Shown piece after piece: positions 1 to 64,000 of a DNA stretch of 64,000 nt (the stretch's first letter is position 1; every line of letters begins with the position of its first letter). Source of the stretch: Hypanus sabinus (taxonomy: Eukaryota); contig NC_082707.1 in the NCBI RefSeq assembly GCF_030144855.1, positions 166,904,001 to 166,968,000 of the forward strand. The letters are read 5' to 3'. The position numbers and the translations under genes were made by a program. Under the pieces are notes generated by a model. The model saw only the letters and a list, made by a program, of their open reading frames with translations. It searched no databases and was not told the origin of the DNA.

Positions 1-490
1 TGCATTGCATTAGAATCTTTTCAGATTAGCTCAGTTCAGAGCATTACTGGAAAAGCCAAGAGTAAATTATGGCAGCCTGACCTATAGAACTCCTTCCTAT
101 AGAAGGAGTTGCAATTTCTGTTTCTTCCAGGTGTACAGTTCCACTTTGTACATTGGGTGAGGACAGAATCACACTACACTCTCACATGGTTAATGAAAAG
201 ACCCAGCAAATGTTACCATTAATGTCCAGGGAATCCTGCCTCAGGAGATGCAGCGGGAAAGCCTTGTGTGTAAGCAAGGAAGAGTGGGACTCACCAACTG
301 CTTGATGGAAAATTGCCTTTTTAAAATATTAAAGTGAACTGAATGAAGATTAAAAAACATAGTAATAATCAATATACAAATCACTATATGAAGTCAAACA
401 CAGAAGGATGAAAGAAGAGCAGAACATTGCTTATAATATTTAGTTGCTAATAATTTTGTTGAAACACACTGAGTTTTGGAGACAACATAC

Positions 491-573
491 CAAGCCAAGG
501 AACAAATTGATGAGTTGTGTTCTGTATAATTCCAGGTCAAACCGATCATCGTATTTTAAATAAATAATGGCAC
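491..573 (-). CDS. AMN: Amnionless exon 8 (83 nt)
   Basis: acgtag|GT GCC...GGC TTG|gtatgt. Translates (G)AIIYLKYDDRFDLELYRTQLINLFLGL, matching human [28 protein letters not shown] (83 nt, recalled). Phase 1 start fits exon 7. The gene continues beyond the window start. Confidence 0.93.
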
Positions 574-1048
574 CTACGTTCAATGCAACAGCATTATTTT
601 TATATTCTTCCATAAAATAAAGCCACAGCTATAATGTAATAATATTATTTTATAGTAATACATTTTAGTCATTTACAATGCATTTTGCATGGATGATATA
701 GAACGTCTTGGTCACTTGTCAGCTTCTCCACTAGCCTATAGTTATACAGGATACAGTATTTGATTAGTTTCTCAACAGCTCCTTATAAGACTGGCTACAT
801 TGAACTTTTATCAGATATTGGCTCCCTTACTGGTTCCAAGTAAGTGAGCGAATGAGAGTCTTTGGGGGAAAGTACTACAGTTTGGTTCCTATGTAACAGC
901 CTCTCAAAACACTAAATGAGTGCACTGTTCGTGGAGAAAACATGAGCTGCATTAATGTATTGTAACTTTATTCTATATATATATTTTTTATATATAAAAG
1001 ACTTCTTCCATTTAGGGAATTTGTAAGTGGGTTTTATGTGCCCACATA

Positions 1049-1668
1049 CTCACAGTGGGCACTTTTTTTTCCAGAAACTCCTGCACACCTGATTGCTAAT
1101 GCAAACACCTACTCAGCTGAGCACCTCATTGCATAGAAGGATGCAAACGTGGTCAAGAAGCTCAGTTGTTGTTTCAACCAAACATCAGAATGGGGAAGAA
1201 ATATGATCCAAATGACTTTGAGCAGGGAATGACTGTTGGCGCCAGAAGGGATAGTTTGAGTATCTCAGAAACTGATCTCTTGGGATTTCCACACACAACA
1301 GTCCCTAAAGCAGGGGTTCCCTACTTGGGGCCCACTGTCCCCTCAGTTAATGGTAGGGGTCCATGGCATTAAAAAGGCTGGGAAATGCTCCTGGAGAATT
1401 TTTAGAGAATGCTGAAAAAACAAGGAACATCCAGTGAGTAGCAGTTCTATGGGCAAAAATGCCTTGTTAATGAGAGAGGTCAGAGGAGAATGGCCAGTCT
1501 GGTTCAGGCTGACAGGAAGGCGGCAGTAACTCGAATGACCATGTGTTACGACAGAGAGCCATTCTGAACGCACAGCATATCAAACCTTGATGTGGATTGC
1601 CTACAAGAGCAGAAGCCCATGAACGTGCATCAGTGGCCACTTTATTAGGCCCAGCAGGTGGCAGAGTG
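1049..1668 (+). mobile_element. Non-autonomous Tc1-like DNA transposon remnant
   Basis: Decayed Tc1 transposase N-terminal HTH (MGKKYDPNDFEQGMTVGARRDSLSISET-DLLGF). Terminal motif CAGTGG(G/C)CACTTT at 1053 and 1631. TA dinucleotides at 1047-1048 and 1669-1670. Confidence 0.8.
1311..1390. mobile_element. Short hAT-like MITE nested in the Tc1 remnant
   Basis: CAGGGGTTCCC...GGCTGGGAAATGCTC imperfect terminal inverted repeats interrupt the transposase frame. Degenerate 8-bp target-like flanks (ccctaaag / tcctggag). Confidence 0.6.
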
Positions 1669-2362
1669 TATTTGCTTGCAACAGTTTGGAATCCAGCTGT
1701 CTTGGATCTTCTTGCCAATAGATGAAGACCTTATCCTGTCAATGTAATGTGCAACCCCCCAATCTCTGAATGCAGAGGCATTCTAATGTTTTTGTCAATG
1801 TAAATAAAGTAAGTGGCCTGGACATTTGTTTCCTTTTCTTTCTCTAGCCTTGCTACACAGAATGGGTGCTGTCCCCAATGTTTCAATGTCAGAAGTACTC
1901 AACTAACTGTGAAGTACTTTGGGACATCTTGTAGTCTTGAATAATACATTTTATTTTGCTTGCTTTGCCATGATCATCATCCATGCTTGATTCATGCATA
2001 ACTCAGGTGTCTAGTGATGAACTTACTAAGTACATGATCAGACATGCACTTCTTTAGGCTAACAAGAGAACATGTTTTAAATATACATGGAAGACAATAA
2101 AACTAGCTATGGTCATCCGCAAGGCAACAAGTCAGACGAGAGAATAGGTTAATTTTAATTTTCCGGTTGGTTGGAGAAGAATCCTTTAATTTCCATTCCT
2201 CCGCAAAACGCTCTTAATCCTTTAAGTTTGACTTGGATTTCTTTTCGTTTTGTTTTTGAGCAGGGAATGACTGTTGGTTCCCCCACCTCCAGACCACTAA
2301 TTCTGGAAGAGTGGCGAATCCACAAGTTGTGATACTCATGCTATCACAAGCGAGAGACAGGA

Positions 2363-2948
2363 GAGCACCTTTTCCCTGTCCGCAGCAAGAAGCAGGAGGT
2401 CCCAGTGACTAACCATTTCAATTCAATTTCTCATTCCCAATCTGACATGCATTTCCATGTCCTCCTCCAGTGCCATGATGAGGCCAAACTCAGATTGGAG
2501 GAGGAACACCTCATATTCCAGCTGGGTAGACTCCAACCTGATGGCATTAATATTAACTTACGTATATAACTTCTGGTAATTCCATAACCCTCCCTGCCTT
2601 TTTCCATTATCATTACTCTCTTACTGATTTGCTTCTCTTCAGCTGCCCTTCATCTTCCTCTGGTGCCCCTTTTCCTTCCCTTTCTTCTGTGGTCCAATGC
2701 CCCCTCCTCTCCTTCTACTTCAGGCCTTTATCTCTTCCACCTATCATGTGCCAGTTGGTACTCCTTCCCCCCTCTACCTCTTGCTCTGGCTTCTTCCCCC
2801 TTCCTTTCCAATCTGATGAAGGGGTTTTCTGCCTAAAATATCAACTGTTTATTCCCATCCATAGATGCTGCCTGATTTGCCGAATTCCTTCAGTATTTTA
2901 TGTGTGTTGCTCAAGGTTTCCAGCATCTACAGAGTTGTCTGAGTTTAT
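2363..2948 (+). mobile_element. Penelope-like element 3' fragment (GIY-YIG C-terminus plus terminal repeat)
   Basis: Encodes EEEHLIFQLGRLQPDGIN-type C-terminus, then a pyrimidine-rich tract and the ctgatgaaggg...gatgctgcctg...tttccagcatct end. Flanked by the 11-bp direct repeat GAGAGACAGGA (2352-2362, 2949-2959). Confidence 0.8.
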
Positions 2949-3351
2949 GAGAGACAGGATCATTGGATAGGCCGTTATCTATTCCTTGTGGTTACCATTA
3001 ATACATAAGCTATACAAATATAATTCATATTTATTTGGGTGTTCCAGGTTATCTTGCTGGAAAGACATATGATAAATATATTTGCACTAAAGTTCTGATC
3101 CAATTAAATCGCTTATTACTTTGTACATTATTCCCAGTTGTGCTCAGACTGATGATCCCTCTCTGCAAAACACTGTATGTAGTCAGAGAGAAGGAGCTTC
3201 ACTCTGCACTGTTACCATTATTCTAATTGAGGAAAACAGGAGACCAGTAATCAAAAGTGTTCCATTTTCATGATATTGATACACTATATAAATAAAATTG
3301 ATTTCTAAAATCTATAAAATGGACGTGGATATAAATTGAACCTAAACTTAC

Positions 3352-3460
3352 CACAAATCTCACAGCAGTGCCCTTGAGGCTTTAAGGGGGTTGTACAATC
3401 AAGTTCTGCACAATAGCGTTTGGAATGTTGTTGCAAATTAGAACAAATCCTCCTGTGGTT
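3352..3460 (-). CDS. AMN: Amnionless exon 7 (109 nt), cysteine-rich VWC-like region
   Basis: tttgcag|AAC...TGT G|gtaagt. NHRRICSNLQQHSKRYCAELDCTTPLKPQGHCCEIC, same Cys spacing as human WIC...CPQAAC...PQGQCCDLC. Confidence 0.95.
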
Positions 3461-3574
3461 CTGCAAATAAAAATATGAATTCCAGAGTCAGCAGTTGGCC
3501 AGATGCCTCGGTATCAGAGGGTTGTGAGATAAGACTGCAGCTGCTGAAATACTGAGGCTAACAGAAGGGGCTAC

Positions 3575-5145
3575 CGCATTCCTCAATGCCCCACCTCTCA
3601 CCGTATATTTCCTACCTGGTTGGACCTCCCAAATTGCAACACCTCACACTTCTTTGCATTAAATTCAATCCACCATTTTTTCAGCTGGTCCAGACCCCAC
3701 GGCAGGCTTTGATAGTCCTCTTCACTGTCCACTACATTCCCAATGTTGATGTCATCCACAAATTTGTGGATCCATTTAACCGCATTGTCATCCTGATCAT
3801 TGATATAGATGACAACAGCAATAGACCCAGGACCAATCCCTGCAGCACTCCACTGGCCACAGGCCTCCAGTCAGAGAGACAACCATCTGCTACCCCTCTG
3901 GCTTCTCCCGCAAAGCCAATGTCTAATCCAATATACTACCTCATCTTGAATGCTGAGTGAATGAACCTGCTTGACCAACCTCCCATGCGGGACCCTGTCA
4001 AATGCCTTGCTGAACTCCACATAGACAACATCCACTGTCTTGCCTTCATCAGCTTTCCCGTTAACTTCCTTGAAAAAAACTCTGTAAGATCGGTTAGTCA
4101 TGACCTACAATGACAAAGCCATGCTGACTATCCCTAATCAGTCCACGTCTGTCCAAATATTCATAGCTGATCTCTTAGAATAACTTCCGATAACCTTACC
4201 GCTGCAGATATCAGGCTCATCAGCCTATATTTTCCTGGTTTATTCTTAGAGACTTTATTAAACAGCAGAACAACATTAGATACTCTCGAATCCTCCTGCA
4301 CCTCACCTTTCATTTAAATATCTCTACTAGGGCCCTTGCAATTTCTGTATTTGACTCCCACATGGCCCAAAGGAATGCCTTATCAGGCCCTGGGGATTTA
4401 TCCATCCTGATTTCCCTCAAGACAGCAAACCCCTTCTCCTCTGTAATCTGTATAGGCTCCATGACCTTGCTGCTGCTTTGCCTCACTTCTATAGATTCTG
4501 TCTCCTGTGTAAACAAATTTGAAAAAAAAAATCCATTTAAGATCTCTTTTAGCTCCATTCTGATCATCCAGGGGACCAATTTTGTCTCTTGCAATCTTTG
4601 TGCTCTTAACATGTCTATAGAAACCCTTAGGATTGTCCTCCACCTTGTCTGCTAGGGTAACTTCTTCCTTCTTTTAGCCCTCCCGATTGCTTCCTCAGGC
4701 GTTCTCTTGCACTTCTTATACTCAAGTACCTCATTTGTTCCTACCTGCCTGTATCTCCTATACTCCACTTCTTTTCCTCTTAACTAAGGCTTCCATATCT
4801 CTTGGAAACCAAGGTTCCCTAAACCTGTTATCCTTGTCTTTCATTCTGACAGGCACATACAAGCTTTGTACTCTCAGAATTTCACTTTTGAAGGCCTCGC
4901 GCTTACTGGTACAACTCTGTCAGGAAGCAGTCTGTCCCAGTCCACACTTGCCAGATCCCTTCTGATACCATCAAGACTGGCCTTTCTCCACTTTAGAATT
5001 TCAACCTGAGAACCAGACCTTTGCTTTTCCACAGTTACTTTAAAACTAATGACATTAAGATCACTAGATGCAAAGTGTTCCCATACCTAAACTTCTATCA
5101 CGTGCCCTGTCACATTCCCTAATAGGAGATCAAGTATTGCACGCT
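3575..5145 (-). mobile_element. CR1-type LINE ORF2 fragment (decayed)
   Basis: RT motifs VDVVYVEFSKAFDRVPHGRL, DKSPGPD and NPKGFYRHVKS in broken frames. Confidence 0.85.
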
Positions 5146-5149
5146 CTCT

Positions 5150-6960
5150 CATTAACGCCAATGAACTTAAAGTTGCAGACCCTCTCCACCTCTGATCCCC
5201 CAATGAAAATTGGATCATGGACCTCCAGTTTCTTCCTCCTGAATTCAATAATCAGCTCCTTGGTCTTGCTGGCACTGAGTGAGAGGTGGTTGTCACCTCG
5301 TGGCAACACTCAACCAGATTTTCAGTCTCCCTTCTTATGTTGCTTTGTCACCACCTTTGATTTAGCCAATGACAGTGGAGTCATCAGCAAATTTAATTAT
5401 GGGACTGAGCTGTGCTGAGCCTCACAGTCATAAGTATGAAGCAAATAGAGAAGTTGGTGAGTAAGCACACAGCCTTGCAGTGCACCTGTGTGCGCAGTGA
5501 GGTTCTGGAGGAGATACTGCTGCCACTCTGAAATTAATGGAGTCTGCAAGTGAAGGATCCAGTTGCACGAGGAGATATTGAAGCCTGGGTCTTGGTGTTT
5601 AGTGATTAGTTTTGAGGTGATGATAGCTTTGTATATTTATCTGTAGTCAATGGAGAACATCCTGGTGTATGGATCTTCACTGTTCTGATGTTCCAGGGAT
5701 GAGTGAAGGGCCAATTAAACGGCCTCTGCTGTTGACCTGTTGTGACGGTAGACAAATTGAAGCAGATCCAAGTTGCTTCTCAGGCAGGAGTTGATATGTT
5801 ATGTCACCAACTTCTCAAAGCACTTCATCACAGTGGATGTATGTGCTACTGGATAATAGTCATTGAGGCAGGTTACCACATTCTTCTGAGACACCGATAT
5901 TATTGAAACCTGCTTAAATCAGGAGGGCATCTCAGACTGCTAAATGAGAGGTTTAAGATATCAGTGAATGCTCCAACCAGTTGATCAGCTCAGGCCACTA
6001 GATTCAGCCAGGTATCCCATCTAGACCAGATGTTTTCCGTGGGTTCACCCTCATGAAGGATGCTCTAACGTTGGCCTCAGAGACTGAAATCACAGGCTGT
6101 GGAAGTTGGTGAAGGTACCTCTATGTTTTGACAGTCAAAGCAAGCTTAAAAGGCACTGAAATCTGGGAGCAACACCTTGTTGTCACCTATGCTGTTTGGT
6201 ATCCCCTTTGTAGAAGGTGATGGCATTCAAGCCCTACCGCAGCTGTCAAGCATCCTTCCATGATTCAAGTTTGGTTCCCAATTGCCACTTCGCACGCGAG
6301 ATCATAACTGGACCTTTTTGTATTTTACTTGGTCGTCAGACCTGTACGCCTCTCATCTGGCCCTCAGCAGATTGCAGATCTCATGGTTCATCCAGGGCTT
6401 CTGGTTTGGTAAGACTCTGAATGATATTGTGGGGACACACTTGTTTACAACTGTTTTTACAAAGTCCATGACAACCATGGTATCTTGATTCAGATTCTAT
6501 GATGGAGTCTTGAACACGGCCCAGTCCACCAACTCAAACCACTCCCATAGATGCTCCTCTGCCTCCTACGATCATCTCGTTCTTGTCCTTATCTCTGGAA
6601 CTTTGCTGTTTGTCTTCTAGCTGTGTGCAGACAGGAAAAGGACAGCCAAGTAATCACGTTTCCTGAAATGCAGTCCAGGCATGGACCGTTGGCATTCTTA
6701 ATTGTAGTACAGCAGTGGTTGAGTGTATTGGGACCCTGGTGCTGCAGGCGGTATGTTGATGGCAGAGATTGCCGATGGTGATGCTCAGTACCTTGAGTGC
6801 CTTGCTAACTTCGGCCTTCAGCGGTACGTATGCACGGCCAGGATCACAGAGGAGAACTCTCTTGGTAAGTAGAACAGTCAGTATTTAGTCATAGAAGTTA
6901 CAAGTTAGGAACAGGAATGTGACAAGCCCTACAAAGTGTTTATCATGAAACACAGAACAC
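5150..6960 (-). mobile_element. Rex1/Babar-type LINE fragment (endonuclease plus RT, internally deleted)
   Basis: Minus-strand remnants of NLSLSASKTKELII, LIKFADDSTV, PVTCLNDYYPVA and FYLPREFSSVILAV. Confidence 0.75.
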
Positions 6961-7410
6961 CTCTTTTTGCCCTCTCCGAATCAGTAGTCTGGTCCATCTT
7001 ATTGTAATCTATAGTATATTTTATCTATTGCTTTGTACTGCTGTCACAAAACAACAAATTCCATGGCATATGTCAGTGATTATAAACCTGATCCTGATTC
7101 TTTCTGCCCCTCTGAACACCCTTATAGTTCAAACAACTTTCAATTCTTGACTGATTTCATCTTCACAACTCTTCTTTATAGAGAATTCCAGAGATTCACA
7201 GCTCTCAGAACAACTTCTTCTTCATTTCTACCCATTATGATTGATCCCTTATTTTGAAACCATACGCCCTAGCTCTAGTTACAAGTGCTAAGGGAATACA
7301 GAACATCCTCTCAACATTCAGCCATTGGCCCTCCTAATTAGTTTCTGCATCTGTTTGTGAACCTTTGGTTTCATTTACCTGGACCCTTTGTATACCCACT
7401 CCATTAAATT

Positions 7411-7661
7411 TTTTTTGTGTGTGCCACATTCTGCCAGAGACTCGGCGACCACTTTTTCAAGTGGTTGTCTTGGAGGAAGGATTCTGAGTGGTCCCCCATG
7501 TCCTTCTCACAGCGCAGTTTTTTTTAAAAACGAGGTCGAGTTGCGAGCTTGACATTCAACCCGGCACGGATGGAAAGCGTGTCCGGGAGCTGCCCGATTG
7601 GATTTGAACTCGGGAAAACTTTGCTCCGGAGTCCAGGGCTGATGTCACTGCACCACCAGCC
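7411..7661 (-). mobile_element. tRNA-derived SINE
   Basis: Minus-strand A box TGGTGCAGTGAC near 7655 and B box GAGTTCAAATCC (7611-7600). Ends in a CA/A-rich tail. TTAAATT direct repeats at 7404-7410 and 7664-7670. Confidence 0.65.
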
Positions 7662-8559
7662 ATTTAAATTACGATTTGCTGTTTCATTCTCCCTTGTGAA
7701 GTTGACTACCACCCAATTTCCTGTACTATATATTCATTTGCATACCCTCCTGACAATGGGCTAGCCCATCCATCCTGAAAGTTTGGCTATTGTACCCTCA
7801 GTCCCCTTCAGCCAAGTCAATGCATTGCAACCAAATACTGTATTTTGATGGCAGAGCACTCATAAACTGCACCACCCTGTTTCTCCTAAAATCCCCAGAG
7901 CAGCTCCTTCCAGTATTTGGCAATCCATAAAAGGACTTGTATGAAGACATAAACCTCTTGATTCATGCTCCACCCTATATAAATCTGTCTGTGTACTAAG
8001 CCAGCCTAATCTAACATCTGCACTTTGCTTTGCTGCTTTTAATTCCTCATTAGCAGTCAGGATAGTTTGACTTTGTCCAAGCAGTTCACGTAAGGAACTG
8101 GAAAGCTGATGTTCTGCGATGGACCCTTTTGCCAAAATGTTGATATCTCTCCCTCTACAGCTACTGAGTGTCCCCAGTCAGCGTTTCATTTGGTCTGAGA
8201 TTTTCAGTGGCTTCTGTTTTTTTCCTTTTTAAATGTACTGATAATATTTATGCAGTGACTAATCCCATGAAATTTGGATGACAATGTTTCAGACTGGGTG
8301 TGGCCAAAATGCATTGTGACACAAACCGGCTCTGCAGTGACCGCAGCAAAAAGCTGTTGCCATGATGTAAGGTGCCCTTGATGTGTTAACATACATTGAA
8401 AGGCAAAGGAACTGGTACTGCCCAATACTCAGCTGCTTAGTTACTTTTCTATTCAATCAGGTCGACTGGCAGCTCTTCCTTCGCGGTCAATAGAGACGGA
8501 TTTGGTGGAAAGTGTTTACGGTCTCCTCAGAATTGCTTTGCAATTCCAAAGCACAAGTG

Positions 8560-8735
8560 GAATCACTTCCTTTCTCCTGCTTTTTTCCAGATTAAAGTGG
8601 CACAGTGACAGGAAGTGTCGTCACTTTCTCGTGACTTACTAGGAAATGAACTGGCAAGAACTTTTGTACCTTTTGTTCGAATAGCAGTTGGAGGTATGCG
8701 GGAAATTCCTGTGTTTCAGTTTTATTACACGTGAA
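8560..8735. promoter_or_regulatory. Candidate immune-responsive enhancer (ETS/PU.1, NF-kB, IRF, E-box cluster)
   Basis: CACTTCCT 8564-8571, ACAGGAAGTG 8608-8617, AGGAAATGAACT 8641-8652, GGGAAATTCC 8700-8709, GTTTCAGTTTT 8713-8723, CACGTG 8728-8733. Non-repetitive, CpG-retaining DNA. Motif evidence only. Confidence 0.45.
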
Positions 8736-9071
8736 GAGTGAGCCGCAGTATAAAGTCCACAAAAGTAATAAATCAGAGCTGTAGTTCACAGCTGAATTAT
8801 ATGGTCCTAAGAAATGCTCATTCATTTTCGATCTCAAGGCTATGACAAGTCACTTGGAATTTCTGTTAATAAACCATCAGGAAATGATAAAATTTCCACT
8901 GATCCTCAGAGTCATATGCTTTTCCCATCAGCCTATGTATGGTGACTTTGAATAGTTTTCAATGGAATAAAAGAACTTGGGTGGGAAACTGGCTACATAA
9001 CGAGACATTGGTAAGAGAAGGAAGTAAGTATTGTGCAAGTGTACAGTGCAGATCCCCAGGGGACAGGCTAA

Positions 9072-9503
9072 AGGCTAATTTATACTTGTGTGTACGGGCT
9101 ATGCCGTAGCCCTGATTTTCACTCCTGCATAGTTCTACTCACAGCGAGCATGCATTGGTGTGCGCCAAAACACTAGTTGACGGTAGGGTTTCTATGCCAC
9201 TGTGTTGAGTTTCTTCGTGAGAGACGTGGACAAGGAAGTGCATTTCAAACATTTTCGCATGTCGGCAGGTAGATTTGACAATTTGGTTCATGTATTTCAT
9301 GTTGCTGTACAGACATGGCGGAGAAGAAGCAACCGGAAATGCGTAGGAGGAAATGCGATGCTACCAAGCGGACCAATCACAGTTGTTGCGGTCTGCGTCG
9401 TCACGACGCGCAAGTTACTTTTTTGGGGAGGTGCACGTCACCATATGGTGTAGAGTACACAGTACCTACAGCGTAGATGCGATGCACAAGTATAAATCAG
9501 CCT
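9072..9503 (+). mobile_element. PIF/Harbinger non-autonomous transposon
   Basis: TIRs AGGCT(A/G)ATTTATACTTGTG at both ends. TAA target duplication at 9069-9071 and 9504-9506. Internal HFKHFRMSAGRFDNLV resembles the Harbinger transposase N-terminal motif. Confidence 0.85.
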
Positions 9504-9869
9504 TAAGGATCACTTTAGCAGGATGTCCAACAGTGCAGAGTTCATTCAGCAAAGCTCTGGAGTGTCAGCCCAGGATATCAGCTCAAACCTAGAGTGGCTG
9601 CTGAATTTCAAACCTGACATACAACTTTACCCTGAAGAATGACTCTCGCCTATGTAGGTCCAAAGTGGACAGAATGTTTGAATGAAGATTTTTTTTAAAT
9701 CCCAGCTGACCATTTTTGCAATATTTTTAATTGCTGAGTTAGTGAACAATGTCAAACGGATGCATATCTTATATTATGCTGGAGGATGGATACTGACAAT
9801 GCCCATCTTTAATTACTCTTGAGACAGAGTTAAGTCAGTCACATCAGTGGATCAGGAGATACATGTGGT

Positions 9870-10170
9870 AATTGTGGTACAATAGCTAGAACACACACAA
9901 CTCAAGCAGCCAAGGTTCAATCCTGCCTTGAGGTGTTGGCGGTCTGGCATTTGAACCTTTTACACATGGCTGCATCCTCTTGGAGCATTAGTTTACACTT
10001 GCATCCCAGACTTGTAAGTTGATTTGCAGGAAACTGCCCCAAGTGTAAAAGAGATGCAGGAGACTGGAGGGAAATCGTTGACTGGGGGAAAAAATGGGAA
10101 TGAGACCAATGCCATTGCTTTGAGAGTCGGCATAGACTCAACAAAAACTAAACTGTGGTGTTAATGGTTA
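9870..10170 (+). mobile_element. Degenerate V-SINE/HE1-like SINE
   Basis: B box GGTTCAATCC followed by a decayed core similar to the copies at 27565, 32050 and 52681. Confidence 0.45.
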
Positions 10171-10269
10171 TGAGAAATAAATTATAGGCCAGAAGGCCAG
10201 GCAAGGTCGCAAGATTTTATTGCTCCAGAAGGTTTATACATGATCTAATGTCTTCGTGATCACCAAAAC

Positions 10270-11105
10270 ATGAGATTATGTTAGGACTGCTTCTTTTCAC
10301 ATAATGTGTCAATGATTTGGATGATAGAACTGATGGTTTTAAGTCCACATTTGCAAATGATACGAAGGTAACTGGGGGGGAGGGGGGCAGGTGTGTTGAG
10401 GAAACAGGGAGTCCGCAGAAGGACTTACACAAGGAGAATGAGCAAAGATGTGGCAGATGGAATATACTGCTGGGAAGTTCATGGCATGCACTTTGGTAGA
10501 AGGAATAGAAGTATAGACTATTTTCTAAATGGGCAGAAAATTCAAAAATCCAAGATGCAATGGAACTTGGGAGTCCATGTGTAGGATTCCCTAAAGGTAA
10601 TTTGCCAGTTGAATCAGTGGTGAGGAGCATTGCTAACAAATGCATTGTTAGCATTCATTTCAAGAGCACTAGGACATAAAATCAAAGATGTAATACTGAG
10701 GCTTTGTAAGGCAATGGTCAGGCCAATGGTCAGGTTGATGGATTGGGAGCAGTATTGAAAGGCCTAGACAGAGTGGAAGTGGAGACAATATTTCTTATAG
10801 TGGGGATATCTAGGATCGGAGGCCAGAGCCTCAGAATAGAAGGACACCTCCTTAAAACAGAGATGAGGAGGAATTTCTTTAACTAGAGAGTGGCAAATCA
10901 ATGGAATTCATTGGCACAGATAGCTGTGGAAGCCAAGTCATTGGTATATTTAAAGCAGAGGTTAATAGTTCCTTGATTAGTAAAGGTGTCAAACGTTAAG
11001 GGAGGATCAGGAGAACAGGGTTGAGAGGGATAATAAATCAACTTTGATGGAATGGCAGAGCAGATTCAATGGGCTGAATGGCCTAATTCTGCCCTTGTGT
11101 CATTG
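10270..11105 (+). mobile_element. CR1-type LINE 3' fragment with internal deletion
   Basis: STFANDTK, HFGRRNRSIDYFLNG, and CR1 3' tail gggctgaatggcctaattctg. Confidence 0.85.
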
Positions 11106-11243
11106 TCCAACTCACAGTTAAGGGACTAATTTGCCTTTGAAAAAACTTACGTATTACCATACTCTGAATCACAAAACTTTCGTGGAAATCTATACCACAT
11201 TCACTGTATAAACTTTAGATCAGCACATCGATTAGATCCTTAC

Positions 11244-11381
11244 ATCAGAATTACCACATTCACAGCCAGATTTATCTTCGCACTTGGTGTTGGTCACAGC
11301 GATGGAGGCATTTCCATGGAACTGCAGTCTTCCAGTGTTTGACTGTTTGTAATTATTAAAATCTACACTGCTAACAAATTT
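11244..11381 (-). CDS. AMN: Amnionless exon 6 (138 nt)
   Basis: gttgcag|AAA...GAT|gtaagg. KFVSSVDFNNYKQSNTGRLQFHGNASIAVTNTKCEDKSGCECGNSD versus human GRLRFHG...CADPSGCVCGN. Confidence 0.95.
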
Positions 11382-11499
11382 CTGCAACGCAAGACAACAT
11401 TTTCAATTTCACGTTATTCAAATGAGCAAAACCAAATTGACACATGACATTTCACTTTCAGCCACAGAAAATGACGAAAGCTGATTTTCAAGCATGCTG

Positions 11500-12050
11500 T
11501 CATACAGTATAGGATCGGGGTTTTTGGCCTACAAGGTCCATCCTGACCACTGAATTTATCCATGCTACCCTCATTAACTCTACTTAGTCCGTAACTTTCT
11601 ACTGTATACCTTGGTAATTTCAGTGCTTATCCTGATTCTTCTTAAATGTTGTGAGAGTACCTGACTTCACTACATCCTCAGGCAATATGCTCCAGCATCC
11701 AAGTACTAACATAAAACTCCCCATCAAATCTCTTCTAAACCTTCTACCTCTCACTTGATGCTTATGCCCTCATCTGTCCCTTGATGGATGAAAGTTTCTT
11801 TCTATTTATCGCTCTCAATTTTGTAAAACTCTATCAGCTTACCTGTCACCCTCCTACACTCCAGAAAAACCAACCCAATCTATCCACCTCCCCAGATAAC
11901 GGAAATGCTCCAGTCTAGGCAACGTCTCTTCTACTAATCTCTCCAGCACATTCACATCATTTACTGCCATGTGGCAACCAGAATTGTACACAATAATCCA
12001 GGTGTAGCCTAACTAATGTTTGATGTAATTTTAACGTGGCATCCCCGCTT
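11500..12050 (-). mobile_element. Old CR1-type LINE 3' fragment
   Basis: Decayed YCVQFWLPHG motif and CR1 tail on the minus strand. Confidence 0.6.
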
Positions 12051-12309
12051 TCAATACCATGGCAGATTAGATGCTACATGCTGCCAGCAAATCCAGGGTG
12101 AGGAGGACAGTGAATGGATGCCAATCATAGCAAGCAGGAGCACAGTGCAGATGACATTTGTTTCTTCAGCAGGACATACTGGCTTGGTCACACATTAAGA
12201 ACAGCCGCTGCCTGCTCTATTCAGAGCTGTCCACTTTCGGGAAGCTTGTCTTGAAACATTAACATTGTCTCTCTCAGCCTCTATATTAAGCCTTTATACT
12301 CTATATTAA

Positions 12310-12452
12310 GAAAAGCAGCTGATACTTTTAAGAGATGTTTAGATAGGCATGTGAATGTGAGGAAAATTGAAGGATATGGCATTGCTAATTTAATTGGTTC
12401 AGCACAACATTGTGGGCCGAAGGGCCTGTTCCTGTGCTGTAGTGTTCTATGC
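12310..12452 (+). mobile_element. CR1 3' tail
   Basis: gcacaacattgtgggccgaagggcctgttcctgtgctgtagtgttctatg, shared with other CR1 ends in the window. Confidence 0.7.
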
Positions 12453-12500
12453 TCTATACTGGAACAGATTAGTTAGCATACAATGAAGCAAAACACTCAC

Positions 12501-12730
12501 CCTATTCATTAGAGAAATAGTTTTAACATTTATATACTGTGCGTCCAAATCCACACGGAAAGATGTTCCGGGTTGAAAGACAACGTCATCATATTGGCAA
12601 GGGACACTTTCGTCGTCCAAAGTAAAGGTGTATTTGTTTTTTTCCAACTCACTTTCTGATAAAATTGTCTGCCAATATTTGGGATCATACCATTTATATT
12701 GATCAGGATCATTGAAAGTGATATCTTCAC
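12501..12730 (-). CDS. AMN: Amnionless exon 5 (230 nt)
   Basis: ctgcag|GT GAA...AAT AGG|gtgagt. EDITFNDPDQYKWYDPKYWQ...ESVPCQYDDVVFQPGTSFRV...ISLMNR versus human WHDPHLW...[20 protein letters not shown]. Confidence 0.96.
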
Positions 12731-13903
12731 CTGCAGTTGAAAGAGTACGCACTTTAGCACTTCAGCATTGATACTTTTACTGAAGCTCTGTTGTTTTCTG
12801 TTGAACTCATTCTAATGAGTCAGTTATTTCTGGAAAATTAAATAACTGATTTTGTAAATAATGGAATCAGCATTAAACTCTCCAGTTACCAGCACAGATA
12901 ATATGCATACAAGGACTCAAATAACATCTGCAATAGGAAGTTATGTGCCAAGCTTAAGGTCCATTTCTCGTGCCGGCATGTTTTGTAGCTTCTGTGACGG
13001 ACAACAGTTATAGAGAATGGAGTACAGAGGACCATTTGTACTGGTTGCCATTGAGTGCTGAGGATTTGCTTAAAACTGCAATTGTTTCAAAACCACTTGA
13101 TTTAGATTATCCTGGGTCCACATAGGAAACAGAGATGTCAAAATTGAAGATTACATGAGGAAGCATAATGTTAACAGGGTGAGGGAGAAGTGTACCACAC
13201 TTGAACTATAATCATTAAAAAACAAGGAAGCATAGCCTGCAGAATGCTTTGTTGGACTCTTCGTACAAATACAGTGGGAAATTCTCTTATATCCTCATTT
13301 ATGAGTGATGGACTGACTGAAAATGAGAGCATTTTAAAAAGATTTTAAGTAATAACCTTATTTTTTGCTGAAAGGTGTTGAAGAGTTCAAGAGGTGAGCA
13401 TTAAAGTGTAAGCAGAATGTTGATTGTGTAGGAAGGAGCCGGCAATCAGAAAGAATTTGGGTAATATAGAGTGTAATAGTGAAAGGCATTTGCCCCTTGA
13501 ATTAAACACCGTACATTAAATGAGTCAAAAAAGGACACAGATCTGAAGTGGGGACCAGAAACTTGGATTCAGGGCAATTAGGACGATCATTGCTCAGTTT
13601 ACAAATTGAACAGTATCAACAGACGTATGCAGGATCACAGATTATTCTTAGTGGTACAGTCCTGATTTAGAGTTAAACACAGATTTCCTTTCCATGAATT
13701 AAATGAGTCAGATTTCTCTTTCTCCCTGTTATGGTTACTTGAGGGCAATTAGCACTGTAGTTTGACAAACTCAAAAGGTTTTGGAGGTTGGTCTGCACTA
13801 CGAAATGTTTTTATGTTGAAGCAACTAAGTACTCTACTATTGAAAGGTAGTCTGGTTTTTATCCTGCGATGAAAAAAAGTGAGAGCCACTAAATAATGAT
13901 ATA

Positions 13904-14491
13904 TCTGTCTCTCCTATATTTCCACAGTTTCTGGAAAGATCACCAGGATCCCGAAGAAATACTGGATTAATACCATCTACAAACCCACAAGGATGACTTG
14001 GGACTGGGATCGGCTGGCACTTACAGGATTCCCTGTGAATGCGAAGCAATGTATAATTGGCCAGATGGGATGCACAGTGGAAACCCACAGGAGCACAGGA
14101 GGTGTATCCATTTGGGTTACCCAGAGAGATTGGTGGTAACAGAACACTACATTCACTATGGCCATTGGATGGATTTCAACGACACAAAACTATTGGTCCA
14201 CACCAATGGCCTTTGGGACTGCCTGGTAAAGGAAACCATTGAAATAAAACTAGAGCAAAAGAATTTTAACAAAGGTGAAGGTCTCGCTCAGGTAAGAACT
14301 GGAAGTCTATTATATACAAGGTGGAAGAGCAGAAATCAGATTGGATGAGGACTAACGAATCAGGAGGGACGGACTATGGGGGTAGCACTGGACTAGACAT
14401 GCTCAGGTGTGATTCCTGAAGTTTGTCATCGAAACGTTGGTTATAATCAATACCCGTGCTTGTCTGGAAGCCCGAGAAGAATTCATTTGTG
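13904..14491 (+). mobile_element. Penelope-like element 3' fragment (GIY-YIG endonuclease), second family
   Basis: GTYRIPCEC...EHRRCI...EH...LVKETIEIK...NFNKGEG (ORF 13998-14348). Direct repeat ATGATATA at 13896-13903 and 14492-14499. Confidence 0.85.
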
Positions 14492-14500
14492 ATGATATAC

Positions 14501-14588
14501 CTCTTTCACATCCTGGTTCAATCTGACCATCACTGGCAGCAAATCCAACACCGTGACTGAGAATGAACTCTCCATCAAGGGGCATGTA
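14501..14588 (-). CDS. AMN: Amnionless exon 4 (88 nt)
   Basis: ttgttag|TAC...AGA G|gtatat. YMPLDGEFILSHGVGFAASDGQIEPGCER versus human LLPLDGELVLASGAGF. Confidence 0.95.
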
Positions 14589-15199
14589 CTAACAAATAGA
14601 AACAAGTAAAAGAATCATTATAGTTCAGATTGATAAAAGTTTAAATTGTTTAACAGTGTAATATTGTTATGTGATGCATGGCATTTTAATCTGCCAGCTC
14701 ACTGACAAAGAGCTTTATTTAGTAAATTAAATGCATTACTTTGATAAACAATTTCCATGGGTTATTCAATTTTGTTATTTCTTGGAAGAATAGAACATTT
14801 AATTTATTGATAAATAGGGTCTTCTAATTAGCCTCAGTCCTGGGAAAACATCATTATTACACAAATGAGGTAGTTTCAGATCCCATATCAGATATCTCAG
14901 GGTTTCTGAATCCCTGCACAATTTAGTGCCAATTACAACCATATTATAGACATGTTATTCCAGACTAGTGCAAATACTCTTCACTCTGTAAAAGTCCTAT
15001 CCTGCACCATTTCATTCACTCCCTATCCTTTTTCTTCTAGACATATATTGTAAATGTCCTACAAGAAATGAAGTTTGTAAACTCCTGTCAGATTCTAATG
15101 CGCTTGAGTACAAAAACGACGTGCTACCCACTGTTCCGTATGCTGTTGCAATAGTGTAATTCTTCAATGTAGTATACGCAGTGGATCGATGTAACATTT

Positions 15200-16050
15200 G
15201 ATTGAGATTTTTCCAACTGTCACTAAATTGCAGGAGGGTACCGGAAGACAATCAATGTGAATCCCTCATTCAAAAAGAGAGGAGGGGAACTGCAGGCCAG
15301 ACATTTTATATCGACTGTGGGTAAGTTCTGGAGTCAATAACTAATCATTTAGAAAAGTTGAATATAATCAACCCTAGTCACCATGCATGGATATGATAGG
15401 AAAAGTTAAGAGTTGTAGTGTATTTAGATTTCTAAATGCATTTAATAAGATGCCACTTTAGATACTAGTGCATAAATTAAGAGCCCAAGCTATTGGAGAA
15501 AGGACATCGATATGGATTGAAAACTGGATGTCACATAGAAAATCAAAGTTGAAATGACCAACACTTTTGGGTGAAGGGATGGAAGTTAGTGCAATATTTC
15601 AGGGATCGGTTCCTGATCCTCAAATTTTACTATTTATATAACAGACCCAAGAGAGGGAACAATTTGTAAGGTTGCCAAATTTGCCGATGATACTTAAATA
15701 GGTGGAAGGGTCGAGATGATGAAGACATTGTGATTCTGTGGTGAGGTATAGAAAGTCTGAGCGACTGGGCAAAATCTGGCACTTGGATTTTAATGTAGGA
15801 AAGTGTGAGGTCATGCTGTTTGATAAGAGGAAACAGAAGACAAATCGTTATCTACATGCAGAGGGATGGGAATGAATGAAGTAAAGAACATCTTAGGTGT
15901 TCGACTGCAGGAGTCACAAAAAGTTATAAAACAGGTTCAACAAGTTGATAAGAGAACGAAGGGCATATTTTAATGTAGAGTGGTTTTGTTATAATTGTAC
16001 AGGGTGTTGGCATGGCCATTCCTGAAATACTGTGCATGGCTTTAAAACTC
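15200..16050 (+). mobile_element. Old CR1-type LINE RT fragment
   Basis: Remnants of VVYLDF, AKFADDT and FNVGKCEV motifs with many stops. Confidence 0.75.
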
Positions 16051-16089
16051 TGAACTAAAGCTAGATAGAGTAGCATTGGAATAAGTTCC

Positions 16090-17860
16090 AAGTAAAGTTC
16101 AATCAAAATAAATTTATTATCGAAGTATGTATATGTCATTATATACAAACCAGAGATTCATTTTCTTGTGAGCACATTGAATAAATCCATAGAATAATAC
16201 TGTAACCGTAACAGAATCAGTGAAAGACTACCCAACTAGGGTGTTGAACCACAGTGCAGAAAACAAACTGTGCAAACGCAAAAAGAAGAAATAATAATAA
16301 TAAGTATCAAAAACATGAGATGAAGTATTCTTGAAAGTGAGTCCTTTGACAACTGCTCCTGAAGCTGGTGGTGCGAGTCCTGGGGCTCCTGTACCATCTT
16401 CCTGATGGCAGCAGTGAGAAGAGAGCATGACCTGGGTGGCCAGGGTTCCTGATGAGGGATGCTGCTCTCCTGCAACATTGTTTCACATAGATGTGCTGAA
16501 TGGTAAGGAGGACTTTACCCGTGATGGACTGGGCCATATCCACTACTTCTGGTAGTATCTTCTGTTCAAGGATATTGGTGTTTCCATACCATGTTGTGGT
16601 GCAGCCAGTCAATATACTCTCCACCACACATCTATAGAACGTTGGTGGATGGAAATGCTACTGGGCGATAGTCATTGAGGCACGATACCACACTTTTCTT
16701 GGCACTGGTATAATTGAAGCCTGCTTGGAGCGGTGGTTGGGGTCGGTGGGGGGGGGGGGGGGTTACAACACACTGCCGAAGCGAGAGGTTAAAGATCTCA
16801 GTGAACGTTACAGCCCGTTGATCAGCACAGGCCTTTAGTACTTTCCCAGGTACCTCATCTGTGCTAGATACTTTTCACGGGCTCATCCTTCTAAAGACTG
16901 CTCGCATATTGGCTTCAAACACTGAATCATTGGGGGATGTGGGAGTTTATGATGGTTTCTCTATATTTTGACAGTCAAGGTGAGCGTAAAAGGCATTGAG
17001 GAAGTGAAGCCCATGTTGCCAAAGTCACTCGATTTAACTTTACGAGAGGTGATAACATTCAAGCCCTGCCACAACTGTCCAGCATCCTTTGTTGATTCAA
17101 CTTTGGTCCAGAATTGCCACTTCACCTGTGAAATCACTTTCCAGAGGTCGTACCTGGACCTCTTGTAACCTTCTTGGTCACCAAACTTGAATGCCTCAGA
17201 TCAGCTTCTCAGCAAATTTTGGATCTCATTGTTCACTTAGAGCTTCTGAGTGGGGAAGACTGAATGATTTTGTGGGGGTACACTCAGCTACAGCTGCTTG
17301 GCTAGTGCCCATTACAACCATGGTGGATTCATTCAGATCCACAGATGAGTCTTTGGCTCAGTCCACTAACTCAAAGCAATCCCATAGTCACTCCTCTACC
17401 TCCCATGACCACCTCTTCGTTATCCTAATCTCTGGAGCTTTACTCTTTGGTCCCTGCCTGTCTGCAGGTAGGAGAAAGACAGCCCAGTGATCTGATTTAC
17501 TGAAATGTGTTCTGGGTGTGGAACAGTGGACATTCCTTATCCAAGTATAACAGCTGTCGGGTATTTTGAACCTTCGGTGCTGCAGGCTATATGCAGATGA
17601 TAACTGAGCAGGGTTTTCTTCAAAAGACCCTGTTTGAAGTCTCCAACTATGATTTGAAATGAGTCTTGTTTCTTGTTTGGAGACAGCATCATGTAGTGTC
17701 GCGAGCACTTGATTATAGTCAGCCACCGGTGGTATGTCAACTCCGGTGAGAATCATGGAGGAAAACTCCCTAAGTAAATAAAATGGTTAGCATTTGCCTG
17801 TTAGGTGTTCCAAATCGGCCAAACATGAATTTGACAAAACTGCCGCATCGAAGCGCCACT
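16090..17860 (-). mobile_element. Rex1/Babar-type LINE (endonuclease part fused to 3' end by internal deletion)
   Basis: ESILTGCTTTWYGN, HPGHALFSLLPSGRWYRS, IIVGDF and FSKSDHWAVFLLPA. 3' tail ...cttcgataataaattt. Confidence 0.85.
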
Positions 17861-18449
17861 GAGAGTTTATCATGAAACACACACCAACTCCTTTTGCCTT
17901 TTCCAAATCAACAGTTTAGTCCATTCTATAAACTGAGAAGCTATCAGGTCTGATTGCTGTTTCTGGCATGCTGGTAGAATGTCAGATGCTGCCTGGCCTC
18001 CTGACTTCCTGCAGCATTTTATGTGAGATGCTGGGAGAAAGCCATGTTTCAAGTCAAACATCGAAGCTGACAGTCTCTCATTTCTCTCCCATACAGCAAT
18101 CTTGTCCCCAGGTCCTCAATTTTGTTCTCCAGTGATTGCACATTTACCAGCAAGATGCTGGAAAGAGGGGGCCTCATCCCACTGAATTTCAACCAAGCTT
18201 GGAGACCCCCTCATGCCTCACTTCCAGCCAAGGCCACGAATCCTCATCTGTTTAACAGTGCCAAACACACCTGGCCTGCCGAGTCCTTCAGATGACCCTG
18301 AAACTGGTAAATCATTAAGTTGATTTAAAAGCACATTGCATAGAGGGAAAGTACATGCTGTAGACTGCAGCAAGAATAATTGAATAATGTATATTTAAAA
18401 GTATATTTAGAACTGTTGTCCGCAGCCCACAGAACATCACCGATGATCA

Positions 18450-18975
18450 TCAGCGCTATCTTATACTTGAGGCAGTCCAGGAGAGTTTCACCAATCTTCC
18501 TCCTGGGATAAGAGGATTGACTTCTCCATGAGAAGTCAAGGAGTCTGGATCGGTATTTCTCAGAGTTTAAATAAACGAACGTTGCCCTTCTTCAAACATT
18601 GAAGGCTCTAAGAAATTTTTACAGGATAATGCTGAGACTGTTGTAACAATGGGAAGTCTCAAACAAGGGAACATACTTACAAGATAAGGAACTGGTCATT
18701 AAAAACTGAGGTATGTAGAAACTTTTTAAAAATTGCACTTAGTAAACCTCCACAATTCTGCTCACCAGGGTGAACAGGCCAGATCATTGAAAGTCTTTAT
18801 GATGGAGATAATTAAATATTTGAAAGTCGGAGGAATTGAGGACTATTTGGAACTTGCATTGAAAAGGAGTTAAGCCCTGCATAGATCAGCCATGACCGTA
18901 TTGAAAGAGACCGTGGTGGGAGAGAGAATACGGGCTTAAGGGGTTTTCTGGCTGCTGTCTATTTTCCTGCGTTCT
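18450..18975 (+). mobile_element. Old CR1-type LINE 3' fragment
   Basis: LEAVQ...FT..LPG-like remnant and CR1-like tail. Confidence 0.55.
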
Positions 18976-21257
18976 TGATTTCTTCTAAAATAAACCAGGA
19001 TAATTCTGCTGCAAAAAACAGACAGAAGAATCCACAGTAAATGATAGAAATACATGAACAAGCACTTAGTGAATGTTAGTTTCAAAAAGTGTGTTAAAGT
19101 AGCAATGGGAATGGAGAAATGGAAGGGTTTAAGGGGGGAGTTTCAGCATGTGCAATCAAGATGAGAGGTAGCACCAGGATTGGGGAAGAGGGGTTGACAT
19201 GGAAAGAACTGAACTGAGTGGGGGATTCACTTGTTCAATGCTTCAAGCACACATGTCGTACTTACGCATGTGAGATCACGCAGGACATGGGTTTGAAGCC
19301 CTTTATATGCAAGGATAAATAGTTTAAACTTTTGATTTCAATGGACTGGAGTCAGTGTAAACTAGGAAGAACAAGCATTGTGGCAGAGGAAGGCTTGGTG
19401 CAGAGCAGGATAAAGGCAGTGGTGCTTTAACTGAGCTGAAGCTTACAGAAGGATGGGAGACCGGCCAAAGAAAACCTCTGAGTCAGAAGGTGATGAAGGC
19501 ATGTATTAGAGTAGTATCATTAGCCAGATAAGTGTAACTACAGTTACATCATGTCCTGGTTAAACCATACCTCATGCACTGTGAACTTGAGGAAAGAAAA
19601 AAAATGGCCTTGAATAAGCATGAAGCAGTGATAACTGGATTTAACTAGGAAGAGAAATTACAGAAACCATGGTAGCAGTTTGGAATTTAGTACGTTAAGA
19701 GGTGAATTAGGTTACGTTTTCAGGATACAACTAGAAACTGATAGGGTCAAAGGAGAGAGATAGTCAAAGGAGACAGTGACTGCTGATTTGTGTGTAGTGA
19801 CCAAAGATTAGGAAAAAATACAGCCAGGTGCGAAGTTAGCAAACATTTCCAGGCATTGAAAGGAATAGAAGCTAGGAATATATTTCCACAAAGGGAAGTT
19901 GGTGCTCTGTTAGCTGCTAGTGTTGAAAAAAAAGTTTACGGAACCCAAGCTATTAAGAGGTTTGGGGAGAAGGTGAGTCTAACAAGTCCATAATTTGATT
20001 AGATTGTGGAAGAGGTTTAAGAGGCCAAATTATCCACTGCCACTCCTCGGTGTAGTCCTTGTGATAGAGTAGGCCATGAAGTCAGTGGATGCTGAAGCTC
20101 CAAATAGTCTGGTTCAGCCTGAGACAATTGGTGAGAAGGAGGATTGAATTAGTGACACGATGAGTGGGAAGCATAAAAACTCCATGTTTCAACAAAGCTA
20201 ATTATGGATGGATGAATACAAAACTGAAATCTGATTTATGACTGAAGAGTGAATAATTCTCTTGCCTGTACAAGTTCTGGCACTTCAGGCCAGCATGCCT
20301 ACGAAGCTGTAATGAGCATCATGTTGTAACATAGACCTTGGGACTAAGCCATTTTCCTATAATTCTAATCTATAATTCTGCTAGAATCTGCTGACCTGCT
20401 CAAACAAGTTTTAGTCATTTTAGAATATATATTGAGGTAAAGGTGTGGTCAATTCAAATAAATTAAAATCTAGCATATCTCATTAAAACCTGATAGAAGG
20501 ATAACTCACTCTTTCAATGTAATTACAAATTATGCTACCAGCAAAACACCAAAGCTTTTCTTCAGTATTTTCCATAATGAAGTTCTCCAATAATCAGCGT
20601 GCTCATAGTATGTGCTTTATCCTTGGTGCAAATGTGAAAGGTAGGAGGAGGAGATGTACTGGTTTTTAGACTTTAGACCCAGTCTTCTGTAAACACTTAA
20701 AAAAAAAGGCAATGAAGTGTAGCAAACCTCAGAAATTGCCACCTACAGAAGATATCTAGGATACTTCAAGTGCAGCATGAAAACATCAGAAACATTGCAA
20801 CTTTTTGGGCACAGAACCTCTCAAGATCTTTCTCCCTTATTTCCCTGCACCTTAATCTCAACTTTGAATATCTTCAGTCACTGAACAACCATAATCCTCT
20901 GAGGTGCAGACATCTAAAGAGAAGTTTGTCCTCACCAAAATCCTAAATGGTCTTCTCCCAAGTCTAGACTCTCAAACTACAGGGCCACTTACCATCCAGT
21001 CTATTAATCCTTCTTAGAATCTTAAATCAATGTGACCACCTCAAATCTTTATAAATTGCATTGACTGTAAATGAATATTAACCAATTCCTCCTCAAAGGA
21101 TTATTGTCTCATCCCAGGAATCTATCTAATACATAAATCTACCCTGTAATCTCCAAGTAAATTCTATAGACACACATCAAATGTCACTTTAGCCCTACAC
21201 AGTCTTAGGAAGACCCTATCACTTAATTTCACTTTAATCCTTTTGCATAAAATGTAA

Positions 21258-21462
21258 GAGCAAACACGAGGAAATCTGCAGATGCTAGAAATTCAAGCAA
21301 CACACACAAAATGCTGGTGGAACACAACAGGCCGGGCAGCATCTATAGGAGAAGCACTGTCGACGTTTCAGGCCGAAGGGTCTCAGCCCGAAACGTCGAC
21401 AGTGCATCTCCTATAGATGCTGCCTGGCCTGCTGTGTTCCACCAGCATTTTGTGTGTGTTGC
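21258..21462. mobile_element. Fold-back (inverted) Penelope terminal-repeat fragment
   Basis: 80-bp arms 21297-21376 and 21383-21462 with 5 mismatches by eye. Flanking direct repeat TTGCATAAAAT(G/A)TAA at 21243-21257 and 21459-21473. Confidence 0.85.
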
Positions 21463-21699
21463 ATAAAATATAACATACTTTTTGCAAATCACGCAGCAGT
21501 GCACTAAAATCTTTCTGTGCACCAGTGTTTACTAGTTTACTAGAATTGCTTTTCAATTCTTCCTACAAATTTCATAACTTCATATGTTTCTAAGTGATAA
21601 CTTTTGTCCACTTACTTAGCTTCACTGTATCAAGTTGCAGACCTTTTGTATTTTCCTCCTCTGTAACATCAACAAACTTAGATAGGCCACCTTTTTTTT

Positions 21700-22150
21700 T
21701 GGTGACGGTGCTGGAGACTTGGGTCTGGGGCAAAGTTTGATCGACTTGATGGACTGGATGGTCATTCATGTTGTGTTGAATTAATGGCTTCTGGTTGCTG
21801 CTTTACATTGATGTTTTGTGCGATATTAATCAGGGTGAACTTGCACTATGGCCTGTAGTCAGTGAATGGCACAGCACTTGACTGGATTGAACTGAGCTGA
21901 AGCTGAACATTCCTGAACTGTTTCATTGACTTTGTGGTTGTTCACTTATATTTTGTGTTTTTTTGGTTCAATTTTTTTTTGGTATTTGTACGATTTGTTC
22001 CTTTCTTTTGTGTGCTGCAGGTTTGGTGTTTTTCTTTGAATGGGTCCCATGGTTTTCTTTGTTTCATGGCTCTCTGTGTGAAGATGAATATTAGGCTTCT
22101 ATACTGCGCACACACACACATTGATAATAAATGTACTTTGAATCTTTGAA
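21700..22150 (+). repeat. Unclassified non-autonomous repeat, copy 1
   Basis: Shares ggtgctggag...gggcaaagtttgatc...tttcttgtttc...gataataaatgtactttga with 36495-37100 and 50380-51035. Confidence 0.75.
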
Positions 22151-22869
22151 AAGGCCCTCTTTTGGCATCCATTTAGTAATAGTTTGCCAACCCAAAAATG
22201 ATGCATTTATTCCTACCATTTTCTGACCTTCACAAATTCTATCAATACTAATGTCCAACTCCAAATCTCAGTCAACCCTGTGGACTCATTATTAATATTT
22301 CAATATGGTCCCTTATCAAATGTCTTTTGAAAATACTTTGGTTTCCCCCATTTACCATGCCAGTTACATTCAGAAAAAGCTCCATTCTATTACTCTGACA
22401 TGACTTCTTCAATAACACAATACAACCTCTGCCTGATCAAATTATAATTTAAGGGATCTTTTAAGCATCGTTAATGATAGATTCCAGCATTTTACTAACA
22501 GCAAGTGCATGGCTGACCACTCTTCATTTCTATAGTTAGTCTTCTCTCTCTTTAAATACCAGTTTTACAGATATTAGTTCTAATATGCTAGCATTGTCTC
22601 ACAATCAGTGAATTTTTGCGAGACCAACACTGGCCCATGTGCGAGGTTTGCAGTCACCTCTTAGATTGCTGCACAGAATTCCAACAGGTCTTCCATACCT
22701 TTGAATATCTGTTGTATTTTACATTGAGTGATATTAATGCTTTTATCTTCCTTCGACACCAGGTTTAACTTTAATGTGTCTTTTGTAGTGAACATTGATA
22801 CAAAATATTTAATTTGCCAGTTCTTTTACAGCCACCACTTCTCTGTTTTAGTTTCCACAGGATACTCAA

Positions 22870-25800
22870 GATGGACGGGCCACACCTGAACCCAAGGAGG
22901 TCCAATATCCTGGCAGGCAGGTTGGCTTAAGTTGTTCGGGTGGGTTTGAGCTAATTTGGCAATGGGATGGAAACTGGAGTGATAGTGCTGAGGATGAGGT
23001 AGTTGGTTGACAAACAGAGGCAACGTGTAGTGAGAGTCTTAGCAAGGAGAGGCTGATGATAGGGCAAAATTGCAGTCAACAGGATGAGCTGCAAGGTGGA
23101 ACCATATAACAATCACAGCACGGAAACAGGCCATCTCGGCCCTCCTAGTCCGTGCCGAACTCTTAATCTCACCTAGTCCCACCTACCCGCACTCAGCCCA
23201 TAATCCTCCACTCCTTTCCTGTCCATATACCTATCCAATTTTACCTTAAATGACACAACTGAACTGGCCTCTACTACTTCTACAGGAAGCTCATTCCACA
23301 CAGCTATCACTCTCTGAGTAAAGAAATACCCCCTCGTGTTTCCCTTAAACTTTTGCCCCCTAACTCTCAAATCATGTCCTCTCGTTTGAATCTCCCCTAC
23401 TCTCAATGGAAACAGCCTATTCACGTCAACTCTATCTATCCCTCTCAAAATTTCAAATCCCCCCTCAACCTTCTACGCTCCAATGAATAGAGATCTAACT
23501 TGTTCAACCTTTCTCTGTAACTTAAGTGCTGAAACCCAGGTAACATCCTAGTAAATCTTCTCTGCACTCTCTCTAATTTATTGATATCTTTCCTATAATT
23601 CGGTGACCAGAACTGTACACAATATTCCAAATTTGGCCTTACCAATGCCTTGTACAATTTTAACATTACATCCCAACTTCTGTACTCAATGCTCTGATTT
23701 ATAAAGGCCAGCGTTCCAAAAGCCTTCTTCACCACCCTATCTACATCAGACTCCACCTTCAGGGAACTATACACTGTTATTCCTAGATCTCTCTGTTCCT
23801 CTGCATTCCTCAATGCCCTACCATTTACCCTGTATGTTCTATTTGGATCATTCCTGCCAAAATGCAGAACCTCACACTTCTCACATTAGAAGGTGGACAA
23901 ATTCAAAAAGGGTGAGTACAGGACTGAAGGTGTTATATATAAAAGTGTGCAGTAAACAGAATAAGGTCGATGAACTTGTAGCACAGTTACAGATTGGCAT
24001 GTATAATGTTGTAGGCATCGCTGAATCGTAGCTGAAGTCAGATTATAGATGGAAGTTCAATGTCCAAGGATACACATTGTAGCTAAAGGACAAGCAGGAA
24101 GACAGAGAGGGTGGCATTGCTCTGTTGGTGAAAAATGAAGTTAAGTTATTAGAAAGAGATGAAATAGGGGTTAAAAAAAGAAATAAAAAGACCCTGATGG
24201 GAGTTATATACAGACCCCCTAACAGTAGTAAGGATGAGGTCTACAAGTTACAATAGGAGATAGAAAATGCATACCAAAAGGGCAATTTTACAAACAGTCA
24301 TGGGGGATTCCAATATGTAGATAAATTGGAAAAAAAAATCAGTTTGGTACTGGATTCCAAGAGGGGAATTTCTACAAAGCCTATGAGATGGGTTTTTAGA
24401 ACAGCTTGTGATTGAGCCCTCCAGGTTGGACCAGCTCCTCTAGATGGGGCGTAGTGTAATGAATCAGAATCGATCAGCGAGCTCAAGGTAAATGAACTTT
24501 TAGGGGAAGGTGACCATAATGTAATCAAATACACCCTGAAATTAGAGAAGGAGAAACTAAAGTCAGTTTTATCAATATTACAGTGGAGTAAAAGGAATGA
24601 CAAAGGCTTGAGAGAGGAGTCGGCCAGAATTGATTTGAAAAGAACACTGGCAGGGATGACAGCAGAGCAGCAATGGCTGGAATCTCTGGAAGCAATTCAA
24701 AAGGCACAGGATATATACATCTCAAGGAGGAAGATATATTCTAAAGCAAGAATACAACTGTGGTTAACAAGAGAAGTCAAAGCCAAAGAGAGGGCATATA
24801 ATACAGCAAAAATTAATGAGAAATTAGAGGATTGGGAAACTTTCAAATACCAACAGAAGGTAACTAAAAAGTTATTAAGAATTTAAAGATGGAATACGAA
24901 AGTAAACTAGCCAATAATATTAAAGAGGATACCAAAAGTTTCTTCTGGTATATAGTGTAAAAGAGAGGTGCGAACGGCTATCAGACCACTGGAAAATGAT
25001 GCTGGAGAGGTAGTAATGGGGAGCAAGGGAATAAGGGATAAACTGAGTAAGTATTTTGAATCAGTCTTCACTGTGGAAGACACGAGCGGTATGGTGGAAG
25101 TTCCAGGTGTCAGGGGTCATGAAGTCTGTGAAGTTACCATAACTAAAGTAAAGGTTCTTGGGAAACTGAATGGTCTGAAGGAAGATAAGTCACCTGGACC
25201 AGAAACTGTATATCCCATGGTTCTGAAAGAGGTGGCTGAAGAGATCCTGAAGGCATTAGTAATGATCTTTTAAGAAAAACTGGATTCTGGAATGATTCCA
25301 CAAGATGGGAAAATTGCAAATGTCACTCTTCGAGAAGGGGAGATGCAGAAGAAAGGAAACTATAGGCAAGTTAGCCTGACCTCAGTGGTTGGAAGATGCT
25401 GGAGTTGATTGTTAAGGATGTGGCTTTGGGATACTTGGAGGCACGTGATAAAATAGGCCAAAGTCAGCATGGCTTCCTCAAGGCAAAACCTTGCCTGACA
25501 AATCTGTTGGAATTCTTTGAAGAAATTATAAGCAGGATAGACAAAGGAGAATCAGTTGATGTTGTGTGCTTGGATTTTCAGAAAGCTTTCCACAAGCTGC
25601 CACACATGAGGCTGCTTAAAAAGCTACAAACCCATAGCATCACAGGGAAGATTCTAGCATGGATAAAGCAGTGGATTATTGGCAGGAGGCAAAGAGTGGG
25701 AATAAAGGGAGCCTTTTCTGGCTGATTGCCGGCGACTAGTGGTGTTCCGCAGGGGTCTGTGGTGAGACGGACTCTTTTTATATTATATGTTAATGATATG

Positions 25801-26707
25801 GATGATTGCTAGCTTTGTTTCAGTATTTACAGATGATAACAAGATAGGTGGAGGGGAAGGTAGCTTTGAGGAAGTAGAGAGGCCACAGAGGCAATTGGAC
25901 GAATTGGAAGAATGGGCAAAGAAACGCCAGATTGAATACACTGCCGAGAAGTGTATGGCCATGCACATTGGTAGAAGAAATGAAAGGCTTGACTATTTTC
26001 TAAATGGAGAGAAAATACAAAAAACTGAGGTGCAAGGGGACTCTCAAGTCCTTGTGCAGGATTCCCTAAAGGTTAATTTGCAGGATGAGTCTGTGGTGAG
26101 GAATGCAAATGTGATGTTAGCATTCATTTGAAGAGGACTAGAGCATAAAAGCAGTGGTGTGGCCTCACTTGGAGTATTGTGAGCAGTTTTGGGCCCCTTA
26201 TCTTAGAAAGGATATGCACAAACTGGTGATGGTTGAAAGGACTTACACGAAAATGATTCCAGGCTTGAACAACTTGTCATTTGAAGAGTGTTCAATGGCT
26301 CTAGACCTGTATTTACTGGAATTCAGAAGAATGAGGAGTGACCTCATTGAAACCTATCGTATGGTGAAAGACCTTGATAGAGTGGATGTGGAGAGGATGT
26401 CTCCTCTGGTGGAAGAGTCCAAGACCAGAGGACGCAGCCTCAGAATAGAATGGAGATGAGGAGGAATTTGTTGAGCCAGGGAGTGGTGAATCTGTAGAAT
26501 TCTTTGCCACAGGCAGCTGTGGAGGTCATCTGTATGTATATTTAAGGCAGAGGTTGCTAGATTCTTGATTGGTCAGGGCATGAAGGGATACAGGAAGAAG
26601 GCAGGAGACTGGGACCGTGAGGAAAATTGGATCAGCCATGATGAAATGGCGGAGCAGACCTGATGGGCCAAATTGTATAATTCTGCTCCTATATCTTACA
26701 GTCTTAT
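22870..26707 (+). mobile_element. Near-full-length CR1 LINE (end of ORF1 plus ORF2 APE-RT), frameshifted
   Basis: DELVAQLQIGMYNVVGIAE (APE), DKSPGP, QSQHGFLK..CLTNLLEFFEE..DFQKAF, LEYCEQFWAPYLRKD, and 3' tail tatcttacagtcttat. Confidence 0.92.
23101..23889 (-). mobile_element. Young 5'-truncated CR1 insertion nested in CR1
   Basis: Almost intact ORF2 C-terminus ([19 protein letters not shown]). 8-bp TSD AAGGTGGA at 23093-23100 and 23890-23897. Confidence 0.93.
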
Positions 26708-27242
26708 ATTTATTTTCCCTTATGATATGGAAGGAGACCATTTGGCTTATCGAGTCTACACTTCTTTTTCCAGAGAACAAACCTGTCAATCCAGTTCACT
26801 CTGCAGTGTTAGCAATGATAAGGCGACTAAACCTGAGCCACAAAAAATAAAGAACTGAGCAAATATGACTGTTCCATTGGGAAATAATTCTTAGATAAGG
26901 TAATTCATTTCTTTGTGAACCACATACTTAATAAAGCCATCTGTTCGCTTTTTGCTGTTTCAGTTTGTACAAGTTCATTCCTTGAAATACTGACGGAATA
27001 ATCTTGAGACATCATTTTTCACAACAGCCATGTTAACTTTGACAGAAACTGGATGATCCCACACACTCACTTTATACAATCATCTGTACAAATACACTAA
27101 CTCAACACACAGTTAAAATAACTTCCTCTAGGTACCACAGTAAAGCTTTGAAGTACTATCATTGAGTCAGCGCTAAAACACACTTTTAAATTCAGCTTGT
27201 CACTTTACAAAACTCTCTTACAGGACACAGAACTGTTCTTAC

Positions 27243-27287
27243 CATTTCCATCAAATCGAGTGGTGCTTGCACCAGTACTGACAACTG
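27243..27287 (-). CDS. AMN: Amnionless exon 3 (45 nt)
   Basis: ttttgtag|CAG...ATG|gtaaga. QLSVLVQAPLDLMEM versus human MVSVLVQEGHAVSDM. Phase 0/0. Confidence 0.93.
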
Positions 27288-27372
27288 CTACAAAACAAAA
27301 GAGCAGAGCACAAGTTTGTTTGATAATCTCTGAAAATAAAAATAAAGGTAATACAATTATATTCTTACATAC

Positions 27373-27491
27373 CTTATCACTAGGAAATAGGACTCTGTCA
27401 TTTTTACAAGGTATTTTCCCTTTGTCCCAGTTTGAGGCATTGTTGAAATTGGTGTTAGGAATCCATTGTTTGTAGAAGGCACCTGAAACAT
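27373..27491 (-). CDS. AMN: Amnionless exon 2 (119 nt)
   Basis: atgaaag|AT GTT...GAT AAG|gtatgt. VSGAFYKQWIPNTNFNNASNWDKGKIPCKNDRVLFPSDK versus human [22 protein letters not shown]. An alternative acceptor 9 nt downstream is possible. Confidence 0.92.
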
Positions 27492-27564
27492 CTTTCATGG
27501 GAATAATAGGAGATATTTGGAAAAGAAGCCACAGACACCAAGATTTACTAACCCAGTTGAGCAG

Positions 27565-27845
27565 AGGCACAGCTAGTAAAGTTGCTGCTTCACAGCTCGA
27601 ACAATCCAGGGTCAATCTCTGACCTTTGGAACCATCTCAATGGAGACTGCACACTCACCCGACCATGCAAATTGTTGGGTTAATTGGCCACTGTAAATTG
27701 CCTGTTATGTAGGTAAGGGATAGAATCTGAGAGGAGTTGATGGACACATGGGAAGAATACACTGCAGGGTTCGTGTAAGCGAGTGCTTGGCGATTCATGC
27801 AGGTTCATTGGGCCAGAGGGCCTATTTCATTACTGTATGACTACG
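27565..27845 (+). mobile_element. V-SINE/HE1-like SINE
   Basis: tRNA-like head, ggttaattggccactgtaaattgcc core and CR1-like tail gggccagagggcctatttc...tgtatgact. Confidence 0.65.
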
Positions 27846-28854
27846 GCACCAAGTAAAATCTGAGCAGGTGCTGTTCATGGTTACTGCATTAGTAAAATTT
27901 AACACTGTTAACATACAGGACTATGTATCCCAATCAAACCCATTGAATTCATCCATGTATAACAAAACATTTTTTGTCAATCGTAGAATTTTGAAGACCA
28001 TGTCAAGCGTTACTTTTTTTCTTGAGGATCTGGTTCCCAAGGTAGTTTCCAAAATTAGCTTTGTAACTGAGTTATGCACATGTTCCCTTATCCTAAATCA
28101 TGGGTTAACCCAAGAACACTCAAATTAAACTTCCACTTCACCTGTGGCCATGAGTTTCCAGGTGCTTTCCTTGTGATGTAGTCCAATGAACCTGGTGTTG
28201 AAATGCAGAAAACAACATCCGCTACCTCCAGCCCTGCCCAACTCCACTACGGGCAACAGCGGAAATAAAGGTTGTATTGGATCACTTTTCCCCTAATGGC
28301 AAATAATCTGGGAGACAGCTGTTTAGCCATGTTAAATATGGTGGGTTTTATCTAAAGTACAAGTTCTATAAACTACTGCTTCTACAGAAAACAGAACAGG
28401 ACTTTGCAAGCAGAGAAGCTTTAAATAATTTGAAGGGATTGATGCTCTTCTAGAAGTTAATGAAGTTTTGCAGTTACCAATTACTTTTAACATAACTTTG
28501 ATCTTTTGGAAATTAAAAAGTCGCTTGCCAGCAGCAGTTGTAAAGTTAATTTGGTGACTAACAAGGACAGATTACTGGGTATTTAGAGTCAACAGTGACT
28601 TACTTCAGTCATTGAATTTTTAACTAGTTCTAAATTCATAAACCAACATACAGATTCCAGTTCTGCAGGGTACTGGAGAACAAAACATGTTTTTTTATAT
28701 ATGAGCAGTGGAATGTGATGATAAGAGAAAGAGGTACTGTTCTGAATCTAACCACCTACTCTTGACATTTAATGGCATTATGCATGCCAAGCCTACCAGC
28801 ATCAACTGTTCAGTGGAAGTTACCACCAACCAGAGTCTGAGTCTGCCTCTGTGA

Positions 28855-31800
28855 CTCAGAGGGGAAGGAGGGAGAAGAGGTGAGCAGAGGTGATGGGGGA
28901 TTTGTTAGTTAGGGGAAAAGAAAGGTGGTTCTGTGGACACGAATGAGATTCCCGGATGATATGTTGCCTCCCAGATGCCAAGGTTTGGGACATGTTGGAT
29001 CGAGTCCTCAGTATTTCTAAGTGGGAGGGTGAGCAGGCAGATGCTGTGGTCAATGAAGGTACCAATGACATAGGGTAGGAAGTGTGACAATGTTCTGCAA
29101 AGTGAGTCCAGGTAGTTAGGTGCTATGTTAAAGGATCAGACCTCCACGGGTGTGACCTCAGGATTGCTACTCGTGCCATGTGTTTGAGAGGCTAGAAATA
29201 GGAAGATCAGACAGTTTAACATGTGGCGATGGAGCATCAGATGTTTGGATCATTGGGCTCTCTTCCAGGGAAGGTTTGCAGAAGAGTTTTCTCTACAGAA
29301 GAGACGGTTTGCACCTGAACCAGAAGGGGACTAATATCCTAGTGGGAAAGTTTGCTGGTGTGGCCCAGGTGGGTGGGGTGGGGGTTTCAGGAGGATGGGA
29401 GCCAGAGTGCTAGAACAGATATTGGAGAGTTGGTGGAGACAAATGTTGTCAAGACCTCAGACAAAGTCAGGAATCAAAAGGTTGAACATGGTCAACTAAT
29501 GTACTGAACTGTGCATATTCCAATGCAAGAAGTATAGGAAAGACAAATGAGCTCAGGGTATGGTTCAACACCAGAAATTATGATATAGTAGCCATTATTG
29601 AGACTTGGTTGCAGGAGGGGCAGGACTGGCAGCTCAATATTCTGGGATTCCATTGATTTAGATGTGACAGAGCGTGAGGGATGGCATTGCTTGTCAGGGA
29701 AATTGTCACAGTAGTGCTCAGTCAGAACAGACTGAAGAACTCGTCTGGTAAAGAGTTATGGGTGGACCTGAGGAATAAGAAAGGGATGACCATGTTAATA
29801 GGGCTATATTGCAGACCACCCAACAGTCCATGAGATTTAGAGGAATAAATGTGTAGAGAAATTGCAGGCTGTTACTAGAAACATAAGGTTGATTTTAGTA
29901 AGTGATTTTAACTTTCCACATATTGAATGGGTCTCCCACACTGTAAAAGGACTAGATGAGATAGAATTTGTCAGATGAGTTCAGGAAGGTTCCCTTAATT
30001 AGTGCGTAGAAATCCCAGGGAGAGAGTGTGTCTTGCTTGATCTGCTATTAGGGAATGAGATAAGGGAAGTGACAGAAGTTTGTGTAGGCAAAACATTTTC
30101 ATCTAGTGACCGTAATGCGATTAGCTTCAAAGAAAAAATTCAAAAAAAGCTAGGTCTGGACTGTGGGTTGAGATTCTAAATTGATAAATTGAAGGAAAGG
30201 CCAATTATGATGGTATCAGAAAGAATCTAGCAAGTGTGGATTAAGATAGACTGTATTCTGGCGAAGGTGTACTTGGTAAATGGGAGGCCTTCAAAAGTAA
30301 AATTTTGAGAGTGGAGTTTGTATGTGCCTCTCAGAATAAAAGGTAAAGACAACAGGTTTAGGAAACCTTCAGTTCAAGAGATATTGAGGTTCTGGTTCAG
30401 GAAAAAGGAGGTGCATAGCAGGTACAGGCAGGGAGGAACAAATGAGGTACTTAAGGAGCTTAAGAAATGAAAGCGAACACTTAAGAAATCAAAGGGGCTA
30501 AAAAAACGTGTGATGTTGCCCTAGCAGACAAGGTAAAGGAGAATCCTAAGGATTCTACAGATATGTTAAGAGCAAAAACATTACAAGGGACAAAATTGGT
30601 CCTTTGGAAGACCAGAATGGTAATCTATGTGGGAGCTAAATGAAATGGGGAAGATCTTAAATGAATTGTTTGCATCTGTATTTACTCAGGAATCAGACAT
30701 AGAGTCTATAGAGAGAGACAAAGCAGCACTGAGTTCATGAACCCTGTACGGATTACAGAGGAGGAAGTGTTTACTGTGTTGAGGCAAATTCGGGTGGATA
30801 AATACCCAGCGTTTGATGAGGTGTTCCCTCAGATCCTTTCGGGAGGGGGCAAGTGCAGAAATATTTAAATCATACTTAGCAGCAGGTGAGGTACCAGAGG
30901 TTTTGAGGATAGACAATGTTGTTCCACTGTTCGAGAAAGGCTCTTAAAAATCAGTAAATTATAGGCTGGTAAGCCTGATATCAGCGGTGGGAAAGTTATT
31001 GGAATGCATTCTAAGGGACCAGATATATAGGTATATGGATAGATGTGGACTAATTAGAGATAGACAGCATGGCTTTGTGGATGGTAGGTCATGTTTAATC
31101 AATCTTAGAGTTTTTCAAGGAAGCTACCAGGAAAGTGGATAAAGGCAAGATAGTGAATACTTTCTACATCGACTTCAGCAAGGCAGTTGACAAGGTCCCG
31201 CATGGGTTCAGTGTTCGGCATTCAGAATGAAGCAGTAAATTCGAGTAAACATTGGCTTAGTGGTAGTAGATAGTTGCCTCTCTGACTGGAGGCCTGTGAC
31301 TAATGGTGTGCCACAGTTGCTAAGCCCATTGTTGTTTGTCAATAATGATTTGGAAATAATGTGGTTAACTGCATCAGCAAATTTGCAGATGACACCAAGA
31401 TTGGGAGTGTAATGGACAGTGAGGAAGACTATCAGAGATTGCAATGGGATCTGGACCAGCTGGAAAAATGGCAGATGGAATTTAATGCAGACAAGTTATA
31501 CTTTGGTAGGACTTGCACAGTGTACGGTAGGACACTGAGAAATACATAAGAACAAAGAGATCTGGGAATACAGAAACATAATTTATTGAAAGTGGCTTCA
31601 CAGGTAAATAGGGTCGTAAAAAAGCTTTTGGCACATTGGCCTTCGTAAATCAAGTTACTGAGTACAGGAGGTGGGATGTTACATTGAAGTTGTAGAAGAC
31701 ATTGGTGAGGCCTCATTTGGAGCATCGTTTGCGGTTTCAGTCACCTACCAACAGAAAAATGTAAACAAAGTTGAAAGAGTAGAGAAAATGTATAAGAATG

Positions 31801-32051
31801 TTGCCAGGACTGGAGGATCTGAGTTATAAGAAAAGATTGAATAGGTTAGGCCTTTATTCATTGGAACATAGAAGATTAAGCTTGAGTTCAACGTTTAGGA
31901 GAAGTTTGGATAGGTACATGGATGGTAGGGTTATGGAGGGCTATGGCCCCGGAGCAGGCCGATATGAGTCGGTAGTTTAATTGCTTTGGCATGGACTAAA
32001 TGGGCTGAAGGGCCAGTTTCCATTCTGTACTTTACTATGACTCTGACTCTA
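28855..32051 (+). mobile_element. Near-full-length CR1 LINE with SGNH-esterase-like ORF1 remnant
   Basis: ORF1 motifs VMGD, GTNDIG and LYRRDGLHLNQKGT, then APE and RT motifs (ISKFADDTKIG) and a tatgactctgactct tail. Confidence 0.9.
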
Positions 32052-32054
32052 ACC

Positions 32055-32340
32055 TGGATTCAATGCTGACCTCCAGAGCTGGCAATGTGAAATTCGTGCG
32101 ATCCTCTGAAATCATGTGGGGTTTCCCTGGCTATTCTGGGTTCCTCCCACTCGTAAAGACATGCTGGGTGATAAATTGTTACTGTGAAATATCGCTAGCA
32201 TAGATGAGTGCCAAGAGACTCAGGTTGAAGTTGATAAACGTCTGAGATAGAACAGGTTGCAGAGAAATAAATGGGCAAATGGGATTGATGGATACTGGCA
32301 CAAACTCAATAGGGCAAATAGCCTCTTTACATTTTACAAA
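32055..32340 (+). mobile_element. V-SINE/HE1-like SINE
   Basis: Core atgtggggtttccctggctattctgggttcctcccac...aaagacatgctggg. Confidence 0.65.
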
Positions 32341-32462
32341 AAGCATGAAACAATAGGAAGTAAATATTAATTGAAGGTCTTGCCTGATCAACTCAATTCA
32401 TTTTTTTGAGGAGGTAACAAGTTCAGTGAGGGTGGTGCACTTGATGTAGTACATATGGATTT

Positions 32463-33330
32463 TAGAAACATAGAAACATAGAAAATAGGTGCAGGAGTAG
32501 GCCATTTGGCCCTTCGAGCCTGCACCGCCATTCAGTATGATCATGGCTGATCATCCAACTCAGAACCCTGCACCTGCTTTCTTTCCATACCCCCTGATCC
32601 CTTTAGCCACAAGGGCCTTATCTAACTTCCTCTTAAATATAGCCAATGAACCGGCCTCAACTATTTCCTGTGGCAGAGAATTCCACAGATTCACCACTCT
32701 CTGTGTGAAGAAGTTTTTCCTCATTTCCTAAAATGCTTCCCCTTTATCCTTAAACTGTGACTCCTCGTTCTGGACTTCCCCAACATCGGAAACAATCTTC
32801 TTGCATCTAAGCCTGTCCAATCCCTTTAGAATTTTATACGTTTCAATAAGATCCCCCCTCAATCTTCTAAATGTCAGCGAGTATAAGCCTAGTTGATCAG
32901 TCTTGCTTCATATAAAAGTCCTGCCATCCCGGGAATCAATCTGGTGAACCTTCTCTGTACTCCCTCAATGGCAAGAATGTCTTTCCTCTGATTAGGGGAC
33001 CAAAACTGCACACAATATTCTAGGTGCGGTCTCACCAAGGCCTTAGAACCTCTCTGCTCCTGTACTCAAGTCCTCTTGCTATGAATGCCAACATACCATT
33101 CGCCTTTTTCACCACCTGCTGTACCTGCATGCCTACTTTCAATGACTGGTGTACAATGACACCCAATTCTCATTGCACCTCCCCTTTTCCTAATCTGCCA
33201 CCATTCAGATAATAATCTGTTTTCCTGTACTTGCCACCAAAGTGGATAACCTCACATTTATCCACATTAAATTGCATCTGCCATGAATTTGCCCACTCAC
33301 TTAACCTATCCAAGTCACCCTGCATTCTCT
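32463..33330 (-). mobile_element. Younger CR1 3' fragment nested in an older plus-strand CR1 RT fragment (32380-33800)
   Basis: QGDLDRLSEWANSWQMQFNVDKCEVIHFG and (tagaaaca)n tail. The host motif DVVHMDF|NKAFDK is split by the insertion. Confidence 0.88.
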
Positions 33331-34923
33331 TAACAAGGCTTTTGACAAAATGCCACATAATAAGCTGGGTAAAAAGGTAGAAAGCCATGCTAAGTAAGGG
33401 AGAGTGAGATAATGGGTCCAAAATTAATTCACAGGCAGCAAGTACAGAGTAATGGTGGATGGAAGTTTTTGTGACTAGGAGACTGTTTTCAGAGGGGTTT
33501 CACAGAGCTCATTACTTGATCCTTTCTAGTTGCATGTATTAATGATTTAGTGTCCAATGGGTCTACAGTAAAGGAACTTGTGATAATACTACATTCTGCA
33601 TTCTTGGCAGTAAGTTTTGGTCTACAGGCGATGAAGTTTTTTAGTCACTTGACAAAGGGAACTTGATCTAAAGTGTGAGATTTTTGCATCTGGAGAGCAG
33701 AAACAAAACAAGAAAAAAAATAGAATAAACAGAGGTATAGAGTGACAGGGTTACAGACCTACAGCTAGAGATGGGATTAATCTGAATGTCCTTAGATATT
33801 CCAATTTTTCTGCAAATCTATGACAGATGTGTGACTAACTGACAATTCCTTCATAGATCCAGCAAATGCCTGACAGTGCTGGTTAATTCCGTGTAGCTCA
33901 AAAGCTGCTGGCATAATAACACACCTATAATTAATTCTAATTGCCTCAGTTGTCAGACCGGTTGTCAAGTGTCACACCGTCAATGCTAGCACTCTCTGCT
34001 CTGAGCCAGAAGACTGAGGGCATAAGATCCCTGTCAGACTTGAGCACAACATCTGGGGAGCAGCACAACCCGTACCAATAAAATAAACATTGTTATTTAC
34101 CTCATTGTTTGTAGGGTTTTGTTGTGCACAGTCTGGCCGCTGCAACTTCAGTGATGTAATGCCAGAAAACTTATAAATTATACTAACCTGACTCTATTCC
34201 CTATAAGTTTGAAGGTTAAAGGTCAATGATTGAAGGGTTCACGACAGCAAAGGAAACTGATAAGGTAGATAGAGACTCTGCTAGCTAAGGAGTCAAAGAG
34301 GAGGCTTGACATTGGAACTCATTTGTCTGCATGCAGACAGTGAGAAGTTGGATATCCGCTTTGTTCTGGAAATTGATAGCAAGTAAATTGAAGGACCTTT
34401 GTTAATTACCATATCTCTTAATACAACACAAAGGGAGGAAGGTGGAATTCAGTCACAAATCAAACAAAACCATTCACCATTAATTTTATCAAAGTGTCTG
34501 CATATACAGTAAATACTAGATCTAGAATATAAATAGCATGGAAGGCACATTAACTGAAGGTGATTGATGTGGCTTCAAGAGTAGAACTGTGCTTATAGCT
34601 GAGATTTTGCTGCCTTATCATTCTGAACAAAATGAGGTAGCACAAAATGTTAAACTCCCATTGTTTACACTTCCGTAGTCTTTTAAAAAAAATCCCCTGA
34701 TAAATTGCACCTTGCTTACTAATGTCAAGTTCACACACTGTTTATGTTCCACGCACGGCTTATTTTGACTGCATATATGGAAAACAGGTCAGCCATTCTT
34801 TTAAAGAGAATTTCAAACTTATTGGTGCATACACCCTTAGTAATCAGGGATTTTGCTTTTCAATTTGACGTTCAATTTAGTTATTTATCTCAATACTAAA
34901 ATTACTACAGAAGCACCACTTAC

Positions 34924-34960
34924 GGAATAGCAGACTGAAGATAACATTTGCTGACCACAT
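34924..34960 (-). CDS. AMN: Amnionless exon 1 coding part (signal peptide, 37 nt)
   Basis: ATG TGG TCA GCA AAT GTT ATC TTC AGT CTG CTA TTC C|gtaagt. Phase 1 joins exon 2 to give MWSANVIFSLLFHVSGA-FYKQW, a plausible signal peptide. Found by eye, with no strong homology. Confidence 0.78.
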
Positions 34961-34974
34961 GTTCCTTTACCAAG

Positions 34975-35125
34975 AAGAATATTTATTCCCTTGGTTGTTT
35001 TGCAGTTTTCACTTGCAGCTTACAGTAAACTTTGAACTGTCTGAGGGTGGAAATAGTATGAAGTAATTGCAGCAGTTAACCAGTAATAAGGCATAGTGCT
35101 GAGTAACACAAAAATCCTTATCTAA
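34975..35125 (-). promoter_or_regulatory. Putative AMN proximal promoter
   Basis: Upstream of the ATG: AT-rich AATAAATA near 34980-34987, HNF4-like DR1 AGTTCAAAGTTTA (35038-35026), HNF1-like GTTAACCAGTAAT (35075-35087) and GATA AGATAAG (35123-35117). Confidence 0.55.
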
Positions 35126-36494
35126 TTTTTATTCTTTTCTCTTTCATCAGCAACTTCTGTAGCTTTTTGATGAAATCGTATCAAAGTTCTACATGCGCAG
35201 AACCCACTCAAGCGATCCTCAGCCAAGTTCCGATGCAAAGTAATATTAACTCTCATATTTCTCCACCTCATCTGCTCAGCATTTCTAGCTTTTGCTGTTT
35301 ATTTTTTCCCTTACTGCTCATCAGGATAATGTGCAAATGGGGACTTGGCATTTCAGATAGCCAATATTTTCGGAGAACAAGCTCTTTTGAAAGACTCAAA
35401 CATTTTACAAGTTTGTAGCTCACTGTCATCCTCAAGAAATCACCAACTACTGTTACAGTGCAACAGGTTCCATTTTCCCCAAACCCATCTGAGTGAAATC
35501 CTCAATTTAGTGGCCAATTGGTTTTGAGTTGGGTACATGTAAGGGTATCCAATCTCATTTTGAACAGGAGCATTATGACCAGCAAAGAGCAGACATTTAG
35601 AGAATGCATATTCATTTTTTTTGATGTGGGTACTGCTCAGTCCAACTTTCATTGAGCTTATGGTGGTGAGCTTCTGCAGTCCCCCGTTGTTGAGTAGAAA
35701 GGTCCAGGAGTAAAACAACAGCAATGAAGGAATAGGCAGAATAGTGAACAACTTGGAGGGAAACCTAGAGGTGCTGGTGTTTCCCTGTACTTCCTGCTCT
35801 CATCCTTCCTGGTGGTGAAATTTGGGAATCAATGCCGAAGTAGTCTAGAAAAGTAACTGCACTGCATTTTTGTCCCCCATAGCACTATCTAGCTCTGCAT
35901 ATTGAAACTCTCAATTGACCCTCTTATGGTCTCATACTCAATCCAGTTTTGAAAATTGCCATCAATTTCATTGAATTTTATTATATACCACATTCATTCT
36001 CATACATAAATAATGTGGAAGATACATATACTACAAGTGACTTATGTGGCTTCTTGAATAGAATTCTGCTTTTGAATAGCAATGTGTCACTCAAAACTTT
36101 GCTGCCTATGCAATAACTAGCACAGTGTCCTAAACTCTCAAAATGCTCTGTTTCCCCATCATTTTCTTCCATTTTCAAAGCCTGACTGTCTTTTGCCTAT
36201 CCTGAACATCACTACCACTTCCAGCCTAAGAGTTATGGGATGTTTTGCTAACTCTGGCTTTAAGAATCGCCAATTTTTGTTACTTCAAAACCAATAATTG
36301 AAGCTTAAAGGTCAAGGAGTTCAATTATAAACTTTACTGCTCTCCACCATTGTAAACTTTTAAGATGCTGCTTAAAACCTCTCTACTTGCTCTAATATTT
36401 CAAACAGCAGAGGAGCAGGCCATTCGGCCTACAATGTCATGCTGAACTAATTTAAAATTAGTAATCAAATGCCCAATTAAACTATTCCCTTCTG

Positions 36495-37100
36495 CTGATT
36501 GAGCGATCTGGTGCTTTGCTGCCTCCGAGGGAGTTCAGTGAGGTTAGGAGAGGAGTGAATGGCTTGCAGATGGGGTGCAAGCCTGTAATCAACTCCATTT
36601 CTTGCCAATTAAGGTGTTGAGCAAGACTGAAATCAACAAGGACGTGAGCAGAAGATGAGTGGCTGTTCAGCACCGCCTGCCTGGTTTCTCTCTCCCTCTC
36701 ACTCACTGCTGCCAGAGGAAGGTGCTGGAGTATTAGGTCTTGGGCAAAGTTTGATCAGCATTGTCTGCAGATTGGACACTGCAGTTCACGTTATGTGTTT
36801 CTGATTATTCCTTTTTTTAATTGCAGTTTTGTATTATTTTGATCAGATTGGACTGGCTCTGTAGCCTGCTGTCAATGAATGACACAGTGCTAAATGAACT
36901 GTCTCAATGACTCTGTGGCTTCATGTTTTATACTTTGTGTTTTTCACTCATTTTTTGCCATTTGCATGAACTGCTTGTTTTTTGTGTGTTGGGTGTTTGA
37001 GGTTTTCTTTGAACAGATTCCAGAGTGTTTCTTTGTTTCGTGGCTGTCTGTGGGAAGATGAATCTCAGGTTATATACTGCATACGTACTTTGAAATCTTT
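36495..37100 (+). repeat. Unclassified non-autonomous repeat, copy 2
   Basis: Colinear with 50380-51035 from ttgagcgatc to the tacttgaa-type tail. Confidence 0.8.
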
Positions 37101-37114
37101 GTAGCCACTTTCAT

Positions 37115-40100
37115 GGAACCATGGACTTGGACCCCAGATCCCAGTTAAGGGTCAGATCATTAACAGTGCATTGTCTCTTTACAGTTAATCTCCCTAAGTG
37201 CAACACTTGGCATTTGGCTGGGTTAAATGCCATCTGCCAGTTCTTTGCCCAAATCTGCAACTGGTCTATATCCACTGTACCTTTTGACGGTGTTTTATGC
37301 TATTTATAAAACCACCAATCTGTATTGTCTACAAACTTAGCAACCCACTAATCTACATTTCACATCTCACAAGATGCATTGTCAAACACCTTACTAAAAT
37401 CCTGTAGACAACATCTACAGTCCTATCCTCATGCATGACGTTTATTACTTCCTTGATAAATACAATCAAGATACGATTTTCCCCGCACAAAGCCATGTTG
37501 ACTATCCCTAAATAGACCATGGCTTTCCAAATGGTCATAAATCCTACCCCTAAGAATGTGTCAGGTAACTTCCTTACCACTCACTGGATTATAGTTTCCA
37601 GGATTATCCTCATTTCCCTTCTTCAATACTGGAATTACATTAGCTACTCATCAGTCCTCTGGAACCTCATCTGCAGCTGGAAAAACATGAAGATATGGCC
37701 AAGGTCCAGCAGTCTCATTTTTTGACTCTCTAAATAACCAAGAGTATATGTTTCAGGCCTTGGGGACTTAACCATCTCAAAATTCCCTGGCAAATTGGCA
37801 TGCTCCACACTGATATTATTGTCCTCCATATACTTCTCCATTGTAAATACTGGTGCAAAGTACCCATTTAGGACTTTGCCCACTTAGAGAAAAAAACATT
37901 GAAACATAGAAAATCTACAGCCCTTTGGTTCACGATGTTGTGCCGACAATGTAACCTACTCTAGAAACTGCCTAGAATGTCCCTACTACATAGCCCTCTA
38001 TTTTTCTAAGCTCCATGTACATATCCAAGAGGCTCTTAAAAACCCGTTGTATCTGCCTGTACCGCTGTCGCTGACAACGCATGGACAAAACTTACCTCTG
38101 ACATCCACCTTGTACCTACTTCCAAGCACCTTAAAACTATGCCCCCTCATGTTAGCTGTTTCAGTCTTGGGGAAAAAGCTCTGGCTATCCATACAATCAA
38201 TATTTCTCATCTTATACACCTCTGTCAGAACACCTCTCATTCCCCATCACTCTGGGGAGAAAAGGACAAGTTCATTCAACCTATTCTCATAAGGCATGCT
38301 CTCCAATCCAGGCAACATCCTTGTAAATCTCCTCTGCACTCCCTCTATAGTATCCACATCTTTCCTGTAATGAGGTGACCAGAACTGAACAGAATACTCC
38401 ACATAGGGTCCAAGGTCTTATATAGCTGTTACATTACCTCATGGCTCATTTATATTTAAAAAAAATCACAAACAGGAGGGGTCCCAGAACAGATCCTTGT
38501 GGAACACCACCGGTCACCATCCTCCATGCAAAATACCAACCATCCACAACCACCCGTGGTCGCCAATTCTGAATCTACAAAGCAGTCTCCTTGGATCCCA
38601 TGCCTCCTTACTTTCTGAATGAGCCTTGCATGGGGAACCTTATCAAATGCCTTACTGAAATCTATGTACACCTACATCCACTGCTCTACCTTCATCAATG
38701 TGTTTGATTACATCTTCAAAGAATTCAATCTGGTTTGTAAGGCATGACCAGCCCTCGACAAAGCCATGCTGACTATCCCTAATCAGATTATGTCTCTCCA
38801 AATGCTCATAAATCCTGCCTCTCAGGATCTTCTCCAACAACTTGCCCTCCACTTAAGTAAAACTTACTTCCTTGGCCTTCAAGCATATGTTTCCTTCTTT
38901 ATCCTCAAGTGATCCTAACCACCACCTATTTAACCTCTTGCTCTTGGTGCATGTATAGAATGCCTTGGAATTCTCTTTAAACCAATTTGCCAAGAACTTC
39001 TCATGCACCGTATTGGCTTTTCTAATACCATTCCTGAGTTCTTTACTGGTTTCATTATAACTCTTGAAGGCTACTTTTGATTTTAGCTTTCTCAACCTTA
39101 CATATGCACTATCTTCCTTCTTAACTAAATTTACCACCTCCCTCATGCTCCAAGGTTCCCTTACCTTGGCATCCTTGTTGCACCTTCTTACTGGAACATC
39201 TCTATCCTGGGGCCTGTGCAGTTGGTCTTGAAATACCCTCTGATATTTCAGATGTTTCCAGAAACAGCTGTAACTAATAAACTTCTCGTTACTGCCCAAT
39301 ACTCTTCTAATATGCTCTGCTCCAATTTAATACTCTCTTGCAAAGTTCATACTTATCCTTATTGATAGCTATCTTAAAATTTAGTTCCTCAACTATTTTC
39401 CCACTCAAAGGTAAGTTAGCAGGCCAGTCTCAATACCCAACACCCGGTCCAGCCAGTAGGGCCCTCCCCTTGCTGGACTATCTGCATAATAATTTACAGA
39501 ATCCTACTGGATGCACCTCACAAATTCTGTCCCATCTAAACCTCTTGCACTAGGTCTGACTCCATATTAGAGAAGTTGAAGCCACCCATAACAGCTTTGC
39601 CTGGTCCTCAATGCCCCAGTGGCTATTGAGGGATCTATTGTATGCATAATCCCATCAGAATGATTTCACCTTTTCTGTTTTTGAGTTCTACCCATATGGG
39701 CTCAGTGGATGAGCCTCCATTATATCTCCTCTGAGTGGAGCTATGATAATTGCTTGATTAATAGCACAACTTCCCCCTGCACCCCATACCCAACTCCCTT
39801 CGTTTACATCCTTCTCTATCTTTCTTAAAACATCGAAACCCTGGGACACCAAGCACCCACTCCTGTCCTTCGCTCAACCAAGTCTCTGTTATGGTCACAG
39901 AATCATAGTTCCATATACTGATCTACACTGAATTTATCATCCTTTACCATAATGATCCTGGATCAAAAGGTCCATCCTATCTGGTCTATTTCTTTGCTTC
40001 TGCCTATTCTGACTGGTAATGACACTTACCTTTCTCTCAATCCATCCACTCTCTGACCTGGTGCTCTGGTTCCCATCCCCAATCAAAATAGTCCAAACAT

Positions 40101-40520
40101 TCTCAAGTAGCACTAGTGAACCTTCTGGCCAGGAGTTGTGTTTTCCTCCAGTTAAAGTGCAAACCATCCCTCTTGTACAGGTCACTCCTCCCCAGAAGAG
40201 GTTTCAATGGTCCAAGAACCTGAAACACTGCCTACTGCACCATCCTCAGCCACTCTTTGATCTGTTCTATCTTTCTATTCTGGTCCTGACTTGCACATGA
40301 CACTGGGGGTAATCCAAGATTATTGACTAAAAGGTCCGATTTTTCAGCCTCCTTTGTAACTCACTGTGCAGAGCTCCTGAATTGGCACTACTGGGCACCA
40401 TGACCTCTGGCGGCCCACCCTTTCCCTTGAGAATATCTGCACCAGCTTTCAGATACCCTTTACCCTAGAGCATGGGAGGCAACACATTAACCTGGCAGCT
40501 CTTTCACAGCCACAGAATCC
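37115..40520 (-). mobile_element. Stack of CR1-type LINE fragments (RT, APE and ORF1 esterase remnants)
   Basis: DSQHGFVEGWSCLTNQIEFFEDV, DFSKAFDKVPHARL and DLYKRDGLH. Internal 3' tail gaaacatagaaa near 37900 marks a nested copy at about 37890-38850. Confidence 0.85.
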
Positions 40521-40529
40521 TGGCTTTTT

Positions 40530-41040
40530 TGATTTAAAAAAAATATTTATTTACGGGATGCGGGCACGCCATCTAAGCCAGCGTTTATTGCCCATCCCTA
40601 GTTGCCCTTCAGAAGGTGGTGATGAGCTGCCTTCTTGAAACGCTGCAGCCCGAGGTGTAGGTATGCCCACAGGTGCCGTTAGGGAGGGAATTCCCTGATT
40701 TTGACCCAGCGACAGTGAAGGAATGGCGATGTGTTTCCAAGTCAGGATGGTGAGAGACTTGGAGGGGGACTTTCCAAGTGGCGGTGTTCCAGGTGTCTGC
40801 TGTTCTCGTCCTTCTTGATGGTGGTGGTCGTGGGTCTGGAAGTTGCTGCCTTACTTTGGTGTGTTGTTGCAGTGCATGTTGTAGATAGTACACACTGCTG
40901 CAACTGTTCATTGACAGTGGAGGGATTGGATGCTTGTGGAAGGAGTACCAATCAAGTGGGCTGCCTTGTTATGGATGGTGTCAAGCTTCTTGAGTGTTGA
41001 TGGAGCTGCACTCATCCAGGTGAATGGCAAGTATTCCATT
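40530..41040 (-). mobile_element. Non-LTR retrotransposon 3' end, distinct family
   Basis: Minus-strand EYLPFTWMSAAPSTLKKLDTIHNKAAHLIG, SFTVAGSKSGNSLP, and tail gggatgggcaataaa. Older relatives near 35500-35870 and 56020-56760. Confidence 0.75.
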
Positions 41041-41540
41041 AGTGGCCATCTGTCTCACTAACTCCATAGACTCCTATCACTCTTGCTCTGCTTGACTTTA
41101 CCCATCCCTGCTGAGCCTCAGAGCTGGCCACAACACCTGTCCAACCATCTTTTAAAACCTGTTACTTCACCTGCCTCAACCACTTCCTCTGACAGGTGAT
41201 TCCACCTTGATACCACCCTTTGTCTCAAAAAAGTTGACCCTCAAATTCTTATTAAATCTTTCCCCTCTCCTTAAACTTGTATCTAATTCTTGATTCCCCT
41301 ACTTTTGGAAGAAGACTGTGTGTTCTCCCTATCTGTCCCCCTCATGACTTCACACACCTCTATGCGATCACCTCTCAGTCTCCTACACTTTAAGGAATGA
41401 AGATTCTAAGCAATTCAATCTCTTCTTATAATTCAGTCCCTCAAGTTCAGGCAGCAACCTTCTAATCTTTTTTATATGCTTTCCAGTTGAATCACATCCT
41501 TTCTACAGTAGGGAGGCCAACACTGAACACAATTCTCAAG
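41040..41540 (-). mobile_element. Old CR1 3' fragment
   Basis: RRLRGDRIEVCEVMRGTDR-like remnant on the minus strand. Confidence 0.65.
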
Positions 41541-41547
41541 CAACTTC

Positions 41548-42020
41548 ACAGGTCAGGCAGCATCAATGAAAAAGAGTAAACAGTCAACGTTTTGGGCCGA
41601 GACCCTTTATCAGGACTGGAACAAAAGGTGAGAAGTTAGGTCAAGCAGGTGGGGGAGAGGGTGGAAGGGAGGAAGTAGTACAAGGTGATAATGGGTGAAA
41701 CCTCGAGCAGAGGGTGGGGTGAAGTAAAAGAGATTAAGGGCTGGAGAAGGGGAGAGTCTGAAAGGAGAGGCTAGAAGACCATAGAAGAAAGGGAAGTGTT
41801 GGAGCACCAGATGGAGGTGATGGGTAGGTAAGGAGATGAGGTGTGAGAGGGAAATGGGAATGGGAATGGTGAAAGGAGGGGGCAATTACTGGAAGTTCGA
41901 GAAATCGCTGTTCATGCCAGCAGGTTGGAATCTACCCAGATGGAATACGAGGCGTTGTATTCAACCTGAGTGTGACGTCATCACAGCAGTAGGGCAGACC
42001 ATGATGGACAGACATGTCGG
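41548..42020 (-). mobile_element. Penelope-like 3' fragment with decayed hammerhead motif
   Basis: Same family as 2363-2948. Minus strand reads CAGTCCTGATAAAGGGTCTCGGCCCAAAACGTTGACTG (41618-41581). Confidence 0.8.
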
Positions 42021-45000
42021 GAGGATGTTAACAATACTTTGCAAAAATCTTCACAGAAGGGAAAAAAAAAATCCAGGAATTAAAAACAGCTCAGCTAGAA
42101 TGAGGAACAAAAATAGCCTGCATAAGAGCTGGAGATCACGGGGCAGTAGTTGACAAAACGCTGGGGCCTGTACTGTAAGCTTAGAAGAGATGTTGCAGAG
42201 ATAGCAGATCCCTAAGCATTTCCTTGATTTTAACAGCAAGCATAACCATGTGATTTTACAGAAGAAAAATTGGGGGATGTTGTGAAGTGCTTAAAAATTC
42301 ATAATATAACTAGCATAACTGAGGTAGAAAAAAGGGAGGTGTTTCGACCACTCTGTTAGAAGATTAATTAGCATGGTAGATAAGAATAATGCAATTGAGG
42401 TTATGCATTAATATTTTTTAAAACAATTATCTAAGAAGTAATTACAGCAAATGAGAGTTCATGGGATTATGAATGATACAAGCATGAAGAAAAAATAAGA
42501 ATAGTTGAGTTATTTGTAAGGCTGTAACTGATTAAGTGCACCAGTATTCTGTGCTTGGGCCTTAGTTATTTCCAGTCTAATTCAATTTCAATCCAGCTGT
42601 TCAGAATTTCATACTCAAATGTTTATCAAACCGAGCAAAAATTTGTAATTCAGATCCATTAAGGAATTTGCTGATAGAGAAATTGAGGATATCTGAATGA
42701 CTGACTCCTACACTTGTGTCTGATGTTCTTAAATGGCAAACGAAGTCTGACTCCCTATTAGTCTGCAGGCTGATAAAGTTGTCCAGACCATAATTCTCCA
42801 AAGCCTCTTCCGAGCTGGATGGGTCATGCTCCTCTGGTTCTACTCTTATTTATCTGGATGAAGCCAGATGGCCTTGCCACTTGACCACACTCATCTGGCC
42901 CATTGCAAAGGGCTCTCCCCACTGGCCATTCAGCACCTTCAAGTGGTGCGGTCTCAACAGGGAATGGGCTTCTCACAGTATTTCCCTAGCATGGTCTGAT
43001 AAAGAGATGTATCAATGCTGAAAAGGAATTTAACAATTTATAAATGTCAAAAGATATTTAAAAATATATAAAATCATAAACTTAAATAGGAAGTAAAGCA
43101 TTCATAAAACATAAAAATCCTTGGAAAAAAGTTACCTCCTTCCTTGGCATGTTACTACTGGTCTAGAATCACAGCAAACTCAGATTCTCTAACCCTAACC
43201 CACTGGAAAAGAGATTCAACCATGTCAAGACTATCGGATTCCACATGGAACAGAGCAACCCCATCTACTAACAAGTAGGTTCTGGACAGTAGGCTGCACA
43301 TGCAGAAAAGTCCCAAGATTTGGTGACATTTCTGATTTGAAATGCCAGTTTCAGCCCAGAAAGATTGAACTCATTGTCTTGGTTCTCCATAAAATCCATT
43401 CTGTATTTACCTCACTGAGGGAAAGTGTTAGTGTAGTTTTGGTAGGCTCTGGATCAAGGATCCTTTTGGTCTCCTGCTGTTGCTTGCATTGTAGGGGGTG
43501 GCTTGGTGCTTCTGTTGGCAAGATGCTTCTGCTGCTGCTTGCGCGAGGGGAGGGGAGGAAGCTTCAGAGCATTCTACAGGGTTCTTGTTCCGTAGGTGTC
43601 CGTGAAGAGTATGAATTTCAGGTTGTATACGTTGACATTAAATAAACCTTTGAAGCCGCCCCATCCAGTCTCTTAGCATGATATCACAAAATAAGCATTC
43701 AACTACAGTTTTTAAAAATTCATTTTCAGGTAGTGGGCCCACTATTTACACCTTCACCAAGGCCACCCACCACCTTCATTATTTGTGATGTTAGTTATGG
43801 CTCTGCTAGAAGCACTTTAGCCTCTGAATCAAAGGGTTTCAAAACTCCAAGCATTTGAGCATAAAATCCCCTGGCAGAGAACAGGATTGTTAAACTGCCT
43901 GAGGTGATACTTGTCAAATTAGTCAAGTCAAAATCCCTGCATGAGTAAGGAAAACAATGAGTTGTTTTCACTGTTGAGGTAAAATATGATTTGAGTTTAT
44001 GGAAAGGTATCACCCCAAAGTGATTCCAATACAGCTCCCTGATCCTGCTCTGCCATTCGATATCATGGCTGATCTTGCATCTCAAGTCCATTCATCTCTG
44101 ATACCCCATCACGTCCAAAAACCCTTTAGTCTCGGCCTTAAATGGCTGAGATTCTACAGTTCTCTGAGGTGGAGAATTTCAGAGTTACAACCCTCTGCAC
44201 CTTCTTTGGCATTTCATAAGTGTCTAAGACAAGCATACAAATCACCTTGGCATTGGCCAAGTGTCAGAAAACGGGATTAATAGGGAGGGTCCACTGGTCA
44301 GAATGGACATGATGGACAGAATGGCTCGTACCCCCTGCTCTATGACTGTGCAAGAGAATATCAGCTGATCTATTATCCAGAGGTTACATCCCAACTTCTA
44401 AACAGCCTCTTCCCATTAATAGCCTCTTACCTCACAGAACTTGAAAGGAATGAGATCAGCTCTTTCTATATTTCAGTGCATGTAGTTCAGTATTAACCAA
44501 ATCCTCCCTGAAAGTGTGAACACCCTCTTCTCTAGCAATAACTTGGTGACTCCATAGCCAACTGACTCCAAGGATAGTCTCCTCATCTTAAATCATTGAC
44601 AACTAAAAGTGCACACAGTTCTCAAAAAGAATTCAATAAAATTTGCACAGTATCAGCAATATCTTACTTTTGTACTGTAATACCCTCTTAATAGAAGTCA
44701 ACTTTTCACTTGCCTCCATCATTTACTCAGTTTATTTACTGTATATTGTGTGAACCCAACACACCAGCATTCTGATTAATGTTTCACCACCAAGTAAGTG
44801 ATGCATCACTGTTTCACTTACCAAAGCAAATACTCTCGCATTTTCCCAGTCATCTTTCTACTAGCTTTGAATCCAGCTGTAAACCTGCCTACATCGCCTT
44901 GTAGTTTCCAGTTGTTGTCTGCTCAGCTCATTTTTCCTGTCACGTCCGCAAACCTAGATATATTACACTCTCTCCTTTCATCTAAAATTATTAATTTCAA

Positions 45001-45221
45001 ACACCTCAGCAAGCATTACCAGCCCCTACCAAACTCTACTAGTAACAGTCTTACAAATTTATTTTCATTTTCTGTTGATTATTAAATCCTCTACAGTGTG
45101 TCCACCTTCCTAACCTCTGGGCCCACTATTTTATGTGCCAACCCTAACCACATAGCTCAAGACATTCCTTACATGGCCATTTGGTTCCTTACATGGTCAT
45201 TTGCCCAACACTTGGTTCATG

Positions 45222-45657
45222 AACACCAGAGAGGCTGGAAATCAAAAGCAACACACGCAAAATGCGACAGAACCATGGAGGGTCATAAGCAGTCACCGTT
45301 TTCCGACCGAGACTCTCATCAGGACTAGGAAGGAAGGGTAAACAGCTGAGGGTGGAGGGGAAGCAGTACAGCTGGCAGGTGATAGGTGAGTCCAGGTGAG
45401 GAGGAAGGTGGGTGGGTAGGGGAGCTGGGAGGTGACAGGTGAAAGACGTAAAGGGCTGAAGAAGAAGGAATCTGATTGGAGAGGATAGTGTCCTATGGGA
45501 AAAAGGGAAGGAGGAAGGTGATGGCAGGTGAGCAGAACAGAGGGGGTAAGAGGCGAACCAGAATAGGGAATGGGAAAAGAGGTGGGGGGTGGGAGGGGTA
45601 AGACAGAAATTACCAGAAATTAGAGAAATCAGTGTTCATGCCATCAGGTTGGAGATT
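45222..45657 (-). mobile_element. Penelope-like 3' fragment with decayed hammerhead motif
   Basis: LQPDGMNT end, pyrimidine tract, then AGTCCTGATGAGAGTCTCGGTCGGAAAACGGTGACTG on the minus strand (about 45326-45290). Confidence 0.75.
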
Positions 45658-45803
45658 CATGTATGGCTGATTGTCAAATCTTGTTTGCTAACACTCTTGT
45701 GAAATATTGAGATATTTCATTATGTTGAAAGGTGCTACATAATGCAATGTTTTCAAAATATTATCAAATGGAATGGAAATGTACTTCTGAGGTAATGACT
45801 GTA

Positions 45804-45809
45804 TTTATT
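45804..45809 (-). terminator. Candidate TRAF3 polyadenylation signal
   Basis: AATAAA on the minus strand at the distal end of a repeat-poor AT-rich stretch that follows the TRAF3 stop. A second AATAAA lies at 47434-47429. Confidence 0.4.
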
Positions 45810-45986
45810 GAAATGGCATTTTTCCAGAATGGAACAAACATCCTGTGGATTGTCAAACAGATTATCTCATTGTCACTGATGACAAAAACATCACAGAAAA
45901 CAAGGCTTCAACAAAGATACTGTAAATAGCTCTTACAAAAAAAAGGTAACTTCACTGGCGATTTGCCACTGTGAATACTTTAAAAA

Positions 45987-46036
45987 ACACGCACACGCGC
46001 AGAGGCACACACACACATACACGTGCACTTATACAC
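45987..46036. repeat. Imperfect (CA)n microsatellite
   Basis: acacgcacacgcgcagaggcacacacacacatacacgtgcacttatacac. Confidence 0.7.
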
Positions 46037-48139
46037 TCAGCCATCTAGACTTGCCAGTCATTAAATAATATAATTTTCACAAAGTGAAAACACAAATTGA
46101 GGTTACATTAGTTATAAGGTAAACATTTCAATAACAATTTCTAATAATTTAAATCTAACCATTGAACAGGATGTTGGCTTGAAGTGATTGTGTTTTATAG
46201 AATTCTTGTATAAAATACAGTATTCAGGAGAACAATCCAGTGATAGTTCTTTCACCGTTTCACTATCCACCTCTACGCTGGTTCACTTGGCTTAGACTCC
46301 CCTGTGCCAGCATCCATTTGTAGCTTCTCATACTTTCAACAATTAATCCGTTTACTCACTTTGCTTTCTTTCCCCCCGTTTAGCAGCAGATTCGTAACTA
46401 AGGTTTACATCATCTACCAATTAGCCACCTGGATAAGGGAGGCAGCTTTAGAAGGTATATGTGGAAAAGTTGTTTACTTATTAATCCTTGGAAAATGATG
46501 GTAACAAGTTGACACTTAATAAAACAATTCTTTCACAACAAAAATAACATTAGAGCACTACCAAAAATCTATCACTTCTTTCCCTGTAACTTCTGAACAT
46601 AAGCAAATCCTCTTTTACAAACCAGTGATAATGTCTCAGCTCAGTTGTAAATTTGCATTGAGAAATGCAGTCATTTGTAATTGTGGGTATCAAATGTATT
46701 TAAATATTTACCCGAACAAGGCCAATCAATGCAATCAGGTCAGAAGAAATCCAATTATCAATTTTTGAACTGGAATGATAACCTGTAGTTTTTATAGCCA
46801 CCCCTCATTTTGAGAATCATCCCAATAATTAAAATCATCTCAAGCTTCTTTTAACTATCTATAAGCTATACTTTAAACAAACCTGACCAAAATACAATCA
46901 TTAAACAGTTCCTATTCACAAAACACCACTACCAACCATAAGATCGGAAGAAATATAGAAATAAACGTTGATGCTCACTTGACAAACTGCCGAATTTTCG
47001 GCATAGCATTGAATGAGACAAATCCTTCTGCTTCGGCCATTTCCCACCGTTTATCAATTTGTGCTGAAACCTACTGAGGATAATAAAGGACTTTATAAAA
47101 GTTTTTTCCTTCAGTAAAGATAATAACTCTTAATAATTAACATAATATACTTGTTGTACCCAGTTTGCTTAATGTTTATGAAGCACTGGCCAGTGCAATT
47201 CAGCAGGCTAATTCATAGGGAAAGCCATCATTGCAAAGAGTGTGCATATTCCTGCTTTCCACTGGATCCATCTCGGAACCTTTCAAATTACCACAACCAA
47301 TTGCTGTGCAGTTCTGTTTCGGTAATATGGCACTGACCAAGGATCGATCTGAGAACCTTCCTGGTTTGACAGCATTGTACGGTAACAGTGAATGGTTACT
47401 CATCTAGACCTCAGGGGAATTTGTCACATTTATTGAAACTTGGTCTGAACATGCTGTGCCATTAAATACTAGTGGGTCAGAGATGAATGCAAGTCCAGTT
47501 TTAGTTATACATTTGAAAACAATCGAAGTTGAATATGCAACTTCATAATCAGCTGATTTTACTTTAATACAAAATATACAGGAGCTCTGCATTATTGAAT
47601 ATTTCTATTTTCTGATGAAAATGGACCTTATTGTTTCAGTCTTCTTTCATTTGCTACCAACACAACTCCTTCAGGAAGGAGTACCCTGGTCACATACATC
47701 CCCAGCAAGAGCATTTTTCTAGGGGGGAAAATAAAGATTGCCCAAGTAAAGGAAGTAACCTCATGTTTGGATTTCTTCATGGAGATCTTTCAGCAGTTTG
47801 GACACGGGAGAGGCCATGAATAATTTATCAAAGAGGGAAAGAAAACTTATAGTTTCTCAAACTGATGTCAAACCAAGTGAGAAATTAGATCACTGCATTT
47901 CTGCTGCGGCTGAGCTGGTGGGAGGTGTTTAGCATTAATCAGCAGTTATGTTCCATTTCATAGAGTTGAGTGCAAAACCCTAGGCTGGCACCTCAGGCAA
48001 TGCCCAGAGCCTCTGTTGTCTCTCTCTCTCTCACATGTGGGCATACAAAAATCCTTCCACACTTTTTCCAGAAGAGCATGGCATTCTGGCCTTTCCCTCA
48101 ATTAATTATTACACATAAATTAATTATCTGATTATTAAT

Positions 48140-48210
48140 CGCTCTTTTGTTTGTGGCAACTTCCTGGGCAAGTTAGCTGCCCCATTTTCTACATTGCAAC
48201 AGTGACTTTA
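48140..48210 (+). mobile_element. Ancient DeuSINE-like remnant within the putative TRAF3 3' UTR
   Basis: tgtttgtggc...agttagctgccccattttctacattgcaacagtgact resembles the recalled Deu-domain core. Similar remnants near 1850-1950 and 33990-34160. Confidence 0.45.
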
Positions 48211-49192
48211 GGTCAAATGTATTCCATGAACTCTAAAAATCTTTAAGTTGCAAAAACCATGCTTTAAATGCAAATCTTTTTCACTCAACTTCCAGTTACT
48301 TTTACCCAAGAAAACTCCGACTAATGAGAATAAAAAAAACACTGGATAACCCATTTTAAGTATTATATTAAAAATGATGTCATCATAATAGAAAATAAAT
48401 ACTTTTACTTCTTCCATTTAATTTGAAGTCTTTCTTGAAAAAATCCTGTAGGAGTAATTTTGTGAAACAAGAGGAACCTGCTTGACTCAATCACCTCTTG
48501 CAAACTTCCCTCCTGTCAGCACATCCTCCAAAGTCACATTGGCCATGCTGGATCAGCAACTGGGGGGGGTTTCACTGATAGTGACCTAGAGTCAATCCTG
48601 TTGCAACTTCCGAGATTCCCTTCATCACAACTCATCTGAGTTCATATGAAGCAAGAAAAATAAAAGAATGTGGAGCATGTTTTGGCCACAGCATTGAAAC
48701 TCAGATTGTAATGCTAACAATGAAAATAATTTTGACCAATCTTTTGGTCATGTACCCTAATATGTAACTCAGAGTCAAATGCAGCTTGATAAACATTCTC
48801 AAGAAACACCTTGGGAGGTTTTAATATGTTAAAGGTGCTAATATAAATACAAGTTGTTATTACAAAGTCTTGCATTTCCCATCATGAATCGGATAGACAA
48901 TGCTTTCAGACAATACTTCAGCAAATCATGTACTCTACAGCACTCCTGAAGTACCTCACAGACTGAACAATCGCCACTAACTACCAGAAAGTTATCAGCG
49001 TTGCTCCCACAGAACCTCCTTCCTCGTGAGAGGTAAAGGTCATTGGCCTTCAGAAGGTCAGGTGATCCGTTCTAGCATTTGGCGACCAACTGTGAGGAAT
49101 GTCCTGCTGTTGAGAAACCAACAAAGCTGTATTTCACCAGTGTGGACCCGGTTTTGAAAACTCTTCCTCCTGTGGCTGCTGCATTGTTGGGG

Positions 49193-49764
49193 TCATGGGT
49201 CTGGCATGTCTGAAGTATCAACGACTACTTTAATGAAGATAGTGTCATCTTTAATATACGTTCCACTTTCCAAGACAGTCTGTGCAACAAAAAGAGGGCA
49301 GCCAGAAGCAATATTCATTTCTCCTACTGGCTGCTTAAAACTGCTGCTGTTGGGGTCTGGCTTAAAGGCATCCCCCAAATGGCGATTGGCCTGTCCTTGG
49401 TCTAACAGCATCAACGTTACTTTCTGTTTAAAAGGCCAAGGTAATAGTGCATCATATTCTCCTCGCATGATGACAAAAAACAGCGACAAGTGGGTTCCTT
49501 TGCCCATACCATCTCCATTGAGATAAACTCGAGCACACATTTTGTATCCAAAATATCCCGTGTAAAATGGCTGGCTATACAAGGATAACGTTTTTCCATT
49601 AACAGCCTCCTGTTTCCGCCGCCTGTAGTCTCGAATCTTCCAAATCAGTTTACCGTTGTAGCTGACAGTTTCTAAGAGTTGAAAGCGTAGGTCCATATCT
49701 GCCAGCCTCACGTCATGAACACTCAGTAAACTGTCAAACCTCTTCAGCTGGTTACTTAATTCAG
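49193..49764 (-). CDS. TRAF3: TNF receptor-associated factor 3, last coding exon (TRAF-C/MATH domain)
   Basis: cttgcag|CT GAA... to TGA at 49195-49193. LSVHDVRLADMDLRFQLLET...SLYSQPFYTGYFGYKMCARVYLNGDGMGKGTHLSLFF...DTSDMPDP is near-identical to the human TRAF3 C-terminus. Confidence 0.98.
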
Positions 49765-50379
49765 CTGCAAGACAAAAAGAATTAAACATTTTATTTGAAT
49801 GAAGTCACTTTGCAATAGGATGAACTATTTATATGATACTGGAGTTTGCAAATGTGAATCTTACGTCAACTAAACTTCTTACTGTACTTATTCAAAATAT
49901 ATAATTTCACTGGCATAATCTGCTGAAGATTAGTGACACAGGAAAGTAATGTTTTAACTTAAAATTTAATTTGATGTTGTTATTGCTGTGACAGTATCTA
50001 GACTTTACAAAGAAGCAGAGACATATTGCTTACAGCCAGTCACATAACATTCAAATGCTTCAGAGCAAAACAGCATTTAAGGTGATACAAGGACAAATAA
50101 TAAAAACCTTGGATCCCAAACCAGTCCTTGCCTTTCAAATGGTGCTAAACTGTATTTGCAAGAACTTTTTCCAAAGGTTTCCCTGCAACTGAGATAGGGC
50201 ATATGGCCTGACACTTCGTGGCTTACCCCATTCACTCTTCTTGAATATGGGAATAATATGGCCAGCAAATAACGTGACCAGCGGCGACGTCCTTCAAACA
50301 ATTCATGAAACTACTTCTTCTTCTTCCATATATGATTATACTACTGCGTGTGAATGGAACCTGTGATTTACCTTTTCAG

Positions 50380-51035
50380 GTCGGTTGAGCGATCCAGCAC
50401 TTTGCTGTTTCTGAGGGAGGTCGCTGAGGTTTGGAGCAGATTGTGCAGCCTGGAGCCAAGAAACCCGAAGCCCATGATTGACTCCAGTCCTCGCCAGTTA
50501 AAGCATCAAGCAATATTGAAATCAACGAGGACGAGAGTGGAAGGCGAGCGGGTATTCAGCACCGTCTGCCTGCGTGTGACTGATCTCTCTCTCTCTCCCC
50601 TCCTCTTGCTCGTTGCCGCCGGAGGAAGGTGCTGGAGTCGTGGATCTTGGGCAAGGTTTGATCGGTGCAATTTGTCACTGGACTCTGCAGTTCACGTTAT
50701 ACACGTCTGGTTACTCCTTTTCTTAGATTGCTCTTTTCTGCATTTGGGGCCACTGGCTCTGCAGCCAGCAGTCAACGGAAAATTGAACTGAGCTGAACTA
50801 AACTGAAAATTTCTAGACTGTTTAAGGACACTCTGGTTTGATGTTTTATGTTCTGTGTGTTTTTCGCTTGTTTTTTGCCATTTGCGCGATTTATTCTTTC
50901 TTTTGCGCACTGGGTGTTTGAGGTTTTCCTTGCACCGGTCCCATGGTGTTTCTTTGTTTCGTGGTTGTCTGTGGGAAGAAGAATCTCAGGGTTGTATACT
51001 GCATAAATACTTCGATAATAAATGCACTTTGACCT
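50380..51035 (+). repeat. Unclassified non-autonomous repeat, copy 3 (best preserved)
   Basis: CpG-rich copy of the family at 21700 and 36495. Tail gaagaatctcagggttgtatactgc...cttcgataataaatgcactttga. Confidence 0.8.
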
Positions 51036-52099
51036 TCCAGTTTTCCAGTACCTCATCTGTGCCTAAAGAAGTCGTCTATCTCTCCATCAGAGCCCCTGTA
51101 ATCTCCTCCTTTGCTTCCCATAGCTCCCTGAGATAGATTTCATTAATCCCTGGAGACTTATTGACATTAATGTCTCTTTCCTGCAGCGCACATTCCAGGC
51201 TATCAGCATAATCTCCCCGAGCAGTGCGTAGTGAACAGTGATACAGAGTATTCTTTCATGACGTCACACGTACTCCCGGCTCCACACAAAAAACTACCCT
51301 TTCGGTCCCCTAGAGGACTTACTCTTTCTCTAGCTACCCTCTAGTTTTTAAATACATTTATAAAAAGTTCTGGAATTCCCTTTAATACTGTAGGCCAAGA
51401 CCATTTCATGATCTTATTTTATCCTCCAAATCGATTTCTTAAGTTTTCTCATCTGTAAACCTCAATGAATTAACTTGATAACAATCTCCTATGACTGACA
51501 ATAGCTTCATTCTTTTTCCTGAACAACACTCAATTTGGCCATCAAATATATCAACTTTGCTTATCACGCTTGCAAGGATATGCTGATTCCAAACTCTTTT
51601 ATGTCTCCCACTTATCAGGTATAGTTAGGATATAGGCAGCAATGTATGCATGATGGAAAATGATTAGCCCATTGAGAGTTCACCAGAACAATGGAAACAG
51701 TAAAAGGCCCAACACAAGAACCAGGGCGGGGACGATACTGCAGAAACATTTATACCTATGTTATTTTCTCAGGATTAGGTGTGGATTCAAGCTTCTGGAG
51801 CTTGAACTTATCAGGGAGTTAGGGAATGGAGTTGCAGCAAGACAAAGGGAATAGCTCTCTCATTGCAAAGTTCAGCCAGAGGACACTCCTGCTCATCGAG
51901 TACTTGATGCTAAGGCTAAATTTCTAATGAGTTAGGGATAGTGAAGAGTGACAAAGAGATGAAGCAGAACTGATTGGATTCAAAACTGACACTGTGCAAT
52001 GAGGCTGCTGAGAGATGACAAACTGAAAATGGCCCAAGGAACCTTGGGGGGGGGGGGGCGGTGAAATAATATAGAAATAAGAAAAAGCTAATGCTATTG

Positions 52100-52620
52100 A
52101 TTCTTTGCTGGCCACCGAATAAAATTTAAAAAAGAAATCGAGGGAAAGCAGTGCCAGAGTGCCAGCTGGATGGAGTGGAGAGTTATCTGGGGATGCTGTG
52201 CTGATAAGCGTTGCCTCCGGGTCACGAGGAATGAAGAGTGATTATTCGACTTTGTCATTGCCACAGAGCTCTCACATGTAGCCTTCAGAAAAGCCATTTT
52301 GATAATGCAGCAGAGACAGAACCCTGATTGTTCTGGGAAGGTTGAACAAGGATTTTGAAAGTGTTAGCAAATTCAAGGACCTGAGAGGAAGAGAAGAGCG
52401 TTAGCATTTGGAAAGAAGAAGGAGTCAATGGCGAGCTTCTTGAAATGGCCGATGGTGGAACATGTTAAGGAGAGAACCACAACAGCTAAGGAAAGAGAGA
52501 TTTAGTTGGCCTGGTAACAGTAGGCCAAGAGGGAAAGAGCGGGATGGCAGACTTATGGCTGATAGGAACATGATGGCAGCATGAGACGTAAAGTAGGGAA
52601 AACAAAACTTTCTGTCACCT
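52100..52620 (-). mobile_element. Highly decayed L2-like LINE RT remnant
   Basis: Broken resemblance to L2 RT motifs (EMAFLKAT, QRLS, GTAF) on the minus strand. Confidence 0.4.
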
Positions 52621-52680
52621 GAAAGTGAGGGAAATTAGGTCAAAACTGGATAGCTTCAATCTTAGTGGACCACATCACCA

Positions 52681-53030
52681 AGGCAGCACAATAGCATAGT
52701 GGTCAGCACAACACTTTACACTACGGGCAACCAGAGTTCAATTCCCGCTGCTGCCTGGAAAGAGTTTGTATGTTCTCCCTGTGACCATGTGGGTTTCCTC
52801 CAGGTGCTTTGGTTCCGCTACACAGTCGAAAGTCATACCATTTGGTAGGTTACTCAGCAGGCCAGGCAGCATCCAAGGAAAAAACCATAGTCGACACTTC
52901 GGAACTTTGGCCTGGAGCATCAACTGTGCTTTTTTCCATGGATGCTGACTGGCCTGCTGAGTTCCTCCAGCATTAAGACAGGGGTTACTGGGTGGCGTGG
53001 CTCGAAAGGCTGTATCCCAATGAATAGATA
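52681..53030 (+). mobile_element. V-SINE/HE1-like SINE interrupted by a Penelope fold-back (52852-52975)
   Basis: A box TAGCATAGTGG, B box GAGTTCAATTCC, V-domain GTTTGTATGTTCTCCCTGTGACCATGTGGGTTTCCTCCAGGTGCT. Confidence 0.8.
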
Positions 53031-53209
53031 TATCAAGCCTTAACGAACTCTGCTCTTAAGTAGCAAAACTGCCTATTATTCCAGTAATATCTTGGAATGC
53101 AATACCAATTCCAAATTCTTTTTCATTCCTGAAACCTTGGTCTCCTCCTCAACACAAGGAAGCAGCGACACCACCAAGTACTTAACATCTTATACAGTTT
53201 ATTTATTTT

Positions 53210-53460
53210 TATTTAGAGATACAATGCGGAATAGGCCCTTCTAAGCCTGCGAACTGCACTGCCCAGCAACCCCAATTTAACCCTGACCTAATCAAGGGAC
53301 AATATCCCAGTTAACCTACCTGGTACATCTTTGAACTGAGGGGGGAAGCCAGAGGAGCTGGAGGAAACATTCCACAGAGAGGACCTACAGAGGTTGCTGA
53401 AGTGAACTCTGAGCTGTAACAGCGTTGTGCTGACGGCTGCACTACTGTGTCGTCCCACAT
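53210..53460 (-). mobile_element. V-SINE-like SINE
   Basis: Minus-strand tRNA-like head, ggcttccccctcagttcaaagatgtaccaggtaggttaa core and agggcctattccgcattgtatctctaaa tail. Confidence 0.65.
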
Positions 53461-53464
53461 CATC

Positions 53465-53950
53465 TCCTGCCTGACGACTGTGGGAAGTAACCTGGCTAGC
53501 TGCATCATGTTCTGTCACAGCACTTCGAATGTACGGGAACGCAAGAAGCAGCAGAGAATAGCAGGCCCAGCCCAACACACTACTGCACGTCCCTCCCCAC
53601 CAACCAAAGTATCTAAATCCGAAGGCACCATCTACCTACGATCGGCACCATCCAGGCCACGCCATCTTTTTGCAGCTACCGCTGGGCTGCAAGTACAGAA
53701 GCCTGAAGTCCCACACCACCAGGTTCACAAACAGCTACTGCCCTTCTGCCATTCAGTTCTTCAACCAGCCAGCACAACCCTACTCGTATAGTTATGCTTT
53801 CATTTCTTTGAACTACCATGGACTTCGTTTTTGTTTTAATTGCATTCATTTGTTTTCCTTGTGTATCTGATGCTACGTGCCAGTGACACCACTGCAATTA
53901 ATTTTCTCATTTGCGCCTGTGCATACTTGCACTTATGCATATAACCACAA
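53465..53950 (+). mobile_element. Rex1/Babar-type LINE 3' fragment
   Basis: SNLASCIMF...ERKKQQR and QLPLGCKYRSLKSHTTRFTNSYCPSAI. Confidence 0.7.
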
Positions 53951-54314
53951 ATTAATTTTTTGACTTTTATTGTAACTTTTGAGAAAGTGGGAATTATTAT
54001 CTTTTCCACATTCTGGTTAGCTGCCTTCAGCCAACTCCTTCCCTTCCCCAGAGAGACAAAATTCCTCTGGCTCTTCTCACTGCCTGAGCTATCACCTCTC
54101 CAGTTGAGGCTCAGGATGAAAATACGAGTTTTAGGCAAGTCAGTTTTCAATGACTTCATTTATGATTCTTCATTCTCGTGAAAATCTGCACATTAACAAT
54201 GCATCCTGGGTTGCAAACACTCTTTTACATAGGAGCCAACTTGCACTGCTCCCACACTTCAATTCACATCTTAGACAACAGACAATATGAGCAAAATCGT
54301 GGCTTTGTACTTAC

Positions 54315-54507
54315 TCAAACTAGCAGCTCCCATGCCTGGTCCAGCAGTTCTGCCGGGCAACTCCAGTTGTCTAATTCGGGTCTGCAGGTGGTCTATAGAT
54401 TCTCTCAGAATGTTGGCATCTCGAGCAGTCTCTTCCTGCCTTTGGTATGTCTGTTGCGATGTTTGGTCAATATTCATCAGCTTATCTGTCTGACTGGCCA
54501 ACATTTT
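54315..54507 (-). CDS. TRAF3: TRAF3 penultimate coding exon (193 nt, coiled coil)
   Basis: tttgcag|AAA ATG...TTG A|gtaagt. KMLASQTDKLMNID...LRESIDHLQTRIRQLE aligns to human RVIDSQAEKLKELD...MKSSVESLQNRVTELE. Phases 0/1 fit the neighbours. Confidence 0.92.
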
Positions 54508-55659
54508 CTGCAAAAATTAAAATTAAAATTTGTATACATTTAATACAAGCTAGCATCATATCCAAAGCAGCAGGTGATCTGGGTTCATGCCCGATGGTCA
54601 GGTGAGGAAAGCATTCCTAGTGACCTAATGCGAGAAAGTCAATGCCAGCTTCAGACTAACAGTAAAATCCTTCGTTATAAGCAAAGCAGGACAGGAAAGA
54701 CACACTGACAGATTCTGGGTTCCTAGTGAACTGCTTCCAATGTCCATTTCTCATCATGGCCATTCTTTGCAAGCATACAGCCTTTCTCACCCAAATTCCT
54801 CTCCACTCTGCAGGTTATTAAGGATCAAACTGCAGCACGTTTCAGTACAACTAACACAGAGCTTGTCTCTGCTCGTTCACTGATGAAATTCTTATCCGTG
54901 CCTTTTTGCTTCTAAATTCAACAACTTCAAATGGGCATTCTCATTCCAACCTCTATAATTTAGAAATCATCCAAAATCCTATCACATGTTTTGTACTCAG
55001 TTAGTCTGTTCATCAATTCTGTGCTACCTGGATTTTAAATTTTTCATTGACTAATTCATATCCCCTTTTGACCTTGCCCTCTCCTCTTTCTATAAACCTC
55101 TCCAACCCTATAATCCCAAGGGGTACGCATAGTCCTGCGCCTCACCTCTTTAACATATCCAAAGTTAATTGACACTGGCAGCCACATCTACAGCTAACAA
55201 CACCTTAAGCTTTGAAGTAGTGCGTCTCTACCCCCTTTACCTTTTAAATTATTCCATAAAACATACTTCTAAAGTAGCTCAGTCGTCAAGTTATGCGTTA
55301 ATGTCCCTGTGAAGCAGCTTAAAAATTTTTGCTACATTAAAGACTTTGTATGAATATAAGCTGCTGTTGTTGAGCAAGATATGCTTCAATGAATTGAAGA
55401 GAAAAAAAATGTGAAGAACAGTTGGCTGACAATGGAAAACCATTTGCACGAGGGTGGATGCGAACCAGGACTCGCAGACTCTGCAGAATTTGGATAGTTA
55501 ACTGGCTAGTGTTACAAAGTTCATACAGACTCCAGTACACACGTAGAAATAAATAAGTAAACAATATGAATGGAGACATTTTCACATTGATTATAACAAT
55601 TAGAATTATATAACTTGAAGCAATTGCATCAGTAGGGAATTATTATACAGTCATTATTA

Positions 55660-55952
55660 TACAAACACCAGAGGGCATATGTATGAAATTAAGGGAGGGA
55701 AGTTTAGGGGAGACATCGGGGGTAAGTTTTCTTTACATGGAGGGTTGTGAGTGCCTGGAATGACTTGCCGGGGATGGTGGTGGAGGCTAAAACATTAGGG
55801 GTATTTAAGAGCCTCTTGGACAGGCACATGGATGAAAGAAAAATAGAGGGTTATCGGGTAGTGTGGGTTTAGTACTTTTTTTAAGGATTATTTGGGTCGG
55901 CACAACATGGAGGGCTGAAGGGCCTGTACTGTGCTGTAGTGTTCTATGGTTC
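55660..55952 (+). mobile_element. CR1 3' end
   Basis: TNTRGH..KLRG..FRGD...RVVSAWNDLP and tail gggctgaagggcctgtactgtgctgtagtgttctatggtt. Another tail at 56235-56418. Confidence 0.8.
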
Positions 55953-57345
55953 ATTGAATTTTTTAAAAAGTTGTAAATTATTGGCTAGAAAAAGAAAAAG
56001 CAGCTATCCTTGATGTTCAATGCTGTTACCAATACCGAGTCCTCCCACCATCAATATCCTTGGAGATAACTACTGATCACTGAGGTTGGTTATCTTCAGA
56101 CATCAACAAACATTTAAGAACGATCCACACTCAACAAGGCAAAAGTCAGGGACATGGTGGAGTATTTTCCACTGGCTGTGATGAGTGCAGGTCCAACAAT
56201 GATCAACAAGCTCAATGTATTCAAAACAGAATAACTGGCAACGGGCTGCCGGCAACTGTGGTGGAGGCGGATACAATAGGATCTTTTAGATAGGTACATG
56301 AAGCTTAGTAAAATAGAGGGCTACAGGTAAGCCTTGTAATTTCTAAGGTAGGGACTTGTTCGGCACAACTTTGTGGGCTGAAGGGCCTGTATTGTGCTAT
56401 AGGTGTTCTATGTTTCTAATGCCACCCGCCTGTCATGCCTGAATGTTGTTTAGGGCTCAGTGCATGCAGGTGTGGACTGCATTATTTGCCGAGGTGTTGC
56501 AAATGGAACTGAAGATTGTGCAATCGGTGAACATTCTTCAGAATGACATTACAATGGTCAGTGATAAAGCAACCGAAGATGACTGAGCCTTGGAAACTGT
56601 TCCAAGAGACTCGCACTGATCCACAGGGCTGGGATTTCAGTTTTCTCCTGGCTTTGGTGTCTGCAAGAACTATTTAATCTACTTTATAGACTGTTCCACA
56701 CCAAAGTTGCCACCATCTTCAAACTGACTTTGAAACAGTAAATCTCGTGGATATTTCTCTGGGGTCAATAGTGAGTCACTTCTTCAAGGATACCACAATA
56801 TCCTGGGTTGTTCAAGTACAGAGAGCATTCTTCATTCCATCTGAAGTCACATCCTACCCGAGTTATTACTCCATGACACCGTGGCCCTCTGTTGACCCTG
56901 CTTCCTGCTCTTACCGTGATTTTAAATGTTTTATGAACATTTAATTTCTTCGTTCTCTATTTTTGACTATTCAGAATATACTGTACAATTATACCTGAAA
57001 TAACAGTCTATTTTTCACATTTTTGGAATTTTTTCAAGCCTTCCTGATATTTCACATCTCTGTAAGAATTTTACTTAGCTACATCCTCCATGGACTAAAA
57101 GCCCCAAGTTGTTTTTTTTTAAAGCTACTTTATTGTTCAGCACTTACAGTTTTTTTTTTGTCAATGCCTTAAGAAATTGATTATTTTTGCAATCCAAAAA
57201 GGACATATTACATGTAAACTGATCTATTCAGGACAAATTCTCACTTATCTAATAGTTCAACATTTTACAGCTAATTACATCAAAAACTAAGATACAAGGA
57301 TCTACAAATATGGAAGTATTTCCTCTCTGTGCCAAAAGGTATTAC

Positions 57346-57486
57346 CTGCATGTGGCCAAGTCGACTTTCGTTCTTACTTGCGAGCTGTGCAAATTTACTT
57401 TGTTCTTTCTCCAAGTGGCTTATCTGGGCTGACATGATATCAACCATTTTACACTTTTCTTGCAACTTGTTCTGAAGATCCAAGAC
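57346..57486 (-). CDS. TRAF3: TRAF3 coding exon (141 nt, coiled coil)
   Basis: ctgcag|GTC...ATG CAG|gtaata. VLDLQNKLQEKCK...NESRLGHMQ (47 aa) versus human VSLLQNESVEKNK...NESKILHLQ (47 aa). Confidence 0.93.
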
Positions 57487-58319
57487 CTGCAGCAAGAATG
57501 AAGAACTATTAGCACGGAATCTCTCCTGGCAAGCACTATTATACCATTAAGATTCAATTTTTTCACTCTTTGCTGACTTCAGTAATAACTTCCATGAAAT
57601 CGGAAATGCTTTATTCTTTTGTTCCTAACCTGACATTTCCATCACTGAGAGAGTGGGACTACTGAGGCCTTAAACTTCTCTTACTGACACCTTAAACATC
57701 CGCTCAAGGCCATTAGGCAGTTTTTTGATCCCATTAATTTGGGAACATCCTGCATGAAGGAATTATATGCTGTGGGATTTAAATTGGAGTCTCACCCATC
57801 ACTGAAAGACCACAGTCCGTCAACCCGCATCATACAACTATATATGTAGACAATGCCAAGACCCAAGTGTGATTCAAATCGTTCCACAAAACATAATGAA
57901 ATGTCAGCTCTGGCAGAAACTGCAACGTTTGACACCTTATACTTTAATACACTTAAATGATACTGCTGCATTTTATCTCATATTTCACAAAGAGTGACTT
58001 ACTATTGCCAGTGAGGTCTTTTACATAATGAGGAAACTCTTGTAAGATGAATCAGCTACAGAGGTCAAACGGCTAGATTGAGAAAGAATGTAGCTCTCAA
58101 TACAAATTCTCCTTGTCACAGCTACAGTTAGAGAGGATTACTTTTCAATAGTATATCAGTGACTTAGTAGGGCAGCTTCCAAACCACGATATTTCTAAAA
58201 TAAACTTAATAAAAGCAGAATGGATCAAAATATTTGCCACTGTCGAACTTTTGTCCAATGGAGGAAGAGTACACAAAGAAAAGCAGAACTTGTTTTTACA
58301 AACCCAGTGCAAATTAATA

Positions 58320-59035
58320 AATTGGCAAGTTAGTTTATTATTGCTATCTGTACTGAGCTACGGATTGCAGATCAATTTGTCATAACAGCGCCTAGAGGGA
58401 ATACAGGTAAAACAATACAGCGTGAAGAATAAAGTGTTACAGAGAAAGTGCAGAGTAGGTAGACAATAACGGCCAAGATCAAAACAAGATTGTGAGGTCG
58501 AGGGTCCATACTAGGGAACCATTATCATAGTGTGATAGAAGCTGTCCCTGAGCCTGTTCATACAGCTTTTCAGACTTTTGTATCTTCAGCCCAATGGGAA
58601 TGTAGACTGTGTGCAAGGGGATGAGCTCTATGATTGTGCTGGCTGCTTTATCAAGGCAGTGAAATGTGAGAACAAGACCATGGAGGGGACACTGGTCTCA
58701 TGCTATGCTGAGCTGTGCTCACAACTCCTTGCAGTTGCCTGCAGTCAACTTCTTTGGTTTCAATGGTGCGTCGAACAAAATGCGTTTAGCCTCCTGAGGA
58801 AGTAGAGCCATTGAAGAGCTTTCTTGTCCATAGCATCTACATGGTTAGACCAGGATACGTTATTGGTGATGTTCACTCCTAGGAACCTGAAGCTCGCAAT
58901 CCTCGTGCTGATGTAAGCAGGAGCAATGAGCATTGCGCCCCTTTCCTGAAGTCAATGACTGGACCTTTCATTTTGCTGGCATTGAGGGGCAAGGCAGCTG
59001 TCATGTAATCATGTCACTAGGCTCTCTACCTCCTA
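58320..59035 (-). mobile_element. Old Rex1/Babar-type LINE 3' fragment
   Basis: IDFRKG, FRFLGVNIT and YFLRRL remnants. Tail caataataaactaa. Confidence 0.65.
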
Positions 59036-59606
59036 ACAACAGAATAAAAAGCCAGCTCCTCTTCTGAATTTACATTCTACATACTACATACAGTACAATA
59101 AATGCTGGTCTTGCAGGAATAGCAATGTCTCATAAATGAAGGAACAAAATTAACCATTAAATCCTGCTCAATGAGCTCGTCCATGTTGCATGTTGAAGCC
59201 TTTGGAACGGGGTCTCAACCCGCAGCCAGCTCCCAGAAAATGCAGAAACTGTTACAAGTTTCTAAAAAAAGTCCATGTTTTCATGGAAATAGAGAAAAAA
59301 AGGCCCTCAAACAGGCATCCATGCAATTGCTCGGAGAGTTAAGGACGTAAACTTTATCAACATTTTTTTACCCTATTATTGCAAAAATATGCACATTTCT
59401 GTTTTTGTCATGTCATTAGCAGTTCTTGAAGTATAACTGTTGCAGAATCTTCTGCGTTAACCAGTTCCCCAAATTACTGCTGGGCTACGTTCCAATTCTG
59501 AGAAATCAGTTTAGCCTTATTGGCATATAAACTCCAAAACACAAGGTTTTCTTTTCCTTTGAGCCCAAAACCAAATTTATGCATTTTTAGTTATTTTAGT
59601 CAACTG

Positions 59607-61656
59607 ACAGACATACTTTATTGATCCCGAGGGAAATTGGGTTTCGTTACAGCTGCACCAACCAAGAATAGTGTAGAAATATAGCGATATAAAACCATAA
59701 ATAATAATAAGTAAATTATGCCAAGTGGAAATAAGTCCAGGACCAGCCTATTGGCTCAGGGTGTCTGACACTCCAAGGGAAGAGTTGTAAAGTTTGATGG
59801 CCACAGGCAGGAATGACTTCCTATGACGCTCAGTGTTGCATCTCGGTGGAATGAGTCTCTGGCTGAATGTACTCCTGTGCCTAACCAGTACATTATGGAG
59901 TGGATGGGAGTCATTGTCCAAGATGGCATGCAACTTGGACAGCATCCTCTTTTCAGACACCACCATCAGAGAGTCTAGTTCCATCCCCACAACATCACTG
60001 GCCTTACGAATGAGTTTGTTGATTCTGTTGGTGTCTGCTACCCTCAGCCTGCTGCCCCAGCACAAAACAACAATATGATAGCACTGGCCACCACAGCCTT
60101 GTAGAACATCCTCAGCACTGTCTGGAAGATGTTAAAGGACCTCCGTCTCCTCAGGAAATAGAGACGGATCTGACCCTTCTTGTAGACAGCCTCAGTGTTC
60201 TTTGATCAGTCCAGTTTATTGTCAATTCATATCCCCAGGTATTTGTAATCCTCCACCATGTCTACACTGACCCCTTGGATGGAAACAGGAGTCACCAGTA
60301 CCTTAGACCTCCTCAGGTCCACCACCAGCTCCTTAGTCTTTTTCATATTAAGCTGCAGATGATTCTGCTCACACCATGTGACAAAGTTTCCCACCGTAGC
60401 CCTGTACTCAGCCTCATCTCCCCTGCTGATGCATCCAACTATGGCAGAGTCATCAGAAAACTTCTGACTCAGTGTTGTAGTTGAAGTCCAATGTGTAGAT
60501 GGTGAAGAGAAAGGGAGACAGGACAGTCCCCTGTGGAGCCCCGGTGCTGCTGACCGCTCTGTCTGACACACAGTGTTGCAAGCGCACGTACTGTGGTCTG
60601 CCAGTCAGGTAATCAATAATCCAATGCACCAGGGAAGCATCCACCTGCATCACTGTCAGCTTCTCACCCAGCAGAGCAGGGCGGATGGTGTTCAACACAC
60701 TGGAGAAGTCAAAAAACATGACCCTCACAGTGCTCGCCGGCTTGTCCAGGTGGGCGTAGACACAGTTCAGCAGGTAGACGATGGCATCCTCAACTCCAAG
60801 TTGGGGCTAATAGGCAAACTGGAGGGGATCTAAGTGTGGTCTAACCATAGGCCAGAGCTGCTCTAGAACAAGTCTCTCCAGGGACTTCATGATGTGGGAG
60901 GTCAATGCCACCGGTCTGTAGTCATTGGAGCCACTGGGGCGCGGTGTCTTCAGTACAGGAACGAGGCAGGACGTTTTCCACAGCACAGGAACCCTCTGGA
61001 GACTCAGGCTCAGGTTGAAGACGTGGTGTAGTACTCCACATAGCTGGGGGGCACAGACTTTAAGCACCCTGGGGCTGACATCATCCGGGCCTGCAGCCTT
61101 GCTTGGGTGGAGACGTTTCAGCTGTCTTCTCACCTGTTCAGCTGTGGTTTCACGTATGGGAGGGGTGCAGTCACGAAAGCAGGGTGGGAGGCTGAGAGGA
61201 GGGGTAGGAGGGGAGAGTGGAGTATATGTTGGTTGGGGGCCGACAACAGATGAATCATGTGGGGGATGGGCAGGGGCTACAGTGTCAAATCTATTGAAGA
61301 ACAGGTTAAGTTCGTTGGCCATGTCCACACTGCCTTCAGCTCCTCTGTTGCTGGTTTGCCGGAACCCAGTGATGGTCCTCATCCCACTCCAAACCTCTCT
61401 CATGTTGTTCTGCTGGAGTTTCCACTTAAGCTTCCTCCTATACCTGTCTTTAGCCTCCCTGATCCTGGCTTTCAGGTCCCTCTGTATTGTCCTCAGCTCC
61501 TCCCTATTTCCATCTCGAAACACCCTCTTTTTAGTGTTCAGGATTTCCTTAATGTCCTTTGTTACCCATGGCTTGTTATTTGAATAACAAAGGACAGTTC
61601 TTGCCGGAACATTGCAGTCCACACAGAAGTTGATGTAACTAGTGATACACTCTGTG
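59607..61656 (-). mobile_element. Young 5'-truncated Rex1-type LINE in a TRAF3 intron
   Basis: Long open frame (NNKPWVT...NDYRPVALTSHIMK...LDPLQFAY), then MFFDFSS, GAPQGTVLSPFLF and KFSDDSAIVG with one stop and small indels. Tail aatttccctcgggatcaataaagt. Possible TSD AACTG at 59602-59606 and 61657-61661. Confidence 0.92.
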
Positions 61657-62249
61657 AACTGTTTATCACAATTAGCATTAATGTGTACTGGAACAGCTGA
61701 TCGCATCAACTAAGATCTAAAGTGAAATGTTCACACAAGGCCGAGTTCGCAATGCATTAAGTCTAGTATTCAAAGGAAGCAATTAAACCATACACCTATA
61801 CAAATATAATGTGCGTTTGTCACCAGCACGACAGCCGGATTAAACAACATGGAAAGAATGTGGCTGACCCAGTGAATAGTTTCTGCAGTTGTGAACCTTC
61901 TCATTGATTAAACATAGATTTTTATTAAAGAGATATCAAAATTCAATGGCTTCAGTAATCCAGAAAAGAAGTTAACAAGTGATTTCTAGAGATCAGGGCG
62001 TTAGTCTACATCTCGCCATGATCCCAAAGAAATTCAATGCACCACCAGTATCTTTTAAGTACTTTTCATACTGAGATCAGCAGAATGAAGTGTGTTACAC
62101 AACACTGAAACAAGCCCTTCGGCTCAACAATGGTGACCAAGGAAGTCACATGAACTTGCCCCATATGACTGCATTTGGCTCATACCCCTCTCCACCTTTT
62201 CCATCTGTACACTTGTCTAACTGCCTCTTAAACATAATAATAGTACCAC

Positions 62250-62920
62250 ACGTATTACTATTACTATCGAAAAGCCGTACGAATTATAAATAAGACAAGT
62301 TATTATGAGCCAACCAATCCACTATTTATTCAACTAAATACTTTAAAATTCAGAGATTTCATAGATTTTAAAATAATACAAATAATGTGTAAAGTAATAA
62401 AATGGACAGCTCCCACAAAGTATCCAAAGATTGATTAAAATGAGAGAAAGTCAACATGATTTGAGAGGAACATGTATACTTCAAAAACAAAGGATATGAA
62501 CAAATGTAAAAAATCATTGTATTTCAGTCAGGGGGTGAATCTATGGGACAGTTGTAGTGAGAATTCAAAAACATGCACTACGCGTAACAAGTTTAAAAAA
62601 TTATTTAAAAATAATTTAATGAACAAATATAAAATACATGATTTAAAATGAATGGGAGTAATGTAAATAAATGATTCTTGGAATTGGATTTTGTGTGAAA
62701 AGATTATGAAATTTTTTTGTTGTGTTGTGATGATTGATGCCAAATATATTGCTGTATAAAGTACGAGGGGTAGGTCTAATAAGCTGTAGCTTCAGCCTAC
62801 ACCCTTTCCGACTCTTTTAAAGATTTTTATTATTAAATTTTGTTTTATGAAATCTTCGTTGAAAATTGTGCTTTTTATTATGTTTCTACTGACCGAAATA
62901 AAATTTCATTCATTCATTCA
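62250..62920 (+). mobile_element. AT-rich non-LTR retrotransposon 3' end (L2 group, Crack-like), inside a minus-strand CR1 tail (62080-62250, resumes about 63410-63690)
   Basis: RKAVRIINKTSYYEPTNPLFIQLNTLKF...CISVRGVNLW. Ends in aataaaatt(tcat)n. Confidence 0.65.
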
Positions 62921-64000
62921 ATAGGACCTGTTGAAGTTGCAGCAAGGGAAGGATTAAGGTATAGTTGGCAGATAGCGTACAGTCAACCCGGCTGAGAAAG
63001 GTCTTTGAAGAGAAGTCCTTGAAGAGCATAACTTCCCTTTGGATGGCATCAATCTGCAGCCATTTGGCATGAAAGGGATGTGATGGAAGAATGCAATGCA
63101 CACTCCGACTACGGGACAATCACTTTACCAACTTCAAAGTGTCATTTAACACCCGTATTGTGAATGGGAATTGATTATGCAAATAAGGGATATAAACAAC
63201 CCACAGTTTACCAAGTGCCTGCAACTGCTAGCCAATTCTATATAAAAACGGCATTGCTCTGCTCAAACGTCAGAACAGTACGGTGACAGGAGCCACACTT
63301 GTGCACAAGTAAATAAAGTGTAATTGAGGGACAAGTATGAGTTTTCAGATTCCAGTTAATTGGCAACGACGTACCCACCACTCCAGTCTTCTTGGTGGTC
63401 TGTTGGATATACCCACCACCTGTGAAAAGCTTTCTTTCCGGTCCCTTTTAAATCTCTCCCCTCTCACTTTAGATCCATGTCCTCTAGTTTTAAACTGCCC
63501 AACCCAAACAAAAAGAATGTGCTATGTACCTTATCTATACTGCTCATGATTTTATATGTACCTAACGTTACCCCTCAGACTCCTGTATTCCAAGGGGAAA
63601 AAACAGCCCACCTAGCTTCTCCTTATGACTAAAGTGCTCCATTCCCGATAACATCACTATGAATCTTTTCGACAGCCTTTCCAGCTAAATGACGTTTTTA
63701 ATGAAATCAGCTCCTGATGTATCATATTTCAACAACAAAATAAACCAGCTGCCAAGTTCCATGGCTCTTCTTGGGCACCAGCCCTGGCAAACACCAGATA
63801 ATCACTGCCCATTTGTGATACATCAGGAACCTATCATGGGACTTATAGAAAAGGTTAAACTCAAAATAGGAAAACTGGTTCTAAAGCAAATACTTCCAAT
63901 AACTTCAGAAAGCTTTGTTCTCACTTTGGAAGGAAGGCCAGTATAAGTGAACAGAGTTAATATTTAACTTTATTGACCTTTGAGCAAACTAGGAGATGTA

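What the first reader, a model, noticed from the sequence alone, without database searches (positions are those of the whole stretch)
1217..2277. Exact 23-nt copy of a decayed Tc1 transposase sequence placed 1038 bp away in unique DNA
Seen: TTTGAGCAGGGAATGACTGTTGG occurs identically at 1217-1239 (inside the Tc1 coding remnant) and 2255-2277 (non-repeat context), and the flanks are unrelated. The Tc1 copy seems to differ from the family sequence I recall at about four of these positions, so the second copy appears to be templated from this particular decayed copy. Inference: either a locally templated repair insertion (polymerase-theta or template switching), or a captured guide-like TE fragment embedded in a structured RNA. 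An assembly or construction artefact is also possible.
Basis: partly seen in the sequence, partly recalled or inferred. Interest (0 to 1): 0.72.

Follow-up and report, generated by a model that had tools for sequence, protein, structure and literature searches.

The report
Repair scar copied from nearby transposon
A 23-letter piece of a dead Tc1 transposon was copied into unique intron DNA about 1 kb away, most likely when a DNA break was repaired; it is real and old, but an ordinary kind of mutational scar with no sign of function.

Summary
TTTGAGCAGGGAATGACTGTTGG occurs exactly twice in the window, at 1217-1239 and 2255-2277, both on the + strand. It is the longest isolated exact repeat in the window.

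- **Copy 1:** it sits in frame in the N-terminus of a decayed Tc1/Sleeping-Beauty-like transposase.
- **Copy 2:** it sits in single-copy DNA. I first thought it abutted a Penelope-like retroelement. That element in fact spans 2363-2948 and has its own 11-bp target-site duplication, which starts 75 nt from copy 2.
- **Family comparison:** the 23-mer differs from the Tc1 family majority at five positions. The donor is therefore a minor variant, and the copy 1,038 bp away is by far the most probable one.
- **Support in other data:** contigs from three other organisms, in three other studies, span the segment without losing it. It is not an assembly artefact, and it predates their split.
- **Function:** there is no Rfam hit and no notable fold. 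Divergence between organisms is the same as in the flanks.

Best reading: a germline-fixed templated insertion made during break repair, of the polymerase-theta "distant template" type. The enzyme, the microhomologies and the pre-insertion allele are not shown. This is a new example of a known kind and of low interest. The scan holds another, unchecked note of a templated-insertion-like scar elsewhere in this genome.

The parts
1217..1239 (+). Donor copy of the 23-mer, in frame in the Tc1-like transposase N-terminus (codons for FEQGMTVG)
   Evidence: family comparison
2255..2277 (+). Recipient copy of the 23-mer: a templated patch in single-copy intron DNA. The patch is the copied tract plus any microhomology at either end, so the letters really inserted may be fewer than 23.
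1040..1669 (+). Decayed, internally deleted Tc1/Sleeping-Beauty-like transposon remnant holding the donor. Boundaries are approximate, taken from multi-copy depth and ITR-like ends. A foreign insert of about 118 nt lies at about 1311-1428.
   Evidence: (depth, joints 1310>1429)
1670..2254 (.). Single-copy DNA between donor and recipient
   Evidence: depth 0-13; one search finds no other copy in the window
2278..2362 (.). Single-copy DNA to the right of the patch. It is not retroelement sequence. It ends in the left copy of the Penelope-like element's target-site duplication (2352-2362).

Best explanation
A DNA break in this AMN intron, in the germ line of an ancestor of organisms A to C (probably also D), was repaired by end joining with a templated insertion. 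One resected 3' end paired briefly, through a few bases of microhomology, with the decayed Tc1 remnant 1,038 bp upstream on the same chromosome or on the sister chromatid. It was extended by about 17-23 nt and released, then joined to the other end. This left a direct-orientation copy of Tc1 coding sequence in otherwise unique DNA. Polymerase theta (TMEJ) is the most likely enzyme. The patch has no function and has drifted neutrally since. Shown: the exact patch, its sharp borders, the minor-variant donor nearby, the unique recipient context, and its presence in several organisms. Inferred: the break, the polymerase, the microhomologies and the direction of synthesis.
For: The pair is exact at 23/23, with no other match at up to 3 mismatches and 0 of 100 shuffles giving any. 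Flank identity drops to chance at both borders. It is the longest isolated exact repeat in the window, with about 1e-4 expected by extrapolation. Direction of copying: copy 1 keeps the Tc1 reading frame and continues as Tc1 on both sides, whereas copy 2 has unique flanks. The 23-mer differs from the family majority at five positions, and only about 7% of the depth aligned at 1225 carries the window's G. Carriers of the variant are therefore a small minority, and one of them lying 1 kb away by coincidence is very unlikely. Contigs of X4 (1865-2525), X5 (2030-2448) and X7 (1895-2551) bridge the site. From record length against the gap count, X5 has 0 deleted letters, X4 has 1 and X7 at most 11. 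The patch is therefore real and older than the split of at least A, B and C. Size and distance fit known behaviour: POLQ-dependent templated insertions of 2-35 bp are copied from sequence next to the ends or many kb away, are often begun and ended at microhomology, and include a 'distant' (>100 bp) in-trans class (PMC7454005).
Against: No allele without the patch was seen, so the insertion is inferred and not observed. Microhomology cannot be read, because it is hidden inside the identical tract; at most TTT on the left. Any accompanying deletion is unknown. The exact 23-mer was not counted across the genome, so a donor elsewhere in the same Tc1 subfamily is not strictly excluded. None of the five sampled 31-mers across 2225-2307 was found in X4, X5 or X7. 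Their copies therefore differ somewhere in that stretch, and the base-level state of the patch in them is unknown. X1, the only exact holder, may be the sample the assembly was made from.
Confidence: 0.68

Rival explanations
1. The patch was templated or captured in trans: copied from another genomic copy of the same minor Tc1 subfamily, or from a transcript or cDNA of one, and not from the copy 1 kb away.
For: About 7% of the depth aligned at 1225 shares the window's G, so other copies of the variant probably exist. One unrelated ORF fragment also reads GMTVG (P0057). Donors many kb away are known for POLQ insertions (PMC7454005).
Against: An exact donor only 1,038 bp away on the same strand would then be a coincidence. 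With tens of variant copies in a genome of gigabases, the chance of one lying within about 1 kb of a random site is of the order of 1e-5 (inference).
Confidence: 0.1
2. RNA-templated repair: the broken top strand was extended on nascent AMN pre-mRNA. That RNA is antisense to the Tc1 remnant and so carries the complement of the 23-mer. The reverse-transcriptase activity of a repair polymerase would do the copying.
For: AMN is transcribed from the minus strand across both sites, so the local nascent RNA has the right polarity to template a + strand patch. It would also explain why the local copy was used.
Against: Nothing in the sequence distinguishes an RNA from a DNA template. AMN would have to be transcribed in the germ line, which was not shown. 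No RNA run holds the stretch.
Confidence: 0.07
3. Remnant of a second Tc1 insertion at 2255-2277 that lost everything else by deletion.
For: The Tc1 family is very abundant here (depth 10^3-10^5).
Against: Both flanks are single-copy and unrelated to Tc1. Two precise deletions would be needed to leave 23 nt identical to a neighbour that carries minor variants. An old copy would also have diverged from its neighbour.
Confidence: 0.05
4. Chance identity between unrelated sequences.
For: The scan covers very many windows, so events of about 1e-4 per window will occur somewhere.
Against: 0 of 100 shuffles gave a match even at up to 3 mismatches. Extrapolation from shorter isolated repeats gives about 1e-4 per window, and about 2e-6 for a pair within 1.1 kb (and arithmetic). 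Real small non-tandem duplications are far commoner than that.
Confidence: 0.03
5. A functional element: a Tc1-derived guide or target embedded in a structured or small RNA.
For: The + strand of 2110-2351 folds slightly better than shuffles (z = -2.15, 5 of 200 shuffles as good).
Against: No Rfam family. The minus strand gives z = -0.99. No RNA run holds it. CpG observed/expected is 0.31, as in the flanks. Divergence between organisms is 2-2.4% with indels, the same as neighbouring intron DNA. Exact words are lost in B-D.
Confidence: 0.02
6. Assembly or construction artefact.
For: The only run with the exact junction words, X1, may be the source sample.
Against: Contigs of three other organisms, from three other studies, span the left flank, the patch region and the right flank with 2-2.4% mismatches and no loss of the segment.
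Confidence: 0.01

Closest known systems
Polymerase-theta-mediated end joining with templated insertion ('distant' in-trans class; Hwang et al., NAR Cancer 2020, PMC7454005)
   Same: A short insert (2-35 bp reported) that is an exact copy of sequence more than 100 bp to many kb from the junction, in direct orientation, with no flanking homology.
   Different: This one is seen as a fixed germline scar in a wild vertebrate genome, millions of years later. POLQ dependence, microhomology use and the accompanying deletion cannot be checked.
MMBIR / microhomology-mediated templated insertions (MMB-TI; PMC8421209)
   Same: A templated patch made by template switching at microhomology.
   Different: MMB-TIs as defined there are inverted copies of templates within 100 bp. 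This patch is direct and 1,038 bp from its template.
Templated sequence insertion polymorphisms, class 2 (Onozawa et al. 2014; from my own knowledge, not checked here)
   Same: An insertion of sequence copied from elsewhere, with no target-site duplication and no poly(A), ascribed to break repair.
   Different: Those inserts are usually longer (tens to hundreds of bp), come from distant transcribed loci, and are thought to be RNA-templated. Here the donor is local and the insert is 23 nt.
Filler DNA or the 'tail' at retroelement junctions (Penelope-like element 30-40 bp tail; PMC8557442)
   Same: Extra short sequence close to a 5'-truncated Penelope-like element.
   Different: The patch is 75 nt outside the element's 11-bp target-site duplication and is Tc1-derived, not element-derived.

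Membership tests
Templated insertion at a repaired break (TMEJ type) | The inserted tract is an exact copy of a donor elsewhere | tested here: met
   23/23 identity, and the only pair in the window
Templated insertion at a repaired break (TMEJ type) | No homology beyond the tract (sharp borders) | tested here: met
   30-nt flanks match at 12/30 and 9/30; blastn finds only the 23-mer
Templated insertion at a repaired break (TMEJ type) | Insert size and donor distance within the reported range | tested here: met
   23 nt at 1,038 bp, against 2-35 bp copied from adjacent sequence up to many kb away (PMC7454005)
Templated insertion at a repaired break (TMEJ type) | Microhomology where copying starts and where the ends join | not testable with these tools
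   This needs the allele without the patch. At most TTT on the left; the right end is hidden inside the tract.
Templated insertion at a repaired break (TMEJ type) | An ancestral allele without the patch exists | not tested
   All organisms whose contigs could be laid already carry the segment. No outgroup was reachable.
Templated insertion at a repaired break (TMEJ type) | Dependence on polymerase theta | not testable with these tools
   Experimental only
Second Tc1/mariner insertion | Tc1 similarity beyond the 23 nt, terminal inverted repeats, TA duplication | tested here: not met
   Flanks are single-copy and unrelated to Tc1
Retroelement 5'-junction filler / Penelope-like element tail | The patch lies directly at the element's end, inside its target-site duplication | tested here: not met
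   The element is 2363-2948, bracketed by GAGAGACAGGA at 2352-2362 and 2949-2959. 2278-2362 shows no significant similarity to the element.
MMBIR templated insertion (MMB-TI) | Inverted copy of a template within about 100 bp | tested here: not met
   Direct orientation, 1,038 bp away (definition)
Structured non-coding RNA | Match to a known family, or a fold well beyond shuffles with conservation above the flanks | tested here: not met
   No Rfam hit; z = -2.15 and -0.99; divergence as in the flanks

The most novel reading that the evidence does not exclude
The patch was copied from nascent AMN pre-mRNA, which runs antisense through the Tc1 remnant and carries the complement of the 23-mer. It would then be a natural, germline-fixed example of transcript-templated double-strand-break repair in a vertebrate.
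Probability: 0.07. Interest if true: 0.55.

Novelty: new member of a known kind. Interest (0 to 1): 0.2.

Why it matters
It is a clean natural example of a short templated insertion whose donor can be named: a decayed transposon copy 1 kb away. It is old enough to be shared by related species. Scars of this kind show that error-prone end joining with distant templates acts in vertebrate germ lines. A genome-wide census of them could measure how often, and from how far, such copying happens. On its own this single case changes nothing about AMN or about transposon biology.

Tried and rejected
1. Filler at a retroelement junction. My first reading was that copy 2 sat at the 5' junction of a 5'-truncated Penelope-like element. 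I matched the codons after 2278 to 'FTCTS...YIGET' by eye.
   - Frameshift-tolerant protein alignment gave scores of 20 or less.
   - Profile hmmsearch found homology only from 2360.
   - blastn to skate element loci L001 and L002 started at 2366-2367.
   - Shuffle tests gave p of about 0.1.
   - The 11-bp duplication at 2352-2362 and 2949-2959 then settled it: the element starts at 2363.
2. GTTTTTGAG (2252-2260) and GTTTATGAG (2943-2951) as a target-site duplication. Rejected: the family consensus shows that GTGTTTAT is the element's own 3' end.
3. Further templated patches in 2278-2362 from around the donor. None beyond chance: three 8-mers against 1.9 expected. The 18-nt inverted pair 1250-1267 / 2328-2345 is not significant.
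4. Retroelement DNA from the closest protein relatives, P0009 and P0010. No DNA was served because the file was too large. P0004, P0011 and P0044 are not on record.
5. Protein search with the Tc1 N-terminal ORF, to learn the subfamily state. One weak hit only.
6. Pfam on the short Tc1 and retroelement pieces gave nothing. The atlas gave only a lead, HTH_SB at 0.88.
7. A junction-centred run search, meant to show exact conservation in organisms B-D. It returned only X1.

Full report
**Observation**

TTTGAGCAGGGAATGACTGTTGG occurs at 1217-1239 and 2255-2277, both on the + strand. These are the only two matches in the 64-kb window even when three mismatches are allowed, and none of 100 dinucleotide-preserving shuffles gave a match.

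The borders are sharp. The 30 nt on either side agree at 12/30 and 9/30, which is chance level, and blastn finds only the 23-mer.

I also listed every maximal exact repeat of 13 nt or more in the window, on both strands, and kept those with unrelated flanks. Their numbers fall about four-fold per added base: 84, 22, 6 and 3 at 13-16 nt. The few at 17-20 nt mostly lie in transposon tails. The 23-mer is the longest, and extrapolation gives about 1e-4 expected. Chance is not a serious explanation.

**Copy 1**

Reading 1190 onwards in frame gives MGKKYDPNDFEQGMTVGARRDSLSISETDLLGF.... This is the helix-turn-helix N-terminus of a Tc1/Sleeping-Beauty-like transposase. The atlas lead is HTH_SB/Tc1-like at 0.88, which is a lead only; Pfam finds nothing on pieces this short.

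The element is a decayed, internally deleted remnant of roughly 1040-1669. It carries stops and a foreign insert of about 118 nt at 1311-1428. It belongs to a very abundant family: contig depth is 10^3-10^5, against 3-13 for the neighbouring DNA.

Tc1 sequence continues on both sides of copy 1. Copy 1 is therefore the original and copy 2 the derivative.

**Copy 2 and a corrected first reading**

To the right of copy 2 lies the 3' part of a Penelope-like retroelement. Its GIY-YIG endonuclease tail shows in ...EHLFPVRSKKQEVPVTNHFNS...LEEEHLIFQLGRLQPDGINI. phmmer found 56 relatives, the best at E = 5e-14.

I first thought the element reached 2278, which would have made the 23-mer filler at its 5' junction. 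The tests did not bear this out:
- Frameshift-tolerant alignment to five relatives gave only noise before 2360.
- A profile built from 13 relatives matched from 2360 onwards (E = 1e-29) and nothing upstream.
- blastn to two skate copies (L001, L002) began at 2366-2367.
- Shuffle tests on 2278-2362 gave p of about 0.1.

An exact 11-mer, GAGAGACAGGA, then turned up at 2352-2362 and again at 2949-2959. Those are the two boundaries that had been set independently. The 5' one comes from the profile match. The 3' one comes from the family consensus, which ends in ...GTGTTTAT at 2948.

So the element is 2363-2948 with an 11-bp target-site duplication, and 2278-2362 is original intron DNA. The depth table agrees: 3-7 over 2286-2362, rising from 2363.

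**Is the donor this particular Tc1 copy?**

Laying contigs of four runs at 82% likeness or more piles paralogous Tc1 copies on the remnant. Many stop aligning at 1221. Their continuation, consistent across three organisms, reads CTGTGGAATGATTGTTGGTGCCAGA, where the window has GCAGGGAATGACTGTTGGCGCCAGA. That gives five differences inside the 23-mer, at 1222-1225 and 1233.

The window's state (Glu-Gln-Gly...Thr) may partly be a minor-subfamily state (Glu-Arg-Gly) with further decay, so other genomic copies could share it. I could not count the 23-mer genome-wide. Even so, if only a few per cent of copies carry the variant, the chance that one lies within 1 kb of a random site in a genome of gigabases is of the order of 1e-5. 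The local copy is then overwhelmingly the likeliest template. This step is inference.

**Reality and age**

- **X1 (organism A):** a 316-nt contig lies on 2009-2324 with no difference, and all five sampled 31-mers of 2225-2307 are present. X1 may, however, be the sample the assembly came from.
- **X4 (organism B):** a contig covers 1865-2525 with 16 mismatches.
- **X5 (organism C):** a contig covers 2030-2448 with 8 mismatches.
- **X7 (organism D):** a contig covers 1895-2551 with 16 mismatches.

Comparing record length with aligned length and gap count, X5 has 7 inserted and 0 deleted letters, X4 has 17 inserted and 1 deleted, and X7 has 19 inserted and 11 deleted. None lacks a 23-nt segment, with the reservation that X7 could lack up to 11 letters.

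The patch is therefore not an assembly artefact. It predates the split of at least A, B and C, as does the retroelement insertion that the same contigs span. The right end of the Tc1 remnant is also present in B and C (X4 1503-1814; X5 1553-1703).

One caveat remains. None of the five sampled words of 2225-2307 is held by X4, X5 or X7. Their sequence differs somewhere in that stretch, and I could not see where.

At 1-1.2% divergence per lineage, about 0.5 differences are expected between the two 23-mers since that split. Perfect identity in A is therefore unremarkable.

**Function**

- There is no Rfam match at E of 1 or less, apart from a spurious bacterial motif elsewhere.
- 2110-2351 folds with z = -2.15 on the + strand and -0.99 on the minus strand.
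- No RNA run holds the stretch.
- CpG observed/expected is 0.31, the same as in the flanks.
- Divergence between organisms is 2-2.4% plus indels, the same as in neighbouring intron DNA.

The 'CpG-retaining structured RNA' idea in a sibling note (s1-210447) finds no support here.

**Context**

Pfam Amnionless matches two minus-strand exons. One, at about 27.4 kb, covers profile positions 1-34. The other, inside the tested ORF 3308-3487, covers positions 204-236. The finding therefore lies in an AMN intron, downstream of the Cys-rich-domain exon, and all three transposon-derived pieces are antisense to the gene. I did not verify the intron number.

**Mechanism**

The anatomy is a short exact direct copy, with a donor 1 kb away in cis and no flanking homology, in unique DNA. 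This is the anatomy of a templated insertion made during end joining.

In the usual model a resected 3' end pairs at a microhomology, is extended for a few to a few dozen bases, dissociates, and is then joined to the other end. Direct orientation with an upstream donor fits the in-trans variant. There, the 3' tail of the right end copies the resected single strand of the left end, which needs about 1 kb of resection, or else copies the sister chromatid.

Published POLQ-dependent insertions are 2-35 bp long. They are copied from sequence adjacent to the ends or many kb away, and often begin and end at microhomology (PMC7454005). MMBIR-type insertions as defined in PMC8421209 are inverted and within 100 bp, which does not fit.

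A variant that sequence cannot distinguish is copying from nascent AMN pre-mRNA, which has the right polarity.

The break itself, the polymerase and the microhomologies are inferred, not shown. Left microhomology can be at most TTT, and the right is hidden inside the tract.

**Verdict**

Local templating is supported, the guide-RNA idea is unsupported, and an artefact is rejected. This is a new example of a known kind of mutational scar, tidy but ordinary. The scan also holds an unchecked note of a templated-insertion-like scar elsewhere in this genome (s1-213535).

Noticed in passing
window 2363-2948 (+), duplications at 2352-2362 and 2949-2959: 5'-truncated Penelope-like retroelement (GIY-YIG endonuclease tail plus 3' UTR), bracketed by an exact 11-bp target-site duplication, GAGAGACAGGA. 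Contigs of organisms B-D span its 5' junction, so it is shared with them.
   Followed up: yes
window 1311-1428: Insert of about 118 nt inside the Tc1 remnant. Many family contigs skip it (joints 1310>1429 and 1274>1426). It has its own multi-copy depth and a loose-end pile at 1384, so it is probably a fragment of another repeat.
   Followed up: partly
window 1628-1650 versus about 1040-1075: The Tc1 remnant seems to carry two ITR-like ends in the same orientation (CAGTGGCCACTTTATTAGG at 1632 resembles the left end near 1045).
   Followed up: no
window 3308-3487 (-) and 27352-27501 (-): Amnionless (PF14828) exons on the minus strand, covering profile positions 204-236 (Cys-rich CC.ICG motif) and 1-34. 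These fix the gene's orientation and the intronic position of the finding.
   Followed up: yes
window 41553-42025 (-): A second, more strongly 5'-truncated copy of the same Penelope-like family, about 69-71% identical to 2476-2875.
   Followed up: partly
window 12432-12451 and 55929-55948: An isolated exact 20-mer, CTGTGCTGTAGTGTTCTATG, in direct orientation with unrelated flanks. It is the second-longest isolated repeat in the window. It may be transposon-derived or another templated patch.
   Followed up: no
window 21272-21462: Two short copies of the retroelement or SINE tail in inverted arrangement (21346-21272 on the minus strand, 21413-21462 on the + strand), forming a palindrome-like pair.
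   Followed up: no
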